The notes under the pieces: model-generated
What the model was told of the DNA's origin: nothing
The model's database searches: none
The model's input: the letters and a program-made list of their open reading frames with translations, nothing else
Source: Candidatus Sulfotelmatobacter sp.
GTDB taxonomy: Bacteria > Verrucomicrobiota > Verrucomicrobiia > Limisphaerales > UBA11358
Direction of reading: 5' to 3'
DNA: 64,000 nt
NCBI GenBank assembly: GCA_035503455.1
Contig: DATJTK010000080.1
Span: 73,271 to 137,270 of the forward strand
Program-made: the position numbers and the translations under genes
Shown here: piece by piece, positions 1 to 64,000 of the stretch
Numbering within the stretch: position 1 is the stretch's first letter
Layout: every line of letters begins with the position of its first letter

Positions 1-329
1 GCTCGCCTGCCGTAAAGCACTCCTGCAATTCCTCGATCCTGGTGTCTTCAATGATGGGAATCTTTTGGCCAAAACGAACCAGTGCGTTCACCCCGCCCGT
101 GTGCTGAATGTCACTCAAGCTTGCCTCCAGCACGCACCGCACAAAAATGTAACAGGGAAATAGCGGCTCAATCACCCGAACCAGACCACGCCGCGTAGCC
201 CGCTCCACTCGCAACTGAGGATGAAAAACCTCCAGCTGAAGGTTCTTTCGCAAGTTCGCCGCCGCGATATGCTCGTGCTTGGGTTTGGTTCGCGCGCAAT
301 ACCACGCTGGACTCAACGTTTGCATCATC
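1..329 (-). CDS. NusG/RfaH-like (NGN domain) transcription antiterminator, N-terminal part only (rest lies beyond window start)
   Basis: Absent from the ORF track because it runs off the window. My reverse-strand translation from ATG 329: MMQTLSPAWYCARTKPKHEHIAAANLRKNLQLEVFHPQLRVERATRRGLVRVIEPLFPCYIFVRCVLEASLSDIQHTGGVNALVRFGQKIPIIEDTRIEELQECF. The WY..RTKP..E, PLFPxYxFV and GV..LVRFG patterns are typical of NusG-paralog/RfaH/UpxY NGN domains. Confidence 0.6.
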
Positions 330-973
330 AGTATTTTTCCAAATAAGTTCGGCTCTACGCAGACACCTACGTGTATTTTCGTATTTTTAATTGTTCTGCT
401 GAATTCGCCCGTCCACCCATTCGGAAACCTGCATCTCACACTCAAAAAATTGCCCCGAATGACTGGACAACCTGTCAAAAAGACGAATATACAATGCCAT
501 ATTACCGTTACTTCTGCAATCAGGACGGCTCACTGAATGTGGCCAAGGGGAACGCCTTATAATTTTTGGGACGGGATATACACTATCCGGCCAATTGCCT
601 TCTCATCTCCGCTTATGCTCTATTGATGCTATGGCAAAGCCGCCAGTGTCGGGGGAAAACAAAACAAGAAAAGGAATGAACCAACCTGCGAACCGCTCGC
701 TGATACCCACACGCACCCGCCCGATCAGTAGCATCTGCTCCGGGCTTTTCAGATCCCCTGCGTTGACTCTCAATCAGCATTGTTATCATTATTGTCCGCC
801 GTTCGACTTTCCGCGAACGACCCCACCTCAAACGTCCTTCCACTCTTCCAACTTAACCTTCCAAACAAAAAATGCCTGCTGCAACGGTTTACGTCGTTGC
901 ATAAAAACAAAAACCACATTTCCGGCCTGTTTGCAATCGGGACAATAACCCTATTTTAGCGCAAGAAAAAAAC

Positions 974-1702
974 CTAGACGCTATGGCCGTTTTCGGCTGG
1001 CTGCGGTACCGTCTGATGATACGCTCCCAAGTTCTGCCGTTCCACCCAGTTCGTCGAGTAGCGAATCAGATCTGCCGCGCTCGATAACTTTAACTTACGC
1101 TTGATGTTCTCCCGATGCGTCTCGATGGTCTTGATGCTCAGATGCAGTTTGCCCGCAATGTCACGCGTGTTGACCCCCGCCCCAAGCAATTGAAAAATCT
1201 GCAACTCGCGGTCCGTCAGGTTTCCCGGGCCATCACGCTGGACCCCGGACTTTCTCCCCGCCATCTGATGCAACGCAAGCGCCGCGATCTTTGGACTCAC
1301 GTGAAGTTCCCCGGCCAGCACCGCGCGGATCGCCGCCGGAATCGCTGAAGTCGCATGGTTCTTCATCAGATAACCCCGCGCCCCGGCTTTCAGCACACGC
1401 TCAGCGTATAATGTTTCATCGCACTGCGACACAACCAGCACCGGAACCGACGGATGTTCCAGCGATAAATATTTGATAAAATCCAACCCGCAACCGTCCG
1501 GCAGCAAAATGTCCATCAGCACCAAATCCGGCTCGTGCGCCGCCACTTCATACCGCGCCGATGCAATGCTTTCAACCGCCCCGCAACAAGTCAGGTCCTT
1601 CTCCCGATTGATGATCCGAATCAACCCTTCCCGCACCAGCGGCTGGTCGTCCAGCACCAAAACTTCTGCCTTTTTGTTTTTGGATTCAATCGTCATTGCC
1701 AT
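974..1702 (-). CDS. Two-component response regulator, NarL/LuxR (FixJ) family
   Basis: Receiver domain (VLVLDDQPLVREGL, DLVLMDILLPDGCG) plus a C-terminal LuxR HTH (LTDRELQIFQLLGAGVNTRDIAGKLHLSIKTIETHRENIKRKL). Confidence 0.9.
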   Translation of the reverse strand: MAMTIESKNKKAEVLVLDDQPLVREGLIRIINREKDLTCCGAVESIASARYEVAAHEPDLVLMDILLPDGCGLDFIKYLSLEHPSVPVLVVSQCDETLYAERVLKAGARGYLMKNHATSAIPAAIRAVLAGELHVSPKIAALALHQMAGRKSGVQRDGPGNLTDRELQIFQLLGAGVNTRDIAGKLHLSIKTIETHRENIKRKLKLSSAADLIRYSTNWVERQNLGAYHQTVPQPAENGHSV

Positions 1703-2406
1703 CTCTAAGTATTAAACATTTTAATCTTAAACCACATCCCGCCCCAGCCGTCGTCGTCTGCCTGTAACGACATCTCTCAACTACCACAGGGCAGGAAATT
1801 CACTTAACTTTCCTAAGGAACTATACCTAACCCCAAAATACTGTCAATCACCTTCAAGCGATTGCCATCGCCATCCCTCCGATCCGTCTGATCCGTCCAA
1901 TTGTGAAAACTCCACGTCCACACGTGGCCCAACAATTGCTTCAAGCGCATCCGTAACGCATGACACAACAAGCAGCAAAATACACCGGATGCATTGGTTC
2001 CACCCCTGAACTCGGACTTTGGGCGAAATTCGTCGCCTTCGTCCGCAATTTCATTAAGAACCAAATCCCCGAAGGATATCAGGACGAAAATGGGTTCCAT
2101 CCCGGCGTAAAACACTCGGAATAGAGGTCTTTTGGGGGCATTTTCGCCTCTGACTCCTCTTTCCGCGCACTCAAACACGAACCCAACCCTGTAGATTCGT
2201 GTCCCATTCCTGAACCTTTGCCTGTCTCATTTATAGACACCCTCATCCTCATCGTCATCCTCAAAAATTAAGAATCCTTCTCAATACCACCTCCGCACCG
2301 TAGTCCCGCAAATCCCCTCTTCCTGTAGTTCGCATATTTCGTTGTTAATTCCGTTCGCAACTATTTTTCCCTTTCACCCCATGCCATTACACGCCATTTT
2401 AAACGC

Positions 2407-3462
2407 ATGTCGTTCCTCCTCACCGACCTTGCTGTCATCGCGCTGACCGCGATCGTGTCCTGGTGGCTGAGCGGCTTCGATTCACGGCTGACTGGAGAAG
2501 ACGGATGGGAGGACATCACCCGGCGCGCGCTCCGTTGCGGAATTACCCTATTGGTTGTCCAGGTCGGCTTCTATGCCCTCCGGCGATACCAGATGACCGG
2601 CGACCGCTCGGCGGGCTTTTTATACCTGGCCATGCTGGCGCCATTGTTATTGCTGTGGGTTGGATGCATCAGTGAGGCCTGTGCGCAAAACTTTCATCAT
2701 CTGATAGATCCGCAGGACAAACGGCCCTACGACCCAAAAGCCGCTGTGCGCGAACTCGATGCAGTTGGAAATTTAATTCGAAGTGGCCGCAAAGACCAGG
2801 CCATCGAATTATGCCGGATACTTCTGCAAACCTCACCTGAACACCAGGCCGCGTTGGAAGCGACCCTGCATCACCTCGGCGCTCCCCCGCCCGAATCGCC
2901 CAAACAACTCAAGCCAGTGACCGAGGCCGGCAAGTTGCGCAAGGCAGGAAAATTCGAAGAAGCCAAAATTCTTTTAAACGTGTTGCTGGAACACAACCCC
3001 TCGAACCTGGAAGCCGCATTAATGCTGATTCGCCTTTATGCGCATGATTTGCATCAGCCGGCCATGGCCAGCGAAGTGTTGCGGTCGCTCGAAAAACAAC
3101 CTCACGTCCCCGCAGCCTACATCGAGATTGCCCGCCACTCGATCACCCATCAGCCACTGCCTGTCGCCAGTGCCTCGGCGGCCGCCGATGAACCGCTGCC
3201 CGAATCCATTGACGAACTCCTGGAGAAAAGGTATTTCGGCACCGCCGTGGACCTGCTGGAAAAACAATGTGAAGCCGAGCCCGCAAATTTTGGGCCGTGG
3301 ATAAAACTCGCGGAAGTCCACGGCCTCCACTGCGCCAATCTAAAATTGGCAGAAAAGACAATCCACCAAATCGAAACCAATCCCGCCTTCACCTCAGATC
3401 AAAAACAACAGGCCAGAAACCGCCTCCATGACTGGCGCAACCGTTCGGTGTCCACGCTTTAG
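2407..3462 (+). CDS. Membrane-anchored TPR-like repeat protein (hypothetical)
   Basis: 351-aa ORF with N-terminal hydrophobic segments (LAVIALTAIVSWWL, ITLLVVQVGFYAL, LYLAMLAPLLLLWVG). These are followed by helical-repeat sequence (GRKDQAIELCRILLQTSPEH, GKFEEAKILLNVLLEHNPSN). The last codons and the TAG stop lie inside a dispersed hairpin repeat. Confidence 0.5.
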   Translation: MSFLLTDLAVIALTAIVSWWLSGFDSRLTGEDGWEDITRRALRCGITLLVVQVGFYALRRYQMTGDRSAGFLYLAMLAPLLLLWVGCISEACAQNFHHLIDPQDKRPYDPKAAVRELDAVGNLIRSGRKDQAIELCRILLQTSPEHQAALEATLHHLGAPPPESPKQLKPVTEAGKLRKAGKFEEAKILLNVLLEHNPSNLEAALMLIRLYAHDLHQPAMASEVLRSLEKQPHVPAAYIEIARHSITHQPLPVASASAAADEPLPESIDELLEKRYFGTAVDLLEKQCEAEPANFGPWIKLAEVHGLHCANLKLAEKTIHQIETNPAFTSDQKQQARNRLHDWRNRSVSTL

Positions 3463-3541
3463 CGTGCTCCGGGGTTCGACGTCCCATCTCCCAACTCCAA
3501 ATCCTTGTAACAATTCTCCGCCTTTCCTGAAGTAACAGGCG

Positions 3542-5161
3542 ATGAACGAACCGTCATTTGGAGAAACCCACGGCAATTTCTATCTGCTCATGGAATTTGT
3601 GGACGGCTTGACACTCCGGCAATTGCTCCAGGACCGCAAACTTTCCGCGCCCGAAGCCCTCGCCATCGTCCCCAAAATTTGCGATGCCCTTCAATACGCC
3701 CACAGCCAGGGCATCGTTCACCGCGACATCAAGCCCGAAAACATTCTCGTGGACAAAGAAGGCCATGTGAAAATCGCAGACTTTGGCATCGCCAAAATCC
3801 TCGGTGACGGCGAACGCGCAAACCTGACCGAGGCCCAGGCAATCGGTACCCCGCATTACATGTCGCCTGAACAAATTGAAAAGCCACAAACCGTGGATCA
3901 TCGCGCGGACATCTATTCCCTCGGCGTCGTCTTTTACGAAATGCTCACCGGCGAGTTGCCGCTCGGAAAATTCCAGCCGCCGTCGAAAAAAGTCCACGTG
4001 GACGTGCGCCTGGATGAAATAGTCCTGCGAGCACTGGAAAAAGAACCTGAACGCCGCTATCAACAGGCCAGCGAAGTCAAAACGCAGGTGGAAACGGTCG
4101 CCGCTAGCGCCCAACCAACAATCCGCGCCGCGGACCGAGGTCCCGTCAGCGCGGCGCCACAGTCCGTCGGCGCGTGGAAGCCCGTGGCTATCGTCGTCGG
4201 TGTGGCAGCCGCGATCACAGCGGCAATCATATTACTCGCATTTCTCGGTCTTTTGGCAGCGATCGCCATTCCCAATTTCGTCAAAGGACGAGAACAGGCT
4301 CAGGAACTGTTTCAGCAAGAACATACAAATGAGGTGCCCGCGTCCACCCTGACATGGTCGCCAACGCTCGCGCCAGGCGAGAAGCCGGATTTCAACAAAA
4401 TTCTAAGCGACGCTCAAACCCTCACAGCCGAGGGCAGCTACGAGGATGCCTTGCAACACTTACTTTGGTATTTTGATCATACCAGAACCGACCCCGCCAG
4501 CGGCCAGGAAGGCGTACGCCTTTCATTCGCGCTTTCCTACTGGATTGAACTGGGCCGCCGTTATCCAAAGGCAAAGCGGGCCCTCATCGAAATTCGCGAT
4601 GCCGACGCCCGCAAATTTTCAGAAAATACCGGCTATGCCGATCTGTTTCAGGAAGTCGCCGGCATCAACCAATATCTCGGCACCAACGATGCAACCGTGG
4701 CTCTGTTCAAAACCATTGAGCAGAGCGATCCGCAATTGGCCCAGGAATGTTTCAACTACGCCGAAAATACTCTTTTTCAAAAAGGCGACTACGTGACGTG
4801 TCGAAAATATCTCGGCGACCCGCAGAAGGCCTTTGATATCATCCGCGAGGGGTGGCAGCGGATGAAACAATTCGAGCAACGAACGGCAACCCAAAATGAG
4901 GACCAAAGAAAACGCTTCAAGGAAATGGCCAAAACCAATGCGCTGTTTGCGCAATTCCCGGATATTCCCTCGCCGCCGCCCTTGGCCGACGACAATTTCG
5001 TCCGCCAGACCCGCCAATTAATCGAAATCCTGGTTGCAACCGGAAGCAAATCCGAGGCTGAAAACATCCAAACCCAGGCCCTTGCCGCTCTTAACGATCC
5101 GCGCCTCCAAACCGCTGTCCAGGATGCCGAAGCAACCATTGCCGGCCACGATGCGCGGTGA
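3542..5161 (+). CDS. Ser/Thr protein kinase-like protein lacking the N-lobe; C-lobe + TM segment + helical-repeat C-terminal domain
   Basis: The ORF begins at the hinge (YLLMEFVDG). It has HRDIKPEN, DFGIAK and GTPHYMSPE, then a TM segment (VAIVVGVAAAITAAIILLAFLGLLAAIAI) and a roughly 280-aa helical domain. There is no GxGxxG or VAxK. An in-frame TAA sits at 3533-3535. Confidence 0.6.
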   Translation: MNEPSFGETHGNFYLLMEFVDGLTLRQLLQDRKLSAPEALAIVPKICDALQYAHSQGIVHRDIKPENILVDKEGHVKIADFGIAKILGDGERANLTEAQAIGTPHYMSPEQIEKPQTVDHRADIYSLGVVFYEMLTGELPLGKFQPPSKKVHVDVRLDEIVLRALEKEPERRYQQASEVKTQVETVAASAQPTIRAADRGPVSAAPQSVGAWKPVAIVVGVAAAITAAIILLAFLGLLAAIAIPNFVKGREQAQELFQQEHTNEVPASTLTWSPTLAPGEKPDFNKILSDAQTLTAEGSYEDALQHLLWYFDHTRTDPASGQEGVRLSFALSYWIELGRRYPKAKRALIEIRDADARKFSENTGYADLFQEVAGINQYLGTNDATVALFKTIEQSDPQLAQECFNYAENTLFQKGDYVTCRKYLGDPQKAFDIIREGWQRMKQFEQRTATQNEDQRKRFKEMAKTNALFAQFPDIPSPPPLADDNFVRQTRQLIEILVATGSKSEAENIQTQALAALNDPRLQTAVQDAEATIAGHDAR

Positions 5162-5228
5162 AATGTCCCAAAAATGAAAACTCCCGGCTTGCTTTCACGG
5201 CACTATTCAGAGAAACTCATCATTCTTT

Positions 5229-5939
5229 ATGGAATCACACGACGCGGCGGCCACGTTCATGTTGAAGCTTTGGCCGTGGATAGAAACGAATAAGAATAAA
5301 CTTGTCACCGGGACGGCCATCGTTCTTGTGATTGTTCTCGGGTTTTTCCTCTATTTCTGGCGGCGCGACGCAAATCGAATCTCGGCGGGCGACGCTGTAA
5401 CGCAGAATATGCTAACGCTTCAGCCGAATTCCCCCCCGGCCACGGTTTTTCAAAGCTACATGGACGTGGCCAGCGACTACCCCAACACACCCGCAGGCGA
5501 ACGGGCCCTTCTTCAGGCCGCAACCATCATGTTTACCCAGGGCAAATACCCCGATTCCCAGCACTATTTTCAGCAATACCTCGATACGCACCCGGACGGT
5601 CAATTCTCCGGCATCGCCGCTTTGGGCGTGGCCAAATCCCTGGAAGCTGAAGGCAAAATCAACGACGCCGAGGGCGCCTATAACCACGTCATCAATGATT
5701 TTGCTACGGACGGACAAAGCGTCAACCGTGCCCGCTTCTGCCTCGCGCTCTTGAATTTGCAGCAGGGGCGTTACCAGGATGCATTCTCACTTTTTCAAAC
5801 TGTGTATCAGGCAGACCAGTACGGCCCGCTGGGAGGTGAAGCCCGCAATTACCTGGTCGAGTTGCAGTCAAAACTTCCGCGCCAGCCTTCAACGGCGCCC
5901 TCTGCTGCGCCCTCTCCGTCATTCAATCTCAGTCACTAA
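5229..5939 (+). CDS. Single-pass membrane TPR protein (YfgM-like, hypothetical)
   Basis: N-terminal TM segment (LVTGTAIVLVIVLGFFLYFW) followed by TPR-like helices (AATIMFTQGKYPDSQHYFQQYLDTHPD, SLEAEGKINDAEGAYNHVINDF, LLNLQQGRYQDAFSLFQTV). Confidence 0.55.
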   Translation: MESHDAAATFMLKLWPWIETNKNKLVTGTAIVLVIVLGFFLYFWRRDANRISAGDAVTQNMLTLQPNSPPATVFQSYMDVASDYPNTPAGERALLQAATIMFTQGKYPDSQHYFQQYLDTHPDGQFSGIAALGVAKSLEAEGKINDAEGAYNHVINDFATDGQSVNRARFCLALLNLQQGRYQDAFSLFQTVYQADQYGPLGGEARNYLVELQSKLPRQPSTAPSAAPSPSFNLSH

Positions 5940-5957
5940 ATCCAACCCGAGCGTAAG

Positions 5958-7247
5958 ATGAAGCTAACCATCATTGGAACAGGCTACGTTGGCCTCGTTA
6001 CCGGCACGTGTTTTGCCGAAGTCGGCCATAACGTTATTTGCGTGGACAACGATGCCGCAAAAGTAAAACTGCTCCAAAACGGCGGCATCCCCATCTACGA
6101 ACCGAAACTCCAGGAATTGGTCCAGAAAAATGTCGCCGCCGGAAGGCTTGCTTTCACAAACAGCACCGCCGAAGGAGTCGAAAAATCCGACGTCATATTC
6201 ATCGCCGTGCCCACGCCGCCGCAGCCGGACGGCTCCGTGGATTTGAGCTTTATCGAACGTGTCGCGCGCGACATCGCCTCGGCCATGACCAGCTATAAAA
6301 TCGTCGTGGATAAAAGCACCGTCCCCGTCAAGACCGGTGAACGAGTCTCGGAGACCATCAAACGCTATTGCAAAGCCAAAGTCGAATTCGACGTCGTCAG
6401 CAACCCGGAATTTTTGCGCGAAGGGTTCGCCGTGGATGATTTAATGAAGCCCGACCGCGTCGTCATCGGCGTCCGCTCGCCCCGCCCCGTCTCGGCGATG
6501 AAAGAAATCTACACGCCGTTCAAAGCGCCAATCATTGTCACAGACATCGCCTCGGCCGAACTTATCAAACACGCGGCCAATTCATTTTTGGCACTCAAAA
6601 TTTCCTATATCAACGCTATTTCCATCGTCTGCGAGGCCTCCGGCGCCAACGTCCAGCAGGTGGCCGAAGGCATTGGCCTGGACGAACGCATTGGACGCCG
6701 CTTCCTGAATGCGGGCATCGGCTTCGGCGGCAGTTGTTTCCCAAAAGACCTGAGCGCCTTCATCAAAATTTCCGAGCAGATCGGCTACGATTTCCGGCTG
6801 CTTCAGGAAGTCCAGCGCATCAACACCCAACAGATGGATAGGTTCGTCAAAAAAATCACCGATACGTTGTGGGTCTTGAGAGATAAAACCATCGGGGTGC
6901 TCGGCCTGGCCTTCAAACAAAACACCGACGACGTGCGCATGTCGCCCGCTATTGATCTGTGCCAGCGCCTGCAAAAAGAAGGCGCCACATTGCGCGTCCA
7001 CGATCCCAAGGCCATGGAAAAGGCCAAACCACTCCTGCCCGCTGTCACCTATGTGGACGACATGAATTCGGTTGCCGAAGGTTGCGACGCGCTTATCATT
7101 GCGACCGAATGGGAGGAATTTAAAGCGCTCGACCTGGACCGCGCCCAAAAAGCGCTAAGTCATCCGATCATGTTTGACGGACGAAATCTCTTTGATCCGG
7201 TTGAAATGGAAAAACGCGGTTGGATTTACAAAAGTGTCGGCCGCTAG
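5958..7247 (+). CDS. ugd: UDP-glucose 6-dehydrogenase
   Basis: MKLTIIGTGYVGLVTGTCFAEVGHNVICVD Rossmann N-terminus, SNPEFLREG, and the GFGGSCFPKD catalytic-Cys motif. Length is 429 aa. Confidence 0.95.
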   Translation: MKLTIIGTGYVGLVTGTCFAEVGHNVICVDNDAAKVKLLQNGGIPIYEPKLQELVQKNVAAGRLAFTNSTAEGVEKSDVIFIAVPTPPQPDGSVDLSFIERVARDIASAMTSYKIVVDKSTVPVKTGERVSETIKRYCKAKVEFDVVSNPEFLREGFAVDDLMKPDRVVIGVRSPRPVSAMKEIYTPFKAPIIVTDIASAELIKHAANSFLALKISYINAISIVCEASGANVQQVAEGIGLDERIGRRFLNAGIGFGGSCFPKDLSAFIKISEQIGYDFRLLQEVQRINTQQMDRFVKKITDTLWVLRDKTIGVLGLAFKQNTDDVRMSPAIDLCQRLQKEGATLRVHDPKAMEKAKPLLPAVTYVDDMNSVAEGCDALIIATEWEEFKALDLDRAQKALSHPIMFDGRNLFDPVEMEKRGWIYKSVGR

Positions 7248-7387
7248 CAATGGATCTGGCACCGATTTGGCGTCCACCCTTTAGGGTGCCCCGGGCGAAA
7301 TCCATGATGCGCGGCCCGACCGGGGTCTGATGGAGAAGACTTTCCTGTTTTCCTGCCTTCCTCATTGTTTTAATCTGTGTTTCATCT

Positions 7388-7807
7388 GTGGACATCTGTG
7401 GCTCCAAAATAATTGACGTCAGCGCCGCCCTCATTTTCCACAACGGCCGCCTTTTAATCACGCAACGCCCTGCCGAGTCACACCTGGGCGGGCTTTGGGA
7501 ATTTCCAGGCGGCAAACGCGAGCCGAACGAAACCTTCGAGCAATGCCTCATTCGCGAAATTCGCGAAGAACTCGGCATGGACATCGCCCCGGGCGAATTA
7601 TTCGAAGAAATCACCCACGCTTACCCGGAACGGACCGTCCATTTAAAATTTTTTATCTGCCAATGGATTGGCGGTGAGCCACAGGCCCTCGGCTGCGCCT
7701 CATTCAAATGGGTCGCCAAATCCGAACTGAGCCAGCACGAATTTCCCGCTGCCGACGCCCAATTGCTCGAAAAACTCACGCGCGGTTGGGTGAGAGACGG
7801 GAGATAG
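7388..7807 (+). CDS. mutT: Nudix hydrolase, MutT-type (8-oxo-dGTP diphosphatase family)
   Basis: Nudix box GGLWEFPGGKREPNETFEQCLIREIREELG. Size is 139 aa. The start is GTG and is uncertain. Confidence 0.85.
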   Translation: MDICGSKIIDVSAALIFHNGRLLITQRPAESHLGGLWEFPGGKREPNETFEQCLIREIREELGMDIAPGELFEEITHAYPERTVHLKFFICQWIGGEPQALGCASFKWVAKSELSQHEFPAADAQLLEKLTRGWVRDGR

Positions 7808-7811
7808 AACC

Positions 7812-7950
7812 GAAGGTGGTGGAGGACGGCGCACTGCGCCGTCCCGCCCGCGCAGAGCGGGCGGAACATACGTGGTACAACGGTTGACCACGCTCATTGC
7901 GCCGCTGCACGCGGCGCTACACGGCGCAGCGCGCCGTGTTCCACCACACC
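7812..7950. repeat. GC-rich multi-hairpin REP-like element (four stem-loops)
   Basis: Stem-loops: ggacggcgcactgcgccgtcc (7824-7844), cgcccgcgcagagcgggcg (7845-7863), gcgccgctgcacgcggcgc (7899-7917) and acacggcgcagcgcgccgtgt (7919-7939). Related copies occur at 35889-35945, 41247-41380 and 54653-54710. Confidence 0.8.
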
Positions 7951-8027
7951 GCGGTTCATGGAGAGGCGCATTTTAAGATTCAAAACTTCTTCTTGCCGCG
8001 ATACCTGCACCCGTTCATTTTTCTAAA

Positions 8028-8168
8028 ATGACATCGGATAATTCGCACGGCGACGGCCAATCTCGCCGCACATTTCTTAAAATCGGAGCAAGCGCTCTCG
8101 GAGGTTTGGCGCTGGGACAGCGATCATTCGGCAGCCCTGCGGCGGACGGCGCCTCGCCCGCGGCGTGA
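8028..8168 (+). pseudogene. Orphan twin-arginine (Tat) signal-peptide fragment, remnant of a secreted-protein gene
   Basis: My translation: MTSDNSHGDGQSRRTFLKIGASALGGLALGQRSFGSPAADGASPAA*. It has an SRRxFLK Tat motif plus an h-region, then stops after 46 aa and runs into repeat-filled non-coding DNA. Confidence 0.35.
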
Positions 8169-8253
8169 GAGCGTCAGAGCGTGAGAATGAGACAACGGGA
8201 GAATGCTTGTTCCGAGGAGGGGGGTGCCTGGCGTAACGGTTACGGACTACGCA

Positions 8254-8359
8254 CACATTTTTTGTATATAGCCGATGCAACAAGAAACGAACGCCGTTTT
8301 AGGGTTAAAAAGTGCGATTTTGTTGGGAAAGTTGAGGGTTTTGGCGGCGTGGACCTGGA
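8254..8359 (+). repeat. Dispersed ~105-bp element (family also present as an inverted pair at 53058-53387)
   Basis: The stretch from cacattttttgtatatagccgatgcaacaagaaacgaacg to ggttttggcggcgtggacctgga aligns by eye with the reverse complement of 53281-53387. That copy runs from cacattttttggatatggggattgcaaaagggaaacgaacg to ggccagggacctgga. Confidence 0.6.
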
Positions 8360-8455
8360 ACGAGCGTCTTCGCGATGCTTACGCATTCGTCTGGCTGCGG
8401 CGGACAAGACGCGCGGCATGGGCGCGTGTGGCTGCGGACGCGGACTGACACGCTT

Positions 8456-8535
8456 CTCACCCTCACCCCGGCCCTCCCCTCAGAGGGCCCTCAGAGGGAG
8501 AGGGGAGGGAGAGGGAGAACGATGGCACCGTTGGT
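8456..8535 (-). repeat. 'ctccctctccc/gggagaggg' hairpin element, inverted copy of the 49027-49270 family
   Basis: The sequence ctcaccccggccctcccctcagagggccctcagagggagaggggagggagagggagaacgatgg is the reverse complement of the catcg..ttctccctctccc..gggagagggccggggtgag pattern seen at 49100-49155. Confidence 0.65.
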
Positions 8536-9114
8536 TGGATAATTTTTACGGCGAGGTTGGCCGGACGGTCTGGGTGCGAGTGGCAGGGCAAGAGAGGAAT
8601 TGTCCCTTTCGATGATCAAAAAATGAGTTTTAAACACGGTTTTTTCCCAAAAAAGTACGCCGAATCACTGAAAATGGCAGCCTTGCCAATGCCATCGGCG
8701 TCAAAGATGCGTGGAAAATATGGTTTTTTTGAAAGCGTCATAGCGAATTGTCCCCCATCAAGGCGGAACGTGGGGACAATTCGCCGTGGGCGGAGATGGG
8801 GCGAAGATGGAGGATGGAGGATGGAAGACGAGACCTGACCGTGAGGGAGCGGTTCGGCTTCGGCTTGCGCCGCGGGCGCGCCAGGGGCCACGAAATTTCC
8901 GAACCCCAAAAGCTTGCCGCGGCGAAGCATTGCGATTCCGGGCCAGCGTCCGCGTAGAATTTGCGAAGCCGGGTCCATTGATTCAATAATCTAAAAATCC
9001 AATGTCTGATGGTCATGGTAGCAGTTTCTCAGGCAATTGGACGATTACAAGCACTACATTTGGAACCCCAAAAAAGTTCAACGCTGGCGCGGCGATTTAG
9101 GGACAGAAATTTTT

Positions 9115-10017
9115 TTATTTCATTTTTTGGGTCGGTGAAATGCGTTTGAGAAACATCATTCGTTCAGGAAAGTCCAAAGTAACAAGATTCCGGGATAAAA
9201 CATGAAGGCCGATTCCGTTTAACTGTGTATGGAAATCATTCGTCAACGGGTCCTCCACCTGCAAATCAAGATCGTGGTATAGCTGGCCGCCAAGCACCCC
9301 GTTTGGAGAATGAAATTCCCCCTTCGATGGCGATGACGTCCGGTTGGTCCAATTCTGAAATAATTGCCGCGTCAACCAGCCGTCGTAATTGCATCCCGTA
9401 TCAATCAGGGAACCCGGGCCTCTCATCCCTGTAAGGTTCTCCTTAATATAAAAGCATCCGTCGCCGACGTTGACCAAAGCAAATTTTTCGCCCAGGCCCC
9501 CTTTTTTCACTTGCTGTTCGTCAAGGAAACGAATTGTGCCTTTTGTGAAATTGAGCTGAATGGAATAGTTGTCCAGGATGTCCATGCCTAGAACTCCCAT
9601 GATAGGTCGGCCTGCCTCCGCGGATATTTCCTTGCAATCCATTGTAAATATATAATGCCCGCACGCCGGCTTGGCCAGGGGTGTTTCTTCCAGATATAGC
9701 GGAGGCGGGGAAAATAGAGTGACATTTATTCTTTGGCCAAAATTGTCCGTATTGGTGGACCCGAGCGGCTTTCCCAGCTTTTGCTCAAGTGATTTGTCTA
9801 AAATCGTAACCGGATTTCCTGTATCCATCACCAGGGGCAATTTTTCACCATCCGCCAAATGGACCGTTAGAATCAGGCAATTTTCAACGTCTTTATTCAT
9901 CGGTGTGTCGCCGGGCAACCGCACATTGGCATATCTCACAGTAGCGCAGGAGACTGCAAACAGCCCAAGGCTAAAAGTTAAAGCGAATAATGCCCATCGC
10001 ATGAGCACTACTGACAC
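9115..10017 (-). CDS. Lipoprotein with two retropepsin-like aspartic-protease lobes (short paralog)
   Basis: Lipobox LGLFAVSC. Lobe 1 has LPLVMDTGNP and IMGVLGMDIL. Lobe 2 has SLIDTGCNYDGWL and LNGIGLHVLSRNLVTLDFP. It is collinear with the ORFs at 32667 and 33911. Confidence 0.65.
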   Translation of the reverse strand: MSVVLMRWALFALTFSLGLFAVSCATVRYANVRLPGDTPMNKDVENCLILTVHLADGEKLPLVMDTGNPVTILDKSLEQKLGKPLGSTNTDNFGQRINVTLFSPPPLYLEETPLAKPACGHYIFTMDCKEISAEAGRPIMGVLGMDILDNYSIQLNFTKGTIRFLDEQQVKKGGLGEKFALVNVGDGCFYIKENLTGMRGPGSLIDTGCNYDGWLTRQLFQNWTNRTSSPSKGEFHSPNGVLGGQLYHDLDLQVEDPLTNDFHTQLNGIGLHVLSRNLVTLDFPERMMFLKRISPTQKMK

Positions 10018-10113
10018 AAAAGGAGGGCTTTTCCAATCGCAAAGTTGACACAGGGGGAAATGTTGCGTAAGGCCGGGAAGGGAGAATTGTCCGCCGATTT
10101 CGGAGATTTCGCA

Positions 10114-10869
10114 TCACTGTTCCAGTTTTGCTCGCAGCGCGTCCCGCCTATTGGACCAATCGTCCCAACTCCATTCCCAGTGGGGACCGGTCAAGGACTT
10201 TTGCGCCGATGGCCAAAGGGCATCCAGCGCGGCCAGCTCCTGCCGGGCGCCGATTTTGTCACCCCACTTCAAATAACTTTCGCCGAGGTTCAAAATATTT
10301 TCCGGATAATTTGACCCAAGCGATACAGCGGCTTCCAGGTATTTCCGGGCCCTCGGCCGGTTGCCGATGCTGATGGGCCACCCGGGCGCATCGCGGTAAA
10401 GGAGTCCCAACCCGCGCTCGGCGCCGCCAAAATCGGCGGCGGGGTCCAAATCAGCGGCAATCAGAAACTCGCGTTCCATTTCGCGCACCAGTTTGAGCGC
10501 GCCCAATTCCTCGGTCCGCGCCAACTGGCCCATGTTCATCGCCATATAATAGTGCGCGGCGGCGGAATTGGTGAATACGAGCGATTGTTTGCAGGCGGCG
10601 ATGCCTTCCCTCGCGATGGTCGCGCGCTGGGCTTTGTTGGTGGCCCAATCAGCCGAGTCATAACAGGCGCGGGCAAATTCCCATGCGACAACGGGATTAT
10701 CCATCTGTGACCGGTACTGTGCCTGGGCCTGGTCAAAGGCGACTTCAGCACGATGAGCGAACACCGCAACCCGGCTGTCTGCGGCGGCGGCCGCGGTTAC
10801 GGTCATGGCCAAAAGACACGCCAGGAGCGCTTTGCGCGGCACATTCTCTGTTTCACATTTTGTTTTCAT
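10114..10869 (-). CDS. Secreted helical-repeat protein (TPR-like; possibly TatT-like family)
   Basis: The likely start is ATG 10869 (MKTKCETENVPRKALLACLLAMTVTAAAAA signal). The body is helical-repeat sequence (AHYYMAMNMGQLA, LGLLYRDAPGWPISIGN, YLEAAVSLGSNYPENILNLGESYLKWGD). The family assignment is tentative. Confidence 0.5.
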   Translation of the reverse strand: MKTKCETENVPRKALLACLLAMTVTAAAAADSRVAVFAHRAEVAFDQAQAQYRSQMDNPVVAWEFARACYDSADWATNKAQRATIAREGIAACKQSLVFTNSAAAHYYMAMNMGQLARTEELGALKLVREMEREFLIAADLDPAADFGGAERGLGLLYRDAPGWPISIGNRPRARKYLEAAVSLGSNYPENILNLGESYLKWGDKIGARQELAALDALWPSAQKSLTGPHWEWSWDDWSNRRDALRAKLEQ

Positions 10870-11002
10870 GCTCTGACCAAGGCCCGGATGGACCGCTCCC
10901 TCGCTCGCGGCCCGTCTAAACGCTTTAACACTCGAACGCTTGAACGGTTCCACAATCATTTAATTCATTTGCTATCGGACTGATTTCGCCTATACTAAGC
11001 AG

Positions 11003-11212
11003 GTGAGATTAAATTGGAAACAGATATGGGTGGCAATACCGGCACTCGCGTTGCCTTTGCTTTTAAGCGGCTGCGGCGGGGTAAATGCCGGCACGTCTGT
11101 TTCGCCCGCTTCATTCTTTTTACCGGGACTTTTAAGGAATGACACTAACCCGGCGACGAACACACCCGCGATTTTCCAATCTAGTTCTCCCGTGTTCGCT
11201 TCCTCAAAATAA
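11003..11212 (+). CDS. Small lipoprotein (69 aa precursor)
   Basis: GTG start. The signal peptide MRLNWKQIWVAIPALALPLLLSGC carries a classic lipobox. It ends 17 nt before the hpnH ATG and shows no family similarity that I recognise. Confidence 0.45.
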   Translation: MRLNWKQIWVAIPALALPLLLSGCGGVNAGTSVSPASFFLPGLLRNDTNPATNTPAIFQSSSPVFASSK

Positions 11213-11228
11213 GGCGTTAACATCATCT

Positions 11229-12608
11229 ATGCGATTTCCATTCGCGCTGACAAAGAAAATTGCCAGTCACATCATCAAGCATAAACTTTGCAAAACGCCA
11301 AAGTTTGCGATGGTGCTGCAACTCGAACCGCTGCACACGTGCAACCTGACCTGCACCGGTTGCGGCCGAATCCGCGAATATTCCACCAGCCTGAAGGACA
11401 TGGTGCCCCTGGAAAAATGCCTGGCCGCGGCGCTGGAATGCGACGCGCCCATGGTCAGCATTTGCGGCGGTGAACCTCTGATTTATCCCAAAATTGAAGA
11501 ACTGATCGCCGGCCTGCTGGAGCAGGGACGCGTCATTTACGTCTGCACGAACGGCATGTTCATGCGGAAAAAAATGAAAGACTATCTGGCCAGTATCTAT
11601 GATGCGAAGGCCGAACCCAAAGTCAAGAAGCTGCTCGAACAAAATTTAATTTCTGACAAGGAAGCCGAAGCCATTCGAAAGGCGGACGACGCAGCCCGGA
11701 AAAAAACCGTCATCCGTCCCACGCAATGGATGTATTGGAACGTCCACGTGGACGGCCTTGAATTTACGCATGACCTGATTGTGGAACGCGAAGGGGTGTT
11801 TAAGGAATGCGTCGCGGCGATTCGCATGGCGAAAATTCTCGGTTACCAGGTCGCCACCAACACGACCGTGTATAAGGAAACGGACGTCCAGGAAATCGAG
11901 GACATGTTCAAGTTCCTCTCGTCGCTCGACGTGGACGGTCATACGATCTCGCCCGGGTACGACTACGACGCGGCCAAGAAGGACATGGTCAAACGGCTGG
12001 GACGAGATCCAAAAGATTTCTTTCTCACGCGCGAGATGACGCGCAAAAAATTTGCCCGCATCCTCGATTGGGGCAAGGCATTCACCATATTCGGAACGCC
12101 GGTGTACCAGGAATTCCTGGCCGGCAAACGCGAATTGACCTGCACGGCATGGGCCATTCCCACGTATAACGTCCGCGGCTGGAAAGCCCCATGTTATTTA
12201 ATGACCGATGGCCATTACGGCGGGTACCAGGAAATGCTCGAAAAGGTCCACTGGGAAAAATATGGCGTCGTGGACGGCGTGGCGCGCGATCCCCGCTGCG
12301 AAAACTGCATGGTCCATTGCGGCTACGATCCCAGCGGAGCCCTGGGCACCAACTACCAGAGTGGGGACAATTGGAAAAATATTAAGTACAATTTTGGCCG
12401 GCACCCGAAACCGTACCCGTATTCGCCCGAGCTGGAAAAGCGGGCATTCAACGGCGTCACGATTGGCAAGGGGCATTTAGCGGAGGCCAAGGCGGTGATT
12501 AATTCGCCCGCGGCGGGAGCGCGCGGCGCGTTCACACGGACCGGAGCAGAACCACCGGCCGTCCCGGCGCATGGCAGCACCGGCGGGATTGCGGGAAGCG
12601 GGGCATGA
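11229..12608 (+). CDS. hpnH: Adenosyl-hopene transferase, radical SAM (HpnH)
   Basis: From ATG 11229: MRFPFALTKKIASHIIKHKL..FAMVLQLEPLHTCNLTCTGCGRIREY. This is the characteristic HpnH N-terminus with a CxxxCxxC cluster, and ICGGEPL follows. It also has a lysine-rich insertion and a Gly/Ala-rich tail. Confidence 0.85.
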   Translation: MRFPFALTKKIASHIIKHKLCKTPKFAMVLQLEPLHTCNLTCTGCGRIREYSTSLKDMVPLEKCLAAALECDAPMVSICGGEPLIYPKIEELIAGLLEQGRVIYVCTNGMFMRKKMKDYLASIYDAKAEPKVKKLLEQNLISDKEAEAIRKADDAARKKTVIRPTQWMYWNVHVDGLEFTHDLIVEREGVFKECVAAIRMAKILGYQVATNTTVYKETDVQEIEDMFKFLSSLDVDGHTISPGYDYDAAKKDMVKRLGRDPKDFFLTREMTRKKFARILDWGKAFTIFGTPVYQEFLAGKRELTCTAWAIPTYNVRGWKAPCYLMTDGHYGGYQEMLEKVHWEKYGVVDGVARDPRCENCMVHCGYDPSGALGTNYQSGDNWKNIKYNFGRHPKPYPYSPELEKRAFNGVTIGKGHLAEAKAVINSPAAGARGAFTRTGAEPPAVPAHGSTGGIAGSGA

Positions 12609-12619
12609 GGTTAAATTAA

Positions 12620-13681
12620 ATGATGCCTCAGGGTCCAGACCATCTCAGCTTCCCACCGACAATCGGCCGTCCCCCAAAAAACATCCTGCTCATTCGATGG
12701 AAATCCATCGGCGACGTGGTGTTTACGCTGCCCGCGTTGCGATGTCTGCGCTCGAATTTTCCGGACAGCCGAATCACCTACCTGACGTCACCCGAATTCG
12801 CCGCTTTGGTTAAAAGTTTTTCTGTTGCCGATGAAATTATTACGGTGGACCGCGCCCGGATCAGGCAATTTCACAAGGGTGGATTGATCGAACTGATCCG
12901 GCTTTGGCGCAATATGGCCAGGACGCACTATGACATCGTGGTGGACCTCCAGGGTTATGGCGAAACGGCGTGGCTGTCGTGGCTGACGCGGGCGCCCCGG
13001 CGCTGGGCCGTGGTACACCGTCCGTCCCGCGCGTGGGCCTATACCCACGCCGTTCCACGCGATGAACTGGCTCACCCGGTGGACGCTCAGTTGCAAATGC
13101 TCTCTGAATGCGGCCTCGAAACCAGCCATCCGGAAAACACTTTTGAATTGCCGCCTGAAGGGCGCCTTTCCGCGCAAAAACTGTTCCATGAGTTTGGCTT
13201 GAACCCACACGTGCCAACCGTTTTCATCCAGCCCTTCACCAGCGGAACTCAAAAAGATTGGCCGCTGAATAAATGGCTGGCGCTGTCCCGGCGGTTGCGC
13301 AGTTTGGAGATCCAGGTGCTGTTTGGGGGCGGTCCCGCGGACCGGGCGCGCCTGGCGCCAGCATTGTCGGAGTCCTTCGCGGTAGCGGCCGGAACTGACT
13401 TGTTGACGTCATGCAGCCTGGCGGCGCGCTGCGCCCTCGTGATAGGGGCGGACACCGGGTTGCTCCACCTCGCCACCGCCCTGGGCTGTCGCGTTGTCCT
13501 GCTAAAGCACCTGACAGCAAAAGAATGTCCGTACGGCCATCCAGACTGGGTGATTACCCCCCACCGCGCGGGTGTATTGGTGGCTGAGATTGAACTGGAA
13601 GAGGTCCTGGTGGAAGTGCTTCGCGTGGTTCATCCCCCGCAGTCCGCAGTCCAGAGTCCCAGGTTTACAGCGGTCGGCTGA
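12620..13681 (+). CDS. Glycosyltransferase family 9 (LPS heptosyltransferase-like)
   Basis: ILLIRWKSIGDVVFTLPALRCLRSNFPDSRITYLTSPEFAALV, DLQG, and the C-terminal GADTGLLHLATALG are typical GT9 motifs. Confidence 0.85.
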   Translation: MMPQGPDHLSFPPTIGRPPKNILLIRWKSIGDVVFTLPALRCLRSNFPDSRITYLTSPEFAALVKSFSVADEIITVDRARIRQFHKGGLIELIRLWRNMARTHYDIVVDLQGYGETAWLSWLTRAPRRWAVVHRPSRAWAYTHAVPRDELAHPVDAQLQMLSECGLETSHPENTFELPPEGRLSAQKLFHEFGLNPHVPTVFIQPFTSGTQKDWPLNKWLALSRRLRSLEIQVLFGGGPADRARLAPALSESFAVAAGTDLLTSCSLAARCALVIGADTGLLHLATALGCRVVLLKHLTAKECPYGHPDWVITPHRAGVLVAEIELEEVLVEVLRVVHPPQSAVQSPRFTAVG

Positions 13682-13824
13682 GTCGCTGTGTCCAAAGCCC
13701 CCAGTCCGCGGTTGAAACCCATAGCTAAAGCGTATAACATTTGCCGTGTCTATAAGCGCGGCGGATTCGCCGCGCGAAGCGAGGATGGAATTCAATTGCA
13801 GGAGACACATCACGAGACAATACT

Positions 13825-14730
13825 ATGACGCAATACGACCCGTTGACTATTATGGAGCCGACAATTCAACTTACCATTGCCAATTGGGACCAGGTTCCCG
13901 GGCGCGATGCGCAAGAGACGGCTTTGACCGCCCTGGAAGACGGCAAAGTTTTGTTCCTTCCGCAGCTTGCATTTACCCTGAGCGCCGCCGAAGGCCGGTT
14001 TCTCACGCCCGACCTTGTGGGCGATTCCAAAAATGTGAGCTACAGCTTCGGCACTCGCAAAATCGGGCACTGCAACTGCGCCGACGCGGACAAACCGGCG
14101 GTCGCGGAAATGATGCACCGTTTCTGCGGGCAGTCGAAGAAGCTGCTTGAGAATCTCCTGCCGTCGTATCAATCCAGGCTCACCATGGGACGCGCCAGCC
14201 TGCGCCCGGTCGAAGCCGCGGGGCGCGCGCAATCCTGGCGCAAGGACGACACACGGTTGCACGTGGACAGTTTTCCGACGACGCCATTGAATGGAAAAAG
14301 GATTTTGAGGGTGTTCACCAACGTGAACCCGGCGGGCCGGCCGCGTTGCTGGCGCCTGGGCGAGCCGTTTGAACAGGTCGCCGCCCGTTTTGCCCCGGGC
14401 GTAAAGCCGCCCGCGCCAGGCTCGACCCTGTTCATGCAATTGTTCCGCGTGACCCGCGGGCGCCGGAGCCTCTACGACCACTATATGCTGGGCCTGCACG
14501 ACGCGATGAAGGCCAACGATGAGTATCAGCGCACTTGTCCGCAAAGCAACTTTGAATTCCCGGCGCTGTCCACCTGGGCGGTCTTCACCGACTCGGTCCC
14601 GCACGCGGTCACCGCGGGCCAGCATCAGTTTGAGCAGACATTTTATTTGGACGTGGACGGCATGGCGCACCCCGAGAAGTCACCGTTACGGATCTTGGAA
14701 AAACAATTGGGAAAAAGCATGAGGAATTAA
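13825..14730 (+). CDS. Kdo hydroxylase (KdoO)-like Fe(II)/2-oxoglutarate dioxygenase
   Basis: LEDGKVLFLPQLAFTLSAAEGRFLTPDLVGDSKNVSY resembles the KdoO family N-terminus. An HxD...H triad is present at H146/D148 (RLHVDSF) and H260 (DSVPHAV). It lies adjacent to the GT9 LPS-core gene. Confidence 0.65.
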   Translation: MTQYDPLTIMEPTIQLTIANWDQVPGRDAQETALTALEDGKVLFLPQLAFTLSAAEGRFLTPDLVGDSKNVSYSFGTRKIGHCNCADADKPAVAEMMHRFCGQSKKLLENLLPSYQSRLTMGRASLRPVEAAGRAQSWRKDDTRLHVDSFPTTPLNGKRILRVFTNVNPAGRPRCWRLGEPFEQVAARFAPGVKPPAPGSTLFMQLFRVTRGRRSLYDHYMLGLHDAMKANDEYQRTCPQSNFEFPALSTWAVFTDSVPHAVTAGQHQFEQTFYLDVDGMAHPEKSPLRILEKQLGKSMRN

Positions 14731-14800
14731 GAATTTCGGAAGGATTCAGCTATTCAACAAAAAGGTTGAATAAAGCGGTTATTATCGCAAAGATTCGACA

Positions 14801-15769
14801 ATGATCGGACCCGTTCATATTCAGAATTACAAGTCCATACGCGAACTAAAATTCGACGCAAAACGGGTCAACGTATATATTGGCGAACCGAATACAGGAA
14901 AATCGAATATCGTTGAAGCATTGGCTTTTTTCTCACCGGGAGTGTTGAAAGCTTCATCTGAAATCTTCCGCTTCGGGACAACTTCTGATCTATTTTACGA
15001 TCAGAACATTTCAAACAAACTAAACGTAAAGGCTGGGGATTGGGAGTTCGGCCTGACGTTTGATAAAAAGTCCTTTCAGGGCCATTTTCTCCAAAGTGTC
15101 AGCCCTGCCAGCCAAGTCCCAAAAGGCAACCTTGAGATGGATTACAAGCAATTGTCTTCCTGGTCGGAGCCTAAGACTCCGTTGCGGTATTACAAGTTCA
15201 AGCCGTTCGACCCATTTCCGGGCCGAGAACCGGGCGCACTAAACCCACCGTTTGGCGACAACCTGGCGGCACTTCTCTACACAAATGAAAGTCTCCGCAA
15301 AAAGATCGGCGCCCTTTTCAAGGAAAAAGGATTCCGTCTTCAGTTGAAACCAACGGAAAACGAACTGCTTATTGCCAAGGATGTCGGGGACGAGTTATAC
15401 AGCTATCCCTGGGTTGCTGTATCTGAAACACTCCAACGGGTTGCTTTTTACATGGCTGCTCTTGAAACCAATCAAAATGCCGCTTTGTTGCTCGACGAGC
15501 CGGAGACCAATACATTTCCGTTTTACACCACTTATCTTGCCGAACGAATTGCCCTGGACACAAGCAACCAATTTTTTCTAACGACTCACAATCCTTATGT
15601 TTTAGGCTCCATAGTGGGCAAAACTCCGGTTAAGGACCTGGCGGTCTTCATTGTTTCAATGGAAAACTATGCCACGAAATTGAAAGCGGTTTCCCCGGAA
15701 GGACTTTCAAAGATTCTGGATTACGGCCCGGACGCTTTTTTAAATCTCGACAAATTGGCTGAAGCATGA
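14801..15769 (+). CDS. Minimal ABC-type ATPase of the AAA_15/AAA_21 (RecF/OLD/AriA-like) class
   Basis: Walker A GEPNTGKS (residues 28-35), signature-like SETLQR, Walker B ALLLDEPE and H-loop FLTTHNP. The sequence is AT-richer than its neighbours by eye. Its stop overlaps the next start (ATGA). Confidence 0.85.
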   Translation: MIGPVHIQNYKSIRELKFDAKRVNVYIGEPNTGKSNIVEALAFFSPGVLKASSEIFRFGTTSDLFYDQNISNKLNVKAGDWEFGLTFDKKSFQGHFLQSVSPASQVPKGNLEMDYKQLSSWSEPKTPLRYYKFKPFDPFPGREPGALNPPFGDNLAALLYTNESLRKKIGALFKEKGFRLQLKPTENELLIAKDVGDELYSYPWVAVSETLQRVAFYMAALETNQNAALLLDEPETNTFPFYTTYLAERIALDTSNQFFLTTHNPYVLGSIVGKTPVKDLAVFIVSMENYATKLKAVSPEGLSKILDYGPDAFLNLDKLAEA

Positions 15770-16230
15770 GCCTGTTTGTCGAATGCAAGGCGGATGAAGC
15801 ACTCGCATTTGCGCTGGGGGTTGCCCGTCGCGACGTTGAACATGCCCTGGGCCGGGGCAGGGTTTGCACCCAGGTTTCACAAAGGATAAACGTGTTGGGA
15901 ATGATTGACGAAGACCCCGGAGCGGCGCAGCCCCCTTATTTGAAAACACTGAAGGAACAGAGCCGGGAGCATGGCATTCCGGTTTTAATAGACGAAGGAC
16001 GAAAAAACAGTATAATAGTGCTTAGTCCACGTTTGGAAGACTGGCTTGTTCAAACGACAAAAAGCGCAGGTTTAAAAATGACTGATTTTGGTTTTGAGAG
16101 CGATAACGGAGTGCAACTTCACGCCGAGATTAACCAACGGCTCGGAAGTCTGCAGCAACTTGTCAAAGCTTTGCTGGAGGCAAAAAGTCCGCGATTGTTG
16201 CGTCTGCAATCAATATTAAAACAGGCATAA
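15766..16230 (+). CDS. Small Toprim-like (DUF4435/DUF4276-like) protein, putative nuclease partner of the ATPase
   Basis: 154 aa. The acidic residues are arranged as in Toprim: LFVECK (E6), GMIDEDPG (D48/D50) and IIVLSPRLEDWLV (E91/D92). It is translationally coupled to the upstream ATPase. The fold assignment is inferred from this motif pattern only. Confidence 0.55.
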   Translation: MSLFVECKADEALAFALGVARRDVEHALGRGRVCTQVSQRINVLGMIDEDPGAAQPPYLKTLKEQSREHGIPVLIDEGRKNSIIVLSPRLEDWLVQTTKSAGLKMTDFGFESDNGVQLHAEINQRLGSLQQLVKALLEAKSPRLLRLQSILKQA

Positions 16231-16237
16231 ATTTTTC

Positions 16238-17713
16238 ATGAGCAAAACTCTATATCTTTCACCGCCGTCGTTTGACGGCTTTGACGGCGGCGCAGGGGCG
16301 CGATACCAGGCGCGGCGCGAAGTGACTTCATTTTGGTATCCAACATGGCTGGCGCAGCCGGCGGCGCTGACGCCCAACTCGCGGTTGCTGGACTGTCCGC
16401 CGCATAACGTGGACCTGGCACAGTGCCTGGCGATCGCCAGGGATTACGACCACGTCATTATCAACACTTCGACGCCTTCGCTCAAAAACGACTGCAAAGT
16501 GGCCGAGGCCATCAAGCAACAAAAGCCGGACACGAAAATCGGCTTCATTGGCGCGCATACAATGGTTTTGCCGACCGAAACGCTGAAAACCTCGCCGGCC
16601 ATTGACTGGGTCGGGCGCAAGGAATTTGATTATACCTGCAAGGAAGTCGCCGAAGGCCGTCCGCTCGAAAAAATCGCGGGATTGTCATTCAAAAATCGCG
16701 AGGGGAAAATCATCCACAATCCTGAGCGCGAAATGATCCAGGACATGGACGCATTGCCGTGGGTTGCGGACGTTTACCAGCGGGACCTCAAGATTGAAAA
16801 TTATTTCATCGGCTATCTGCTGCACCCCTACGTGAGCCTGTACACCGGGCGCGGTTGCCCGGCGCAATGCAGTTTTTGCCTGTGGCCCCAAACGATCGGC
16901 GGTCACAAATACCGCGTCCGCTCGCCGCAAAATGTCGCCGATGAGATGGCCTACATGAAGAAACTGTTTCCGCAGGTGCGCGAGTTCTTCTTTGACGACG
17001 ACACGTTTACGGCCAATTTGCCGCGCGCGCGGGAGATTGCCAAAAAGCTTGGGCCGCTGGGCCTGAACTGGAGTTGCAACAGCCGCGCCAACCTGGATTA
17101 CGACACCATCAAAAGTTTCAAAGAAAACGGTTTGCGGCTGTTTTTAGTGGGCTACGAGAGCGGCAACGATGAGACGCTCAAACGGATCAAGAAGGGCGTC
17201 ACAACCGACGAAATGCGGCGCTTTACACGCGCCTGCCATAAAGCGGGAGTTGTCATCCACGGCACGTTTATTCTTGGATTGCCGGTTGAAACCAAGGAGA
17301 CAATCGAGCAAACGATTAATTTCGCGAAAGAACTGGACGTCTTCAGCCTCCAGGTTTCGCTGGCTGCGCCCTATCCGGGCACGGAACTTTACGAACAGGC
17401 CAAACTCAACGGCTGGTTTGTGAAAAAGGACAAAACCGATCTGGTGGAAGGCGACGGTTTCCAGCAAAGCACGCTCGAATATCCCGAGGCGTCCAAGGAA
17501 GAAATCTTTGAAGCTGTCGACCGCTTCTATCACACGTATTACTTCCGTCCCAAACCCATCCTGCGGATCATCAAAACCATGCTCGAAGACAAGGACATCA
17601 TGGTCCGCCGCTGCCGCGAGGGCTATGAATTTATGAGGAGCTTGCGTCAGCGCAAAGCCGACCTGCGCCACCGCAAGGCCGACGTGGCCGCGGCCCAGGC
17701 CGTGGCGGCGTAA
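16238..17713 (+). CDS. hpnJ: Hopanoid-associated B12-binding radical SAM protein (HpnJ)
   Basis: MSKTLYLSPPSFDGFDGGAGARYQARREVTSFWYPTWLAQPAAL matches the highly conserved HpnJ N-terminus. The radical-SAM cluster is GRGCPAQCSFC. Confidence 0.85.
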   Translation: MSKTLYLSPPSFDGFDGGAGARYQARREVTSFWYPTWLAQPAALTPNSRLLDCPPHNVDLAQCLAIARDYDHVIINTSTPSLKNDCKVAEAIKQQKPDTKIGFIGAHTMVLPTETLKTSPAIDWVGRKEFDYTCKEVAEGRPLEKIAGLSFKNREGKIIHNPEREMIQDMDALPWVADVYQRDLKIENYFIGYLLHPYVSLYTGRGCPAQCSFCLWPQTIGGHKYRVRSPQNVADEMAYMKKLFPQVREFFFDDDTFTANLPRAREIAKKLGPLGLNWSCNSRANLDYDTIKSFKENGLRLFLVGYESGNDETLKRIKKGVTTDEMRRFTRACHKAGVVIHGTFILGLPVETKETIEQTINFAKELDVFSLQVSLAAPYPGTELYEQAKLNGWFVKKDKTDLVEGDGFQQSTLEYPEASKEEIFEAVDRFYHTYYFRPKPILRIIKTMLEDKDIMVRRCREGYEFMRSLRQRKADLRHRKADVAAAQAVAA

Positions 17714-17726
17714 GAGACCAGGTTGG

Positions 17727-17766
17727 AAACATCGAACATCGAACATTGAACGCCCAACATCGAACG
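17727..17766. repeat. (AACATCG)n heptamer repeat element
   Basis: The sequence aaacatcgaacatcgaacattgaacgcccaacatcgaacg lies just after the hpnJ stop. It is the reverse complement of the elements at 51091-51133 and 58911-58950. Confidence 0.8.
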
Positions 17767-17783
17767 GATGATTGGCGGCATTT

Positions 17784-19601
17784 ATGCGACGCTCTTATGC
17801 TGTTGTCCTGGTCGCTACGGCGCTGACCTGTCTGCTTTTGGGCGGCGCATCAAAAACTTCGCCCTCCCGTGTCCGACTGAGTGCCTTTACCTACCATGAT
17901 GTTACGCTCACGGGCGGCCCTATGGCCGCGCAGGCGCAATTCTCCCGCGAGTTTTTTCTTGAAGTTCCGGACGACAACCTGCTGAACGGATTTCGCATTC
18001 GCGCCGGCCTGCCCGCTCCCGGCAGACCGATGGGCGGCTGGTATGATCCCAATAATTTCGCGGGCGGTTGCGCCCTGGGACAATATATTTCCGCGCTCGC
18101 GCGCACGTACGCAAATACCGGCGACATCCGTTACAAGGAAAAGGTGGCTGAACTGGTCCATGGCTTTCACGAAACCATCGCTCCGGACGGTTTCTTTTTC
18201 ATTTCAACCAAAATCTCCACCAACTGGCCCTGTTACACCTACGACAAGAATTGCATCGGCATGCGCGACGCCTATACGCTCACTGGCGACACAGAAGCCC
18301 TCGACGTATTGCGCGTCATGACTGATTGGGCCTATAAAAATATGCCGCGCCGCAAGGACGAATGGTACACCCTCCCGGAAAACCTCTACAACTGCTACGC
18401 ACTGACCGGCGACAAACGTTACCTGGAAATGGCGCATGAATATGATTACAGTGATAAGTATTACGACTATTTTGCGAATGGAACCAATGCCTTTCTGCCC
18501 ACCCGCCACGCGTACAGCCATGTCAATTCCCTTGCTTCGGCGGCCAAAATCTATGAAGTCACCGGGGATCCAATATATTTAAGGGCGGTCTCCAACGCCT
18601 GGGAATATCTCACGGGCACACAAATGTACGCTTCCGGCGGTTGGGGACCGAACGAACGGTTCGTTACTCCCGGCGAAGGCAAACTCGCCGCTTCCCTCGA
18701 TTTCAAAAAGAACAGGTGGCATTTTCACACCAAAAGCGGGGATTACGCCAACAACTTTGAAACATGCTGCGGCACTTACGCGAACGTAAACCTCGACCGT
18801 TATCTCATCCGATTTACCGGCAATCCCAAATACGGTGACAACATGGAACGCATTATCTTCAACGGCATGCTCGCGGCACTGCCTATGCAGCCGGACGGCC
18901 GGACATTTTATTACTCGGACTACCATCCCGGGGCCCGCAAACAATATTTCCCGGCCGCCTGGCCCTGCTGCTCAGGCACCTATCCGGAAAACACCGCTGA
19001 TTATCCGGTGGACGTTTACTTTCATAACGAAAATGGTCTCTACGTAAATTTGTTTACGCCGTCGGAAGTCCACTGGAACACCGAAGGAAAAGTCGTCACA
19101 GTCGAACAAACCACCGATTTTCCCAGGTCCGACACGATGACTTTTGTCATTCACACAAAACGATCCGCGCGCTTTGCATTGAATGTGCGCGTCCCGGCCT
19201 GGGCGACGAAGCCGGCACGCATCCTGTTGAACGACCGCCCGATGGCAGTCAAGCGCGTGCCCGGGACATTCCTGACTGTTTTACGGAAATGGCGCGACGG
19301 AGACGCTCTCACGGCCACGTTCCCCATGTCGCTGCGCTTTGAGCCGGTGGACGCGCAGGACCCAAATCTGGCTGCGCTGATGTATGGGCCGGTTATGCTG
19401 GTGGCCCTTGCGGATGGAGAAGTCAATTTCAAGGAGGACGAATCAAAACCCGAACAATGGATTCAACTGCAAGACCCGGATTCCCTGACGTTCCGCGCCG
19501 CGGACGGCACACTGTTCCGTCCATTCTATTTGATCACGCACGAGCGTTATACCACCTATTGCAATTTTCCCGAAACCGCCCGGGCTGTCGCCGGCAGGTA
19601 A
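17784..19601 (+). CDS. Glycoside hydrolase family 127-like (DUF1680, beta-L-arabinofuranosidase family), secreted
   Basis: About 600 aa with a signal peptide (MRRSYAVVLVATALTCLLLGGA). The Cys-rich motifs FETCCGTYANVNLDRYL and AWPCCSGTYPEN are characteristic of the GH127 Zn/Cys site. The ATG at 17784 is preferred over the TTG at 17772. Confidence 0.7.
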   Translation: MRRSYAVVLVATALTCLLLGGASKTSPSRVRLSAFTYHDVTLTGGPMAAQAQFSREFFLEVPDDNLLNGFRIRAGLPAPGRPMGGWYDPNNFAGGCALGQYISALARTYANTGDIRYKEKVAELVHGFHETIAPDGFFFISTKISTNWPCYTYDKNCIGMRDAYTLTGDTEALDVLRVMTDWAYKNMPRRKDEWYTLPENLYNCYALTGDKRYLEMAHEYDYSDKYYDYFANGTNAFLPTRHAYSHVNSLASAAKIYEVTGDPIYLRAVSNAWEYLTGTQMYASGGWGPNERFVTPGEGKLAASLDFKKNRWHFHTKSGDYANNFETCCGTYANVNLDRYLIRFTGNPKYGDNMERIIFNGMLAALPMQPDGRTFYYSDYHPGARKQYFPAAWPCCSGTYPENTADYPVDVYFHNENGLYVNLFTPSEVHWNTEGKVVTVEQTTDFPRSDTMTFVIHTKRSARFALNVRVPAWATKPARILLNDRPMAVKRVPGTFLTVLRKWRDGDALTATFPMSLRFEPVDAQDPNLAALMYGPVMLVALADGEVNFKEDESKPEQWIQLQDPDSLTFRAADGTLFRPFYLITHERYTTYCNFPETARAVAGR

Positions 19602-19688
19602 AGACCTTCGATCCCGCACTCTCCAAGACGGCAAGCGCAAAAGGTTGATGGTCCCAATGGGTGCGAAAAAAATCTCTTTGGACAATTG

Positions 19689-20546
19689 TCACCCGATTCC
19701 TTGAAGATAAGCAAAGATCAATTCGGGCAAATCGCTGCTGTAGCCGCCTTCAAGCAGGCTGAAAAATGGAATGTTCATGGCGCGCAGTTCCTGTCCCATC
19801 CAAAAGAAATCTTCGGCCAGCAGAGTGCCATTGGCCAACGGGTCGCGCGCATAAGCGTCAAATCCGGCGGAAACACCAATCAGTGTGGGTGAGAATTTCT
19901 TCATGTCATCGAGCGCGCGCTTCAGAGTGGCTCGCCAGGTTTCCCGCGGCGTCGAGGGTTCGACCGGATAGTTGAAGCAATTATCACCAACATTCCTCCG
20001 GCCAGTGCCGGGATAGCATGGAAATTGATGGACGGAAAAAAAGGCGGCGTTTCGAACGCCCAATAAAATATCTTCGGTGCCGTTTCCGTGATGCACGTCA
20101 AAATCAAAAACCGCCACGCGTTCCGTGCCGGACGCCAGCGCTTCAAGCGCCGAAATGGCAATATTGTTCAAATAGCAAAAGCCCATTGACTGCGCGCGCG
20201 TGGCGTGATGGCCGGGAGGCCGCATAAGGCTAAAGACCTTTTCACCCGCACGCGCCAATTTCATCGCATCCAGCGCAGCAGCCACGGAAGCTCGGGCGTA
20301 ATCTGCAATATTCTCATGCCAGGGCGTATCGGCGTCGAAATCGGCGGCCACGCCCAGACGTTCAAGCATTTCAGGACTGTGGGCGCGAAGAATTTGTTCG
20401 TCCGTCACCCGGGAAGGCGACAGCCAATCGATTGGCATTTCGTGCTGGGCCTTTAATTTCGCAACTGTGGTCGCGACGCGCTGCGGGCGTTCGGGATGGC
20501 CGGCGCGCGAGTAGTTCACGCATTTTTCGTCCGTAATAATTTTCAC
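19689..20546 (-). CDS. Histone deacetylase-family amidohydrolase (acetoin utilisation/deacetylase-like)
   Basis: MRPPGHHA, FDFDVHHGNGTEDI and GFDAYARDPL motifs of the arginase/HDAC superfamily. Confidence 0.85.
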   Translation of the reverse strand: MKIITDEKCVNYSRAGHPERPQRVATTVAKLKAQHEMPIDWLSPSRVTDEQILRAHSPEMLERLGVAADFDADTPWHENIADYARASVAAALDAMKLARAGEKVFSLMRPPGHHATRAQSMGFCYLNNIAISALEALASGTERVAVFDFDVHHGNGTEDILLGVRNAAFFSVHQFPCYPGTGRRNVGDNCFNYPVEPSTPRETWRATLKRALDDMKKFSPTLIGVSAGFDAYARDPLANGTLLAEDFFWMGQELRAMNIPFFSLLEGGYSSDLPELIFAYLQGIG

Positions 20547-20744
20547 GGAGGGAATTTATCGGGAGACATGGCAATTTGCGATTTTTGATTTGCACAATGC
20601 CCGACCCTCCTTCGGTGGAGAAACTGGTGGAATTTCAATTTTGGGACTCTCGAATCTGCGCGGGTATTTCGTCAAACGCTTCTTAAGCTTCGTAGGGCGG
20701 GACCAACTTCGTCCCAAAGTGCGGGACCAGAGCGCGGAGAATCA

Positions 20745-20790
<46 letters not shown>

Positions 20791-20902
20791 GTGAGAATGA
20801 AGATGATAATCAGTGAATTTGAACTGGAAAATGAGAAGCCCTTTATACACTACACCACTTCGACGTTCTAACGTCGCAACCGGCAAACCGGCGCCGCAAC
20901 CG

Positions 20903-21061
20903 CTAAACCAGCATAGCAGCCAGAATAACAATTCCGAGCAGGAGCCCAACGATGATCACGGCGCCAACTACATCCAGTTCTGCCTTGTGTTTGTGATTGC
21001 ACGGGGCAATAGTGTTCAGCAGATGATAAAAGGCGCTTCGCTTGACATTCCGAGTGGTCAT
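20903..21061 (-). CDS. Possible 52-aa tail-anchored small membrane protein
   Basis: My translation: MTTRNVKRSAFYHLLNTIAPCNHKHKAELDVVGAVIIVGLLLGIVILAAMLV*. It falls below the ORF-track cutoff. It has a basic N-terminus and one C-terminal TM helix. No homology is recognised. Confidence 0.25.
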   Translation of the reverse strand: MTTRNVKRSAFYHLLNTIAPCNHKHKAELDVVGAVIIVGLLLGIVILAAMLV

Positions 21062-21124
21062 GGCGACGCTTCTCTAGCAGGAACCGCGCCATTGGAAAGC
21101 GCAATGGGTGTGGAATAAAAATAC

Positions 21125-21955
21125 GTGAAAAAGACGCCAAATTTGCCATTAATTCTCGTGACGCCCAGTACGGAAAGAAAAGGTGTCGAATTTTGTGACA
21201 CTTCCAGCAGTCTGTCCTATCGTTATGAACATGCCATTTTACAGGCTGGCGGAATCCCCGTCGTTGCGCCGATGACCACCGACCCGGCAGCGCTTGCCGA
21301 GGCCGTGCGCCGCGTGGACGGGGTGCTATTCACCGGTGGCGACGACATCAACCCCACGCTTTATACGAATGACGCGCCGCCGGACGCGCTCAAGACCGTG
21401 ACGCCGCCGCCGGATGTCGAAGCGCGCGATTTGCGGGAATTGATCCTCATCGATGAAGTTTTTCAACAAGGCAAGCCGTTACTGGCGATATGCCGCGGAT
21501 TTCAAATCTTGAACGTCGCGTTTGGGCGCGAATTGATTGTGGACATTCCCAGCCAATTGCCGGGAGCGCGGAACCACGCGCGAACGGACGAGGCAGGCGA
21601 GGAACTCACGCATGAAGTTCCGTTGACAGCCGGTTCGCTGCTGTCCAAAATCACCGGAAAGAAGATATTAGGCGTGAACAGCTCGCACCATCAGGGCGTC
21701 CTGGAACCCGCGGAACCATTCGCCGCCGTGGCGCGAACGGAAGACGGGATCGTGGAAGCGATGGAGCTGAAAACAGACCGGTCGAACGGAGCACCGCAAT
21801 TGCCATTCTTTCTGGCGGTGCAATTTCATCCCGAACGGCTGGTCAAGCATCCCGAGCATCAGGCCATTTTTAACGGCTTTGTGAGCGCCTGCGCCCGGGA
21901 GGGTGGCGAGGGCAAAAATGGACGAACTAAAGAGTTACAGAAGTCAAAACAATGA
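21125..21955 (+). CDS. Class-I glutamine amidotransferase-like hydrolase (gamma-glutamyl-GABA hydrolase / peptidase C26 family)
   Basis: GGDDINP, the nucleophile elbow LLAICRGFQILN, VNSSHHQGV and AVQFHPE are the catalytic-triad motifs. Confidence 0.85.
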   Translation: MKKTPNLPLILVTPSTERKGVEFCDTSSSLSYRYEHAILQAGGIPVVAPMTTDPAALAEAVRRVDGVLFTGGDDINPTLYTNDAPPDALKTVTPPPDVEARDLRELILIDEVFQQGKPLLAICRGFQILNVAFGRELIVDIPSQLPGARNHARTDEAGEELTHEVPLTAGSLLSKITGKKILGVNSSHHQGVLEPAEPFAAVARTEDGIVEAMELKTDRSNGAPQLPFFLAVQFHPERLVKHPEHQAIFNGFVSACAREGGEGKNGRTKELQKSKQ

Positions 21956-23301
21956 AATCGAAAATTTTAGTGGTGGACGATGAAAACGACCTGCGCCAGC
22001 TCCTGGCCGCGGTGCTTGGCGAACATTACGAGGTGGGCCAGGCGGCCAGCGGCGCAGCGCTCAAAAAGCTGTTTCCGCAGCCGGCGCCCGACGTCGTGCT
22101 GCTGGACGTGAAATTGCCGGACGCCGATGGCCTTGACCTGCTCACTCAAATCAAGCGCCGCTGGACGGACACCGAAGTCATCTTATTGAGCGGCTACGGC
22201 ACGATGAGCATGGCGATTGAGGCCGGCCGCCGGGGCGCCTACACCTTTCTCACCAAGCCGTTTGAGAATGAAAAACTGCTGGCTGACGTCAAATGCGCGA
22301 TCGAGCGCAAGGAACAAAGCGCGGAAAACCTGACCCTCCGCCGCGCCCTGGAAACGATGAGCGGCGCCGCATCGCCGATTTTCAAAAGCCCGGCCATGCA
22401 GGAGGTCGTACGCACGGTCGAACGTGTGGCGCCCAGCGACGTGACAGTACTGATCACCGGCGAAAGCGGTTCCGGCAAGGAAGTCATCGCCGATTTGCTT
22501 CATACTTTGAGCCCGCGCAACAAAAATAAAATCATCAAGATCAACTGCGCCGCCCTGCCCCGCGAGCTGATTGAAAGCGAATTGTTCGGCTCGGTCAAAG
22601 GCGCCTTCACCGGCGCGCACTCCGACCGCGAAGGCCTCTTCCGCCAGGCTGAGGGCGGCACGCTGTTTTTGGACGAAATTTCCGAAATGCCCATCGACAC
22701 GCAAAGCAAATTGTTGCGCGTGCTCCAGGACCAAGAGGTGCGGCCCGTTGGCGGCAAAACCACTTACAAAACAAACTGCCGCATCGTGGCAGCCACAAAC
22801 CGGCAGCCGGAGATCGCCATCAAAGACGGCAAGCTGCGCGAGGACTTGTATTACCGCATCAGCGCGATTTCGGTTCATTTGCCGCCATTACGCGAGCGGC
22901 GCGACGACATCATGCCGCTAGCGGGCGTGTTTTTGAAGCGTTTCGCCGCGCAGGCCAACCGCGACATCCAGGGTTTCAATCAGGAGGCTATTGACCGCCT
23001 CACCGATTTTGACTGGCCCGGCAATGTCCGCCAGTTGCAAAACGAAATTCAACGGGCCGTGCTGCTGTGCGAGGGAATGGAAATTGACGTGGCAGATTTA
23101 TCCATCAGCAATACCAAGCCGGTTTCCGAGGCGTCTGAAGAAACTGATTCGGGTTACACGCTCCTTGAAAGCGTGGAACGCAATACCATCGTGCAAACGC
23201 TCAAGGCCGCCGAAGGAAACAAGCTCGAAGCCGCAAAACGCCTCGGTATCGGACGCCAGACGCTCTACAACAAGCTCAAGGCATACGGCATCGAAGTTTG
23301 A
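21952..23301 (+). CDS. Sigma-54-dependent response regulator (NtrC family)
   Basis: Receiver domain (ILVVDDENDLRQLL, VVLLDVKLPDADG). AAA+ domain with ITGESGSGKE, GAFTGA and LFLDEI. C-terminal Fis-type HTH (AAKRLGIGRQTLYNKLKAYGI). Confidence 0.9.
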   Translation: MKSKILVVDDENDLRQLLAAVLGEHYEVGQAASGAALKKLFPQPAPDVVLLDVKLPDADGLDLLTQIKRRWTDTEVILLSGYGTMSMAIEAGRRGAYTFLTKPFENEKLLADVKCAIERKEQSAENLTLRRALETMSGAASPIFKSPAMQEVVRTVERVAPSDVTVLITGESGSGKEVIADLLHTLSPRNKNKIIKINCAALPRELIESELFGSVKGAFTGAHSDREGLFRQAEGGTLFLDEISEMPIDTQSKLLRVLQDQEVRPVGGKTTYKTNCRIVAATNRQPEIAIKDGKLREDLYYRISAISVHLPPLRERRDDIMPLAGVFLKRFAAQANRDIQGFNQEAIDRLTDFDWPGNVRQLQNEIQRAVLLCEGMEIDVADLSISNTKPVSEASEETDSGYTLLESVERNTIVQTLKAAEGNKLEAAKRLGIGRQTLYNKLKAYGIEV

Positions 23302-23321
23302 ACCATTGGCCGGCAACCGCC

Positions 23322-24155
23322 ATGTTTCAAAATTCCATTCGCCGCGCGCCGCGTCCCGGAGATATCTCCCACATGTCCACGCCGGAACTGCGTGAGACAT
23401 TTTTGATTGAATCGATTTTTGAACCCGGCCAAATCACGGGGACCTTCACGGACTTGGACCGTCTCGTCGTCGGCGGCGCCATGCCGCTCAAACCTCTTTC
23501 ATTGCCCGGCCATAAGGAAACCGGCACATCCTTTTTTCTCGAACGCCGCGAACTGGGCGCAATCAACGTTGGCGGCCCGGGACAAATCGTGGCGGACGGC
23601 AAAACGTTTCCTTTGGACAGACTCGACTGCGCTTATCTGCCCAAAAGTACCCAATCCGTTTCATTTGAAAGCGCCGACGCCCAAAACCCGGCGAAGTTTT
23701 ATTTTTTGAGCTGCCCGGCGCACGCCGTTTTCCCGGCGGCCATGCTGAAGTCAAAAGACGCCGCGCCCGTGGCGCTGGGCTCACAGTCCACGGCCAATAA
23801 ACGAACCATCTATAAATTTATCCATCAGGGCGGCATTCAAAGCTGCCAATTAGTGATGGGGTTTACAGCGCTGGACGACGGCAGCGTCTGGAATTCGTTC
23901 CCGCCGCACACTCATTGGCGCCGTACGGAGATCTACTTTTATTTTGATTTAGGTCAAAAAATCCTGGCGCACTTTTTGGGCGAACCCCAGGCCACGCGGC
24001 ATTTGTTCGTGCATAACGAACAGGCCGCCCTCTCGCCAAACTGGTCCATCCACTGCGGCTGCGGCGAAGGCCATTACAAATTTATCTGGGGCATGGCCGG
24101 CGAAAATCAGACGTTTGACGATATGGATGCGGCAAAGCCCATCGATTTGCGGTAA
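23322..24155 (+). CDS. kduI: 5-dehydro-4-deoxy-D-glucuronate isomerase
   Basis: The blocks LRETFLIESIF, DRLVVGGAMP, FLERRELGAINVGGPG, HTHWRRTEIYFYF and NEQAALSPNWSIHCGCG..YKFIWGMAGENQTFDDMD match KduI along its whole length. Confidence 0.93.
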   Translation: MFQNSIRRAPRPGDISHMSTPELRETFLIESIFEPGQITGTFTDLDRLVVGGAMPLKPLSLPGHKETGTSFFLERRELGAINVGGPGQIVADGKTFPLDRLDCAYLPKSTQSVSFESADAQNPAKFYFLSCPAHAVFPAAMLKSKDAAPVALGSQSTANKRTIYKFIHQGGIQSCQLVMGFTALDDGSVWNSFPPHTHWRRTEIYFYFDLGQKILAHFLGEPQATRHLFVHNEQAALSPNWSIHCGCGEGHYKFIWGMAGENQTFDDMDAAKPIDLR

Positions 24156-24163
24156 CGGCAGGG

Positions 24164-24931
24164 ATGAAACGGTTCGAAAACAAGGTCATCGTCGTCACCG
24201 GCGCCAGCCGCGGCATAGGACAAACCATCTGCGCCGCGTTCGCGGCAGAAGGCGGCCGGGTCTTCGGTGTGGCGCGCGGCAGCCTGGAGGAAACGGCGGC
24301 TTTGTGCGGCGGCGACTTTAAGGGCATCAATGCCGACCTGGGCGCTGGAACGCAGAGCGCGGCGGCGGAATTGGCTTCGGAAATTTTGAATCAGGCCGGA
24401 CATGTTGATGTCCTCATCAACAACGCCGGCATTATCCGCCGGGCGCCGGCCATAGACTTTTCCGAGGCCGATTGGAACGAAGTCATCAAGACAAACCTCT
24501 CTGCTCCGTTCTTTCTGTGCCAGGCCGCTGCGAAGTGGTGGATCACGCGCGGCCGCGGAAAATCCGGCCCGGGCGCGCGCCTGAAAATGATCAACATCGC
24601 GTCGCTGCTATCTTTTCAGGGTGGAATTCTGGTTCCGGCTTATACAGCGAGCAAACACGGCATTGCGGGAATCACCAAAGCATTGGCGAACGAATGGGCA
24701 AAAGAGCGCATAAACGTCAATGCCATTGCGCCCGGCTACATTGCCACAGAAAATACGCGCGCCCTGCGCGAAGACCCCAAACGCAACCAGGCCATCCTCG
24801 ATCGAATCCCGGAAAACCGCTGGGGAAACCCGCAGGACATCGCCGGGACATGCCTCTTTCTGGCGTCGCCGGACTCGGACTATGTCAACGGCGCCATCAT
24901 CAACGTTGATGGCGGGTGGCTCGGGCGTTGA
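24164..24931 (+). CDS. kduD: 2-dehydro-3-deoxy-D-gluconate 5-dehydrogenase (SDR)
   Basis: TGASRGIG, NNAGI, and the YTASKHGIAGITKALA catalytic YxxxK. It lies directly downstream of kduI. Confidence 0.88.
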   Translation: MKRFENKVIVVTGASRGIGQTICAAFAAEGGRVFGVARGSLEETAALCGGDFKGINADLGAGTQSAAAELASEILNQAGHVDVLINNAGIIRRAPAIDFSEADWNEVIKTNLSAPFFLCQAAAKWWITRGRGKSGPGARLKMINIASLLSFQGGILVPAYTASKHGIAGITKALANEWAKERINVNAIAPGYIATENTRALREDPKRNQAILDRIPENRWGNPQDIAGTCLFLASPDSDYVNGAIINVDGGWLGR

Positions 24932-25011
24932 AAAACCTTGACAATTACTGTGGCCGCGGTATACTCCGCATTCAAACCACGGCACAAGGAAAACCAGAAC
25001 CATTTTGAGCA

Positions 25012-26175
25012 TTGAAGAAGTTTCTGCTCTTATTAATAGCTCTCCTTTTCGGGCTGAAGGCGTCACCGCTTTATGCGCTCATCATCGAGCCGACGTGGGA
25101 CCCTTCCATCACCACAAATTCGGAGGCGTCGGCCATCACAAATGGCATCCTGTTTGCGATTCAAACGCTGGAAAACGATATCGATGACAATCTCACTGTA
25201 AAAATCGACTTCGTGAATAATTCGAACGTTGACCTGGGCGAAAACTCAACCTATTACCTGCCCGTTACGTACTCGAGCTATTTGGCCGATTTACGGTCCA
25301 GTGCTACGAGCGTAGATGACAGCAACGCTTTGAGCCGGCTTCCCGTCAGCTCCACAGATCCTGTCATCGGCGGAAGTCAGATTGATCTTCAATTGCCGTT
25401 GGCGCGGCTTTTCGGGTTTTATTCAAGCTATGGGCCCGACGGCTACGACAGCACCATCTACCTGAACATACCGATAATGAATCTGAGCCGTCCCGGGGCA
25501 AATCCAAATAACTATGACCTTGTCTCCGTCACCGAACACGAAATGGATGAGGTTCTGGGTTTTATCTCCACCTTGCCCGGCAATTATCCGGGCGGCCCCA
25601 TTGGTCCGATGGATCTGTTTCGTTACACGACAAACGTGGTCCGGACATGGACGACAAATGGGGACAACGCTTATTTTTCCGTGGACGGAACCAACCTGCT
25701 GGCGCGATTTAACCAGCAGCTCGGCGGTGATTTCCATGACTGGTGGAGTTACACCAATCTTTGGGCGCCGCCCGGGGTCACTCCGTATCCCCAGGTCCAG
25801 GACGCCTACGCTTATCCAGACACCAGCCCGGATCTGGGGTCAAACGAACTGTCGGGGCTGGATGTCATTGGTTACACGCTGGCCAGTTCAGTGCCCAAAA
25901 TAAGGATTCAAGCCAGTGGCAAAAATCTTTTCACCATTTCATGGCTTGCCACATCAAGCGGATACGTGTTGCAACAAAGCACAAACCTGTCCCGGAACGT
26001 ATGGACCGATTCAGCCACGGGTTCCACGAATTGGGTGACGCTTACCTTCACCAACACCGACGAATTTTTCCGCCTGGCCAAAGTATCAGCGCCGCCTGCC
26101 GGAATGCCCGCAGCAAGCCCGGACAATCTGGTACTACAGCAGGTCACGCACGCCTATCGGCGCCACCGGCAATAG
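25012..26175 (+). CDS. Secreted protein with HExxE/H-like metalloprotease-type motif and C-terminal beta-sandwich domain (hypothetical)
   Basis: TTG start. Signal peptide KKFLLLLIALLFGLKASPLYA. It contains SVTEHEMDEVLGF and DFHDWW. The C-terminal domain of about 70 aa (FTISWLATSSGYVLQQSTNL..WTD...FFRL) resembles the tail of ORF 29312. Confidence 0.5.
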   Translation: MKKFLLLLIALLFGLKASPLYALIIEPTWDPSITTNSEASAITNGILFAIQTLENDIDDNLTVKIDFVNNSNVDLGENSTYYLPVTYSSYLADLRSSATSVDDSNALSRLPVSSTDPVIGGSQIDLQLPLARLFGFYSSYGPDGYDSTIYLNIPIMNLSRPGANPNNYDLVSVTEHEMDEVLGFISTLPGNYPGGPIGPMDLFRYTTNVVRTWTTNGDNAYFSVDGTNLLARFNQQLGGDFHDWWSYTNLWAPPGVTPYPQVQDAYAYPDTSPDLGSNELSGLDVIGYTLASSVPKIRIQASGKNLFTISWLATSSGYVLQQSTNLSRNVWTDSATGSTNWVTLTFTNTDEFFRLAKVSAPPAGMPAASPDNLVLQQVTHAYRRHRQ

Positions 26176-26252
26176 TTTGATTCCATCTGGCCGTTGGGTG
26201 ATGCCACCCGTTTTTTCTTTTTCCTTTTGCTCTTTTCCTTTAAACCCCCTGT

Positions 26253-26675
26253 ATGACAACGGAAATGCTGACTCTTTGCTTTGCCGCGCGGCCCAGTTCA
26301 AACGGCGAGTTAAATATCCTCGGGGCAACGGACATGATTTTTGTCCCGCAATTTCCGGTCGCCGTCAGTTGCAGCCTTGTGGCCAAGTTGCGGTTCAAAA
26401 AAATTGAAGAGGGAGTCAAAGAAATCCGGTTTTCCATCATAGATTCCGACGGCAATTCACTCCAGCCCATTCCGCCGCCGCAGCAAATAAACATCCAAAT
26501 CCCGCCCGGCGCATCATCCGGCAGCGCCGCAATCGTCGTCGCCATTACCAACCTGCAAATACCGCGGGCGGGTGAATACGAAGTTGGTCTGGCGGTGAAT
26601 GGCCGATTGGAAATGACCGTGCCGGTCTTTGTCCGCCAGCCGCCGGCACAACCGGGAACGGGTCTCCCGGAATGA
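26253..26675 (+). CDS. Hypothetical protein (140 aa, beta-rich)
   Basis: Clean ORF with an ATG start after a T-rich block. No motif recognised. Confidence 0.45.
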   Translation: MTTEMLTLCFAARPSSNGELNILGATDMIFVPQFPVAVSCSLVAKLRFKKIEEGVKEIRFSIIDSDGNSLQPIPPPQQINIQIPPGASSGSAAIVVAITNLQIPRAGEYEVGLAVNGRLEMTVPVFVRQPPAQPGTGLPE

Positions 26676-26747
26676 AAAACGGCATGACGCATATACAAAA
26701 AGCACAAGCACGGTGTCTATTCAAGTGGAAGAATAACCATACACCTT

Positions 26748-27098
26748 ATGAGCCGAAACGAAATCAATGATAACAAGCCCCCGTTGCTGACAGCGGGGCT
26801 TATGTGCCTGGTATGCGTCCCCGTCCTGTTTTTGACGACGCGCCCTGTGGTTTGGCTGTCGAACGGCCCATGGGTGGCATGGCTGCTCGGGGGCAGTTTC
26901 ATCATTGTTCCTCTCGCGGTGACTTTTATCGTTCTTTACCGGTCAGCGTGGCACGACGACCGCCCACAAGTCAGGCGGATTATTTCCGTGGCTGTCTCCT
27001 CATGCATCATTTTTGTTGCGGACTTACTTCTGGTCGCCGCAGTAATTATCGTCGGGTGTTTGATTGCGGGCCTGTCGCGGGTCATGGGCGGAAATTAG
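26748..27098 (+). CDS. Hypothetical integral membrane protein (3 predicted TM helices)
   Basis: Hydrophobic segments: LLTAGLMCLVCVPVLFL, WVAWLLGGSFIIVPLAVTFIVL and ISVAVSSCIIFVADLLLVAAVIIVGCLIAGL. Confidence 0.45.
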   Translation: MSRNEINDNKPPLLTAGLMCLVCVPVLFLTTRPVVWLSNGPWVAWLLGGSFIIVPLAVTFIVLYRSAWHDDRPQVRRIISVAVSSCIIFVADLLLVAAVIIVGCLIAGLSRVMGGN

Positions 27099-27240
27099 CG
27101 TCATTAACAGCACAAGTGGCATATTTAATGCTTGCTAAATCCCGAATTTAGGTTTGCGTTTGTGGGTGGTTTTTTCCGCAGTGGGGCCAAATCAAAGCGG
27201 TCATTCGTGAATCCTAAACACTAAATCCTAATACTTGAAT

Positions 27241-27708
27241 ATGCCAGGTGACGTGAAAACAATTTTTTTTGTTGAAGACAGTGACGTAGAGCGGCTTGCG
27301 TATCAAAAGGCCCTGGAACGCGCCGGATATTGCGTTCAGGCCGCGCGGGACGGGCTGGAAGGGATGCGACTGCTCCATAATATTGTGCCTGATTTGGTCC
27401 TGCTCGACCTGCTGCTGCCGAAGTTCGACGGCGTGGAACTGCTTAAATTCATGCGATCGGATGCCCGCCTGAAAACTGTGCCAGTCGTGATTTTTTCGAC
27501 CAATTCTATCATCGAGGCGCAGGATGAACCGTTGCTGGAGGGAGCAAACCGAAGACTTTTGAAGTCCCAATGCAATCCTTCCATGTTGTTGGCGACGATA
27601 AACGACGTTTTGGCCGAGCACCTGGGACACGTGGCCGACGACGAATCCAAGAACGACCATCTGTCACAGGTTCCTGCCACGGCAGCCGTGTCAACGCGGC
27701 GTACTTGA
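27241..27708 (+). CDS. Single-domain CheY-like response regulator receiver
   Basis: IFFVEDSDVERLAYQKALERAGY, the phospho-acceptor region DLVLLDLLLPKFDG, and VPVVIFST. Confidence 0.85.
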   Translation: MPGDVKTIFFVEDSDVERLAYQKALERAGYCVQAARDGLEGMRLLHNIVPDLVLLDLLLPKFDGVELLKFMRSDARLKTVPVVIFSTNSIIEAQDEPLLEGANRRLLKSQCNPSMLLATINDVLAEHLGHVADDESKNDHLSQVPATAAVSTRRT

Positions 27709-27831
27709 TCCCGCTTGATCCTTTTGACTTTGCCATCACCAATCGATTTCTGATTAAAAAACAAAAGAGGCGACAGTCTTTCAACTGCCGCCTTTATGTT
27801 TACAAAATTCGTTTTCCAGCGCCGTATCGCC

Positions 27832-28617
27832 TTAAGCGGTGCGACGGCGCAATAATCTAAACAACATCAAGCCGCCCATTCCACACAGTGATAATGCTCC
27901 CGGTTCAGGAACTGCGACAACGGAAACCGGAATAAATTCAGGTGACGAGCTGCTGTAAACATCAACGAAACCTGTTACATCGTACTCCTGGCCCGACGCC
28001 ACGGACATTCCATCAAGATTTTGCAGTGCCGACGAGTAAGAAGACTCCCAGTAGTAAAGAGTCATGCTATTGGCCGCTCCATCGGTGATGGTTCCTGTTT
28101 GGTTGGAGGTGCCAAAGCTGCTAATGCCGCCGATCATTACATCATCCACAGTCACTTCGTAGCCGGCAATGCTGTAGGGGAGCGTATCCACGTTCAGTTG
28201 GGGAATGGTGGCAGTTCCAATCGACGGAACTGTGCCCGTACCCACGGCTGAAATTGAAGTTATATCTTCAAGCTCTGGTATTTGGTTGTAGGGCGAATAT
28301 TCTCCGGTCACAGAAATAGTTTCGCCCACAGAAGGCGTAAACCCTAAGCCTGACAAACTTCCGAAAACGTCCATCGAACCTGTTCCATCATTGACCAAAA
28401 AGGACCAACTCGAATAGGTTTTGCCGTCCACAGTCCCGGGTTGAGAGAGAATCGCCGTGACGACAGGGTCTGTAGTGAGCGAAACACCTGTGGTCCCGGT
28501 GGCAACATTGTTTTCAACGTAAGAAATGCTCTGAGCCAACACGCTCGATCCGGACATGCCGATTGCCGAAGCAACGACTGTCCCCAGTAAAAGCTTTGCT
28601 ACTCCTTTGGTCTTCAT
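27832..28617 (-). CDS. PEP-CTERM-anchored surface protein with OB/beta-barrel-like domain
   Basis: Signal peptide, and the C-terminal VPEPGALSLCGMGGLMLFRLLRRRTA (PEP-CTERM sorting signal). The internal SWSFLVNDGTGSMDVFG..VGETISVTGEYSPYNQIPEL resembles a segment of ORF 29312. Confidence 0.85.
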   Translation of the reverse strand: MKTKGVAKLLLGTVVASAIGMSGSSVLAQSISYVENNVATGTTGVSLTTDPVVTAILSQPGTVDGKTYSSWSFLVNDGTGSMDVFGSLSGLGFTPSVGETISVTGEYSPYNQIPELEDITSISAVGTGTVPSIGTATIPQLNVDTLPYSIAGYEVTVDDVMIGGISSFGTSNQTGTITDGAANSMTLYYWESSYSSALQNLDGMSVASGQEYDVTGFVDVYSSSSPEFIPVSVVAVPEPGALSLCGMGGLMLFRLLRRRTA

Positions 28618-29311
28618 GATGGTAACGATCTAATGGTTTAATTTTGAACTGTTATTGTTTTAATTGTTCTTCCTTCTTCCTCAACCGGACAAGCCGTTCC
28701 AATGTCCTCAAACCCGCTGTTCACTTGTATAAAGTTCTAGTCCTTTAGTCAATGAAAAACTTTGACTTTTCGGTTACAATCAGGTCGCACGACAACAATA
28801 CTGGTATTCGTATTGCTTTAGACGCATAGCGAGGCCCCGCAATTGCGAAAGGCCAATAAAAGTGCAATAGTTGATATTCTGTCGCGGTCGAATTTTATGC
28901 AACGAGGACAAATATCTGCAGCAATATCGGCGGGGCCACGGTGACGGTGAATATGGTGAATAACTTTTTTCAAAAAGTCTTTTCAAAACCGTAGAATTGT
29001 GAGAAAAACGGACTGTCTTTTTGTTGGATCAACTCTTCCCCACAAATTGAACAACGTTCCAGGCAATCCCGGGATTAAAGGCAGACTGCCGTTTCGATTC
29101 GCAGCGGTGCGCAGAATATTGACTGCGAATAGATTTAACGGAAGGGCTGGTGTCTCTCCAATTCACTTTGTCCGCGGCTCCGCGCAGAAGCATTACTTTG
29201 CAACCCCAATGTTTCGCAAATGTCACACGGCGTCACAAATTTTTCAGGTAGAGTTAGGCGGTCAAATGTGGTCTGGGAGCAATCGCTTTTACATAAGAGA
29301 AAAAAATAATC

Positions 29312-31516
29312 ATGAAAACTATAAATCGAATCCTACCGGTGTTTGTTGTTCTGCTCACATCGCTTGCGGCGCGCGCCAATGTGTTATTCTCAGACGCTTT
29401 AAACTATCCCAACGGCTGCATTGAAACGGATGGGCTTTGGTTTGCTTATTCGCCTTCAACGCCAGAAACAAACGCGCTGATATCGAACGACCTTCTGCAA
29501 CTGGTCACGGGAAGCGGCGAAGATTCGGTGGCAGCGCCCGGCGGCCCGAGCTATCCAACGGGTTTTACGAACTCTGTCGGCACTTTCACAATCGCCAGCT
29601 TTACAATTAACGTCAGCCAGTTGCCCGCAGCCAATAACTACTTTGCCGAATTGATGCAAATCACAAATAATACGGATGTGTCGGATGTAGCCCATGTTTT
29701 CATCGATACAGAGGGCACACTTATTCCGGGAACCTATCGGCTGGGACTTGCGAACGCCGCGACCTCATTTTCCACCGCTGGGACAACAAACTATCCGATG
29801 GATTTGGCTACCGGGATCACGTACACGGTCGTATTCAGCTACGACCCAAACCAGAACGACCCGCTGCCAAGTGGCACTCTGTGGATCAACCCATCGTCAA
29901 TCAATGACTTCAACGTTTATGCTACCGATACCGCAACAAATAATCCAAACATTTCGGCTATTGCGTTCAGTCCTTATGCCAACGCGCAGATTGGATACGT
30001 GAGTGTCGGGACCCAATTCAGCGATGTGGATCCCGGAGTCCAAACAAACGCCCCTGAAATTGGTGTCCAACCCCAAAGCGCGAGCATCTATGCGAGCAAC
30101 GCCGTGGCGCTCTATACCACGGCATCCGCCATTGATGTGACCTATCAATGGTACTCCAACGGAACTGCCCTTGTCGACGGGCCGAACGTCGTTGGGTCTC
30201 TGAGCAATATTCTGGTGCTGTCGAATTTGGATGCAACGGCAAGTTACAGCGCCGTGGCCTCATCCGGCGGCTACTCATCCACGACCTCCGTCGCCACGAT
30301 TACGGTCAATACCACGCCAACAGCGCCCTTCTTTACGTTGGAGCCAACCAACGTGACCGAGTCGGATCTGTCACCGGTCACTCTGGCTGCAGCCGCAAAT
30401 GGCACCGGGCCCATAACCTATCAATGGTATTTTGAGCCGGCAGGCTCCGGTTCCTTTAGCGCACTTTCGGGCGCCACCACCCCGACTTACAATTTCACCG
30501 GCGGTTACAACAACAGCGGATCGTATTACGTCGTGGCTACCGGCGGGGCGGGCAGCATTCAAAGCACAACGATCACCCTAAACATTATCCCGCCGACATT
30601 GGTTCCCATCAGCTATATGCATCAGTTCATTTCCAGCGCCAATGGGACTGTCAGCCTTAACGGTGGAGAGATATTCAACGTGGAGGGCGTTGTCACCTGC
30701 ATTGGACAAACTCAATCAAAAACTTCGTCTGAGTTTTATATCCAGGACGGAACCGGCGGATGCTTCGTCTATGCGGGCGGCTTCAGCCCGACCAACACAC
30801 CGACTGTGGGAACGCTGGTGAACGTCATCAGCCCGGCCCAGTCCTACTACGGTCAAGTGGAAATGGACCCGACAACGGATTCATCCACCAACGCTATTTT
30901 CATTGTCAGCACGAACAACCCGTTGCCTGCCCCGCTTCCGTTGAACATTGGGCAGATGGGCACAAACACGCTGGGAACCTATGGCAGACAATACGAGTGC
31001 TCCCTGATGACCATGACAAACGTCTACCTTTATTCAAACTCCTCAGGTGAGACACTGAGCGGCAATTTCCCAACGAACGGCACCAAGGCGTTATACGCAT
31101 TTCAACAACCTTATCAAGCTGGCGCTCCCTACGTGGAAATTTATGTTTACACCTATACCAATCCGGCAAACCAGTTGAATACTAATTATTGGGGCAAGCC
31201 GCTTCCCCATTACGCATACGAAGTCACTGGCGTCAATGGCGTCTACAGCCCCACTGAGCCGAACTTTTACCCCAGCCGCTATCAGGACTTCGTGACCACC
31301 CTGCCCGCGCCTTTCTCGGCGAGCGTTGCGGTGAGCAACGGGGTTCCGACTGTATCATGGCCGGCCGTAGTTGGCTCAACCTACAGTGTTTACAGCGCCT
31401 CGAACCTCCTGGGGCCATGGACACAGACATTTGGGCAGGCGTATTATCCGAGCATTGGCTCCTTCACGGACACCAACGCCACGACGGCGAAATATTACTT
31501 TATCAGCAGCCCGTAA
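29312..31516 (+). CDS. Large secreted protein with Ig-like repeats and OB/beta-barrel-like domain (hypothetical adhesin-like)
   Basis: Signal peptide MKTINRILPVFVVLLTSLAARA. Two Ig-like repeats carry the motifs VTYQWYSNG and ITYQWYFEP. SSEFYIQDGTGGCFVYAGGF..VGTLVNVISPAQSYYGQVEM resembles a segment of the PEP-CTERM ORF. Confidence 0.7.
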   Translation: MKTINRILPVFVVLLTSLAARANVLFSDALNYPNGCIETDGLWFAYSPSTPETNALISNDLLQLVTGSGEDSVAAPGGPSYPTGFTNSVGTFTIASFTINVSQLPAANNYFAELMQITNNTDVSDVAHVFIDTEGTLIPGTYRLGLANAATSFSTAGTTNYPMDLATGITYTVVFSYDPNQNDPLPSGTLWINPSSINDFNVYATDTATNNPNISAIAFSPYANAQIGYVSVGTQFSDVDPGVQTNAPEIGVQPQSASIYASNAVALYTTASAIDVTYQWYSNGTALVDGPNVVGSLSNILVLSNLDATASYSAVASSGGYSSTTSVATITVNTTPTAPFFTLEPTNVTESDLSPVTLAAAANGTGPITYQWYFEPAGSGSFSALSGATTPTYNFTGGYNNSGSYYVVATGGAGSIQSTTITLNIIPPTLVPISYMHQFISSANGTVSLNGGEIFNVEGVVTCIGQTQSKTSSEFYIQDGTGGCFVYAGGFSPTNTPTVGTLVNVISPAQSYYGQVEMDPTTDSSTNAIFIVSTNNPLPAPLPLNIGQMGTNTLGTYGRQYECSLMTMTNVYLYSNSSGETLSGNFPTNGTKALYAFQQPYQAGAPYVEIYVYTYTNPANQLNTNYWGKPLPHYAYEVTGVNGVYSPTEPNFYPSRYQDFVTTLPAPFSASVAVSNGVPTVSWPAVVGSTYSVYSASNLLGPWTQTFGQAYYPSIGSFTDTNATTAKYYFISSP

Positions 31517-31649
31517 TGGATGAATCTTTTGATACTCCGCATGTAACAGTGCGGCGTTTCCGGAAATTAAGCGCATGTGGCTTCCGTTGGAAGCCACATG
31601 CTTTACCGTTTACAGAAAACAGTGATGGGTTCCCTGGGAAAGGAAGAAT

Positions 31650-32540
31650 ATGAAGACTAATAAACGGCGCGCGTTCACGCTGATCGAACTGCTGGTGGTG
31701 ATTGCAATCATTGCCATTCTGGGTGCCATCTTGCTTCCGGTACTAAACAAGTCTATGGAGCGGGCCAAACGGGCCAATTGTCTTTCGAATCTAAGGCAAT
31801 GGGGAACGGCGATGCAAATCTATGGCACGGACAATAATAGCGGAATGCCGAGAGATGGTATGGACGCCGACGCCGCCTACCCTGGCCCATCCAACGATTC
31901 GCAGTATCCTGACACTACGGTCGATGGCACGCCAGACGATCTCCATGCATGGTTCAATTTATTGCCACCGAGCATGGGGACTCCGAACCTTGAATTCTTT
32001 TATACCCAGATGACTACCGCTCGCGGAGGCGCGGCTACGAAGGCAATGCAGTATATGCCTTTCCCGGGCGCCAGGGGCGCCATCTGGGAGTGTCCATCGG
32101 CCAGCATGTCGGTGTCCACAGTAACCACTCTTCTAAGTGGATATGGTCAAGACGGTTTTTTCAGTTATGATATGAATATTGATCTGAAAGATCAGGCCAA
32201 TGGGCGATTTCCTTATCCCACCATGCCGAAGCTCACAGCGATGAGAGAGCCCACAGCAATCGTTTGCATGTTTGACTGTGTCTTCGATCCTTTAACCGAA
32301 AACGGCGTAAACGGCTCGCCGCAATACAATTCGGTTAACCCGGCAAACCGACAGAATAGTTATGCCGCGCGCCACAGCCTGGGCGGAAACATCAATTTTC
32401 TCGATGGCCATGCCGCTTATTTTAAGGACAGCTACGTAACCAATGGCAACGGCTCATCATCCGTCCCATACAGCTACGAGCCTCTATTGCCGGACATCAT
32501 TTGGAACGCAGCCGGTCGCGGCGCGGAATTTGGGATGTAG
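31650..32540 (+). CDS. Prepilin-type N-terminal cleavage/methylation domain protein (H-X9-DG family)
   Basis: [28 protein letters not shown]-terminus, and the C-terminal [12 protein letters not shown] motif. Confidence 0.9.
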
Positions 32541-32666
32541 GAAAATTCTCACGTCGGATTCGGCCTGTTGAATCGAAAGTCATCTTTTGGTTCCCTCCTT
32601 TCATTTTGTTTCACCAAATACTGTCCCTCTGCCGCCATTCGGTGTATATATTAGGCGCATTATTTA

Positions 32667-33914
32667 GTGAAATCGTTTCTTTACCTCCCCGCTCTTGCGG
32701 CTGCTCTCGGCGTGTTTTTCCTGTGTTCCTGCGCCGCGCCGCGGCCTCATCCTCAGCCCCCATTGATCGTCCCGCTGTCGAAAACTCCGGCCCGCCAACT
32801 GCCCCGTAACGTCGCCATGAACCAGGATGCCGGGCGCGGGAATTGGATTTTTGTCCCGGTCAGGCTCGCAAATGGCGAAACGTTGCCATTCGTATTGGAT
32901 ACCGGCGCGTTTAGCAGCCTGCTTGACAAGTCCCTCGAGCCCGGGCTGGGAACGCGCCTGGATTCGGGCACGTTGCGCGTCTTTGGTGTGCCGCGCCACA
33001 TGAACCAATATGAAGCTCCCACACTTTATCTCGGAAATATTCCCCTAATGATGACCGGCCCGTACATCTTCACAGACGACTTGAAAAGCCTCTCGGATTA
33101 CGCGGGCCGCCCCGTTCTGGGAATGATCGGTATGGACATTCTGGCCCACTATTGCATCCAATTTGATTTTGCCGCAAATCAAGTGCGTTTTCTCGATGAC
33201 CATCACCCAGACACGCGCGCCTGGGGCAAACCTTTTCCCCTCACGGATGTCGGTGACGGCTGCTTTGCCATCAGCGAAAACCTGACAGGCGCTGCCGGCC
33301 CAGCAACCCTCATCGATGCGGGCTGCACCTACGATGGCTGGCTCGTTCCCAATTTGTTCTCCAGATGGACCAACCAGGACGCGCCGGTAGTCAATAGCGG
33401 CGTCCGCTTCCCCAACGCCGTTCTTGGCGGAACGGTTTATACCAATGTGAATCTGGACGGCCTTCAGCCAAAATTGTTTTCCAGCGGCGACCCACACCTC
33501 AGGCTCAACGGCATCGGCCTCTCGTTTCTATCAAGGAATTTGGTCACTTTGGATTTCCCTCGAAGGACAATGTACGTGAAGCGCGTCAGTATTGGCCCTT
33601 TTGTGGACCGGGCGATGCGAAGAACCGCGAATGCGGAAGCCCATTCCGCCGTTCAATACCTGGAGGCTCTGGCCAAACAAGGCCTCCTTCCGGGCTGGTC
33701 CAGAACGGATCAACCCGCGCACACCACAAGCGCTATCCAATTTCACTTTTCGTATCCCCATGTTGTGACCGTGGACGATTTGCGGAAAATGGGCGATCCG
33801 ACCGTCTATCATTATCGGGTCAGCCGCTCATCCAGGACCGATCCCTGGAAAATCGTCAAAGCCTGGCGGACCGACGCGGATGGAAACGCGATCGAGGATT
33901 ATGCGCACCCATGA
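32667..33914 (+). CDS. Lipoprotein with two retropepsin-like aspartic-protease lobes + C-terminal ~110-aa domain
   Basis: GTG start. Lipobox FFLCSC. Lobe 1 has LPFVLDTGAFS and VLGMIGMDIL. Lobe 2 has TLIDAGCTYDGWL (DAG rather than DTG) and LNGIGLSFLSRNLVTLDFP. Confidence 0.65.
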   Translation: MKSFLYLPALAAALGVFFLCSCAAPRPHPQPPLIVPLSKTPARQLPRNVAMNQDAGRGNWIFVPVRLANGETLPFVLDTGAFSSLLDKSLEPGLGTRLDSGTLRVFGVPRHMNQYEAPTLYLGNIPLMMTGPYIFTDDLKSLSDYAGRPVLGMIGMDILAHYCIQFDFAANQVRFLDDHHPDTRAWGKPFPLTDVGDGCFAISENLTGAAGPATLIDAGCTYDGWLVPNLFSRWTNQDAPVVNSGVRFPNAVLGGTVYTNVNLDGLQPKLFSSGDPHLRLNGIGLSFLSRNLVTLDFPRRTMYVKRVSIGPFVDRAMRRTANAEAHSAVQYLEALAKQGLLPGWSRTDQPAHTTSAIQFHFSYPHVVTVDDLRKMGDPTVYHYRVSRSSRTDPWKIVKAWRTDADGNAIEDYAHP

Positions 33915-35125
33915 AAGTTGTGGCACTTCCCCGTTTGAGACTGATTTTCGCCGGTTTACTTTTCTTCTGTCTTTGCACGCCAATGGTTCGGGCGTCCTCT
34001 TCCATTTTTTATACGACTCTTCCATCTGCTGAACAGCCGCCTGATATTCCCATGAACAAAGACGCCGGCCTCGGGAGCTGGATTATCGTCAATGTTCGCC
34101 TGGCGAACGGAGAAAATGTCCCGATGGTAATGGATACGGGTTGCCCGACGACGTGCCTGGATACATCGTTCGAGCCCAAGCTGGGGCAACGCATTAAAAC
34201 CGACACTCTCTGGGACTTCGGCGCAAAATCTCAAATCAATGTTTATGCGGCGCCGAAATTCTTTTTGATGGATACGCCACTGATGAAGATTGGGCCATAC
34301 GTCGTCACGCATGACTGCAGGCAAATTTCCAGCGAGGTCGGCCATCCAATCATGGGGATTCTCGGAATGGACATACTTCAAAACTATTGCATTCAACTCG
34401 ATTTTTCGTCCCACAGGGTGCGTTTTCTCGACTACAGCCGCTCAAACAAAGGCGGCTGGGGCGCGCCGTTTGACCTCTTCGAGATTGGTGACGGCTGTTT
34501 CGCCATAAGCAACAACCTTGTCGGGAGCAAATATCCCGGCACCCTGATTGATACCGGATATAATCAGGATGGCTGGCTCGTGCACGATCTCTTTGAGCAG
34601 TGGACTAATCCGTCCGCGTGCCTCCATTCGCCCAACGGCGTGCTGGGCAGGCAACGATATCCCGCGCTCGATTTGCGCGGCGTGGATCCACGTTTGCTCG
34701 CCGGCGGCGATTCTCATATTAAGCTCAACGGCATCGGTCTTCGGTTTTTGGCGAGGCACCTCGTCACGCTCGATTTTCCGGAACAAACACTCTACCTCAG
34801 GCGCACCAGCATCGGACCGCCCGTTGATAAAGAGTTGCAGGCGGAGACAAAATCCGAAGGAAAATCCGCCGCAAAATTCTTAAAAATCCTCGAAAATCGC
34901 GGCCGATTGCCTGGCTGGTCAAAAAGTGACATCGTTGCCGCGGGCCGTGTGACACTCCACTACTTTTATCCCTCCACGGTGATTTTTGACATACCGAAAC
35001 AAGGGGACGCTTTTATTTATCACTACACGCTCGCCCGCGCATCCGACAGCGGCTCCTGGACACTTCAACGAGCGTGGCAAACGGATGCCGCGGGCAAAAC
35101 CGTCAAAGAATTCAATGTCCCCTGA
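33911..35125 (+). CDS. Lipoprotein with two retropepsin-like aspartic-protease lobes + C-terminal ~110-aa domain (tandem paralog)
   Basis: Its start overlaps the upstream stop (ATGA). Lobe 1 has VPMVMDTGCPT and IMGILGMDIL. Lobe 2 has TLIDTGYNQDGWL and LNGIGLRFLARHLVTLDFP. Confidence 0.65.
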   Translation: MKVVALPRLRLIFAGLLFFCLCTPMVRASSSIFYTTLPSAEQPPDIPMNKDAGLGSWIIVNVRLANGENVPMVMDTGCPTTCLDTSFEPKLGQRIKTDTLWDFGAKSQINVYAAPKFFLMDTPLMKIGPYVVTHDCRQISSEVGHPIMGILGMDILQNYCIQLDFSSHRVRFLDYSRSNKGGWGAPFDLFEIGDGCFAISNNLVGSKYPGTLIDTGYNQDGWLVHDLFEQWTNPSACLHSPNGVLGRQRYPALDLRGVDPRLLAGGDSHIKLNGIGLRFLARHLVTLDFPEQTLYLRRTSIGPPVDKELQAETKSEGKSAAKFLKILENRGRLPGWSKSDIVAAGRVTLHYFYPSTVIFDIPKQGDAFIYHYTLARASDSGSWTLQRAWQTDAAGKTVKEFNVP

Positions 35126-35133
35126 TTCGTCGC

Positions 35134-35430
35134 TTACACACTTGCTCCGGGCGGAACTGCATCCGGCGCAAGTCGTGCCGCGCACGGAGCCGCGGCGGGC
35201 AGTTTTTCGCTGTCGGCTTCGATTAGTTTGGTAAGTTCATTGAGCCGCATTTCCAACTCCGCTATTTTCCGCTCCAGCTCCATGCTGCTCTTTTTGAGTT
35301 GCGTTTCCATGTTTGCGAGCAAAAGCTCGACCGGTCCCAGATAGTTGCGCAAGTCGTGGAGTTGCCGGTGTATTTCTTCTATATCCGCATTCATATTACA
35401 CTGGCCCCTGTCTCGACTCGATCCAAACAT
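35134..35430 (-). CDS. Possible small coiled-coil protein
   Basis: Heptad-like sequence IEEIHRQLHDLRNYLGPVELLLANMETQLKKSSMELERKIAELEMRLNELTKLIE. An alternative start is ATG 35394. No homology recognised. Confidence 0.3.
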   Translation of the reverse strand: MFGSSRDRGQCNMNADIEEIHRQLHDLRNYLGPVELLLANMETQLKKSSMELERKIAELEMRLNELTKLIEADSEKLPAAAPCAARLAPDAVPPGASV

Positions 35431-35888
35431 TCACTCTATAGGCACAGTAAATGAAATGCCCGCATTGTCAAAAGGTTATTTCAGAGACCTCCGCGCCTCT
35501 TCAAGATTTTTTGATTTCGCGGCAATCCCGCTAGTGAATTCCAAGCTGAATTATTGTCGCTCATTCGCCACGGTTTATGAACACCGCGGTTCATCCGAGG
35601 TTTCGCGGGATTACCTCCGTACCCACAACGCAAACGTGCAGAGCAAAAAGAATAATGAGGGGGTTCCGAGGCCGAGCCAGTTGAAATGCTGCGCGCCGTT
35701 CATTCCATCGGGCACGTAGCAATTAGGAATGGCAATCGTGTACAAGATACAGCCCACGAATACGTTAAGTATCAACCGGACTGCAAAAAAACTTCTCGCA
35801 AATATCGACCGCATGCCCGAAATAATAGCAGAAATTGAGCCAATACCGGCAAATCATGAATGAAGTAAGGCTCCTTCCATGAACCAGA

Positions 35889-35945
35889 GGGTGGTAGAAC
35901 ACGGCGCGCTGCGCCGTGTAGCGCCGCGTGCAGCGGCGCAACCAG
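35889..35945 (+). repeat. GC-rich double-hairpin REP-like element
   Basis: The sequence is gggtggtagaacacggcgcgctgcgccgtgtagcgccgcgtgcagcggcgcaacc. It lies immediately 3' of the NlpC/P60 gene stop. Confidence 0.8.
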
Positions 35946-35960
35946 CGGGGTTCACAGTCC

Positions 35961-36689
35961 TCACTGGCTTTCGACGATATCCTTATACCGTAAGGCAACA
36001 AACCCGTGCTGCATCAGCCAATCGCGGTCGTAGGTGCCTTCGTGTACTCGGGTGTAAATATTTGGGTCGTCGCCCCTTTTAGCGTGGCCGGATTCAAATA
36101 CCCGCATTTTCTGGTGCGTTCCATCCACCCAACCCACGAACAATATCACGTGGGCGTAGGGTTTATTCACGGCGTCGCCAGGACGCAAATCGTCGTAGCC
36201 AGGCAATTGCTCGCAAATTTCGCCGATGTCATACGTAGATCGCCGCGCATACAGCCCCCAGCAACAGCTCACGAACCCTGAGCAGTCCACTCCCACTGGC
36301 AGGGCGCTATCACCGTGACTTTTTCGAGGACCTTTAAACTGATAACCCGCAGGCCGGCCCTGGAGAAGCCCGCGGTCAAACTCCGCCAGCGTGCTCGCCC
36401 CGCCCCAGCAATAGGGGACGCCGATGTTCGTGCGTCCGTCTGAATACCATCCGCCGGGTCCCCAAAATTCCTCATCCGGTGTATCGATCCAGACATTGGT
36501 CTTGTCCAGTCCGTGATAAATATTTGCGGCGCTCCCGTGCCAATGATGATTCGCGTAAGCCGCTGCGGTTTCCAACACCTGCTGGCGTGTCACCGCAGGC
36601 CCCGGCGCGGAATTGCGGGCGGGCTTCAACTGAGCACAGCCGCTGGTCAGTGCCAGGACTAAAATGAAAGATTGAACCAGCCGACGCAT
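35961..36689 (-). CDS. NlpC/P60 (C40) family peptidase lipoprotein
   Basis: The likely start is ATG 36689 (MRRLVQSFILVLALTSGC lipobox). It has PYCWGG, the catalytic-Cys motif VDCSGFVSCCWG, and a downstream His (YAHVILFVG). Confidence 0.75.
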   Translation of the reverse strand: MRRLVQSFILVLALTSGCAQLKPARNSAPGPAVTRQQVLETAAAYANHHWHGSAANIYHGLDKTNVWIDTPDEEFWGPGGWYSDGRTNIGVPYCWGGASTLAEFDRGLLQGRPAGYQFKGPRKSHGDSALPVGVDCSGFVSCCWGLYARRSTYDIGEICEQLPGYDDLRPGDAVNKPYAHVILFVGWVDGTHQKMRVFESGHAKRGDDPNIYTRVHEGTYDRDWLMQHGFVALRYKDIVESQ

Positions 36690-36753
36690 ATTGAAGGCGA
36701 GCCAGTTAAAACACGGCGTCTGCGCTCTGTCAATTCCCAAGTGACCCTCGAAC

Positions 36754-37431
36754 CTATTCCGTAAATTGACGATCCACAACCACCCCATTGGAGATCATTA
36801 CGGTCATGGAACCGACTTTCGGGTCCACCTTGGGCGGCGATGGCGGAAAATGGAAAAGATAAGTTAATGCTTTGCCCTCCTTGCCGTGCGTCACCCGTGC
36901 GTTTGTGCCCAGGTGCGCGTACACCTGGGCCTCGGTCATGCCATTGGGAATCAATTTATCCGCGCTTTCGCGGGTCAACGCCGGTTTGACATTAACGGCC
37001 CGGTTCACCACGACCTCGAAGCCCCGGTAAAAGGGCGGAATATGTTCCTGCCAAACACGCCAACCCGCATCGCGCGCGACTTTGACCCGGAAAATGATTG
37101 GTTTCATGTGTTGCGTGACCATCGTCACCTCTTCCACAAAAGGATGACCCGCGACACGCGCCCGAAACTCTTCAAAAATCGGTTTCGCCAGCTCAAAGCC
37201 CTTGTGGGACAAGGATGGATGCATTCCCTCTTTGAGTTGTATCCGCTCTTCCCGCGTCAGATGCCTGATATGCCGCCTCCACAGGTGCTCTCGCAATTCT
37301 TTCAAGTGCCGTTGCAACCGCGCTTCCAAACGCGGATCCTCCGGGTGCCAAAAGGAAGTGATGCTTTCACGTTCCCGCCATTCTTCAACCGAACCATACC
37401 GCAAATGTCGCGGTTTCAAAAAGTCAAACAT
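36754..37431 (-). CDS. Hypothetical cytoplasmic protein (225 aa)
   Basis: The ORF from ATG 37431 (MFDFLKPRHLRYGSVEEW...) sits 65 nt upstream of the NlpC/P60 gene on the same strand. No motif recognised. Confidence 0.45.
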   Translation of the reverse strand: MFDFLKPRHLRYGSVEEWRERESITSFWHPEDPRLEARLQRHLKELREHLWRRHIRHLTREERIQLKEGMHPSLSHKGFELAKPIFEEFRARVAGHPFVEEVTMVTQHMKPIIFRVKVARDAGWRVWQEHIPPFYRGFEVVVNRAVNVKPALTRESADKLIPNGMTEAQVYAHLGTNARVTHGKEGKALTYLFHFPPSPPKVDPKVGSMTVMISNGVVVDRQFTE

Positions 37432-37654
37432 CGTGTCAAAAACCCTCCTTGCTAAACAAATCGTACCGCAACCCTCAGCCACAACTATGACTGATGGCCG
37501 CCACCGCAATGTTCACCCGGGTCGCGAATTTTTCAACCAATTTTTCGGTTACAAATTGAGGGCTCGTTCGGTGTCCACCCTTTAGGGTGCCGGGCACGAT
37601 CCCGCAACGGCCGGATGTTGGTGCTTGGAATTTGGATATGGGCATTTATACTGC

Positions 37655-39343
37655 ATGTCAGTGGCTAAATCTTCATCCAAAGAACAGCAGACAACCGGCA
37701 ACGCGCGTCCGTTGCGGGTGGGCTTGATTTCACTCGGCTGCGCCAAGAACCTCGTGGACGGCGAAATCATGCTTGGTTCCCTGCTAAAAGACGGCATTCA
37801 GATCACCAACGATGCCGCCCAGGCGGACGCCCTGATCGTCAATACCTGCTCATTCATTGACTCGGCGCAGGAGGAGAGCGTGGACGCCATTCTCGAATCA
37901 GCCGAAGTCCGCGAGGCCAGGAACCGCGGCCAAAGTTTGATTGTTTCGGGCTGCCTGCCTCAGCGCTTCCGGGAGGAACTCCCAAAGCTTTTGCCCGAAG
38001 TGGACGCTTTCATGGGAATAGACCAGGTGACGAGAGTTTCGGAGATCGTCAAGGCCGCCATCCAAAAACGGGCGGAAAAAGTCAACAATCACCGGCCAGG
38101 CCAAAAACAGAGTTCCAAAGCCAAAATTGTTGGGCGTTTCGCGGAATTGGACAAAGGCCGGATCACCGGCCGGCCTCATTCCCACGATACGGGCGGACAA
38201 CCAGCCGACAAAAATTCAAAATTGACGGATGGACCGTTGCTCGAGGTTCACAACCGGCCGACATTCATTCCAGATTTCGCGACACCCCGGTTTCGGCTCA
38301 CCCCAAAGCATTTTGCGTACGTCAAAATCGCGGAGGGCTGCAATCATCCTTGCAGTTTTTGCATTATTCCGCGGATGCGCGGCTCCCATCGGAGCCGGGG
38401 CCAGCTTGATATCGTGGCGGAAGTCAAAGCGCTCGTTGCCGATGGCGTAAAAGAGATTAACCTGATTTCACAGGATTCCACCTATTACGGACTGGATTTG
38501 CGGCCCAATCACAGCCGGACGATCTCGTCGCCGGAAAAATTCTCCGCAGCCGCCAGGTCGCTTCCCGCCGAGGCCACCACCATTTGCAGCCTGCTGCGGG
38601 AATTAAATGCGATTGAAGGCGACTTCTGGATACGCCTGCTTTACACGCACCCGGCGCACTGGACCGATGATCTCATCGCCACCATCGGCCAGTGCAAAAA
38701 AGTGGCTCGATATGTGGATATTCCCCTCCAGCACATTCACGAAAACATGCTCGAACGCATGAGGCGGGAAACATCCCAGCAATACATTTGTGATTTGATC
38801 CGGCGGATTCGCGCAGGCGTGCCGGGTATTGCGCTGCGAACCACATTTATCGTCGGTTTTCCCGGTGAAACGGAACGATATTTTGAGACGCTGCTGGATT
38901 TTATCCATGACGTGAAATTTGAGCGCCTCGGCGTGTTTGTCTATTCCAGGGAAGAGGGAACGCGCGCAGGCGCGATGGCCGGACAAATCCCTGACCAAGT
39001 CAAACAGCAACGCCGCAAAATCGCGATGGCCGAGCAACGGAAAATTGCGCAGAACATTTCCCAGGCGTTCGTTGGGCGGGAGATCAAGGTCCTCGTCGAG
39101 GGCCGCGCCGATGCCAGGCAATTGGAAGGGGCGAATATCAGTTCCTGGGAGCATGGTTTTCTGCGCGGCGAAAAACCGTCCGCCACGCCGCTCACCGGCC
39201 GCTTTCTCGTCGCGCGCGGCGAGGCCGACGCGCCCGACATTGACGGGCGGGTCTTCATTCGCGGCCGTGCGCCTGTTGGCGAATTTGCCAGAGTCAAAAT
39301 CATCGGCCATACCGATTACGATTTGATTGCCCAACCCGTCTAG
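37655..39343 (+). CDS. rimO: Ribosomal protein S12 methylthiotransferase
   Basis: MTTase N-domain (LRVGLISLGCAKNLVDGEIMLG, IVNTCSF), radical-SAM motif EGCNHPCSFCIIP, and a C-terminal TRAM-like domain (FVGREIKVLVEG..RVKIIGHTDYDLIAQPV). It also contains low-complexity insertions. Confidence 0.9.
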   Translation: MSVAKSSSKEQQTTGNARPLRVGLISLGCAKNLVDGEIMLGSLLKDGIQITNDAAQADALIVNTCSFIDSAQEESVDAILESAEVREARNRGQSLIVSGCLPQRFREELPKLLPEVDAFMGIDQVTRVSEIVKAAIQKRAEKVNNHRPGQKQSSKAKIVGRFAELDKGRITGRPHSHDTGGQPADKNSKLTDGPLLEVHNRPTFIPDFATPRFRLTPKHFAYVKIAEGCNHPCSFCIIPRMRGSHRSRGQLDIVAEVKALVADGVKEINLISQDSTYYGLDLRPNHSRTISSPEKFSAAARSLPAEATTICSLLRELNAIEGDFWIRLLYTHPAHWTDDLIATIGQCKKVARYVDIPLQHIHENMLERMRRETSQQYICDLIRRIRAGVPGIALRTTFIVGFPGETERYFETLLDFIHDVKFERLGVFVYSREEGTRAGAMAGQIPDQVKQQRRKIAMAEQRKIAQNISQAFVGREIKVLVEGRADARQLEGANISSWEHGFLRGEKPSATPLTGRFLVARGEADAPDIDGRVFIRGRAPVGEFARVKIIGHTDYDLIAQPV

Positions 39344-39657
39344 CCGGTAGTGTCTTAAATTGGTTTGGTGTACACGCTTTAGCGTGCTCCGGAGCAGCCT
39401 GGAGACTGGACGGCGAAAAACCGTCCGCCACGCCGCTCACCGGCCGCTTTCTCGTCGCGCGCGCGGCGAGGCCGACGCGCCCAACTTGACGGGCGGGTCT
39501 TCATTCGTGGCCGTGCGCCGGTTGGCGAATTTGCCAGGGTCAAAATCATCGGCCATACCGATTACGATTTGATTGCCCAACCCGTCTAGTCGGTAGTGTC
39601 TTAAATTGGTTTGGTGTACACGCTTTAGCGTGCTCCGGAGCAGCCTGGAGACTGGAC
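39167..39657 (+). repeat. Tandem duplication (245 + 246 bp) of rimO 3' end plus downstream hairpin element
   Basis: Copy 1 is 39167-39411 and copy 2 is 39412-39657. They differ by about 6 substitutions, a +gc insertion and a 1-nt deletion. Both end in ...gtgtacacgctttagcgtgctccggagcagcctggagactggac. Confidence 0.95.
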
Positions 39658-39762
39658 GGCGAACCCGGTACACCCTGAAGGGTGGACACCAAACGCATTA
39701 AGGACCACTACCGTGCAGTTCCTTCCCTTGACGGACGATTTCGCCAACGCGATAGTTGCTGG

Positions 39763-41217
39763 ATGGAGGCGCCATGGACGTTTTTTGGTGGAAGCAGGTT
39801 CTTCGACGGCTTTGTATCTTCCGTGACGGCCATTATTGGCAGGACTCTGGGCCATTGGTTCGGCGAGTGGATCAACGATCCAATTCTGGGACCGATCACC
39901 ACGGCTGATTTATTCGTCGCCGCGATTCCCATTATTCTGGCGCTGGCAGTGGACATCCTGCTTGTCCTTATCTTTCGCCGCAAAGCCCGCAGCGCGCCCA
40001 CTCCGTCCCGCTGGCACATTCTTCTGCGCGGCGGCGTGCGTGGACCCGTCTATTTATTTGTTTGGCTTGCCGCCATTTACTTCAGTTTGACGCCGCTCCT
40101 GTTGAAGTGCTGGCCCAACTCGCGACCGGCCATCAATGACATTTTCACCGTCGCCTTCCTGGTTGCGCTGCTGTGGTTGAGCGGCAAATTGACCCATATT
40201 GCCAAAACTCAATTGAACAATTGGGCGGCAAAAATACCATCTCGTCCTGCCAAATTTGCCGTGCCATTGGTTGGACGAAGTCTGCGCGCCATCGCTCCGG
40301 CCATCATCATTATCTCTGCCTGGCCGATGCTCGGACTGTCGCGACGCTGTCCCACCGCCTTCTGGTACTTCAGCGGTATCTTAATTATCGGTGTCATTGC
40401 CTGGATCCTCACACAGGCTGTTGAAGTGGCCGAGAGGGCGCTGCTCGCTCAATACGATATCGGCCTTGCCGACAACCTTCAGGCGCGCAAGATTTATACA
40501 CAGACCCACCTCCTCTCCAGGACGAGTGAAGTCACCATTGCCGTTTTGGCCATGGCGTCCATTCTCATGCTCTTCCCGCCGGTCCGGCACGTTGGCGCGA
40601 GCGTGCTGGCATCGGCCGGCATTATGGGCGTCGTCGCCGGCATCGCCGCGCAAAAGACCCTGGCTAATTTCATCGCCGGTTTTCAAATCGCCCTCGCCCA
40701 GCCTTTTCGCCACGACGACGTCGTCATCGTTGAGTCTGAGTGGGGCCGAATTGAGGAAATTACCCTGACCTACGTCGTCGTTCGTATCTGGGATGAACGC
40801 CGCATGGTGCTACCTTTGACCTATTTTATCGAGCAACCATTTCAAAATTGGACCCGCCACACTTCCACCCTGATGGGCTCAATTTTTTTCTGGGTGGATT
40901 ACGCCTTTCCCGTGGAAGAAGGTCGAAACGCCCTTAAGGAAATCGTCGAGAAACATCCTCTTTGGGACAAACGCTTCTGGAACCTGCAAGTCACTGACTG
41001 CGACGAAAAAACCATGAAACTGCGTGTCCTGGCCACCGCCGCAGATGCTGGAAAAGCGTGGGACTTGCGTTGCGCAATCCGCGAGCAATTCATTGCTTTC
41101 ATCCAAAAGAGCCATCCCAAATGCCTCCCTCGAGTGCGCGCGGAAATTGATAACAGAATTCATCACCCTCACGGGGACAATGACCGCGAGCCTGGCGCGA
41201 TTCCGCGACGGTTGTAA
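39763..41217 (+). CDS. Mechanosensitive ion channel family protein (MscS-like)
   Basis: Multiple TM helices, then the MscS core GIMGVVAGIAAQKTLANFIAGFQIALAQPFRHDDVVIVESEWGRIEEITLTYVVVRIWDERRMVLP. The start is uncertain: the GTG at 39682 lies inside a repeat, so the ATG at 39763 is preferred. Confidence 0.8.
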   Translation: MEAPWTFFGGSRFFDGFVSSVTAIIGRTLGHWFGEWINDPILGPITTADLFVAAIPIILALAVDILLVLIFRRKARSAPTPSRWHILLRGGVRGPVYLFVWLAAIYFSLTPLLLKCWPNSRPAINDIFTVAFLVALLWLSGKLTHIAKTQLNNWAAKIPSRPAKFAVPLVGRSLRAIAPAIIIISAWPMLGLSRRCPTAFWYFSGILIIGVIAWILTQAVEVAERALLAQYDIGLADNLQARKIYTQTHLLSRTSEVTIAVLAMASILMLFPPVRHVGASVLASAGIMGVVAGIAAQKTLANFIAGFQIALAQPFRHDDVVIVESEWGRIEEITLTYVVVRIWDERRMVLPLTYFIEQPFQNWTRHTSTLMGSIFFWVDYAFPVEEGRNALKEIVEKHPLWDKRFWNLQVTDCDEKTMKLRVLATAADAGKAWDLRCAIREQFIAFIQKSHPKCLPRVRAEIDNRIHHPHGDNDREPGAIPRRL

Positions 41218-41246
41218 TCCAACACGGCGCATCTTGACACTGTTCC

Positions 41247-41380
41247 TGGTAGGGACGCTGCGCTGCGGCGTCCAGCGCCGCGTGCAGCGGCGCAACAAGT
41301 GGAATCGGACGTCCTTCCACCTATGTTCCGCCCGCTCATCTGCGCGGGCGGGGACATCGCAGCGCGATGTCCCTACCACC
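41247..41380. repeat. GC-rich multi-hairpin REP-like element (composite, same modules as 7812-7950 in rearranged order)
   Basis: Modules: ggtagggacgctgcgctgcggcgtcc, agcgccgcgtgcagcggcgcaac, then ...cgcccgctcatctgcgcgggcg and gggacatcgcagcgcgatgtccctaccacc. Confidence 0.8.
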
Positions 41381-41479
41381 AAGCGACCTCAAGAACAGTG
41401 TTTGGATTCGCCCATCGAATATTTCCCCTGCTCATCCTTCTCGACTTTTTAACGTCCGCAGCCAAAAATGCTGCAATAA

Positions 41480-42283
41480 ATGATTCATCCCACGGCCATC
41501 GTTCATCCAAAGGCCAAATTGGATTCCACGGTCCGCGTTGGGCCATACGCGGTCATAGATGAAGGCGTTGAGCTTGGCGCGAACTGTCTTGTTGGACCTC
41601 ACGTCTATTTGACCGGCCAGACAAAAATCGGCGCCGCAAATGCCTTCCATGCCGGTTGCGTGATCGGCGACGCGCCCCAGGATCTGAAATATAAAAACGA
41701 ACCCACCGGCTTGCGCATTGGCGATAATAACGTTTTTCGCGAGCACGTGACCGTGCATCGTTCCGCCAAAACGTCCGACGTAACCATGATTGGCTCGCGA
41801 AATTTCTTCATGCAGCATTCGCACGTCGCGCACAACTGCGTTATTGGAGACGACGCGATCATTGCCGGCGGCGCATTGCTGGCGGGGCACGTGGTGGTCC
41901 AGGACCGCGTGTTTATTTCCGGGAACTGCCTCGTTCACCAGTTTTGCCGGGTTGGGAAGCTGGCGATGATGCAGGGCGGCTCGGCCATCAGCAAAGATTT
42001 GCCTCCATTTTGCGTCGCATTGCAAGGCAATGAGATGTGCGGGCTCAACGTCGTTGGCCTGCGCCGGGCTGGATTCTCGACCGAAGAGCGGTTTGAATTG
42101 AAGCAGCTTTACAAAGCCCTTTTTCGAAGCGGGAAAAATTTTCGGGAGGCGCTGGCCGCCGCCCAAAAAACTTTTTCCAGCGAGCCCGCGGGGATTCTGC
42201 TAGATTTTCTCGCGGAGGCCAAACGCGGCGTGGTGACCGACATTGGCAAGGCGCGCGGTGAAAACGATGCCGGCAACGAATAG
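41480..42283 (+). CDS. lpxA: Acyl-ACP--UDP-N-acetylglucosamine O-acyltransferase
   Basis: MIHPTAIVHPKAKLDSTVRVGPYAVIDEGVELG, followed by hexapeptide repeats throughout and the C-terminal helical domain (GLNVVGLRRAGFS..). Confidence 0.93.
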   Translation: MIHPTAIVHPKAKLDSTVRVGPYAVIDEGVELGANCLVGPHVYLTGQTKIGAANAFHAGCVIGDAPQDLKYKNEPTGLRIGDNNVFREHVTVHRSAKTSDVTMIGSRNFFMQHSHVAHNCVIGDDAIIAGGALLAGHVVVQDRVFISGNCLVHQFCRVGKLAMMQGGSAISKDLPPFCVALQGNEMCGLNVVGLRRAGFSTEERFELKQLYKALFRSGKNFREALAAAQKTFSSEPAGILLDFLAEAKRGVVTDIGKARGENDAGNE

Positions 42284-42299
42284 TCAACCCTCCAAAACT

Positions 42300-42800
42300 A
42301 TGTATAAAATCCTGGGAGCAGACGGGCGGCAATACGGACCTGTGAACGCGGACCAGTTGCGGCGGTGGATTGCCGAAGGCCGCGCAAACGCGTACACGCA
42401 GGTCCTGGCTGAAGGGGCGCCGGAATGGAAACCGCTCTGCGCGCTGCCTGAATTCGCCGCTCTCTTTCCAATGGCCGCGCCGCCCGCGTTTACGCGGGCA
42501 ATGGGCCGTCGCCGAACCAGCGCGTCGGCCGTCTGGGGATTAATCCTCGGAATTTTGTCCTTGTTTTGCTGTCTGTGCTGTTGCCTGAATATTCCATTGG
42601 GAGCCCTGGGTTTGATTTTTTCCCTGACAGGCCTGTCACAAATCAGTGACTTCCCGGAAACCTATGAAGGCCGGGCCATTGCCATTGCGGGAATAGTCGT
42701 TTCGGCCCTGGGGTTGCTGCTGGGTCTTTCGATTCTGATTGCCAATGCGGCAAATGGAAATTTTCACTACAATCACAGTTGGCAATTTCACAGGTTTTAG
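42300..42800 (+). CDS. GYF_2 (DUF4339) domain + DUF4190-like membrane protein
   Basis: MYKILGADGRQYGPVNADQLRRWIAEGRANAYTQVLAEGAPEWKPLCALPEF forms the GYF-like domain. It is followed by Cys-rich TM helices (LGILSLFCCLCCCLNIPLGALGLIFSL). Confidence 0.7.
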   Translation: MYKILGADGRQYGPVNADQLRRWIAEGRANAYTQVLAEGAPEWKPLCALPEFAALFPMAAPPAFTRAMGRRRTSASAVWGLILGILSLFCCLCCCLNIPLGALGLIFSLTGLSQISDFPETYEGRAIAIAGIVVSALGLLLGLSILIANAANGNFHYNHSWQFHRF

Positions 42801-42804
42801 CCTT

Positions 42805-43245
42805 ATGACCGCGCAATCCCAGCCAGTTCCGCCAAAAATTCAGCGACGACCCTCCCTCTCGCTCTTTGCCACGGCAACTCTCGTTTTGGCGGGGATTGGC
42901 GGCGCGGCCATTTTATTTTTCTTTGACCCGTCAAAGAGCCATTTTTATCCGGTTTGCCAGTTTCATTCATTGACGGGCCTTTATTGTCCGGGGTGTGGCG
43001 CGACGCGTGCCACCTATCAATTGTTGCACGGCAATGTCCTGGCGGCACTGCACGACAACGCTTTGTATGTCGTTTGCCTTGGGGCGCTGGCGGCGCGCGG
43101 CGTTTGGTTTTTGAACCGGCGGTTGCGCCGCCAGCCGGTCCGCTTTTTTATTCCGCCCGTTGCCCTGTGGATATTTATGGTCGTTGCATTGCTTTTTGTG
43201 GTTGTGCGGAATTTGCCGGGATTTTCGTTCCTGGCGCCACTTTGA
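42805..43245 (+). CDS. DUF2752 family membrane protein
   Basis: From ATG 42805. It has the CPGCGATRA motif (YPVCQFHSLTGLYCPGCGATRATYQLLHG) plus TM helices. Confidence 0.7.
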   Translation: MTAQSQPVPPKIQRRPSLSLFATATLVLAGIGGAAILFFFDPSKSHFYPVCQFHSLTGLYCPGCGATRATYQLLHGNVLAALHDNALYVVCLGALAARGVWFLNRRLRRQPVRFFIPPVALWIFMVVALLFVVVRNLPGFSFLAPL

Positions 43246-43254
43246 ATTTACGGC

Positions 43255-43320
43255 TTGGTGTCCACCCTTGAGGGTGTTCCGGCATGGGCGTCAAACGAAC
43301 ACCCTAAAGGTGGACACCAG
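43255..43320. repeat. Inverted pair of the GGTGTCCACCCTTTAGGGTG-type hairpin element
   Basis: ttggtgtccacccttgagggtgttccgg (43255-82) and gaacaccctaaaggtggacaccag (43297-320) are reverse complements of each other. Other family copies: 3447-73, 7266-95, 37567-94, 39364-92, 39610-38, 39665-96 and 51041-70. Confidence 0.85.
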
Positions 43321-43436
43321 GCCAATATGCATGGTCAAACTTGCTAGGTTCATGAGCATCACAATGAGAACGATTTTGAGAGACTTGGATTTTTGGCTTT
43401 TGCAGAATGGCCGGCTCGTGTTCAATTTTCCCCACT

Positions 43437-43772
43437 ATGAGTCAAACCCATCCATTGACGACCACGGCATTTGACCTGCCGGGTTACCGCGTGACGAAAT
43501 CCTTTGGCGTCGTGCGCGGCATTATCGTCCGGTCGCGCTCGGTCATTGGCAACTTTGGCGCCAGTATCCAGAGCATTTTCGGCGGCAATATCTCGCTCTA
43601 TACGAGCCTTTGCGAACGCGCCCGCGAAGACACGTTTAACCTCATGCTCGCGCACGCCGGCGAACTCGGCGCCAACGCCGTCATCGGTGTGCGCTACGAC
43701 GCCACCGAAATCGCGCCGGGCATTACCGAGGTCCTGTGCTACGGAACGGCCGTTTACGTCGAAGCGGCTTAA
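43437..43772 (+). CDS. YbjQ family protein (UPF0145)
   Basis: [66 protein letters not shown] is the typical YbjQ pattern. The ATG at 43437 is preferred. Confidence 0.85.
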
Positions 43773-43807
43773 AGCTAAAAATCTCAAACCAGAAACATTC
43801 ATTCACG

Positions 43808-44536
43808 ATGGCCGGACACAGCAAATGGGCGAAGGTCAAGCACTTCAAGGGCGCGATTGACGCAAAACGTGGAAAAATCTTCTCGAAACTGGGGCGGGAA
43901 ATCACCGTCGCCGCCAAATTGGCCGGGGGCGACCCGGACATGAATCCGCGTCTTCGGATGATTCTGCTCAAGTGCCGCGCCGCAAACATGCCGGCCGACA
44001 ATATCGAGCGCGCCATTAAAAAGGGTGTTGGCGGGGGAGAAGACTCAAATTTCGAAGACCTGACGTATGAACTTTACGCGCCCCACGGCGTGGCGCTGCT
44101 GGTGGAAGTCAGCACCGACAACCGCAACCGGACGGCCTCTGACGTGCGCGCTATTGCCACCAAAAACAGCGGCTCAATCGCCACGCCCGGCTCCGTGAGC
44201 CGGCTGTTCCATCGCAAGGGCCAAATCATTGTTTCCAGGGAAAACGCCAATGAGGACAAACTGATGGAATTGGCCCTGGAAGCCGGCGCCGAGGATTTCA
44301 AAACCGACGCCCAGGGATTTGAAATTCTGACGGAACCGGCGACCTTTGAAGCCGTGCATAAGAAAATTGAAGCCGCCGGAATTAAATGCGACGCCGCCGG
44401 GATCACATCGTTGCCGGACATTACCGTGCCCTTGAACGGGGAGGCCGCGGCGCCGGTGAATAAACTCATTGACGCCCTCGAAGATCACGACGACGTCAAG
44501 GAGGTCTTTTCCAACGCGGAATTTCCGGACGAATGA
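43808..44536 (+). CDS. yebC: YebC/PmpR family DNA-binding transcriptional regulator
   Basis: MAGHSKWAKVKHFKGAIDAKRGKIFSKLGREITVAAKLAGGDPDMNPRLR is the canonical family N-terminus. Confidence 0.95.
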   Translation: MAGHSKWAKVKHFKGAIDAKRGKIFSKLGREITVAAKLAGGDPDMNPRLRMILLKCRAANMPADNIERAIKKGVGGGEDSNFEDLTYELYAPHGVALLVEVSTDNRNRTASDVRAIATKNSGSIATPGSVSRLFHRKGQIIVSRENANEDKLMELALEAGAEDFKTDAQGFEILTEPATFEAVHKKIEAAGIKCDAAGITSLPDITVPLNGEAAAPVNKLIDALEDHDDVKEVFSNAEFPDE

Positions 44537-44597
44537 ACATGGCTTCGCTGAACTGTGAGTGTGACCGGCCAAAAGGAGCGACGTTTCTTCCCAGGCG

Positions 44598-47390
44598 ATG
44601 AAGGCGTTGCGCGCTGACTCTTTTTCCGCGCGGCTGCTGCGGCGGTTGACCATCGCGATTATACGCCATCCGGGATGGTTCTTCTGGCCGCAGGTTGCCC
44701 TGGCCGTGGTCTCGGTCGTTATCACCGTCGGCTTCCTCAAATTTGACCCTGACCAATCGAATTTGGTTTCGCCAAAACTGGCGTATCAGCGGAATTTTTT
44801 ACACCTCCTGCACGAATTTCCCGAACAAGGCAACGATTTGACGGTCGTGGTCCAAAGCGATAATCCGGAAAAGAACCGGCAATTTATCGAGCGTCTGGCC
44901 GCCAAAATGATCCCCGAGACAAATCTGTTTCAGGACGTTTTTTATGAGGCTTACCTGCCCGCCATGGGTACCAAGGCCTTGTTTTTCGCTCCCGACTCCG
45001 ACCTGCGCGCGATTCAGCAAACGCTTCAAAACGACTTGCCGTTTATCATGCGATTTACGCAAACGTCCAACCTTTCGACTTTTTTTGAGGAAATAAACAC
45101 GATGTTCCGGACGGCATCAGGCGGGACGAACGCCCAAAACGATTCACTGATTCAGTCACTGCCCTTGCTGACAGGTATTCTGGACCAGGCAACCACCAGT
45201 ATGAACACTTCCGGCAAGCCGCCGTCCCCGGGGGCGGCTTCTTTGTTCAGCACCAATAATGCGTCGGACATATATGTCACTTTCCACGACAATCAGATTT
45301 TCGTGCTCACGACGCATGCGCCGGCCCCGGAATCGGCAGGCTCGCTTCCAACCATTTGGTCTGCGATCAGGGACTCTATTTCTCCGCCATCGGGCCCGGG
45401 CGGAGGAGACGTCACCGACGACGCCGTTGATCGTCTGCGCGTGTTAATTCACGAAACGCAGTTGGAAGTGCCGGGCCTCAATGTCGGCCTCACAGGCGGA
45501 CCGGTGTTGGATTATGACCAAATGATCCAATCGCAAAAGGACACCACGGAGGCGAGCATTCTGTCGCTGATTTTGTGCAGCATCATCTTTATCTACGGCT
45601 ACAACGAAACGGGGCGTCCGATCAAAGCGGCTTTTTGCCTCATTATTGGTTTGCTGTACACGCTGGCATTCGCAGCCTTGACGGTGGGGCATTTGAATGT
45701 TTTGACCATTACCTTCGTCCCGATGCTGATCGGCCTGGCTATCGATTTCGGCGTCCATCTCATCACCCGCTACGAAGAGGAACTCCGGCACGGCCGATTC
45801 AAAAGAACGTCGCTCAGAAAAGCCATCGTCTTTACCGGCCAGGGAATTTTTACGGGCGCGCTCACCACCGCCGGCGCGTTCATCGCCATGATTTTTACCA
45901 ATTTTCGGGGCATTCAGGAAATGGGCATTATCTGCGGTGGCGGCCTGTTGCTGTGCTTTGTGGTCATGATGACGATGCTGCCGGTGCTGCTGCTGCGCGG
46001 CCGTCAAAACGTCATTGACCGCAAATTAAAAGAGGATATCACGCGCGCCCGCATAGAAAATCTCTGGCTGCAACGGCCCGCCTGGGTCCTGGGCATCACG
46101 CTGGTCCTCTGCGCGCTGGCCGCATACCAGATTGACAGCGGCAGAGTCAAATTTGATTACAACCTCATGCAGATGCAAAGCCCGAGGCTTTCTTCGGTTG
46201 TGTACGAGCAGGTGTTGTTCAATTCCAGCAAAAAGTCGCTGTTGTCGGCGGCATTTTTGGCCACAAACCTGAACCAGGCGATTGATCTCGAAAAAAGGAT
46301 TTCGAACTTGTCCACCGGGGACGATATCGAGCCTCCGCTGGACGTGCTCGAAAATTTCATTGAATCCAACCAGGTCAAGAAGCTGCCATTAATCACTCGG
46401 ATAAAAGAGACGGTCGGTTCTTTGGATTTCAGTCCGCCGGACACACGCCCGGTAGATCTGGATGACCTCAGCGCCACGCTCTATTCTCTTTCTGGTTACT
46501 GCGGCGACGCCCTGGCACAAATCGGAACAAACGATCCGGCGCTGTCGAGCCAATTGGTTTCGCTCCGCGCGTCCATCGAAAATTTTCGCAAGACCATGCT
46601 CGCCGGCGAAGCTCCCGAATTGGCCGCCCACGCGCGCCAGCTCTCGGCATTTCAACAGGCGTTCTTTAATGATATCCGCAGCACGTTTGAATCCTTCAAA
46701 AACCAAAATACCAGTTCTCCCATGACGATCGATGACCTGCCTGTCGCCTTGCGCGATCAATTCATTAGTCCCGACGGCCAGTTTCTGGTTGAAGTCTTTC
46801 CGAAAACAGACGTCTGGCAGCGCAAAAATCAGGAGGCATTTGTGACGCAGATGCAGGCGATTGATCGGAATGTAACCGGCATTCCCGTACAGCTATATGC
46901 GTACGAATCATTGCTGAAAAATAGCTACGTTCAGGCCGCGTGGTATGCCCTCATCGCCATCGCCATTTTGGTGTTCGCGCATTTTCGTAGCGTGCATGCC
47001 GTGGTGTTGGCGTTGCTGCCGGTCGCCATTGGCGGACTTTGGCTTTGCGGCCTGATGGGCTGGTTCGGCATTTCCTTTAACCTCGCCAATATTATGACCC
47101 TGCCCCTGGTCATTGGCATCGGCGTCACCAATGGCATTCAAATTCTCAACCGCTTTGCCGAGGAACGCACTCCTGGCATCCTCTCGCGCAGCACAGGCAA
47201 AGCAGTCCTGGTGTCGGGATTGACCGCGATTTCTGGTTTCGGCAGTCTCATCATCGCCCAACATCGGGGTATTCGCAGCCTGGGTGAAGTCATGGCAATG
47301 GGTATTGCATTGTGCATGATCGCTGCTTTGACATTTTTACCGGCGTTGCTCAATTTGCTCGGACGTTGGCGCCCCTTAATCAGGAAATGA
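44598..47390 (+). CDS. MMPL/RND-superfamily transporter (HpnN-like hopanoid transporter candidate)
   Basis: 930 aa. It has two 6-TM MMPL bundles (..LNVLTITFVPMLIGLAIDFGVHLITRYEEE.. and ..FNLANIMTLPLVIGIGVTNGIQILNRFAEE..), each preceded by a large loop. The HpnN assignment is inferred from architecture plus the presence of hpnH/hpnJ in the window. Confidence 0.75.
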   Translation: MKALRADSFSARLLRRLTIAIIRHPGWFFWPQVALAVVSVVITVGFLKFDPDQSNLVSPKLAYQRNFLHLLHEFPEQGNDLTVVVQSDNPEKNRQFIERLAAKMIPETNLFQDVFYEAYLPAMGTKALFFAPDSDLRAIQQTLQNDLPFIMRFTQTSNLSTFFEEINTMFRTASGGTNAQNDSLIQSLPLLTGILDQATTSMNTSGKPPSPGAASLFSTNNASDIYVTFHDNQIFVLTTHAPAPESAGSLPTIWSAIRDSISPPSGPGGGDVTDDAVDRLRVLIHETQLEVPGLNVGLTGGPVLDYDQMIQSQKDTTEASILSLILCSIIFIYGYNETGRPIKAAFCLIIGLLYTLAFAALTVGHLNVLTITFVPMLIGLAIDFGVHLITRYEEELRHGRFKRTSLRKAIVFTGQGIFTGALTTAGAFIAMIFTNFRGIQEMGIICGGGLLLCFVVMMTMLPVLLLRGRQNVIDRKLKEDITRARIENLWLQRPAWVLGITLVLCALAAYQIDSGRVKFDYNLMQMQSPRLSSVVYEQVLFNSSKKSLLSAAFLATNLNQAIDLEKRISNLSTGDDIEPPLDVLENFIESNQVKKLPLITRIKETVGSLDFSPPDTRPVDLDDLSATLYSLSGYCGDALAQIGTNDPALSSQLVSLRASIENFRKTMLAGEAPELAAHARQLSAFQQAFFNDIRSTFESFKNQNTSSPMTIDDLPVALRDQFISPDGQFLVEVFPKTDVWQRKNQEAFVTQMQAIDRNVTGIPVQLYAYESLLKNSYVQAAWYALIAIAILVFAHFRSVHAVVLALLPVAIGGLWLCGLMGWFGISFNLANIMTLPLVIGIGVTNGIQILNRFAEERTPGILSRSTGKAVLVSGLTAISGFGSLIIAQHRGIRSLGEVMAMGIALCMIAALTFLPALLNLLGRWRPLIRK

Positions 47391-47516
47391 ATATCGTTAA
47401 AAAATTAAAAATAAAAAACCCAGCGCCGACAATCGCCGACACTGGGTCAGGAGGAACCGAGGTCAAAAACCTCATGGATAAACAGATTAATTGAACCCGC
47501 CCAAAAGTCAACATCA

Positions 47517-48989
47517 ATGTTAAAAATCGCTCAATCCAGCCTAAAGACAGCGGGTAACGCATTATCATTAACGATAACGTTGGTCGCGCTTTTTTTCTCG
47601 ATTTGTTCCCTTTTTGGCAGTGATTTCTCCGCTGGCCCGATATTTGATCAATTTCCATTGACGATTGGAACAGGCCAGCGGACCGAAATTGCCGGGCCCT
47701 TTTACTACAATGAGCAGAATGACTCAGAAAAAACGTGGGCGTTCCCGCCGTTTTTTTCGCGCTGGGAAGACCCGACGATCGACGCATCTGAGGACCAGTC
47801 CCTTTATCCGATTTTTTCCTACGTAAGATATGGGAACCAATACCGTGCGCAGTTTGTCGAATTGTTCAGTTGGGCAGGCGGCGAAAATCAGGGCAATGTC
47901 CATGCGCATCGCGTCATGGTGTTCCCGGTTTATTTTCGACAGCGTTCCTCGAACACCAACGACAACTACACGGCCGTGTTTCCCATCTACGGGCGCCTGA
48001 AAAACGTCCTCTTTCGGGACGAAATTTATTTCGTGATGTTTCCCGGGTATAGCAGAACGCGTTTGCGGGACGTGGTGAATTACAATTATTTCTATCCGTT
48101 TGTAAACACTCGCCACGGTAATGGATTGAGCGGCTGGCAATTCTGGCCGTTTTACGGAACCGAGCACAAGGTGCTGACCTTGGTCACCAATACGTGGGGC
48201 GTCGAAACCAACGCCGGCCACGACCAATCCTTTGTGATGTGGCCGGTTCATTTCAGGCAGAACAACGGCATTGGCACCGACGACCCGGAACGATTGCGCG
48301 CGAACCTGCCCTTCTATGCTTCCATCCGCTCGCCCAAACGCGATTCGACTTCCGTGCTCTGGCCTTTTTTCAACTTTATTAACGACCGCGACAGAAAATA
48401 TCGGGAAATCCAAACTCCCTGGCCAATCATCGAATTCGCGCATGGCGAAGGAAAACATGCGACGCGTATTTTCCCCTTCTACAGCCTCGCCTATAACGAT
48501 TCATTGCTGGATAAATTCTATCTCTGGCCTGTTTACAAATATGATTCGATTTATTCCCCGCCGCTGGACGAGCGCCGCGGGCGCGTTTTCTTTTTCCTGT
48601 ACCAAAACACATCCGAGAAAAACACTGAGACCGGAAAGTTCAGGCGGCGCATAGACCTGTGGCCTTTCGCGCTTTATGCCCATGACTTCGACGGCAGTAC
48701 GCGCCTCCAAATCCTGGCCTTGCTCGAAACCTTCACGCCGGACAGCCCCGGCATCAACCGCAATTGGTCGCCGCTCTGGTCCATTTGGCGTTCCGAAAAC
48801 AATCCCTCAACAGGCGCCAACAGCCAGTCCTTCCTGTGGAATTTGTACCGGCGCGATGCTTCACCGGAAGCGAAGAAAATCTCCTGTCTCTTCGGGCTTT
48901 ATCAGTATCAAGCCAATCCGGAAGGCAAGACAGTCCGATTGTTTTATATTCCAGTGGTCAAACAGCACACCGCAACGGCCATGAAATAG
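47517..48989 (+). CDS. Hypothetical secreted/outer-membrane-like protein with repeated aromatic W-P-[FV] motifs
   Basis: N-terminal hydrophobic signal-like segment. Recurring motifs: FPPFFSRW, LYPIFSYV, VFPVYF, VFPIYGR, FWPFYG, MWPVHF, LWPFFNF, IFPFYS, LWPVYKY, LWPFALY. It lies 127 nt downstream of the MMPL gene. Confidence 0.55.
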   Translation: MLKIAQSSLKTAGNALSLTITLVALFFSICSLFGSDFSAGPIFDQFPLTIGTGQRTEIAGPFYYNEQNDSEKTWAFPPFFSRWEDPTIDASEDQSLYPIFSYVRYGNQYRAQFVELFSWAGGENQGNVHAHRVMVFPVYFRQRSSNTNDNYTAVFPIYGRLKNVLFRDEIYFVMFPGYSRTRLRDVVNYNYFYPFVNTRHGNGLSGWQFWPFYGTEHKVLTLVTNTWGVETNAGHDQSFVMWPVHFRQNNGIGTDDPERLRANLPFYASIRSPKRDSTSVLWPFFNFINDRDRKYREIQTPWPIIEFAHGEGKHATRIFPFYSLAYNDSLLDKFYLWPVYKYDSIYSPPLDERRGRVFFFLYQNTSEKNTETGKFRRRIDLWPFALYAHDFDGSTRLQILALLETFTPDSPGINRNWSPLWSIWRSENNPSTGANSQSFLWNLYRRDASPEAKKISCLFGLYQYQANPEGKTVRLFYIPVVKQHTATAMK

Positions 48990-49026
48990 CAGAGCCCCGA
49001 CCGCCGTGCCTTGGCTTTCCGAAGGC

Positions 49027-49270
49027 GGGTGAAAATTCGCCCAGGGAAACTTCGCGAATTGAACCCTGAACCGGGCTGATTGTTCGCCCCGTCAAACCAT
49101 CGGACGATGATTCTCCCTCTCCCTTTGGGAGCCCTTTGGGAGAGGGCCGGGGTGAGAATTCGCCCAAGGAAAACTTCGCGCATTGAACCTCTGAACCGGG
49201 ATAATTGTTCGCCGTGTCAAACCATCGGACGATGATTCTCCCTCTCCCAGCGGGAGAGGGATGGGGTGAG
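49027..49270 (+). repeat. Tandem ~122-bp repeat units each ending in a ctccctctccc...gggagaggg hairpin
   Basis: Unit 1 starts at 49027 (gggtgaaaattcgcccagggaaacttcgcgaattgaaccctgaaccggg...). Unit 2 starts at 49149 (ggggtgagaattcgcccaaggaaaacttcgcgcattgaacctctgaaccggg...). A third, partial start is at 49263. The sub-repeat gagaatcgttcga(a/g)tga(g/t)aatgttgcggtt recurs at 49270 and 49512. Confidence 0.85.
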
Positions 49271-49657
49271 GGAGAATCGTTCGAATGAGAATGTTGCGGT
49301 TCATGGGGAGGGGGGTATCGTTCGAATGAAAGCAATCGAAAATTTCACCATTTACAATTTGCGCATCAAGCGTTAACGGTCTGTTGAACCATTAAGTCGT
49401 TGATTTTGAAGCATGTAACCTTAATTCGTTAACCCTTTTTCCACCTCATACCCCTCTTACTCACCGCGCCGACACTTTTCGGCAAGGGCAGTGATGGAAA
49501 GGGAGAATCGTTCGAGTGATAATGTTGCGGTTTATGGTGAGGGAGGGGGCCTTCGCGTCTTTGCGCCTTTGTTGTTCAAACCTCAAACCTCCAACCCGCA
49601 AAAAACAATTTCCACAAAATCCAACCAGAGGATATGCTGGAACTGATTGCATTTTAA

Positions 49658-51034
49658 ATGTCCACGCTGAACGTCAATCTGGATTTGGTGAAGAAATACA
49701 ACGTGCCCGGGCCGCGCTATACAAGCTATCCGCCGGCCACAAAATTCACGCACGCCCTCGCGTGGCCGGAACTTTTTGAGAAAATCGCGGTAAACAACCG
49801 CTCCGGCCGCGGACTCTCGCTTTATTTCCATATCCCGTTTTGCGAAACCCTTTGCTGGTTTTGCGGCTGTACAACCGTAATTACAAATAATCACGGGCAG
49901 GCAAAATCGTATTTGGACCACCTGGAAAAGGAAGTCACACGCATGGCCTTGCTGCTGGACCCGGGACGGGAAGTCGTTCAATTGCATTGGGGCGGCGGTT
50001 CGCCAACGTTTCTGCAGCCGGATGAAATCCGACGCCTCGGCGACATCATTCGCAATCGGTTTAACTTTTCCGGCGACGTCGAAGCCAGCGTGGAAATTGA
50101 TCCGCGCCGGCTGACGCGCGACCACGTGGTTGCGTTGCGCGACGCGGGCTTCAATCGGGCATCCCTGGGTGTGCAGGATTTCGAGCCGCACGTGCAGGAA
50201 GCCATCCATCGTATCCAGCCCAGGGACATGACCCAACAGGCGCTGGATTGGGCGCGTGAAATGGGGTTCCGCTCGGTGAATTTCGACCTGATTTACGGTC
50301 TTCCCCATCAAACGGTCAAATCGTTCAGCCGGACATTGGAGGCAGTCATGGAAATGGCGCCGGACCGGCTGGCCGTTTTCAGCTACGCGCACGTGCCGTG
50401 GATCAAACCGGCGCAAAAAAATTTGGAACAAAAGGTCCTGCCAACGCCGGAAACGAAACTGGAATTGCTGAAGATCGTGATCGAACGGCTGACCGAAGGC
50501 AGGCGTTATGTCTATATCGGAATGGACCATTTTGCGCGCCCCACCGATGAGCTGGTCACAGCCCAACGCAACAAGACCCTGCAACGGAATTTCCAGGGGT
50601 ACAGCACGCGCGGAAACGCGGACATTTATGCGTTCGGCATGAGCGCAATTTCGCAAACACCGGATATATACTGGCAAAATGAAAAGGAATTGTCCGCTTA
50701 CTATGCCGCGCTGGACTCGGGCAACGCCCCTTTCCCGCGGAGCTATATTCTGACGGATGAAGATAAAATCAGGCGTGAAACAATCATGCGAGTCATGTGC
50801 AATCTCTCGCTGGATTTCGCGGCCATGTCCCGCGAGCTGGGCATTGCGTTTGAAGAACACTTTGCCGATGAATTGGATGCCCTTGCGCCGTTCGAGGAGG
50901 ACGGATTGGTCCGCCGCTTTGCCGGCGGCCTGGAGGTAACAGAAACCGGCCGGCTGTTTATCCGGAACATCGCAATGTGTTTCGATAATACACTGGCGCC
51001 CCAGGGAGAACGCCGCTTTTCAAAGACGATCTAG
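49658..51034 (+). CDS. hemN: Oxygen-independent coproporphyrinogen III oxidase (radical SAM)
   Basis: YNVPGPRYTSYPPATKF, LSLYFHIPFCETLCWFCGC, GGGSPTF and SLGVQDF motifs. Length is 458 aa. Confidence 0.95.
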   Translation: MSTLNVNLDLVKKYNVPGPRYTSYPPATKFTHALAWPELFEKIAVNNRSGRGLSLYFHIPFCETLCWFCGCTTVITNNHGQAKSYLDHLEKEVTRMALLLDPGREVVQLHWGGGSPTFLQPDEIRRLGDIIRNRFNFSGDVEASVEIDPRRLTRDHVVALRDAGFNRASLGVQDFEPHVQEAIHRIQPRDMTQQALDWAREMGFRSVNFDLIYGLPHQTVKSFSRTLEAVMEMAPDRLAVFSYAHVPWIKPAQKNLEQKVLPTPETKLELLKIVIERLTEGRRYVYIGMDHFARPTDELVTAQRNKTLQRNFQGYSTRGNADIYAFGMSAISQTPDIYWQNEKELSAYYAALDSGNAPFPRSYILTDEDKIRRETIMRVMCNLSLDFAAMSRELGIAFEEHFADELDALAPFEEDGLVRRFAGGLEVTETGRLFIRNIAMCFDNTLAPQGERRFSKTI

Positions 51035-51090
51035 TTGTGTTCGGTGTACACGCTTTAGCGTGCTCCCCGGATATCAGTGGTGCCACCTTC

Positions 51091-51133
51091 ATTCGATTTT
51101 GGGCGTTCGATGTTCGATGTTCGATGTTTTGGG
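51091..51133. repeat. (CGATGTT)n heptamer repeat element
   Basis: The sequence attcgattttgggcgttcgatgttcgatgttcgatgttttggg lies downstream of hemN and directly follows a cacgctttagcgtg hairpin copy (51041-70). Confidence 0.8.
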
Positions 51134-51195
51134 ACTGCCTGAACCCTGTTTCGAGCCCTATTGACCTTCACGCCGTCCCCTGCTATTATTGCTTC

Positions 51196-51313
51196 GTGAA
51201 TCGCAACTTAAACCTGAATCTGCTGCTACTGCGTCGCATGGCGGTCGGGTTCTGATTTGCATTCAACGTTTTATCAAACCCCATCGCCAACCCGGCGATG
51301 GGGTTTTTGTTTT
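51196..51313 (+). promoter_or_regulatory. Leucine leader peptide + transcription attenuator upstream of leuA
   Basis: The GTG at 51196 opens a 19-codon ORF, VNRNLNLNLLLLRRMAVGF* (6 Leu, 4 of them consecutive), with its stop at 51253-55. A perfect terminator follows. The segment ggcggtcggg (51240-49) could alternatively pair with the terminator 5' arm. Confidence 0.6.
51279..51313 (+). terminator. Intrinsic terminator (attenuator 3:4 hairpin)
   Basis: A perfect 10-bp stem pairs ccccatcgcc (51279-88) with ggcgatgggg (51294-303). The loop is aaccc, followed by tttttgtttt. The terminator ends 47 nt before the leuA ATG. Confidence 0.75.
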
Positions 51314-51359
51314 CATGTAGCACGAGAGCAAAAGCGCCATCGCCATAACTGAAAGAAAC

Positions 51360-53018
51360 ATGCAACAAGAACCGTCGAAAAAGTATCGTCCGTTTCCGCA
51401 AGTGCCATTGCCGGACCGCCAATGGCCCGCTCGCACCCTCACGCGCGCGCCCATCTGGTGCAGCGTGGATTTGCGCGACGGAAACCAGGCGCTTGCCGTG
51501 CCCATGAACGTTTCACAAAAACTCGACCTGTTCCAGACACTCGTCAAAATCGGGTTCAAGGAAATTGAAGTCGGATTTCCCTCCGCCTCAAATACCGAGT
51601 TCACATTCAACCGCGGGCTCATCGAGGAAAATCGCGCGCCCGCCCACGTCTGGCTCCAATGCCTCGTGCAGGCGCGCGAGGATTTGATCGAGCGGACCGT
51701 GGAATCGCTCATCGGCGCGAAAAAAGCGATCATTCACTTATATAACTCCACCTCGCCGGCGCAACGGCGGGTCGTATTCGGGAAATCGAAGGAGGAAATC
51801 ATTCAAGTGGCCGTGCGCGGAACGGCATGGATCAAGGAACGCGTCTCGCGCCTTAAAGGCACAGAAGTCATGTTCCAGTATTCACCCGAGAGCTTTTCCG
51901 GCACCGAAGTGGAATTTGCAAAGGACATTTCGGAAGCGGTCATCGATGTGTGGCAGCCCACGCCCGAGCGAAAGATGATTTTGAACCTCCCGGACACCGT
52001 GGAAGTGGCCATGCCCAACGTCTATGCCGACCAGATTGAATGGATGTGCCGCAACATCAAAAAGCGCGATTCAGTCATTATTAGCCTGCACACACACAAT
52101 GACCGCAGCACCGGCGTGGCAGCCACGGAATTGGGGTTGCTCGCGGGCGCTGAACGCGTGGAAGGCACGCTCTTCGGCAACGGCGAACGCACCGGCAATT
52201 TGGACATCGTTACAGTCGCGCTCAACCTCTACATGCACGGCATTGATCCGGGCCTGAATCTTTCGAATTTAAATTCGATCGTTGAGGTCTACGAACGCTG
52301 CACCGGCATGATTGTCCCGCCGCGCCATCCGTACGCCGGGGAGCTGGTGTTTACCGCATTCAGCGGGTCGCACCAGGACGCCATCCGCAAGGGGTTGGCC
52401 GAATGGAAACAGCGCGGGCAGGCGCATTGGGACGTGCCCTATCTCACCATCGACCCGGCCGACATCGGACGTGAGTATCGCGAAGTCATCCGCGTTAATT
52501 CCCAGAGCGGCAAAGGCGGCGTGGCCTATCTTCTGGAAAGCGAATTTGGCATCGAACTGCCCAAAGAAATGCAGCGCGAATTTGGACCCATAGCCAATGA
52601 CGCCGTGGACCGGCTCGGACGCGAGGTCCTGGGCGCTGAACTGAAGCAAATGTTTTGGAAAGAATACGTGGAACGGGATTCACCGTGGCAGTTAAAATCG
52701 TTTGCCACGGAGAGCAAAAATGGGGTGGTCAAATGCCGCGCCGCGTTGACTCGCGCCGGCGCGCCCGTTGAAATTTCCGGCGAAGGCAACGGCCCATTGG
52801 CCGCCCTCGTTCACGGCCTGGGCACAACCGGCGCGCGCTTCGAAATCTTGAACTACAGTGAACACGCCCTTAGCTCCGGCGAAGAAGCCGCGGCCATAGC
52901 CTATATCCAAATTAAAACCCCCGATGGCCAGGCCCGCTGGGGCGCTGGGGTGGATACCAACATCGAATTGGCCAGCGTGCGTGCAGTGCTGAGCGCGCTA
53001 AACCGGATTGGTGGATAA
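51360..53018 (+). CDS. leuA: 2-isopropylmalate synthase (long LeuA form)
   Basis: KYRPFPQVPLPDRQWP..APIWCSVDLRDGNQAL, HTHNDR, GERTGN, and a C-terminal LeuA dimerisation/regulatory domain. Length is 552 aa. Confidence 0.95.
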   Translation: MQQEPSKKYRPFPQVPLPDRQWPARTLTRAPIWCSVDLRDGNQALAVPMNVSQKLDLFQTLVKIGFKEIEVGFPSASNTEFTFNRGLIEENRAPAHVWLQCLVQAREDLIERTVESLIGAKKAIIHLYNSTSPAQRRVVFGKSKEEIIQVAVRGTAWIKERVSRLKGTEVMFQYSPESFSGTEVEFAKDISEAVIDVWQPTPERKMILNLPDTVEVAMPNVYADQIEWMCRNIKKRDSVIISLHTHNDRSTGVAATELGLLAGAERVEGTLFGNGERTGNLDIVTVALNLYMHGIDPGLNLSNLNSIVEVYERCTGMIVPPRHPYAGELVFTAFSGSHQDAIRKGLAEWKQRGQAHWDVPYLTIDPADIGREYREVIRVNSQSGKGGVAYLLESEFGIELPKEMQREFGPIANDAVDRLGREVLGAELKQMFWKEYVERDSPWQLKSFATESKNGVVKCRAALTRAGAPVEISGEGNGPLAALVHGLGTTGARFEILNYSEHALSSGEEAAAIAYIQIKTPDGQARWGAGVDTNIELASVRAVLSALNRIGG

Positions 53019-53057
53019 ATGGATTGATGGATTATTGGATTGATGGGAATCCCGTTT

Positions 53058-53387
53058 CACATTTTTTGGGTGTACGAAATGAAACGGCGAAACGGGAGGG
53101 ATTTGAGTGAGGAAAATGTGTTTTTAATGGGGATTTTGAAGGTTTTGGCGAAGGCGAGAGGAAACGGCATGGAGAGCCTGAGTGAATAAGGCAGGTCAGC
53201 CCGATTGAGACCCGCGGAAGGCTCACCTGAAGCGATCCAGCAGCCAACGGGCGGCTCTTCGCGCACGACAACCCACCGTTTCCAGGTCCCTGGCCATTTT
53301 TCCCAAAATCGCCAATATAAACGTACTTTTTCGCAAAAATCCCGTTCGTTTCCCTTTTGCAATCCCCATATCCAAAAAATGTGCGCG
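53058..53387. repeat. Inverted pair of the ~105-bp dispersed element (arms 53058-53150 and 53281-53387)
   Basis: The left arm begins cacattttttgggtgtacgaaatgaaacggcgaaacggg. The right arm ends cccgttcgtttcccttttgcaatccccatatccaaaaaatgtgcgcg, which is its reverse complement type. Both resemble 8254-8359. Confidence 0.6.
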
Positions 53388-53486
53388 AGTCTTAGTTAGG
53401 GCCTCCCAGTGGCCTCATCCTTTTTCCTTTTTCCTTTTTAATTCTTTCCCTATCCTCCCGTGAACGCGACGACGTCGCGAGTCATC

Positions 53487-54647
53487 ATGAACATTCGGCA
53501 CACGCAATTCCTGGCCGCCCTGGCGGTATCATTCCTTATCGCCGGTTGCGGCAAATCTTCATCCACTTCGCCCGCGCCGGGCGGTGGCTCTGATATCATC
53601 AAAGTGGGAGAGTACGCTTCTCTTACCGGCAAAGAAGCGGGATTTGGCCAGTCTTCACACGACGGCACCGTGCTGGCGGTGGATGACCTGAACGCGGCCG
53701 GCGGTGTCCTGGGCAAAAAAATCCAGCTCATTACTGAAGACGACCAGTCGCAAGCCGGGCAGCCGTCCATCGACGTTCGCAAATTGATTTCAGACGATGG
53801 CGTCGTGGCGGTTTTGGGCGAAGTGGCTTCGTCCCGGTCGATGGAAGCCGCGCCCATCTGCCAGGAGAACCAGATCCCGATGATTTCACCTTCTTCGACC
53901 AACCCGAAAGTGACGGAGACGGGCGATTACATCTTTCGCGTCTGTTTCATTGATCCGTTTCAAGGGACGGTGATGGCGAATTTTGCGACCAAAACGCTGA
54001 AATTGAAAACCGCGGCGGTGTTTACGGATGTGACCAGCGATTACAGCATGGGGTTGGCAAAATTTTTCAAGGACAGCTTCACGGCCAATGGCGGAAAAAT
54101 CGTCGCCGACGAGAAGTACAACGGAGGCGACAAAGATTTCAGCGCGCAATTGACAGCGATCAAAGCCGCAAATCCCGACGGCATTTTTATTCCCGGTTAT
54201 TATACGGAAGTAGGGTTGATTGCGATACAGGCCCGGCAATTGGGTCTGAATATCCCTTTGTTTGGCGGCGACGGCTGGGAGGGCGCGCCCTTGATACCGA
54301 TTGGCGGCGCGGCGCTGGAAGGCACGTATTTTTCCACGCATTTCACGCCGGAGGACACGACGCCGGTCGTGCAGGATTTTGTGAAGAAATATGAGGCCCG
54401 TTATAATGCCACGCCCGACGCCATGGCCGCACTGGGGTACGATTCGCTCATGATTCTGGCAGATGCCATGAAGCGCGCCGGAACAACTTCCGGCCCGGCT
54501 GTCCGCGATGCCCTGGCCGCCACGAAGGATTTTCCGGGCATTACGGGTAAAATCACCATCGACAAGGACCGGAACGCATCAAAGCCGGCAGTGATTTTGG
54601 AAGTCAAAAACGGGAAGTATAATTACGTGCAGACGATTGCGCCGTGA
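53487..54647 (+). CDS. livK: Branched-chain amino-acid ABC transporter substrate-binding lipoprotein (LivK/LivJ family)
   Basis: The ATG at 53487 gives MNIRHTQFLAALAVSFLIAGC (lipobox). Type-I PBP motifs follow: IKVGEYASLTGKEAGFGQSSHDGTVLAVDDLNAAGGVLGKKIQL. Confidence 0.88.
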   Translation: MNIRHTQFLAALAVSFLIAGCGKSSSTSPAPGGGSDIIKVGEYASLTGKEAGFGQSSHDGTVLAVDDLNAAGGVLGKKIQLITEDDQSQAGQPSIDVRKLISDDGVVAVLGEVASSRSMEAAPICQENQIPMISPSSTNPKVTETGDYIFRVCFIDPFQGTVMANFATKTLKLKTAAVFTDVTSDYSMGLAKFFKDSFTANGGKIVADEKYNGGDKDFSAQLTAIKAANPDGIFIPGYYTEVGLIAIQARQLGLNIPLFGGDGWEGAPLIPIGGAALEGTYFSTHFTPEDTTPVVQDFVKKYEARYNATPDAMAALGYDSLMILADAMKRAGTTSGPAVRDALAATKDFPGITGKITIDKDRNASKPAVILEVKNGKYNYVQTIAP

Positions 54648-54652
54648 GCATG

Positions 54653-54710
54653 TGGTGGAACACGCCGCGCTGCGCCGTGTAGCGCCGCGTGCAGCGGCGC
54701 AACCAGCGTG
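54653..54710 (+). repeat. GC-rich double-hairpin REP-like element
   Basis: The sequence is tggtggaacacgccgcgctgcgccgtgtagcgccgcgtgcagcggcgcaacc. It starts 6 nt after the livK stop. Confidence 0.8.
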
Positions 54711-54776
54711 TACGCGGTCCCTTAGGTTGCCGAACCCTTGGATTGGCGCAAAAGCTTGTCCGGGTTCAAATTGTGA

Positions 54777-54965
54777 ATGACCTTAAGAAAGGGAAAATAT
54801 GAAAAACAAAATGTATTTCTGGCCTTCGCCTTTGGCTTTCTGATTTGGTTCGTTTTAAGCTTAATCTTTGGGCAGACTAAATCGTGTCGGCTGTATTTGT
54901 CTCTAACGACTTGTGCATTTTTGTTTTGGTGGCTTGTTCGTAAGGTTCCACAAAAACCAAATTAG
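54777..54965 (+). CDS. Possible small membrane protein (62 aa)
   Basis: Two hydrophobic helices (VFLAFAFGFLIWFVLSLIF, LTTCAFLFWWLV). It lies in an AT-rich insert inside the liv operon. No homology recognised. Confidence 0.25.
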   Translation: MTLRKGKYEKQNVFLAFAFGFLIWFVLSLIFGQTKSCRLYLSLTTCAFLFWWLVRKVPQKPN

Positions 54966-54980
54966 GACACTGCCAGAAAC

Positions 54981-55106
54981 ATGACTGTATTGGCCGATTT
55001 TGATATTACGCTCCGATTGCCAACGTTTCCCCAATTATTCATTGGCGTCGGCGCAATTGTTTTCGCGCTCATCGCCACATTTCTAATCGTAAGAAAGCTC
55101 AGGTAA
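54981..55106 (+). CDS. Possible small membrane protein (41 aa)
   Basis: My translation: MTVLADFDITLRLPTFPQLFIGVGAIVFALIATFLIVRKLR*. It has one TM helix and a basic tail. It falls below the ORF-track cutoff. Confidence 0.25.
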   Translation: MTVLADFDITLRLPTFPQLFIGVGAIVFALIATFLIVRKLR

Positions 55107-55280
55107 TTTCAAATAAAGGCGCCGGCCTTCCCAATACCTTGCGGTTTTGGGGCAAAGTCTTTATTTTCGTGTCCGTGTGAAGGGTGCTTGAACTCGCTTC
55201 TCGTGTGTAGCCTGAAACCTATTGCCTGCCCGCGGCCGCGGGATTGAGCCTTTTCGCAATTGAAAATTGAAAAACTCTTG

Positions 55281-55308
55281 CGTAAATCGCAAATCGTAAA
55301 TCGTAAAT
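55281..55308. repeat. (CGTAAAT)4 heptamer tandem repeat
   Basis: The repeat cgtaaat cgcaaat cgtaaat cgtaaat lies directly upstream of the livH GTG. It is preceded by attgaaa attgaaa. Confidence 0.8.
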
Positions 55309-55315
55309 TTAAACG

Positions 55316-56221
55316 GTGACTGAATTTCTCCAACAACTCATCAACGGCCTCGCCTTTGGTTCCATCCTGGCGCTCATTGCCCTTGGGTACACGATGGTTT
55401 ACGGCATTCTTCGCTTCATTAATTTTGCGCACGGGGACGTTTTCATGATTGGGGCCTTCGCGGGATATTATCTGACGCCCAGGGTCGCCGCCTTTCTGCC
55501 TGCCCCCTCGATTTGGAGCGGAATAGTGGTGATGGCCGGTTCGATGGTGATTTGCGCCGCGCTGGGAATTCTGATTGAGCGATTCGCGTATCGCCCTCTG
55601 CGCCGGAGTTCCAAGCTCGCGGTCCTCATCACTTCCATTGGCATCTCTCTGTTTCTGGAATATGGCGGACAATTCGTCTTCGGCGCGGCGCCCAGGCCAT
55701 TTCCCGCCCTGATTCCAAACTATCAAATCCCCAAATTGGGCGGCTTAAGCGTAACCAGCGATCAAGTCATCGTGCTGGCGGTCACGCTGGTGTTGCTTGC
55801 CATTCTGAGGTTCATCGTGCTGAAGACAAAAATCGGCATGGCGATGCGCGCGCTGGCGTTTAATCCGGAAGGAGCGGCGCTCATGGGCGTCAATACCAAC
55901 GTTATCATTTCGTTCACCTTCGGCCTTGGCTCGGCGCTGGCCGCGGCGGCGGGTATTCTGTTTGCGCTTCTTTATCCGGCGGTGGACCCGCTTATGGGCA
56001 TTATGCCGGGACTCAAAGCCTTCTGCGCCGCCGTCCTGGGCGGCATCGGCAATCTTCCAGGGGCAGCCCTGGGCGGACTCATCATTGGAACCGTTGAAAC
56101 CTTTGTGGCCGCCTATATCTCCTCGACCTACCGCAACGCCATCGCCTTCGCCGTCCTGATTGTCATTCTGCTCATCAAACCCTCCGGCCTGCTCGGCAAA
56201 AAGGACGTTGAAAAAGTATGA
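55316..56221 (+). CDS. livH: Branched-chain amino-acid ABC transporter permease
   Basis: MTEFLQQLINGLAFGSILALIALGYTMVYGILRFINFAHGDVFMIGAF is the canonical LivH N-terminus. Confidence 0.9.
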   Translation: MTEFLQQLINGLAFGSILALIALGYTMVYGILRFINFAHGDVFMIGAFAGYYLTPRVAAFLPAPSIWSGIVVMAGSMVICAALGILIERFAYRPLRRSSKLAVLITSIGISLFLEYGGQFVFGAAPRPFPALIPNYQIPKLGGLSVTSDQVIVLAVTLVLLAILRFIVLKTKIGMAMRALAFNPEGAALMGVNTNVIISFTFGLGSALAAAAGILFALLYPAVDPLMGIMPGLKAFCAAVLGGIGNLPGAALGGLIIGTVETFVAAYISSTYRNAIAFAVLIVILLIKPSGLLGKKDVEKV

Positions 56222-57219
56222 GGGTGAAACAACTTTCTCTCTCCGCCATCGAACGTGCCGGCGATTCCCCAAAAACCACCCTTCTGGCTGCTCTCGTCCT
56301 CTGCTTCCTGATTTCACTTCTTGAACAACATAACCAGTCTTATTGGCTGTATGTTTCCTACGACATCGGCGTCAACATCATCCTCGCCGTCAGCTTGAAT
56401 CTCATCAACGGCTATACCGGCCAATTTTCCCTGGGACACGCCGGCTTCATGGGGATTGGCGCTTACACTGCGGCGGTCATCACCAATCAATTTTCAAACC
56501 TGCATCCGGTGCTTAACGTCGGCGTTTTTATCCTTGCACTCATTGCCGGCGGATTGCTCGCCGCCCTGGCCGGGCTCATTGTGGGCATCCCGACCCTTCG
56601 ATTGCGCGGCGATTACCTGGCCATCCTCACCCTCGGATTCGGCGAAATCATCTGCGTCGTGCTTCAAAACATGGATGCCGTGGGCGGCGCGCGCGGGTAC
56701 GCGGTATATCACAACTGGACAAACATTTTTTGGGCTTTTGGAACGGGCGCCGTTGCCATTTATATCATCGTTGCCCTCGTGCACTCGACCTTTGGACGCG
56801 GCTTTATCGCGGTACAGGACGATGAAATCGCCGCCGCCGCGGTAGGCATCAATCCCGTCAAATACAAAGTCACCGCCTTCGTGATTGGCGCATTTTTCGC
56901 GGGGATTGCGGGTGGCCTTTACGCGCATTCCAAGGGATATCTGACGCCGGACGGTTTTGGTTATATGAAATCCGTGGAAATTGTCGTCATGGTCATACTG
57001 GGCGGCATGGGCAACACCCCCGGCGTTGTCTTAGCCGCAATCCTCCTGACATTGCTTTCAGAGGGCCTGCGGTCCTTGCAAGACATCGAGCACATCCCCG
57101 GCATTTCCACCGAATTCCCGCTCAGCTGGATTAGTGGGATACGCATGGTTATTTATTCGCTGTTGTTGGTCGTGCTGATGCTCACACGGCCCAAAGGGCT
57201 GTTTTCCATGAAGAAGTAA
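56218..57219 (+). CDS. livM: Branched-chain amino-acid ABC transporter permease
   Basis: NLINGYTGQFSLGHAGFMGIGAYTAA, LRLRGDYLAILTLGFGEI and GGMGNTPGV motifs. Its start overlaps the livH stop. Confidence 0.9.
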   Translation: MRVKQLSLSAIERAGDSPKTTLLAALVLCFLISLLEQHNQSYWLYVSYDIGVNIILAVSLNLINGYTGQFSLGHAGFMGIGAYTAAVITNQFSNLHPVLNVGVFILALIAGGLLAALAGLIVGIPTLRLRGDYLAILTLGFGEIICVVLQNMDAVGGARGYAVYHNWTNIFWAFGTGAVAIYIIVALVHSTFGRGFIAVQDDEIAAAAVGINPVKYKVTAFVIGAFFAGIAGGLYAHSKGYLTPDGFGYMKSVEIVVMVILGGMGNTPGVVLAAILLTLLSEGLRSLQDIEHIPGISTEFPLSWISGIRMVIYSLLLVVLMLTRPKGLFSMKK

Positions 57220-57403
57220 AAAGGAAAAAGGAAAAAGTTGAACCGAAACATGAATCATTGGCACATCGAAACATTTGCAATAGCGCAGCCGACTATGTCG
57301 CCCCTACGGGGTTCTTCGTGTTTTTTCGGTCGTTTACTACAGATACGTCGCCCCTACGGCGTTTCAGCAGCAAATACTTTTTCCTTTTTCCTTTTTCCTT
57401 TTT
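57218..57403. repeat. MITE-like ~186-bp insertion with (AAAAAGG)n terminal inverted repeats between livM and livG
   Basis: The left end aaaaaggaaaaaggaaaaag (57218-37) overlaps the livM TAA. The right end is ctttttcctttttcctttttccttttt (57377-403). An internal 13-bp direct repeat gtcgcccctacgg occurs at 57297 and 57347. Confidence 0.6.
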
Positions 57404-57410
57404 AATTTTG

Positions 57411-58193
57411 ATGTTACTGCGCCTGGAAAAAACAACGATTCGATTTGGCGGTCTGACCGCCGTTTCCTCGTTCGATCTCGATATCGACTCGAATGAACTG
57501 GTCGGGCTCATCGGCCCAAACGGCGCGGGGAAAACTACCGTCTTCAATCTCATTACGGGCGTGTACCAACCGACGAGCGGGGAAATCTTCTTCAAAGGCC
57601 AATCGCTTGCAGGCTGCAAGCCGCATCAAATCACCTCCTGCGGCATCGCGCGGACGTTTCAAAATATCCGGCTTTTTCCCTCCTTCACGGTGTTTGACAA
57701 TGTGCGCGCCGCATTTCACCTGCATTTGCGGGGCGACGCGCGCCACGCGCTTTGGCGCGGCAAAGGGTATTTCGCTGAGGAAGAGGAGATTGCGTCTTGC
57801 GTTTTTGAACTGCTGGAAATTTTTCATCTCGGAAAATTCCGCGACGCCATGGCCACCAGCCTCAGTTACGGCGACCAGCGCCGGCTGGAAATCGTGCGGG
57901 CGCTGGCGACGCGGCCCAAATTGCTGCTGCTGGATGAGCCGGCCGCCGGAATGAATCCCAACGAAAAAGTTGAATTGATGCGCCTGATTCAATTCATCAA
58001 GGACCGTTTCCAAATTTCGATCCTCCTGGTCGAGCATGACATGCAGGTCGTCATGGGAATCTGCACGCGTATTGCCGTCCTAGATTACGGAGTAAAAATT
58101 GCCGAAGGCGCGCCGGCGGAAATCCGCTCAAACCCGAAAGTCATCGAAGCCTACCTCGGAGAAGAATCAAAGGCGCCCAATGCTGGAAATTAA
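57411..58193 (+). CDS. livG: Branched-chain amino-acid ABC transporter ATP-binding protein
   Basis: From ATG 57411: MLLRLEKTTIRFGGLTAVSSFDLDI..GLIGPNGAGKTTVFNLITG, LSYGDQRRLEIVRAL and LLLLDEPAAG. The 5' extension in the ORF track merely translates the MITE-like element. Confidence 0.9.
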   Translation: MLLRLEKTTIRFGGLTAVSSFDLDIDSNELVGLIGPNGAGKTTVFNLITGVYQPTSGEIFFKGQSLAGCKPHQITSCGIARTFQNIRLFPSFTVFDNVRAAFHLHLRGDARHALWRGKGYFAEEEEIASCVFELLEIFHLGKFRDAMATSLSYGDQRRLEIVRALATRPKLLLLDEPAAGMNPNEKVELMRLIQFIKDRFQISILLVEHDMQVVMGICTRIAVLDYGVKIAEGAPAEIRSNPKVIEAYLGEESKAPNAGN

Positions 58194-58887
58194 AAATCTT
58201 GTCGTCCAGTACGGCGCCATTGCCGCGCTGCACGGTATTTCGCTGTCGGTGCCCGACGGGCAAATCGTCACGCTGATTGGCGCAAATGGCGCCGGCAAAA
58301 CCACGACGCTCAAAACCATTTCCGGCCTCGTCAAGCCCGCTTCGGGCCAAATCCTGTACGGGAGCGATGATATCGCCGGCCTCGCGCCCCACCGCATCGT
58401 CGCGCGGGGCGTGTCACAGTCGCCTGAAGGACGGATGATTTTTGCCAACCTGACCGTTCACGAAAACCTGCAACTGGGCGCTTACCTGCAAAAGAACCGC
58501 GAGACAGTCCGGCGCGAACTTGAGCGTGTGTTTATTTTATTTCCGCGGCTGAAGGAAAGAGAAAAGCAGGTCGCCGGGACCTTGAGCGGGGGCGAGCAGC
58601 AGATGCTGGCAATCGGGCGTGCCCTGATGAGCCGTCCGCGGCTGCTATTGCTGGACGAGCCGTCGCTGGGTCTTGCGCCGCTTCTGGTCAAAACCATTTT
58701 CGAGAAAATCGTGGAAATCAACCGCGAACAGCGCCTGACCATTTTGCTGGTGGAACAAAATGCGAACCTGGCGCTGGAGATTTCTCATTTTGGTTACGTG
58801 CTTGAAACCGGCAAAGTGGTCTTGCAAGGACCCTCCTGCGAATTGCGACAAAACCCGAAGGTCAAGAGCGCCTATCTGGGAGGGTGA
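58180..58887 (+). CDS. livF: Branched-chain amino-acid ABC transporter ATP-binding protein
   Basis: From ATG 58180: MLEIKNLVVQYGAIAALHGISLSV..LIGANGAGKTTTLKTISG, LSGGEQQMLAIGRAL and LLLLDEPSLGLAP. Confidence 0.9.
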   Translation: MLEIKNLVVQYGAIAALHGISLSVPDGQIVTLIGANGAGKTTTLKTISGLVKPASGQILYGSDDIAGLAPHRIVARGVSQSPEGRMIFANLTVHENLQLGAYLQKNRETVRRELERVFILFPRLKEREKQVAGTLSGGEQQMLAIGRALMSRPRLLLLDEPSLGLAPLLVKTIFEKIVEINREQRLTILLVEQNANLALEISHFGYVLETGKVVLQGPSCELRQNPKVKSAYLGG

Positions 58888-58910
58888 GTCGAACCCGGTG
58901 GGTTTTTCAT

Positions 58911-58990
58911 TCGGTGTTCAGCGTTCGATGTTCGATGTTCGATGTTTTTGGGCTCATTCACTGAACCCGAAACCTCGAACATCGAATGCC
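58911..58990. repeat. (CGATGTT)n heptamer element with inverted partner
   Basis: The sequence tcggtgttcagcgttcgatgttcgatgttcgatgtttttggg ... cctcgaacatcgaatg lies downstream of livF. Confidence 0.8.
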
Positions 58991-59309
58991 CTCTTCACTC
59001 CGCAATCCCGACCCCCAGACCGCGTGCCTGATACCGTTCCGCTGATGGCTGCCAGAAACGGTCGCTGTTAATGTCGCGGCTCGCGCTTTGCGGCGCCGGG
59101 CCGGTGACTTCATTAAAAAAGATATTCTCCGAGGCCACGAGCATCTGCTTGAGACCTTTTGGCAACGTCCGAAAATCCGGATACGTGCATACAATTGATT
59201 TTAACATTTTTGCCTTTCCACCCCAACGCTATGTTAGACGCGGGTACCCGGGGAAAAGATTCAAAAAAATTTATGAATTTTTGGAAAGGGTGCGCAATTA
59301 CTGCGCAAC

Positions 59310-59933
59310 TCACTGTCTCAGGAATTTTGCGACAGCCTCCGTCCTCGTGCGGACGCGCAGTTTTTCGTAGATGCGGCGGATATACGTGTGGACCGTTTCG
59401 TAACTGATTTGGAGTTTGTCGGCGATTTCCTTGTACATTAATCCGCGGCTCAACAGGTCGAGCACCTGCTGTTCGCGTTCGGACAGGTTTTCGGCGGGCT
59501 GCGCCGGGGCATTTTTTTGAAATGATTGCACCACTTTGCGCGCGATGTGCGCGGTCATGGGCGAGCCGCCGCGGAGGACGTCGCGAATTCCATCGAGCAA
59601 TTCCGCGCTCGTCGTGCGCTTGAGGAGATAGCCGCTCGCTCCCGCAGCCAGCGCTTCGAAAATATTGTCCGTATCCTCATAGACCGTGAGCATGATCATT
59701 TGGATTTCGGGCAAAAGCTTCTTCAATTGGCGGACGCATTCGACGCCGTTCATGCCGGGCAGATTGATGTCCATCAACACGACGTCCGGTTTTGCAGAGG
59801 GCAAATCCTTGAGAGCATCCTCGGCGCTTGGATATTGGCTGACACAACGGAAACCGTCGGCCCGGTTCAGAACGCGCGCCAGTGTGCCGCGCAATTTTTC
59901 ATTATCCTCGACTATGGAAACAGAAATCGACAT
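59310..59933 (-). CDS. Two-component response regulator, NarL/LuxR family
   Basis: Receiver domain (VSIVEDNEKLRGTL, DVVLMDINLPGMNG) plus LuxR HTH (LSEREQQVLDLLSRGLMYKEIADKLQISYETVHTYIRRIYEKL). Confidence 0.9.
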   Translation of the reverse strand: MSISVSIVEDNEKLRGTLARVLNRADGFRCVSQYPSAEDALKDLPSAKPDVVLMDINLPGMNGVECVRQLKKLLPEIQMIMLTVYEDTDNIFEALAAGASGYLLKRTTSAELLDGIRDVLRGGSPMTAHIARKVVQSFQKNAPAQPAENLSEREQQVLDLLSRGLMYKEIADKLQISYETVHTYIRRIYEKLRVRTRTEAVAKFLRQ

Positions 59934-59983
59934 CGCTCACGGGATACACGAAACGCGCGAGATTGTCAGGGCGAATCGTGATG

Positions 59984-60150
59984 CGTTGAAACGCTGAATC
60001 GTTAAAACGTTGAAACGGTCTGCGACGCAGGGCCTTATTGACCTGTGCGGTTTCACTGGTATGAACACGAGCGGCGACAAACGCCACGACTGCCAAACGA
60101 CGTACGGCGGCAATCCGTTTTAACGTTTCAACCTTTTAACGTTTCAACGC
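59984..60150. repeat. Inverted repeat of aacgtttcaac-type units flanking ~95 bp, between the histidine kinase (HK) and response regulator (RR) genes
   Basis: The left arm is gttgaaacgctgaatcgttaaaacgttgaaacgg (59984-60018). The right arm is ccgttttaacgtttcaaccttttaacgtttcaacg (60114-60150). The right arm encodes the last HK residues and the HK stop. Confidence 0.75.
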
Positions 60151-62980
60151 CCATCAACGGCACTGTCAACTGCACCAGCGTCCCGCCGTGTGCGCCGGCT
60201 GAAACTGAAAAATCGCCGCCAATATCTTCCATGCGTTTTTTCATGTTGCGCAATCCATTTCGATTTGTGACGGCCTGTGTGCTCAGGCCGCGGCCGTTGT
60301 CCTCAACCTGAAGCAGAAATTGTTTTGGGCGAAGGGCCAGGCGCACCCAAACTTCGTGGGCGTGCGCATGCTTGACGACATTATGAACGGCTTCCTTGAA
60401 TGCCAGGAAGACATTGTGGCGGACTTCCGGCGGAATGGCGGCAGAGGGCAATTGTGCCGGGACATCCACACGGCACGGAAGATTCGCCAGCGCCAGATAT
60501 TCCTGCGCGTATTTGCACACGTAATTTGCCAGACCCTCCAGCGTGTCGTTGGATGGATTGACGGCCCACACAATTTCATCCAGCGAGCGGGTTGTCTCGC
60601 GGGCCGTTTGGGAAATTTGCCGCGTGTGCGCCTCGACTTCGTCGGGCAGGTGTTTGTCGGCCTCGGCCATCTCGCCCAGGAGTGCCACTTGTGTCAGGTT
60701 TGCGCCCAATTGATCGTGCAGGTCGCGGGCGATGCGCGCGCGTTCGTGTTCGAGCGCTTCCCGCTGTTTCATCAATTGGACCTGGCGATGGAGCTTTTGT
60801 GTGGAAAGATAACGGACAACTCCTACAATCGCGCCCAGAACAATCAGGATTGTTGTGACGCGGAAAGTGTCGGTCTGCCAGAATTGCGGGAGCACCGTCA
60901 CGTCCAGGAAGGCGCCGGTCCCATTCCAGTTTCCGTCTTCGTTGCAGGCAACGACATTAAACTTGTAATGGCCCGGAGGCAAAGCGGGGTAGTGAGCCAC
61001 CCGCAAATCCCCGGCCTCGGTCCATTCCGTTTCATGTCCCTCCAGCCGATATCGAAAGCGCACCGCCTGCGGGTCCGAAAAATTCAGGGCAGTATAGTCA
61101 ATGTCGAGCTGCTCGTTGCCCGGCGGAATGGTGACGGACGAACTCCACGCGGAATTTAATGGATTTGTATTTTGTTCCTGTCCGTCTACTTGAGCAAATT
61201 CAATGAGGACCTGTGGGGGACGAAGGTCCGGTTTGATATTTGCGGGATCCGTCCAAACCAGGCCATCAATGGTGGGAAACCACAATTTGCCGTCGCTGGA
61301 GCGCATGGCGCATGGCTGGGAGCCGCTGGAACATTCGCGCGTGGGCAGGCCATCGGCGCGGCCATAAACGTGGCAAAAAAGCGGCCCCGGCTCGTCGAAT
61401 GATTTCAGCGCGATCCGCATCAGGCCGCGGTTCGAGCCAATCCATAAATAGCCGTCGTCATCGCCAATAATATAGCCGATGCTATTGCTGGCCAGGCCGT
61501 CGCCCATGGAAAAGCATTTCCATTTTCCATTTTCCAGCCGCGCCAGGCCGTGCGCCGAGGTACCCACCCACAGGGTGCCCTCACGGTCAACGTAAAGGCA
61601 GGAAATATCATCGCCGGGCAGGCCGTTTGTGATCCCATAAAAAGTAAATTTTTTGCCGTCGAATGAATTCAATCCCGAATCCTGGGTTCCAATCCATAAA
61701 TTGCCCGCCGAGTCTTCGGTGATGGCGGAGACTGCGTTTCCCGAGAGGCCGTCCGCGGTGGTGAATAGTTTCCAGTTTTGCCCGTCCCTGCGTCCCAGGC
61801 CGTTCTGGCTTCCTGCCCAGAGCGTCCCGTCGCGGCTTTCAAAAAGCGCCAGAATATTCGCACCGAGAATGTCCGCTCCCGGCGCGTGAACAAATTCGCG
61901 TGATTGAAATAGAAAGAGACCCTCAGTGCTGGTTCCGGCCCAGACGTTTTGCCGGGCATCCACCAGCACGGCTGAGGCGCTCGAAATGTGTCCCAGGCGA
62001 AAATCATGGATGCCATTTGAATTCCAATACGACACACCCGCTGCATTATAAGCCGTCCACAATCCGCCCGCGGCATCCTGGGCGATAGACCGCACATTCC
62101 GCGGATGCAGCCCGGGAATGTTGTTGAATATTTTTCGTTTTATCCGGTCTATGCCGCCGCTGTCGGTTCCGGCCCATAGGCCGCCTTCGCTGTCCAGGCA
62201 AAGCGAAAGAATGCTATCCGACGAGAGCCCGTCGGCTGTGGTAATGCGCCGGTAGTGCCCATCGGCGTCGAACCAAAAAATGCCTTCACCCAGCGTCCCA
62301 ACAATCAGATTTCCATTCTCGTCCTCGCAGCCGGCGTTGATAAAAGCATTTCCCCACGGCCATGGGCCGAAGTCTTTTTCAAGCCGGTTACCGGCGACTT
62401 TTTGGACCCTGCCCCTGAACAGTTGCCATTCACCGCCATCGCGCACAGGCAGCGTCAGATGCTGCTCGCGGAAGTATAACTGCAACGAACGGACCCCCGG
62501 ATAATAGGTCATGCGCCCGTCGTGATATTGCGCGAATCCGAACTCGGCATAGAACGAGATGTCGTTTCCGGACTCGCTCGCAGCCGTCACCTTTCCGGCG
62601 CCGGCGGTTTCCTTTTCGAAACTCGTAATTTTCCCGTTTTGAATGACCGCCAGGCCGTCAGACTGGGTCCCTATCCAAAGGTTTGTCTGCTGGTCTTCGT
62701 ACAGGAAAACGATCCGATCACTCTTAAGGCCCGGCGTATTCATCTCGTCGAACAACGTGAACTTATTGCCGTCGAAGCGCACGAGGCCGTGAAGCGTCCC
62801 GATCCAAAGATATCCGCTCCTGGATTGCAGGAGGGAAACTCCCTCGTTGTCCGGCAAACCATTCTCCGCAGTCCAGGAATCCACGATAAAGGGCGAATCC
62901 GGCGCCGCGGCAAACAAGCGCGCGGCCGCGAACCACGCGCAGCAGAGCAGCAGCAATGAAGATGTCCGAAAAAGCGGCAT
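60128..62980 (-). CDS. Sensor histidine kinase with periplasmic two-component-regulator beta-propeller repeats and Y_Y_Y domain (HisKA_3/HATPase_c)
   Basis: The likely start is ATG 62980 (MPLFRTSSLLLLCCAWFAAARLFA). There are many GL..N.V..I..D..G.LWIGT..GL propeller repeats. It also has FRYRLEGHETEWTE, a TM helix, ARDLHDQLGANLT (H-box) and VEDNGRGL. Confidence 0.9.
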   Translation of the reverse strand: MPLFRTSSLLLLCCAWFAAARLFAAAPDSPFIVDSWTAENGLPDNEGVSLLQSRSGYLWIGTLHGLVRFDGNKFTLFDEMNTPGLKSDRIVFLYEDQQTNLWIGTQSDGLAVIQNGKITSFEKETAGAGKVTAASESGNDISFYAEFGFAQYHDGRMTYYPGVRSLQLYFREQHLTLPVRDGGEWQLFRGRVQKVAGNRLEKDFGPWPWGNAFINAGCEDENGNLIVGTLGEGIFWFDADGHYRRITTADGLSSDSILSLCLDSEGGLWAGTDSGGIDRIKRKIFNNIPGLHPRNVRSIAQDAAGGLWTAYNAAGVSYWNSNGIHDFRLGHISSASAVLVDARQNVWAGTSTEGLFLFQSREFVHAPGADILGANILALFESRDGTLWAGSQNGLGRRDGQNWKLFTTADGLSGNAVSAITEDSAGNLWIGTQDSGLNSFDGKKFTFYGITNGLPGDDISCLYVDREGTLWVGTSAHGLARLENGKWKCFSMGDGLASNSIGYIIGDDDGYLWIGSNRGLMRIALKSFDEPGPLFCHVYGRADGLPTRECSSGSQPCAMRSSDGKLWFPTIDGLVWTDPANIKPDLRPPQVLIEFAQVDGQEQNTNPLNSAWSSSVTIPPGNEQLDIDYTALNFSDPQAVRFRYRLEGHETEWTEAGDLRVAHYPALPPGHYKFNVVACNEDGNWNGTGAFLDVTVLPQFWQTDTFRVTTILIVLGAIVGVVRYLSTQKLHRQVQLMKQREALEHERARIARDLHDQLGANLTQVALLGEMAEADKHLPDEVEAHTRQISQTARETTRSLDEIVWAVNPSNDTLEGLANYVCKYAQEYLALANLPCRVDVPAQLPSAAIPPEVRHNVFLAFKEAVHNVVKHAHAHEVWVRLALRPKQFLLQVEDNGRGLSTQAVTNRNGLRNMKKRMEDIGGDFSVSAGAHGGTLVQLTVPLMGVETLKG

Positions 62981-63275
62981 TGGACATTTTTCAATCGCTT
63001 TAGCGTGAAAGTAAATGAAAAACCATCCGGCGTTTACAATTTGCGATAGATTCACGCCTCATAAGCACCCGGAAAACATCTCTGCCAATTTTAATCTTAT
63101 TTTAATCTTAATTTTACAAAACAAATCTTGAAAGCTGGTGTCCAAACATCTTATACAATAGGCAGATGGAGCGGATGGACGCGGATGATTACAGGAACAC
63201 CGCACAGACCTGTCGGGTACGCCCAACTTCTCCAGTTTGCAAACACTTCTTAATTTGTTAGAATAGGATGATATT

Positions 63276-64000
63276 ATGAGTCTGGCTCCGTTCAGCAACC
63301 TCGCCTACATGGAGTTGCTTTATAGTCGTTATCGGCGTGATCCGCAATCGGTTCCCGCGGAGTGGCGTCGTTATTTTGCGGAAACCGTTGATGAAAAGAA
63401 AAATGGGCATGGGGAAGCCACGCCATCATTCGCGCCGCGAAGCATCTTTAATCCCGCAACCCTTGCGGCTCCCACGGAGTACCATCCGGACACTCGCGCC
63501 GTTGGCGTGCAGGAACGCCTGTACGAGATGATCCGCAATCATCGCGTGCGCGGGCACATGATCGCTGAGGTCGATCCGCTGGGGTCGCCTCGCCCGGTGC
63601 TCCCGGAACTGGAACTGGATTTTTACGGCTTTAACGAAAGCGAATTGGATTTACCCGTCAATTCCGCCACGCTGCCTTATAACACGCCTCTGCCTGTGCG
63701 GGAAATTTTCGAACGCCTGCGCAACACGTATTGCCGGTCCATCGGCGCCCAATTCATGCACATTGGCGATGCCGCCATCAGGCAATGGCTTCAACATCGC
63801 ATGGAGATCACTCAAAACCACATTGATCTGTCGCGCGATGAACAAATCCGCATCCTGACGCGGCTTACCGACGCCGTTATCTTTGAAGAATTCCTCCGCA
63901 AAAAATTCCTCGGCGCAAAGACCTTTTCACTCGAAGGTTGTGAAACGCTGGTGCCATTGCTGGATTTGGCGGTTGAAAAAGCCGGGAGCCAGGACGTGCG
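63276..64000 (+). CDS. sucA: 2-oxoglutarate dehydrogenase E1 component, N-terminal part (continues beyond window end)
   Basis: Not in the ORF track because no stop lies in the window. My translation from ATG 63276: MSLAPFSNLAYMELLYSRYRRDPQSVPAEWRRYFAE...HRVRGHMIAEVDPLG...LRNTYCRSIGAQFMHI...FLRKKFLGAKTFSLEGCETLVPLLD. These are canonical SucA N-terminal blocks. Confidence 0.9.
   Translation, partial: MSLAPFSNLAYMELLYSRYRRDPQSVPAEWRRYFAETVDEKKNGHGEATPSFAPRSIFNPATLAAPTEYHPDTRAVGVQERLYEMIRNHRVRGHMIAEVDPLGSPRPVLPELELDFYGFNESELDLPVNSATLPYNTPLPVREIFERLRNTYCRSIGAQFMHIGDAAIRQWLQHRMEITQNHIDLSRDEQIRILTRLTDAVIFEEFLRKKFLGAKTFSLEGCETLVPLLDLAVEKAGSQDV

Follow-up and report, generated by a model that had tools for sequence, protein, structure and literature searches.

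Hairpin repeats in the 64-kb window

The flagged locus lies 8 nt past the stop codon (43245) of a gene with a DUF2752 domain (Pfam DUF2752), where two copies of a short hairpin repeat face each other. They belong to a set of nine copies that are spread over the window, i.e. the whole 64-kb stretch of DNA analyzed here (Table 1). An earlier note on this DNA had listed nine copies, and all of them are present: a covariance model (CM) built from 150 family members and run with filters off returned exactly these nine at 23–44 bits (E 7e-10 to 2e-4), with the next-best window match at 13 bits (E 0.1); as the training set included some of the window copies, this separation counts for more than the absolute scores. 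Allowing at most one mismatch, the core CACSCTTTAGSGTG was matched eight times in the window, as compared to 0.06 matches expected from dinucleotide-preserving shuffles, and none of 100 shuffles contained eight. The ninth copy is the minus-strand unit at 43296–43322, in which one stem arm has lost a nucleotide. A repeat finder lengthened the common block to ~30 nt (family D2). A fuzzy regular-expression census with up to five errors gave a background of 3–10 matches in shuffles and missed real copies; PWM and CM scores were used instead. The division of the copies into four with a CACGC/GCGTG stem and five with a CACCC/GGGTG stem, also stated in the note, is borne out by the window sequence.

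Table 1. Copies of the 26-nt repeat and decayed relatives in the window
Feature	Position	Strand	Stem, head, loop	Scores and remarks
Repeat copy	3443–3468	+	stem CACGC/GCGTG, loop TTTA	CM 43.3 bits, PWM 39.7 bits
Repeat copy	7265–7290	+	stem CACCC/GGGTG, head variant GGCGT	CM 28.4 bits
Repeat copy	37566–37591	+	stem CACCC/GGGTG	CM 44.2 bits
Repeat copy	39363–39388	+	stem CACGC/GCGTG, head GGTGTA	CM 40.7 bits
Decayed inverted partner of the 39363 copy	39393–39418	-	CAGCC-type stem	fuzzy match, 5 errors
Repeat copy	39609–39634	+		duplicate of 39363–39388; CM 40.7 bits
Decayed inverted copy, GTTCGCCGTCCAGTCTCCAGGCTG	39639–39664	-		PWM 15.8 bits (shuffle maximum 12.2); fuzzy match, 4 errors
Repeat copy	39669–39694	-	stem CACCC/GGGTG, loop TTCA	CM 39.9 bits
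Repeat copy of the flagged doublet	43253–43278	+	stem CACCC/GGGTG, loop TTGA	CM 33.1 bits
Inverted copy of the flagged doublet	43296–43322	-	1-nt deletion in 5' stem arm	CM 23.4 bits, E 2e-4
Repeat copy	51039–51064	+	stem CACGC/GCGTG	CM 41.1 bits

All nine copies are intergenic or overlap nothing but a stop codon. Gene calls and Pfam matches agree with the neighbors named before, i.e. genes for a TPR-repeat protein, UDP-glucose dehydrogenase (ugd), a RimO/MiaB-like radical-SAM enzyme, the DUF2752 protein and HemN (hemN), and the copies do sit close to stop codons, at distances of 5–20 nt. Thus, the copy at 7265–7290 lies 18 nt 3' of the UDP-glucose dehydrogenase gene (5958–7247), that at 39363–39388 lies 20 nt past the stop of the RimO-like gene (39343) and that at 51039–51064 lies 5 nt past the hemN stop (51034), while the copy at 3443–3468 holds in its loop the stop codon (TAG, 3460–3462) of the TPR-repeat ORF (2407–3462; Pfam TPR). 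The copy at 37566–37591 occupies a divergent spacer upstream of the RimO/MiaB-like gene, again as described in the note. No tRNA or tmRNA was found in the window.

Downstream of the RimO-like gene, the repeats form a cluster that is partly a product of local duplication. The copy at 39609–39634 sits in the second unit of a 246-nt tandem duplication (repeat D1), which renders two of the nine window copies identical; chance or segmental duplication was rejected as a source of the family, because this local event accounts for those two copies only. With its five errors, the unit at 39393–39418 would not be credible were it not for the intact copy beside it. Its head end forms the junction of the tandem duplication, so that a decayed head coincides with a microhomology junction. 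The inverted partner at 39669–39694 closes the cluster upstream of an MscS-like gene, and, folded as single-stranded DNA, the region 39605–39700 reaches −22.4 kcal/mol (z −4.2).

The flagged doublet (43253–43322) consists of GCTTGGTGTCCACCCTTGAGGGTGTT, a 17-nt spacer and the reverse complement of the GCTTGGTGTCCACCCTTGAGGGTGTT unit minus one base. As single-stranded DNA, the region 43250–43325 gives an imperfect, ~27-bp hairpin at −27.3 kcal/mol (z = −8.3), in keeping with the extended hairpin that had been proposed for the facing copies. Single copies fold at −3.8 to −6.2 kcal/mol, which is no better than shuffled sequence.

Sequence and pairing are both constrained in the repeat unit

The conserved block is 26 nt long and runs from −4 to +21 in our position table, with information at background outside: the profile is flat through −6, shows a weak signal at −5, climbs steeply at −4 and ends at +20/+21. 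The unit opens with a head of 10 unpaired nucleotides (GTTYGGTGTC), which is followed by a 5-bp stem closed by a TTYA loop; a Y residue trails the stem. The first four residues of the unit, GTTY, are conserved though they were absent from the search pattern, and high values persist over GGTGTC, the stem and the C-TTYA-G apex. A short (20–50 nt) palindromic unit with such sharply conserved boundaries is typical of REPs. However, while a conserved head exists, it does not contain a REP tag of the described kinds, as the tetranucleotide placed 2 nt from the stem is GGTG, which matches neither GT[AG]G nor CGTC. A literature search for the core sequence returned unrelated primer matches only.

To follow the repeat beyond the window, one genome per GTDB species was scanned for TTYGGTGTNCACNCTTTAGNGTG, leaving free the two stem positions that vary in the window. 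Exact matches to the 23-mer TTYGGTGTNCACNCTTTAGNGTG were obtained in no fewer than 97 stretches, which come from at least 41 species-level assemblies; across these, the C-TTYA-G apex and the head GTTYGGTGTC hardly vary. Going by taxon labels as deposited, nearly all of the assemblies listed belong to Verrucomicrobiota, Limisphaerales, Pedosphaera or "subdivision 3". Among the loci listed, which do not include the window's own genome, the closest nucleotide match to the window (77%) comes from a Limisphaerales MAG. Two contigs labeled "Bifidobacteriaceae", one labeled "Akkermansia muciniphila" and two KSB1 contigs also carry the repeat, through mis-binning, mislabeling or transfer.

Changes in the stem are almost always paired. 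In the 121 matches among the stretches listed, the two free stem positions are occupied by G/C in 68 cases, C/G in 50 and U-G in two, with a single mismatch; G/G or C/C combinations never occur among them. A pairing-blind regular expression (GGTGT-N-NNNN-CT[TG][TCA]AG-NNNN), run over the collected loci and the window, found 204 copies, in 193 of which all four free positions pair. Five complementary stem types are represented (CACG/CGTG, 87 copies; CACC/GGTG, 79; CCGG/CCGG, 12; CAGC/GCTG, 6; CAAG/CTTG, 4), at frequencies that are biased by the TTTA-loop pattern with which the loci had been collected, and a sixth stem, CCGCC/GGCGG, is present in loci fetched later. Across 150 distinct copies, 98.4% of the stem cells are paired, as compared to 78.9% with shuffled partners and 21–55% in slid registers, and 112 cells are changed on both sides, versus 38 in the shuffles. 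These compensated cells are not independent events and may trace back to about five or six ancestral changes that were later amplified by copying; an amplified stem type of an unpaired, intermediate kind is not found. The data support selection on the stem for pairing.

The earlier note proposed selection on structure rather than on primary sequence. The first half of this proposal is supported; the second is not, given that a nearly invariant head and apex accompany the paired stem, so that primary sequence and pairing are both under constraint.

The repeats are extragenic and often form inverted doublets

Longest-ORF gene calls placed 46% of the copies inside genes, a misleading figure, because long antisense ORFs are common at such G+C content. 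They were replaced by those of a codon-bias caller of our own making, whose calls for the window were sensible. By these calls, 81% of the sequence is coding, yet only 20 of the 204 copies (10%) fall inside genes, and the 10% probably include fused calls across repeat arrays. With their extragenic location and a stem kept by compensatory change, the repeats thus behave as REPs do.

Spacers between convergent genes contain 31 copies in 19.8 kb, whereas spacers between divergent genes are depleted, with 19 copies in 25.7 kb. Relative to the gene whose 3' end they follow, 93 copies have the same and 88 the opposite orientation; for 53 isolated copies, the corresponding numbers are 28 and 22. With respect to the majority gene strand, which served as a proxy for the replication strand, 18 isolated copies have the same and 21 the opposite orientation.

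About half of the hairpins reside in inverted doublets that resemble REPINs or BIMEs. Convergent doublets, in which the heads lie outside, are the main arrangement (61 cases, modal gap 14–15 nt), followed by head-to-head pairs (19) and direct pairs (8), and the two stems are of unlike type in 47 of the 61 convergent doublets. Inverted REPs joined by a short linker, the hallmark of BIMEs and REPINs, are found in the window at 43253–43322 and 39609–39694.

The placement of the repeats raises the question of whether they act chiefly in RNA, as cis-acting elements at mRNA 3' ends that terminate transcription or stabilize against 3'-exonucleases and that are selected for RNA folding, a function raised in the earlier note. 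Six of the seven repeat sites in the window follow the stop codon of a plus-strand gene at 0–20 nt and have sense orientation, copies per kb are commoner in convergent than in divergent spacers and the doublets fold very stably. REPs of E. coli stabilize upstream mRNA, and they affect translation when situated close to a stop codon; a secondary effect of this kind is plausible here as well. However, the stem is not followed by a T/U tract, a terminator scan called none of the intact copies and canonical, T-tailed terminators exist elsewhere in the window (47417–47448 and 51276–51306). Furthermore, the asymmetric unit has no preferred orientation relative to the neighboring gene, be it over all copies or among singletons, a single 5-bp hairpin gains no stability over shuffled sequence, and neither the invariant, unpaired 10-nt head nor the bracketing of a transposase-like gene described below would be explained. 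Rfam offers no match either: a scan of the whole window at gathering thresholds gave zero matches, and relaxing the threshold for the two doublet regions brought up nothing beyond generic hairpin (miRNA-precursor) noise. Given the missing T-tail, the separate canonical terminators, the lack of an orientation bias and the tie to a RAYT gene, we reject the terminator reading and regard any RNA-level role as improbable as the primary function.

The repeats adjoin a RAYT gene in related genomes

The alternative is that of REPs with a cognate RAYT. E. coli RayT served as a phmmer query in a search of the six-frame ORFs (≥80 aa) of the collected loci and the window. Six ORFs were matched, and no others, each of which encodes a 205-aa protein. 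None of these lies in the 64-kb window, in which no RAYT gene was detected by this search; the link between the window and a RAYT therefore rests on repeat identity and not on co-occurrence in the same genome.

Several lines of comparison place the 205-aa protein close to known RAYTs. It matches NCBIfam NF047646 (REP_Tyr_transpos) over the full profile (E=3.8e-21), with scores of 75.5 and 74.4 bits at a curated cut-off of 80, and Pfam Y1_Tnp (PF01797) weakly, with 17–20 bits at a cut-off of 23; by sequence, it is a divergent relative just below both cut-offs. In a sequence search of the PDB, TnpA-REP (4ER8) was the sole match (E=1.8e-4). The motifs LPNHYHAL and NYVHNNPVHHGY are invariant in 27 homologues, in alignment with Y115 and N119 of the E. 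coli protein, so that the HUH motif (as HYH), the catalytic tyrosine and the Y-x3-N-P-V signature of RAYTs are all present. In addition to these two residues, equivalents of E. coli W94, E100 and R104 are kept, whereas a Cys stands in place of Q95 and an Arg in place of H101, at an overall identity of about 22%. Among PDB structures, an AlphaFold model based on the 27 homologues (pLDDT 78.9) is matched best by 4ER8 (E 2.4e-8, TM 0.65), while the IS608 and ISDra2 transposases follow at E of about 1e-4 and TM 0.46–0.53. The predicted fold is thus that of a TnpA-REP rather than of an IS200/IS605 transposase.

A search of a protein collection returned 1,535 clusters of homologues at E ≤ 1e-10, almost all of about 205 aa. 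Most of these are unnamed or annotated as "putative transposase", and many are encoded on contigs of ~1 kb. The repeat probably explains such short, RAYT-bearing metagenome contigs.

In all six loci that had been selected by the repeat, copies of the repeat bracket the RAYT gene at ~5–60 nt from its start and stop codons. Antisense orientation relative to the gene is seen in six of six cases for the copy next to the start and in five of six for the copy next to the stop. Repeats also cluster around the gene, with up to 22 copies in 8 kb (locus L047). In a reciprocal test, we chose four homologues, 59–71% identical to the query, solely for their long contigs. Repeats lie within about 10–150 nt of the gene in all four, on both sides in three and upstream only in the fourth (L103), so that in the combined set they adjoin the gene in ten of ten loci and flank it in nine. 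Two of the four protein-selected loci use the stems CCGGC, CCGCC and CAGCC. Locus L103, which encodes one of two 61%-identical proteins, has a changed repeat head, GTTGT, as expected if repeat and protein co-evolve, albeit in one case. A RAYT gene flanked by one REP family, the defining arrangement of a REPtron, is thus found in the related genomes.

The same loci bear on another possibility, namely that the repeat serves the host as a DNA signal, recognized in double-stranded or hairpin form by some different protein, such as a nucleoid-associated protein, gyrase or an uptake machinery, and that the RAYT is only incidentally linked to it. A head and loop sequence fixed across at least 41 species-level assemblies goes beyond usual descriptions of REPs and could be taken in this sense, and DNA uptake sequences of Neisseria are likewise found as inverted pairs after genes, in a similar arrangement. 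An incidental link, however, fits poorly with repeats adjoining the RAYT gene in every locus, including the four selected by protein, with a repeat density that climbs around that gene and with an altered head next to a divergent RAYT. Moreover, stems that change freely as long as pairing is kept suit recognition of a hairpin better than that of a duplex. We consider a host signal of this type very unlikely.

A Verrucomicrobiota REP family with a probable cognate RAYT

Based on these results, we suggest that the hairpins constitute a REP family, partly arranged as REPIN/BIME-like doublets, of a Verrucomicrobiota REPtron, together with a cognate 205-aa RAYT whose activity we infer (probability roughly 0.85). 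The comparison with REP/BIME repeats that the earlier note had recommended was the right one. The host is a soil or freshwater verrucomicrobium, and the genomes that carry the REPtron are mostly labeled Limisphaerales, Pedosphaera or "subdivision 3". As the repeats bracket the RAYT gene in related genomes, they represent a new family of a known type of selfish or domesticated DNA, not a new RNA, and the physical tie to the RAYT gene points to recognition as single-stranded DNA.

By analogy with the TnpA-REP proteins of E. coli, Stenotrophomonas and Marinomonas (PMC8266576; PDB 4ER8), the 26-nt unit is presumed to be the substrate of the 205-aa RAYT/TnpA-REP with its HUH-Y1 fold. The protein would bind the folded hairpin on single-stranded DNA, read the bases of the head and apex and cleave and rejoin the DNA beside the hairpin, whereby the repeats would spread and be maintained. 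A requirement of the RAYT for the hairpin would explain why the stem changes only in a compensated manner while head and loop are fixed. Effects on the 3' ends of upstream mRNAs, which are possible because many copies lie 5–20 nt from stop codons, would be by-products.

The closest characterized counterpart is the group 3 REPtron Mb of Marinomonas sp. MWYL1, for which loop and guide bases have been shown to control cleavage (PMC8266576). REP-Mb has nearly the same geometry, i.e. a perfect 10-nt palindrome with a 4-nt TTTA loop, 2 nt from a conserved 5' tetranucleotide, and it is likewise concentrated locally around its transposase gene (PMC8266576). The tetranucleotide is GTAG in REP-Mb but GGTG, within the 10-nt head GTTYGGTGTC, in the present family; the Marinomonas system is gammaproteobacterial, while ours is from Verrucomicrobiota and its activity is presumed; and the 205-aa protein is extended at its N-terminus by a conserved stretch of about 35 aa.

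The present repeats share with REP/BIME elements of E. coli the extragenic palindromes with a conserved 5' head and the inverted doublets formed from two unlike subtypes, comparable to Y and Z. They differ in having a perfect 5-bp stem, in contrast to the GTAG-headed E. coli REP, whose stem is longer and obligatorily bulged, and in their disposition at the RAYT gene, where the nearest REPs have the same orientation on both sides and are not inverted pairs as in E. coli. As in the REPIN systems of Pseudomonas and Enterobacteria with group 2/3 RAYTs, inverted doublets are the commonest form, the RAYT is flanked and the system persists across many related species (PMC5581495, PMC8049555), but the spacer is much shorter here and the doublet stems are mostly heterotypic. 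REPs have been sorted into GTAG and CGTC superfamilies, and GTAG repeats occur in the verrucomicrobium Opitutus terrae, so that presence in the PVC group has been reported (PMC3733652). Repeats of both superfamilies are short, tagged stem-loops that are abundant, intergenic and RAYT-associated (PMC3733652), like those described here, except that our tag is neither GTAG nor CGTC. The nearest precedent in this respect is provided by the atypical-REP subclasses 2.6 and 3, which also lack a GT[AG]G consensus (PMC6006769).

The same-orientation REPs at the RAYT gene resemble the ends of IS200/IS605 elements (IS608, ISDra2), in which same-strand subterminal hairpins with a 5' guide sequence flank a Y1 transposase gene, more than they resemble the inverted pairs of E. 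coli. In contrast to these elements, orphan hairpins are presumably dispersed in hundreds, tnpB is missing and the RAYT gene occurs in varied chromosomal contexts, with no sign that it moves as a unit; the predicted fold of the protein is, in addition, closer to 4ER8 than to the IS608 and ISDra2 TnpA proteins.

It is extremely improbable that the repeats are attC-type recombination sites of integrons or that they mark the termini of an ordinary MITE or IS element. The head GTTYGGT is loosely similar to the integron core GTTRRRY, but it fails that consensus, and the core and inverse core would stand in reverse order in the common convergent doublets as compared to attC. Furthermore, the repeats are flanked by dispersed housekeeping genes instead of cassette arrays, they occur in both orientations and their vicinity lacks an integrase. 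As to MITEs, one MAG (CAIWJG01) has the motif within a 125-nt MITE with terminal inverted repeats and a target-site duplication of ~8 bp; the motif is internal to this MITE, not terminal, and thus a passenger, and ordinary copies show neither terminal inverted repeats nor target duplications beyond the 26-nt unit.

A more far-reaching reading of the REP family is that it represents an undescribed REP-RAYT lineage, characterized by a long head of neither the GTAG nor the CGTC type and by obligatorily heterotypic doublets. We judge the arguments for and against this reading to be evenly balanced. On this reading, the repeat has remained unchanged, base for base, in dozens of species-level assemblies with mostly Verrucomicrobiota labels, while their orthologous genes have drifted to about 70–77% nucleotide identity; repeat and transposase would then have been maintained together over long periods instead of spreading in recent selfish bursts. 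If so, the guide-sequence rules of TnpA-REP proteins would gain a second model from a phylogenetically distant group.

To our knowledge, experiments on REPs and RAYTs have been conducted almost only in Gammaproteobacteria and with GTAG-headed repeats. The present family adds a well-defined and abundant example from Verrucomicrobiota with a different head sequence, and the combination of this head with a geometry close to that of REP-Mb amounts to a natural experiment on the choice of substrate and cleavage site by TnpA-REP proteins. It also accounts for intergenic hairpins of these genomes that could pass for terminators or riboswitch-like RNAs.

Two further observations concern the surroundings of the repeats. 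Type I restriction-modification loci host three of the first six RAYT genes, and a functional link between the two is speculative. The copy at 51039–51064 lies inside stretches that align to the related contigs L100 (99.5%) and L101 (100%). The flagged doublet, on the other hand, is missing from L100, which is otherwise 99.5% identical to the window, so that the repeat marks the site of a structural difference at the strain level.

REP units at gene ends and at a strain boundary

One metagenome contig (L100) is 99.5% identical to the window across 17.7 kb and lacks the REP doublet that follows the DUF2752 gene (43253–43278, forward; 43296–43322, reverse). In L100 the same spacer is filled by some 150 nt of another repeat (positions 88–240), which is related to window 49066–49268. 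Upstream of this spacer, identity between L100 and the window falls to 90%, so the spacer also marks a boundary of recombination between strains.

The open reading frame of the TPR protein (2407–3462) extends about 20 nt into the REP at 3443–3468, its stop codon being the TAG of the REP loop. Insertion of the REP may thus have rewritten the final codons of this gene.

At the RimO-like gene, a tandem duplication with a 246-nt unit spans 39161–39663; its two units, which are 97–98% identical, comprise the final ~180 nt of the gene and the REP doublet behind it. The duplication junction at 39406–39426, ctggacggcgaa followed by aaaccgtcc, coincides exactly with the head end of a decayed inverted REP, and the 7-nt microhomology CGGCGAA is common to the junction and the gene (39166–39172). 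Outside their 26-nt units, the outer REPs of the cluster between the RimO-like and MscS-like genes are extended by a shared inverted repeat, imperfect and some 20 nt long, within which GGTAG is present. The palindrome of this cluster is therefore longer than the 26-nt units alone.

REP units beside transposase genes and in other mobile elements

Of the six RAYT loci that were identified first, three have the gene for this REP-associated tyrosine transposase within a locus for type I restriction-modification, where it lies between hsdM and hsdS or beside them; in one of these (L077), similar C-termini, ...MLKELxYA*, close both flanks. The neighbours in the remaining RAYT loci are unrelated. Some REP-carrying contigs (L006, L087, L009, L033 and L090) bear the labels Bifidobacteriaceae, Akkermansia muciniphila and candidate division KSB1, and the contig labelled Akkermansia muciniphila also has a RAYT. 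These contigs are probably mis-binned or mislabelled, the alternative being horizontal transfer.

In one metagenome-assembled genome, CAIWJG01, the REP unit sits within a MITE that is some 125 nt long and present in multiple copies (loci L005, L007, L018, L034, L042, L050, L060, L065, L072, L074, L080, L084, L085, L089 and L092). This element is bounded by terminal inverted repeats (CAGCAGTTCTCATT and AATGAGAATTGCTG), contains an (CGTCCCATT)n array and is accompanied by a duplication of some 8 bp of target; here, the REP is the passenger of a different mobile element.

Other repeats

The heptamer GTTCGAT, which is similar to the REP head GTTCGGT, forms short arrays. One of these, at 51092, follows the REP at 51039 some 25 nt downstream, and another, at 58910, has as its first element a head remnant, TTCGGTGTTCAGCG, scoring 12 bits with the covariance model of the REP family. 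In L102, a locus from another genome, the stretch that separates a REP from the start codon of the RAYT gene holds (CACCGAA)x3, which is the head heptamer in reverse complement.

Across 24 sources there are 43 copies of the 9-mer CCATGAACC, as compared with roughly 6 estimated by chance, and it often lies 4–10 nt upstream of a REP head (many loci, for example L012, L019, L023, L055, L075 and L096).

A second palindromic family in the window, unrelated to the first, consists of the head GGT(A/G)G and, after it, two stem-loops rich in G+C, with compensated stem differences in some copies. It resembles a classical GT[AG]G-tagged REP, and no copies were found in the other fetched loci. Additional intergenic repeats at 49066–49555 and 8457–8518 comprise two direct pairs (66 nt at 125-nt spacing and 56 nt at 231-nt spacing) and include palindromes of the type CCCTCTCCC...GGGAGAGGG; further runs are of the CCTTTTTCC type.

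Coordinates of repeats and of RAYT-bearing restriction-modification loci
Feature	Source	Positions	Sequence or remark
GTTCGAT arrays	Window	17727–17764 (-), 51092–51129, 58910–58947	
(CACCGAA)x3	L102	~4976–5000	
Runs	Window	26207–26250, 53417–53446, 57208–57238, 57381–57410	CCTTTTTCC type
Outer inverted repeat, rimO-mscS cluster	Window	39343–39362, 39695–39720	CGGTAGTGTCTTAAATTG / CGCATTAAGGACCACTACCG
9-mer	Window	35880–35888, 7953–7961	CCATGAACC; ahead of heads of second (GTAG-type) family
Second palindromic family	Window	7816–7962, 35876–35958, 41245–41378, 54651–54710	Example: GGTAGAACACGGCGCGCTGCGCCGTGTAGCGCCGCGTGCAGCGGCGC
RAYT in type I restriction-modification locus	L036	1774–5930	
RAYT in type I restriction-modification locus	L077	3142–7917	
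RAYT in type I restriction-modification locus	L047	4957–7035

Follow-up and report, generated by a model that had tools for sequence, protein, structure and literature searches.

The window, a 64,000-nucleotide stretch of DNA analyzed as a whole, carries the leucine biosynthesis gene leuA behind a short interval that holds a small open reading frame (ORF) and a hairpin. What does this interval do? A reading made from the letters alone (the sequence-only reading) proposed that it encodes a leucine-codon leader peptide and an attenuator. Comparison with relatives supports this proposal: an in-frame ORF, three RNA pairings (1:2, 2:3 and 3:4) and linkage to leuA are conserved in more than 100 of them. 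We regard it as very probable that the element is a leucine-sensing, ribosome-mediated transcription attenuator controlling leuA.

The leader ORF and its competing helices

The leader ORF (51196-51255, plus strand, as are the other features of the element) has 19 codons and a stop, and its predicted peptide is VNRNLNLNLLLLRRMAVGF. The codons are GTG AAT CGC AAC TTA AAC CTG AAT CTG CTG CTA CTG CGT CGC ATG GCG GTC GGG TTC TGA. Direct reading of the sequence confirms the proposed GTG start at 51196-51198, the stop at 51253-51255 and six Leu codons (tta, ctg, ctg, ctg, cta, ctg), which are codons 5, 7 and 9-12; four stand in succession. The ORF was also expected to be unannotated, and the source contig has no gene call at 51196-51255. 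A small ORF missed by gene callers is thereby brought to attention.

Four RNA segments compete for partners. Region 1 (51208-51228) consists of the Leu and Asn codons UUA AAC CUG AAU CUG CUG CU and forms the 5' side of helix 1:2, an anti-antiterminator or pause helix that appears in the minimum free energy (MFE) fold. In this helix, 51208-51228 pairs with 51239-51252, so that the regulatory codons are held within it. Region 2 (51239-51256; UGGCGGUCGGGUUCUGAU) covers the last five codons and the stop, and its partner is either region 1 or region 3. Region 3 (51272-51289; AUCAAACCCCAUCGCCA) supplies the 3' strand of the antiterminator; the core of region 3 (51276-51288) doubles as the 5' arm of the terminator. 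Region 4 (51294-51306; GGCGAUGGGGUUU) is the 3' arm of the terminator. The pairings 2:3 and 3:4 are mutually exclusive, as are 1:2 and 2:3.

The perfect stem that the sequence-only reading described is present, with ccccatcgcc (51279-51288) pairing with ggcgatgggg (51294-51303), followed by the T-run tttttgtttt at 51304-51313; the leuA ATG lies at 51360, 47 nt after 51313. By scan the stem is longer: 13 bp (51276-51306) with 8 G-C pairs and a 5-nt loop, followed by UUUUUGUUUU, at -23.9 kcal/mol. The segment ggcggtcggg (51240-51249), proposed as part of an antiterminator, is likewise present, and the full antiterminator is longer, pairing 51239-51256 with 51272-51289. It comprises 7+5+4 bp with two 1-nt interruptions and has an energy of -17.8 kcal/mol isolated and -20.2 kcal/mol on the nascent transcript. 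At -24 kcal/mol the terminator outweighs the antiterminator (-18 to -20 kcal/mol), so antitermination must depend on kinetics, as it does in classical attenuators.

Folding 51190-51320, a check suggested at the outset, gives -50 kcal/mol (z = -5.5), and none of 200 shuffles does as well. With a modelled ribosome on Leu codons 9-11, the nascent RNA forms 2:3 at -19 to -20 kcal/mol; if the ribosome is placed at the stop codon instead, 3:4 alone forms. Judging from the size of its footprint, a ribosome at the stop codon would hide region 2 completely. Stalling further along, at codon 12 (the last Leu codon) or, in longer relatives, at the second Leu cluster, would leave region 2 partly masked.

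Conservation of frame and pairings in relatives

A single terminator-like match is not above shuffle expectation, and neither is the promoter match described below. The decisive evidence is conservation in relatives. Absence of the mini-ORF or hairpin from relatives would speak against an attenuator; we found the opposite, with both kept in more than 100 relatives. Genome relatives were gathered through the LeuA protein, independently of the leader sequence. Upstream DNA was available for 13 Verrucomicrobiota genome loci whose LeuA is at least about 77% identical, and 12 of them have the layout of promoter, mini-ORF, terminator and leuA. These 12 genomes belong to Limisphaerales/Pedosphaera. 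The element is absent from one close relative (L007), and a covariance model found it out of sample at a more distant locus (L013; E 3e-7). A scan of metagenomes with a DNA pattern gave 119 loci, two of which (L096 and L110) are chance matches, leaving 117 true matches.

Most members were retrieved with this pattern, which fixed TGAAT, AAYYTRRA and GGCNGNNGGGTTYTRR, so conservation at those positions is partly by construction. Conservation free of this bias can be read from the 12 genome loci, the gap region, regions 3 and 4 and the flanks alone. The resulting family, with more than 110 distinct sequences, a covariance model (R1) and a covariation-supported structure, is ready for annotation. 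As a separate observation, other Verrucomicrobiota lineages have a leuA leader of another kind, centred on one in-frame CGA-CUU motif.

The ORF frame is kept in all 112 distinct family members, at a length of 19-24 codons (19-25 among all true matches). Starts are GTG in 103 (92%) and ATG in 9; stops are TGA in 90, TAG in 16 and TAA in 6, and never TGG. All 117 true matches are in frame and free of internal stops, with the search gap not forced to a multiple of three, while frame +1 contains a stop in 112 of 112 leaders. Multiple-of-three indels could in part reflect slippage at CTG or AATCTG repeats, not coding constraint.

The ORF is rich in codons for the end product of the pathway, in one frame only: 6 of 19 codons are Leu in the window, and leaders across the family have 4-8. 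Leu makes up 32% of family leader codons compared with 9.8% of 12,434 codons in window genes, and Leu codons number 745 in frame 0 compared with 82 and 62 in the other two frames. CUG, a common codon, accounts for most of them (69%); rare codons do not. Asn codons are enriched more strongly still than Leu (20% versus 4.3%), for which their pairing (AAY with GUU) is the only explanation.

The pairings are conserved with compensatory changes. The 1:2 consensus helices (A2 columns 21-24/87-90, 31-33/84-86 and 39-41/81-83) are 98-99% paired, compared with at most 58% in slid controls; column pair 21/90 is GC in 59 leaders, GU in 24 and AU in 21. In the terminated fold (1:2 plus 3:4), 98.3% of cells are paired (slid controls, at most 57.9%); seven of its pairs have changed on both sides, and none of 500 shuffles reaches its score. 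The intrinsic terminator between the ORF and leuA is itself 98.9% paired over 112 sequences and covaries: column pair 124/149 is CG in 64 and AU in 42, and 130/143 is UG in 78, CG in 16 and UA in 16.

The antiterminator 2:3, which has its 5' strand at the end of the ORF and excludes the terminator, is paired in 93.4% of cells (at most 54.5% in slid controls). Among the 112 leaders, column pair 81/130 is AU in 54, GU in 40, GC in 17 and other in 1. A C at column 130 in region 3 is always matched by a G in region 2 (the 17 G-C pairs), and region 3 was left unconstrained by the search pattern.

Two further pairings were considered. An outer helix, P1 (51197-51265), would enclose the whole ORF by pairing UGAAU.GCAA (51197-51206) with UUGCAUUCA (51257-51265). 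It appears in the single-sequence MFE folds of the window and most relatives, but its columns are 71% paired, with no covariation beyond shuffles, and we treat it as tentative. An extension of the antiterminator, pairing the stop codon with ATC(R), can be drawn in most TGA leaders; compensatory cases (such as TAGT/ACTA) are few and the signal is noisy.

Promoter, start of the leader and region 5

A sigma-70-type promoter match at 51161-51189 consists of a -35 box TTGACC (51161-51166), a 17-nt spacer and a TG-extended -10 box TATTAT (51184-51189). It is the only promoter-like site in 50500-52000; shuffles give 0.9, so the consensus match alone is not above chance. Its geometry is conserved. Among 111 relatives, TTGAC lies 35 or 36 nt 5' of the start codon in 104 and TAnnnT lies 6-8 nt 5' of it in 107; the spacer sequence is not conserved, and the -35 box has an A-rich tract on its 5' side. 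The -10 box ends 6 nt upstream of G51196 in the window and 6-7 nt before the start codon in the family. A motif resembling a Shine-Dalgarno (SD) sequence precedes the leader ORF in one of the 111 relatives and was not found in the window.

Because this promoter (TTGAC-17-TAnnnT) is conserved and stops 6-7 nt short of the start codon, we predict that the mini-ORF is leaderless, with its GTG coinciding with +1 at G51196. A purine at +1 is also favoured by transcription starts themselves. If the prediction holds, the family points to leaderless GUG-initiated translation in Verrucomicrobiota. Only one other promoter-to-start layout of the leaderless type occurs in the window (47475, minus strand), and we therefore make no claim that leaderless mRNAs are common in this genome.

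The attenuator might instead be real but not leaderless: RNA polymerase could arrive from further upstream, for example out of hemN or from an overlooked promoter, and ribosomes could initiate internally on the mini-ORF without an SD. The leader frame is open upstream to 51037, the promoter is a consensus match that shuffles produce nearly as often, and leuA too lacks an obvious SD of the GGAGG type (ATAACTGAAAGAAACATG), which suggests that this organism may commonly initiate without one. Against this, 104-107 of 111 relatives keep the -35 and -10 boxes at a set spacing from the start codon, within unconserved spacer and upstream sequence. In relatives, sequence conservation sets in precisely with the start codon, none of them supports an earlier start for the frame, and the upstream gene is different in every one. 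We consider such an internal start improbable and return to the leaderless attenuator.

In the proposed mechanism, transcription from the TTGACC-17-TATTAT promoter would begin at or within 1 nt of G51196, giving an RNA that opens with GUG, and a ribosome would load on the RNA 5' end without an SD. When charged tRNA-Leu is plentiful, the ribosome would reach the UGA at 51253 and cover region 2. If no ribosome loads, region 1 would pair with region 2. Either way, region 3 would be free for region 4, and transcription would terminate near 51309-51313 at the 13-bp hairpin and U-run. When Leu-tRNA is scarce, the ribosome would stall on the Leu codons of region 1 (codons 5, 7 and 9-12) and leave region 2 open, and 2:3 would pair once region 3 emerges. 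Region 4 would then lack a partner, and RNA polymerase would read through to leuA.

In the read-through RNA, a fifth segment could take up region 4 and the U-run. Region 5 (51324-51344; GAGAGCAAAAGC-G-CCAUCGCC; its 3' portion, 51337-51344, is CCATCGCC) pairs, once region 2 has taken region 3, with the T-run and region 4 in a 4:5 hairpin (51294-51344) of -32.5 kcal/mol in the window. The pairing occurs in all 62 members with a compact spacer, two-thirds of the family. It is 91-99% paired compared with about 30-52% in slid controls, with exchanges of G-C to A-U and C-G; in 13 type-B leaders, where region 5 repeats every 3 nt, slid controls reach 76-80% at +/-3. Region 5 is absent in 32 members with spacers over 50 nt, which rules it out as a universal part of the switch.

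The sequence-only reading placed the unit at 51196-51313. Its core holds, but the functional unit is larger, extending from the promoter (51161) to about 51344. A broader design can be drawn from these parts, with five segments in two tiers, a leaderless GUG start and phylum-wide reach, in which the partner of region 3 would set termination and 4:5 would set the translatability or stability of the leuA message. We think this possible but doubtful. If it were true, read-through RNAs made without ribosome stalling would be poorly expressed. The accessory 4:5 helix poses a small, testable puzzle about the fate of attenuator RNA after read-through.

Linkage to leuA and comparison with known systems

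The gene downstream of the leader is leuA (51360-53018, plus strand), encoding 2-isopropylmalate synthase of the long 'yeast/actinobacterial' type (NCBIfam TIGR00970, 723 bits, cut-off 697). Proteobacterial relatives of the same LeuA type, among the loci fetched, also have Leu-rich mini-ORFs upstream. In the 12 genomes and about 117 metagenome contigs, the element always precedes leuA on the same strand where sequence extends; leuA lies 60-480 nt downstream in 99 of the 119 metagenome matches, and nearly all of the other 20 have no downstream sequence. The distance from terminator to leuA is only 38-46 nt in most relatives, and the window scan found no other promoter-like site between the two, so leuA is taken to be transcribed by read-through.

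Roles involving other neighbours were ruled out. The gene 5' of the leader is hemN (TIGR00538, E 1e-179), but hemN is upstream in none of 67 relatives, which excludes a terminator of hemN or a hemN-leuA unit. A liv-like gene is downstream in none of 41, and this unconserved neighbourhood excludes a co-regulated leuA-liv operon. No second leader was found before the LivJ-like gene: 53019-53460 holds neither a Leu/Ile/Val mini-ORF nor a convincing terminator or antiterminator. The leader and terminator are single-copy in the 64-kb window, so they are not a repeated or mobile element.

Could the element be an independent small gene, producing an sRNA of about 118 nt, a 19-aa peptide with its own function or both, with leuA adjacent by chance or the leader RNA acting in trans? 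An sRNA gene would likewise have a promoter, a structured RNA and a strong terminator, and trans-acting sRNAs and peptides derived from attenuators exist, for example S. meliloti rnTrpL/peTrpL (PMC7968998). Yet the element is invariably directly 5' of leuA, usually with those 38-46 nt between them and no room for a promoter, and a conserved antiterminator would be purposeless in a stand-alone sRNA. The peptide has a conserved C-terminal A-A-V-G-F, but its conserved positions coincide with base-paired nucleotides, and unpaired codons (e.g. codon 3) are free to vary in amino acid. An independent gene is thus very unlikely, and a trans role may exist on top of cis attenuation.

Equally improbable is a riboswitch-like, T-box-like or protein-dependent switch that binds a metabolite, uncharged tRNA-Leu or a protein and leaves the ORF untranslated. 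The RNA is highly structured, with alternative helices, and for the actinobacterial leuA 'LEU element' protein binding or riboswitch-like action has been considered (PMC1262725). But the conserved nucleotides lie almost all in the four competing strands, with no conserved unpaired pocket or internal loop, and conservation of frame, start and stop together with a threefold Leu enrichment in one frame is unexpected for untranslated RNA. None of 4227 Rfam families, T-box included, matches at the gathering score. The search covered the whole window at the gathering score and 50700-51700 by E-value, and yielded no family for the element; the best match, the 'trpB' motif (E 0.23; 27 bits, where the gathering score is 59), reflects generic similarity of a hairpin plus terminator. 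Sixteen related loci, including other Verrucomicrobia and Proteobacteria, likewise gave no Rfam match, RF00512 and T-box among the models, so that the T-box model matches neither the window nor its relatives.

The leucine attenuator, which we prefer to both, belongs to a familiar class. Leader-peptide attenuation is textbook material for Proteobacteria, and examples have been mapped in Actinobacteria, Firmicutes and Deinococcus. In the searchable literature we found no description of a leu leader or attenuator, or of leader-peptide attenuation, in Verrucomicrobiota (PVC group). The element looks like a mechanistically ordinary, well-supported attenuator in a phylum without an earlier described example. 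It offers a hint, at the level of sequence, of transcription-translation coupling in a little-studied, mostly uncultured phylum.

The sequence-only reading likened the layout to leu attenuation in Enterobacteria. The arrangement is indeed the same, but the element is not a homologue of Leu_leader (RF00512), which has no match in 50700-51700 at E <= 10 and none across the window at the gathering score, and the host belongs to Verrucomicrobiota (order Limisphaerales or a close relative). Shared with enterobacterial leuL and proteobacterial leuA attenuators are a short ORF with a run of Leu codons, the segments 1:2, 2:3 and 3:4, an intrinsic terminator directly before the first leucine biosynthesis gene, and the logic by which stalling would lead to read-through. 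Enterobacterial leuL shows no sequence or structure homology to the Verrucomicrobiota leader. The E. coli leu leader peptide has 28 codons, whereas the Verrucomicrobiota peptide has 19-25. The Verrucomicrobiota leader also differs in lacking an SD, with a predicted leaderless GUG start, in preceding and probably controlling a lone long-type leuA and not leuABCD, and in having the extra region 5.

Leaderless leader-peptide attenuators with mapped starts are known from Corynebacterium ilvB (PMC5784534), Streptomyces leuS, leuA, trpE and ilvB (PMC8079986) and Deinococcus deserti (PMC4007540). In the actinobacterial leaders (Corynebacterium ilvB, leuA and trp; Streptomyces lividans leuL1, leuL2, trpL and ilvL) and in D. 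deserti, the start codon is the transcription start, as predicted here. Leu-rich peptides precede leuA in C. diphtheriae (MNRANLLLLRRGGSQA) and S. lividans (MRFGLLLLSCRGEGL), compared with MNRNLNLNLLLLRR... in the window (M, initiating residue); this similarity is short and may be convergent. The LeuA regulated by the actinobacterial leaders is of the same long type as the window's. Those leuA leaders have no typical intrinsic terminator and are thought to act through a pseudoknot or pairing of Leu codons with the leuA SD, the 'LEU element' (PMC1262725; PMC8079986). In contrast, the window has a canonical 13-bp terminator with a U-run and a conserved antiterminator, and its Leu codons pair with region 2 inside the leader, which sets it apart from the LEU element.

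A GUG-initiated leaderless example, studied by start-codon mutagenesis, comes from mycobacteria (10.1101/834739). This polycysteine sORF, Ms5788A, senses cysteine, exposes a downstream SD (translation attenuation) and has no intrinsic terminator, unlike the window leader (10.1101/834739). It resembles the window leader, as modelled here, in its leaderless GUG start, in translation sensed at codons of one amino acid and in control of the biosynthetic gene that follows.

The leuA leader and its relatives

The sequence-only reading had placed a leucine-codon leader peptide and an attenuator between hemN and leuA on the plus strand, and the sequence bears this out. A 19-codon ORF opens with GTG at 51196 and stops at 51253–55 (GTG AAT CGC AAC TTA AAC CTG AAT CTG CTG CTA CTG CGT CGC ATG GCG GTC GGG TTC TGA), with six Leu codons that include a run of four. 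The perfect stem is also where it was claimed, with ccccatcgcc (51279–88) complementary to ggcgatgggg (51294–303) and then tttttgtttt (51304–13); by scan the terminator stem is longer, 13 bp at 51276–51306. The leuA ATG lies at 51360, and the gene encodes a long-type 2-isopropylmalate synthase (‘leuA_yeast’, TIGR00970). The leader segment folds at −50 kcal/mol (z = −5.5), equaled by 0 of 200 shuffles, and is single-copy within the 64-kb window. As had been expected, the leader is unannotated: the ENA metagenome-assembly contig shown has no called gene in the hemN–leuA gap. An identical LeuA is recorded on two such contigs. We refine the functional unit to 51161 to ~51344. About 35 nt 5′ of the leader −35, at 51105–51128, are three tandem heptamers (GTTCGAT) plus GTT, not seen in relatives.

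Relatives were retrieved by LeuA, one genome per species. The nearest (74–91% identity) belong to Verrucomicrobiota, as MAGs that carry the label Limisphaerales, Pedosphaera or ‘subdivision 3’, followed by proteobacterial LeuA at ~53–55%, refining the host phylum to Verrucomicrobiota. The reading had called for conservation in relatives, and the same layout precedes leuA in 12 of 13 genome loci, counting loci with LeuA at least ~77% identical and upstream DNA present; the arrangement is absent from the other (L007). The 12 share TTGAC(C/G), 17 nt, TAnnnT, 6–7 nt, a GTG/ATG ORF and a terminator, with the ORF consensus AAT nnn AAY YTR AAY CTG ... CTG CTG ... GCG GCR GYC GGG TTY and a stop.

A degenerate DNA pattern drawn from the genome-locus sequences and run on metagenomes found at least 119 loci. 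Among the 119 matches listed, leuA (75–93% identity) follows the leader in 99, and nearly all of the remaining 20 stop short of where it could appear; two (L096 and L110) are chance matches. None of 67 relatives has hemN upstream, and none of 41 has a LivJ-like gene downstream, leaving leuA as the only conserved neighbour. In the window, a LivJ-like branched-chain amino-acid ABC substrate-binding protein and a permease follow leuA after a 440-nt gap (53460–54647 and downstream); a leader-like element sought 5′ of the LivJ-like gene was not found. A covariance model built on the 112 distinct leaders scores a single copy in the window, at 97 bits, and, out of sample, also picks up the leuA locus L013 (E 3e-7). 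It has no match in the more distant Verrucomicrobia or Proteobacteria loci examined.

Predicted translation of the leader

The variable gap of the search pattern carried no multiple-of-three constraint. Start and stop are nevertheless in frame, with no internal stop, in all 117 true matches among those listed. The 112 distinct leaders have 19–24 codons (25 among further metagenome matches), start with GTG (103) or ATG (9), and end with TGA (90), TAG (16) or TAA (6). TGG, which the pattern permitted at the stop position, occurs there in 0 of 112, and frame +1 contains a stop in all 112. Indels in multiples of three could also stem from slippage at CTG or AATCTG repeats, and a purine at +1 also fits transcription start preference. 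Frame 0 contains 745 Leu codons and the other two frames 82 and 62; Leu makes up 32% of leader codons compared to 9.8% of the 12,434 codons in the window’s long ORFs. In the genome loci, which the pattern did not bias, codon 5 is Leu in 12 of 12 via four different codons.

The conserved peptide positions (A-A-V-G-F) are those with base-paired nucleotides; unpaired codons vary freely (codon 3 is R, Q, C, H, N, G, L and others). Such conservation, confined to paired positions, is what one would predict for a leader whose peptide product does not itself have a function. Asn codons are enriched more strongly than Leu (20% of leader codons versus 4.3% in the window’s genes) and alternate with Leu (N-L-N-L-N) in the leader alignment. 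They supply AAY for pairing with GUU of the ORF’s 3′ end, the sole explanation we offer for this enrichment.

Promoter geometry points to a leaderless ORF. Of 111 sequences, 82 have 6 nt between the −10 hexamer and the start codon, 22 have 7 nt and three have 8 nt; 104 carry TTGAC at a distance of 35 or 36 nt 5′ of that codon, and one has an SD-like motif. The spacer and upstream DNA are unconserved save for an A-rich stretch preceding the −35. Because the window reads TTGACC-17-(TG)TATTAT-TGCTTC-GTG, the predicted +1 is the G of GTG. The leader is thus predicted to be GUG-initiated, and its start is probably leaderless. Leaderless leaders with mapped 5′ ends are known in Corynebacterium (PMC5784534), Streptomyces (PMC8079986) and Deinococcus (PMC4007540), and in Mycobacterium, where the GUG start was proven necessary (10.1101/834739). 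By eye, the same geometry is seen in five leaders of more distant Verrucomicrobia (L011, L013, L016, L019, L032).

The only other TTGAC-17-TAnnnT-(5–8 nt)-ATG site in the window is on the minus strand at 47510–47400. There TTGACT...TAATCT is followed after 8 nt by ATG 47475, opening a 31-codon ORF (MRFLTSVPPDPVSAIVGAGFFIFNF...) that runs into a hairpin and TTTTTTATTTTT. The site lies between two plus-strand genes and is a candidate for a small leaderless ORF or an sRNA.

The proposed RNA switch

Single-sequence folds across the family agree that region 1 (Leu/Asn codons, 51208–51228) pairs with region 2 (last five codons and stop, 51239–51256), separate from the 3:4 terminator (51276–51288, the core of region 3 at 51272–51289, with region 4 at 51294–51306); longer members add a small apical hairpin. 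The MAFFT alignment used for counting pairs was made without fitting to a structure. In the terminated fold, 98.3% of cells are paired versus at most 57.9% with slid partners; seven pairs changed on both sides, and 0 of 500 shuffles reached the observed score. The third bases of the Leu-5 and Phe codons covary (GC 59, GU 24, AU 21), as do terminator columns 124/149 (CG 64, AU 42). For the 2:3 antiterminator, whose region 3 lay outside the search pattern, 93.4% of cells are paired versus at most 54.5% in slid controls. Its columns 81/130 show AU 54, GU 40, GC 17 and one non-pair, and a region 3 C at column 130 (as in the window’s ATCGCC) is always matched by a region 2 G. Most members have a U.G wobble in the terminator where the antiterminator has a Watson–Crick A-U, apparently a means of tuning one helix against the other. 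An outer helix, P1 (the 5′ end with the post-stop TTCAC), appears in many folds; covariation was looked for in P1 and none was found.

In the window, 1:2 has an energy of −17.9 kcal/mol, 3:4 of −23.9 kcal/mol, and 2:3 of −17.8 kcal/mol isolated or −20.2 kcal/mol in nascent context. When a ribosome is modelled on Leu codons 9–11 of an RNA that reaches only as far as the terminator loop, 2:3 forms; a ribosome placed at the stop codon allows only 3:4. Antitermination must be kinetic, as in classical attenuators.

About 60% of members have 38–46 nt between the U-run and leuA, and this spacer holds region 5, a near-repeat of region 3 complementary to region 4. In the window, 51294–51314 pairs with 51324–51344: GGCGAUGG (51294–301) and the U-run with GAGAGCAAAAGC-G-CCAUCGCC (51324–44), at −32.5 kcal/mol when region 3 is unavailable. 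Region 5 lies directly after the U-run in one subfamily; in the other it follows ~25 nt farther on and the U-run is paired. Pairing is kept in both (91% and 99% of cells versus ~30–52% in slid controls, except for ±3 slides of the 13 type-B leaders, which have a 3-nt repeat in region 5 and reach 76–80%). Exchanges include G-C to A-U and C-G (e.g. L124, GGCCGUGG with CCGCGGCC). All 62 compact-spacer members form the 4:5 fold (mean −21.2 kcal/mol, z = −2.8). Since no excess complementarity was found in 32 members with spacers >50 nt, region 5 is accessory. By partition function, openness of the leuA initiation region is 0.77 with 4:5 possible versus 0.67 with 3:4 formed (0.96 versus 0.64 in the window); 30 of 62 members gain >0.1 and three go in the opposite direction. 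This is only suggestive that 4:5 formation may slightly open the region. We hypothesize that region 5 acts on accessibility and translation of this region or on stability of the read-through mRNA.

The proposed leucine attenuator is supported by conservation in relatives of the ORF frame, the 1:2/3:4 and 2:3 pairings, and the linkage to leuA. Judged from sequence, leuA is very likely controlled by Leu-responsive, ribosome-mediated attenuation.

Comparison with known leaders

More distant Verrucomicrobia, in MAGs labelled Verrucomicrobiales, Chthoniobacter and Akkermansia, have a different mini-ORF upstream of leuA, likewise at a predicted +1. It has no Leu run and an invariant in-frame CGA CTT A (Arg-Leu), as in MMICFVLRLSPLRHAVAELRFVF and MPFSLAVLRLS. 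Such mini-ORFs lie ~160–240 nt upstream of leuA at L011, L012, L014, L015, L016, L018 and L032, and also occur at L005, L019, L020 and L099. A long GCUCC...GGAGC hairpin follows within a few nt, with a U-run in some members only; this leader matches no Rfam family. Going by ~8 sequences, it may sense a single Leu codon, with a stalled ribosome masking the hairpin 5′ arm.

Proteobacteria with this LeuA type have Leu-rich upstream ORFs of their own, unrelated to the window’s leader, in 39 of 56 loci scanned (within L024–L080, long-type LeuA). Their endings differ by lineage: ...LLLLPIGCRA in Oxalobacteraceae, ...LLLLRLTRP in sphingomonads and ...LLLLLLRPART in other Betaproteobacteria. Four tested against Rfam (L024, L030, L035, L065) matched no family.

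In an Rfam search of the window and related loci, the leader matched neither Leu_leader nor any other family, and a literature search of incomplete coverage found no such element described in Verrucomicrobiota. The kind of element is known; the family is new. We regard the element as well founded, and as useful both for annotation and for the biology of a phylum that has been little studied, while its proposed mechanism, shared with the classical leu, trp and his attenuators, is unlikely to surprise a specialist. Its predicted leaderless start is shared with actinobacterial and Deinococcus leader peptides. The likeness in peptide is short: Corynebacterium and Streptomyces leuA leaders resemble it and precede the same LeuA type. 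Those leaders have no intrinsic terminator, and the SD is their presumed point of action, whereas here a canonical terminator/antiterminator pair is conserved.
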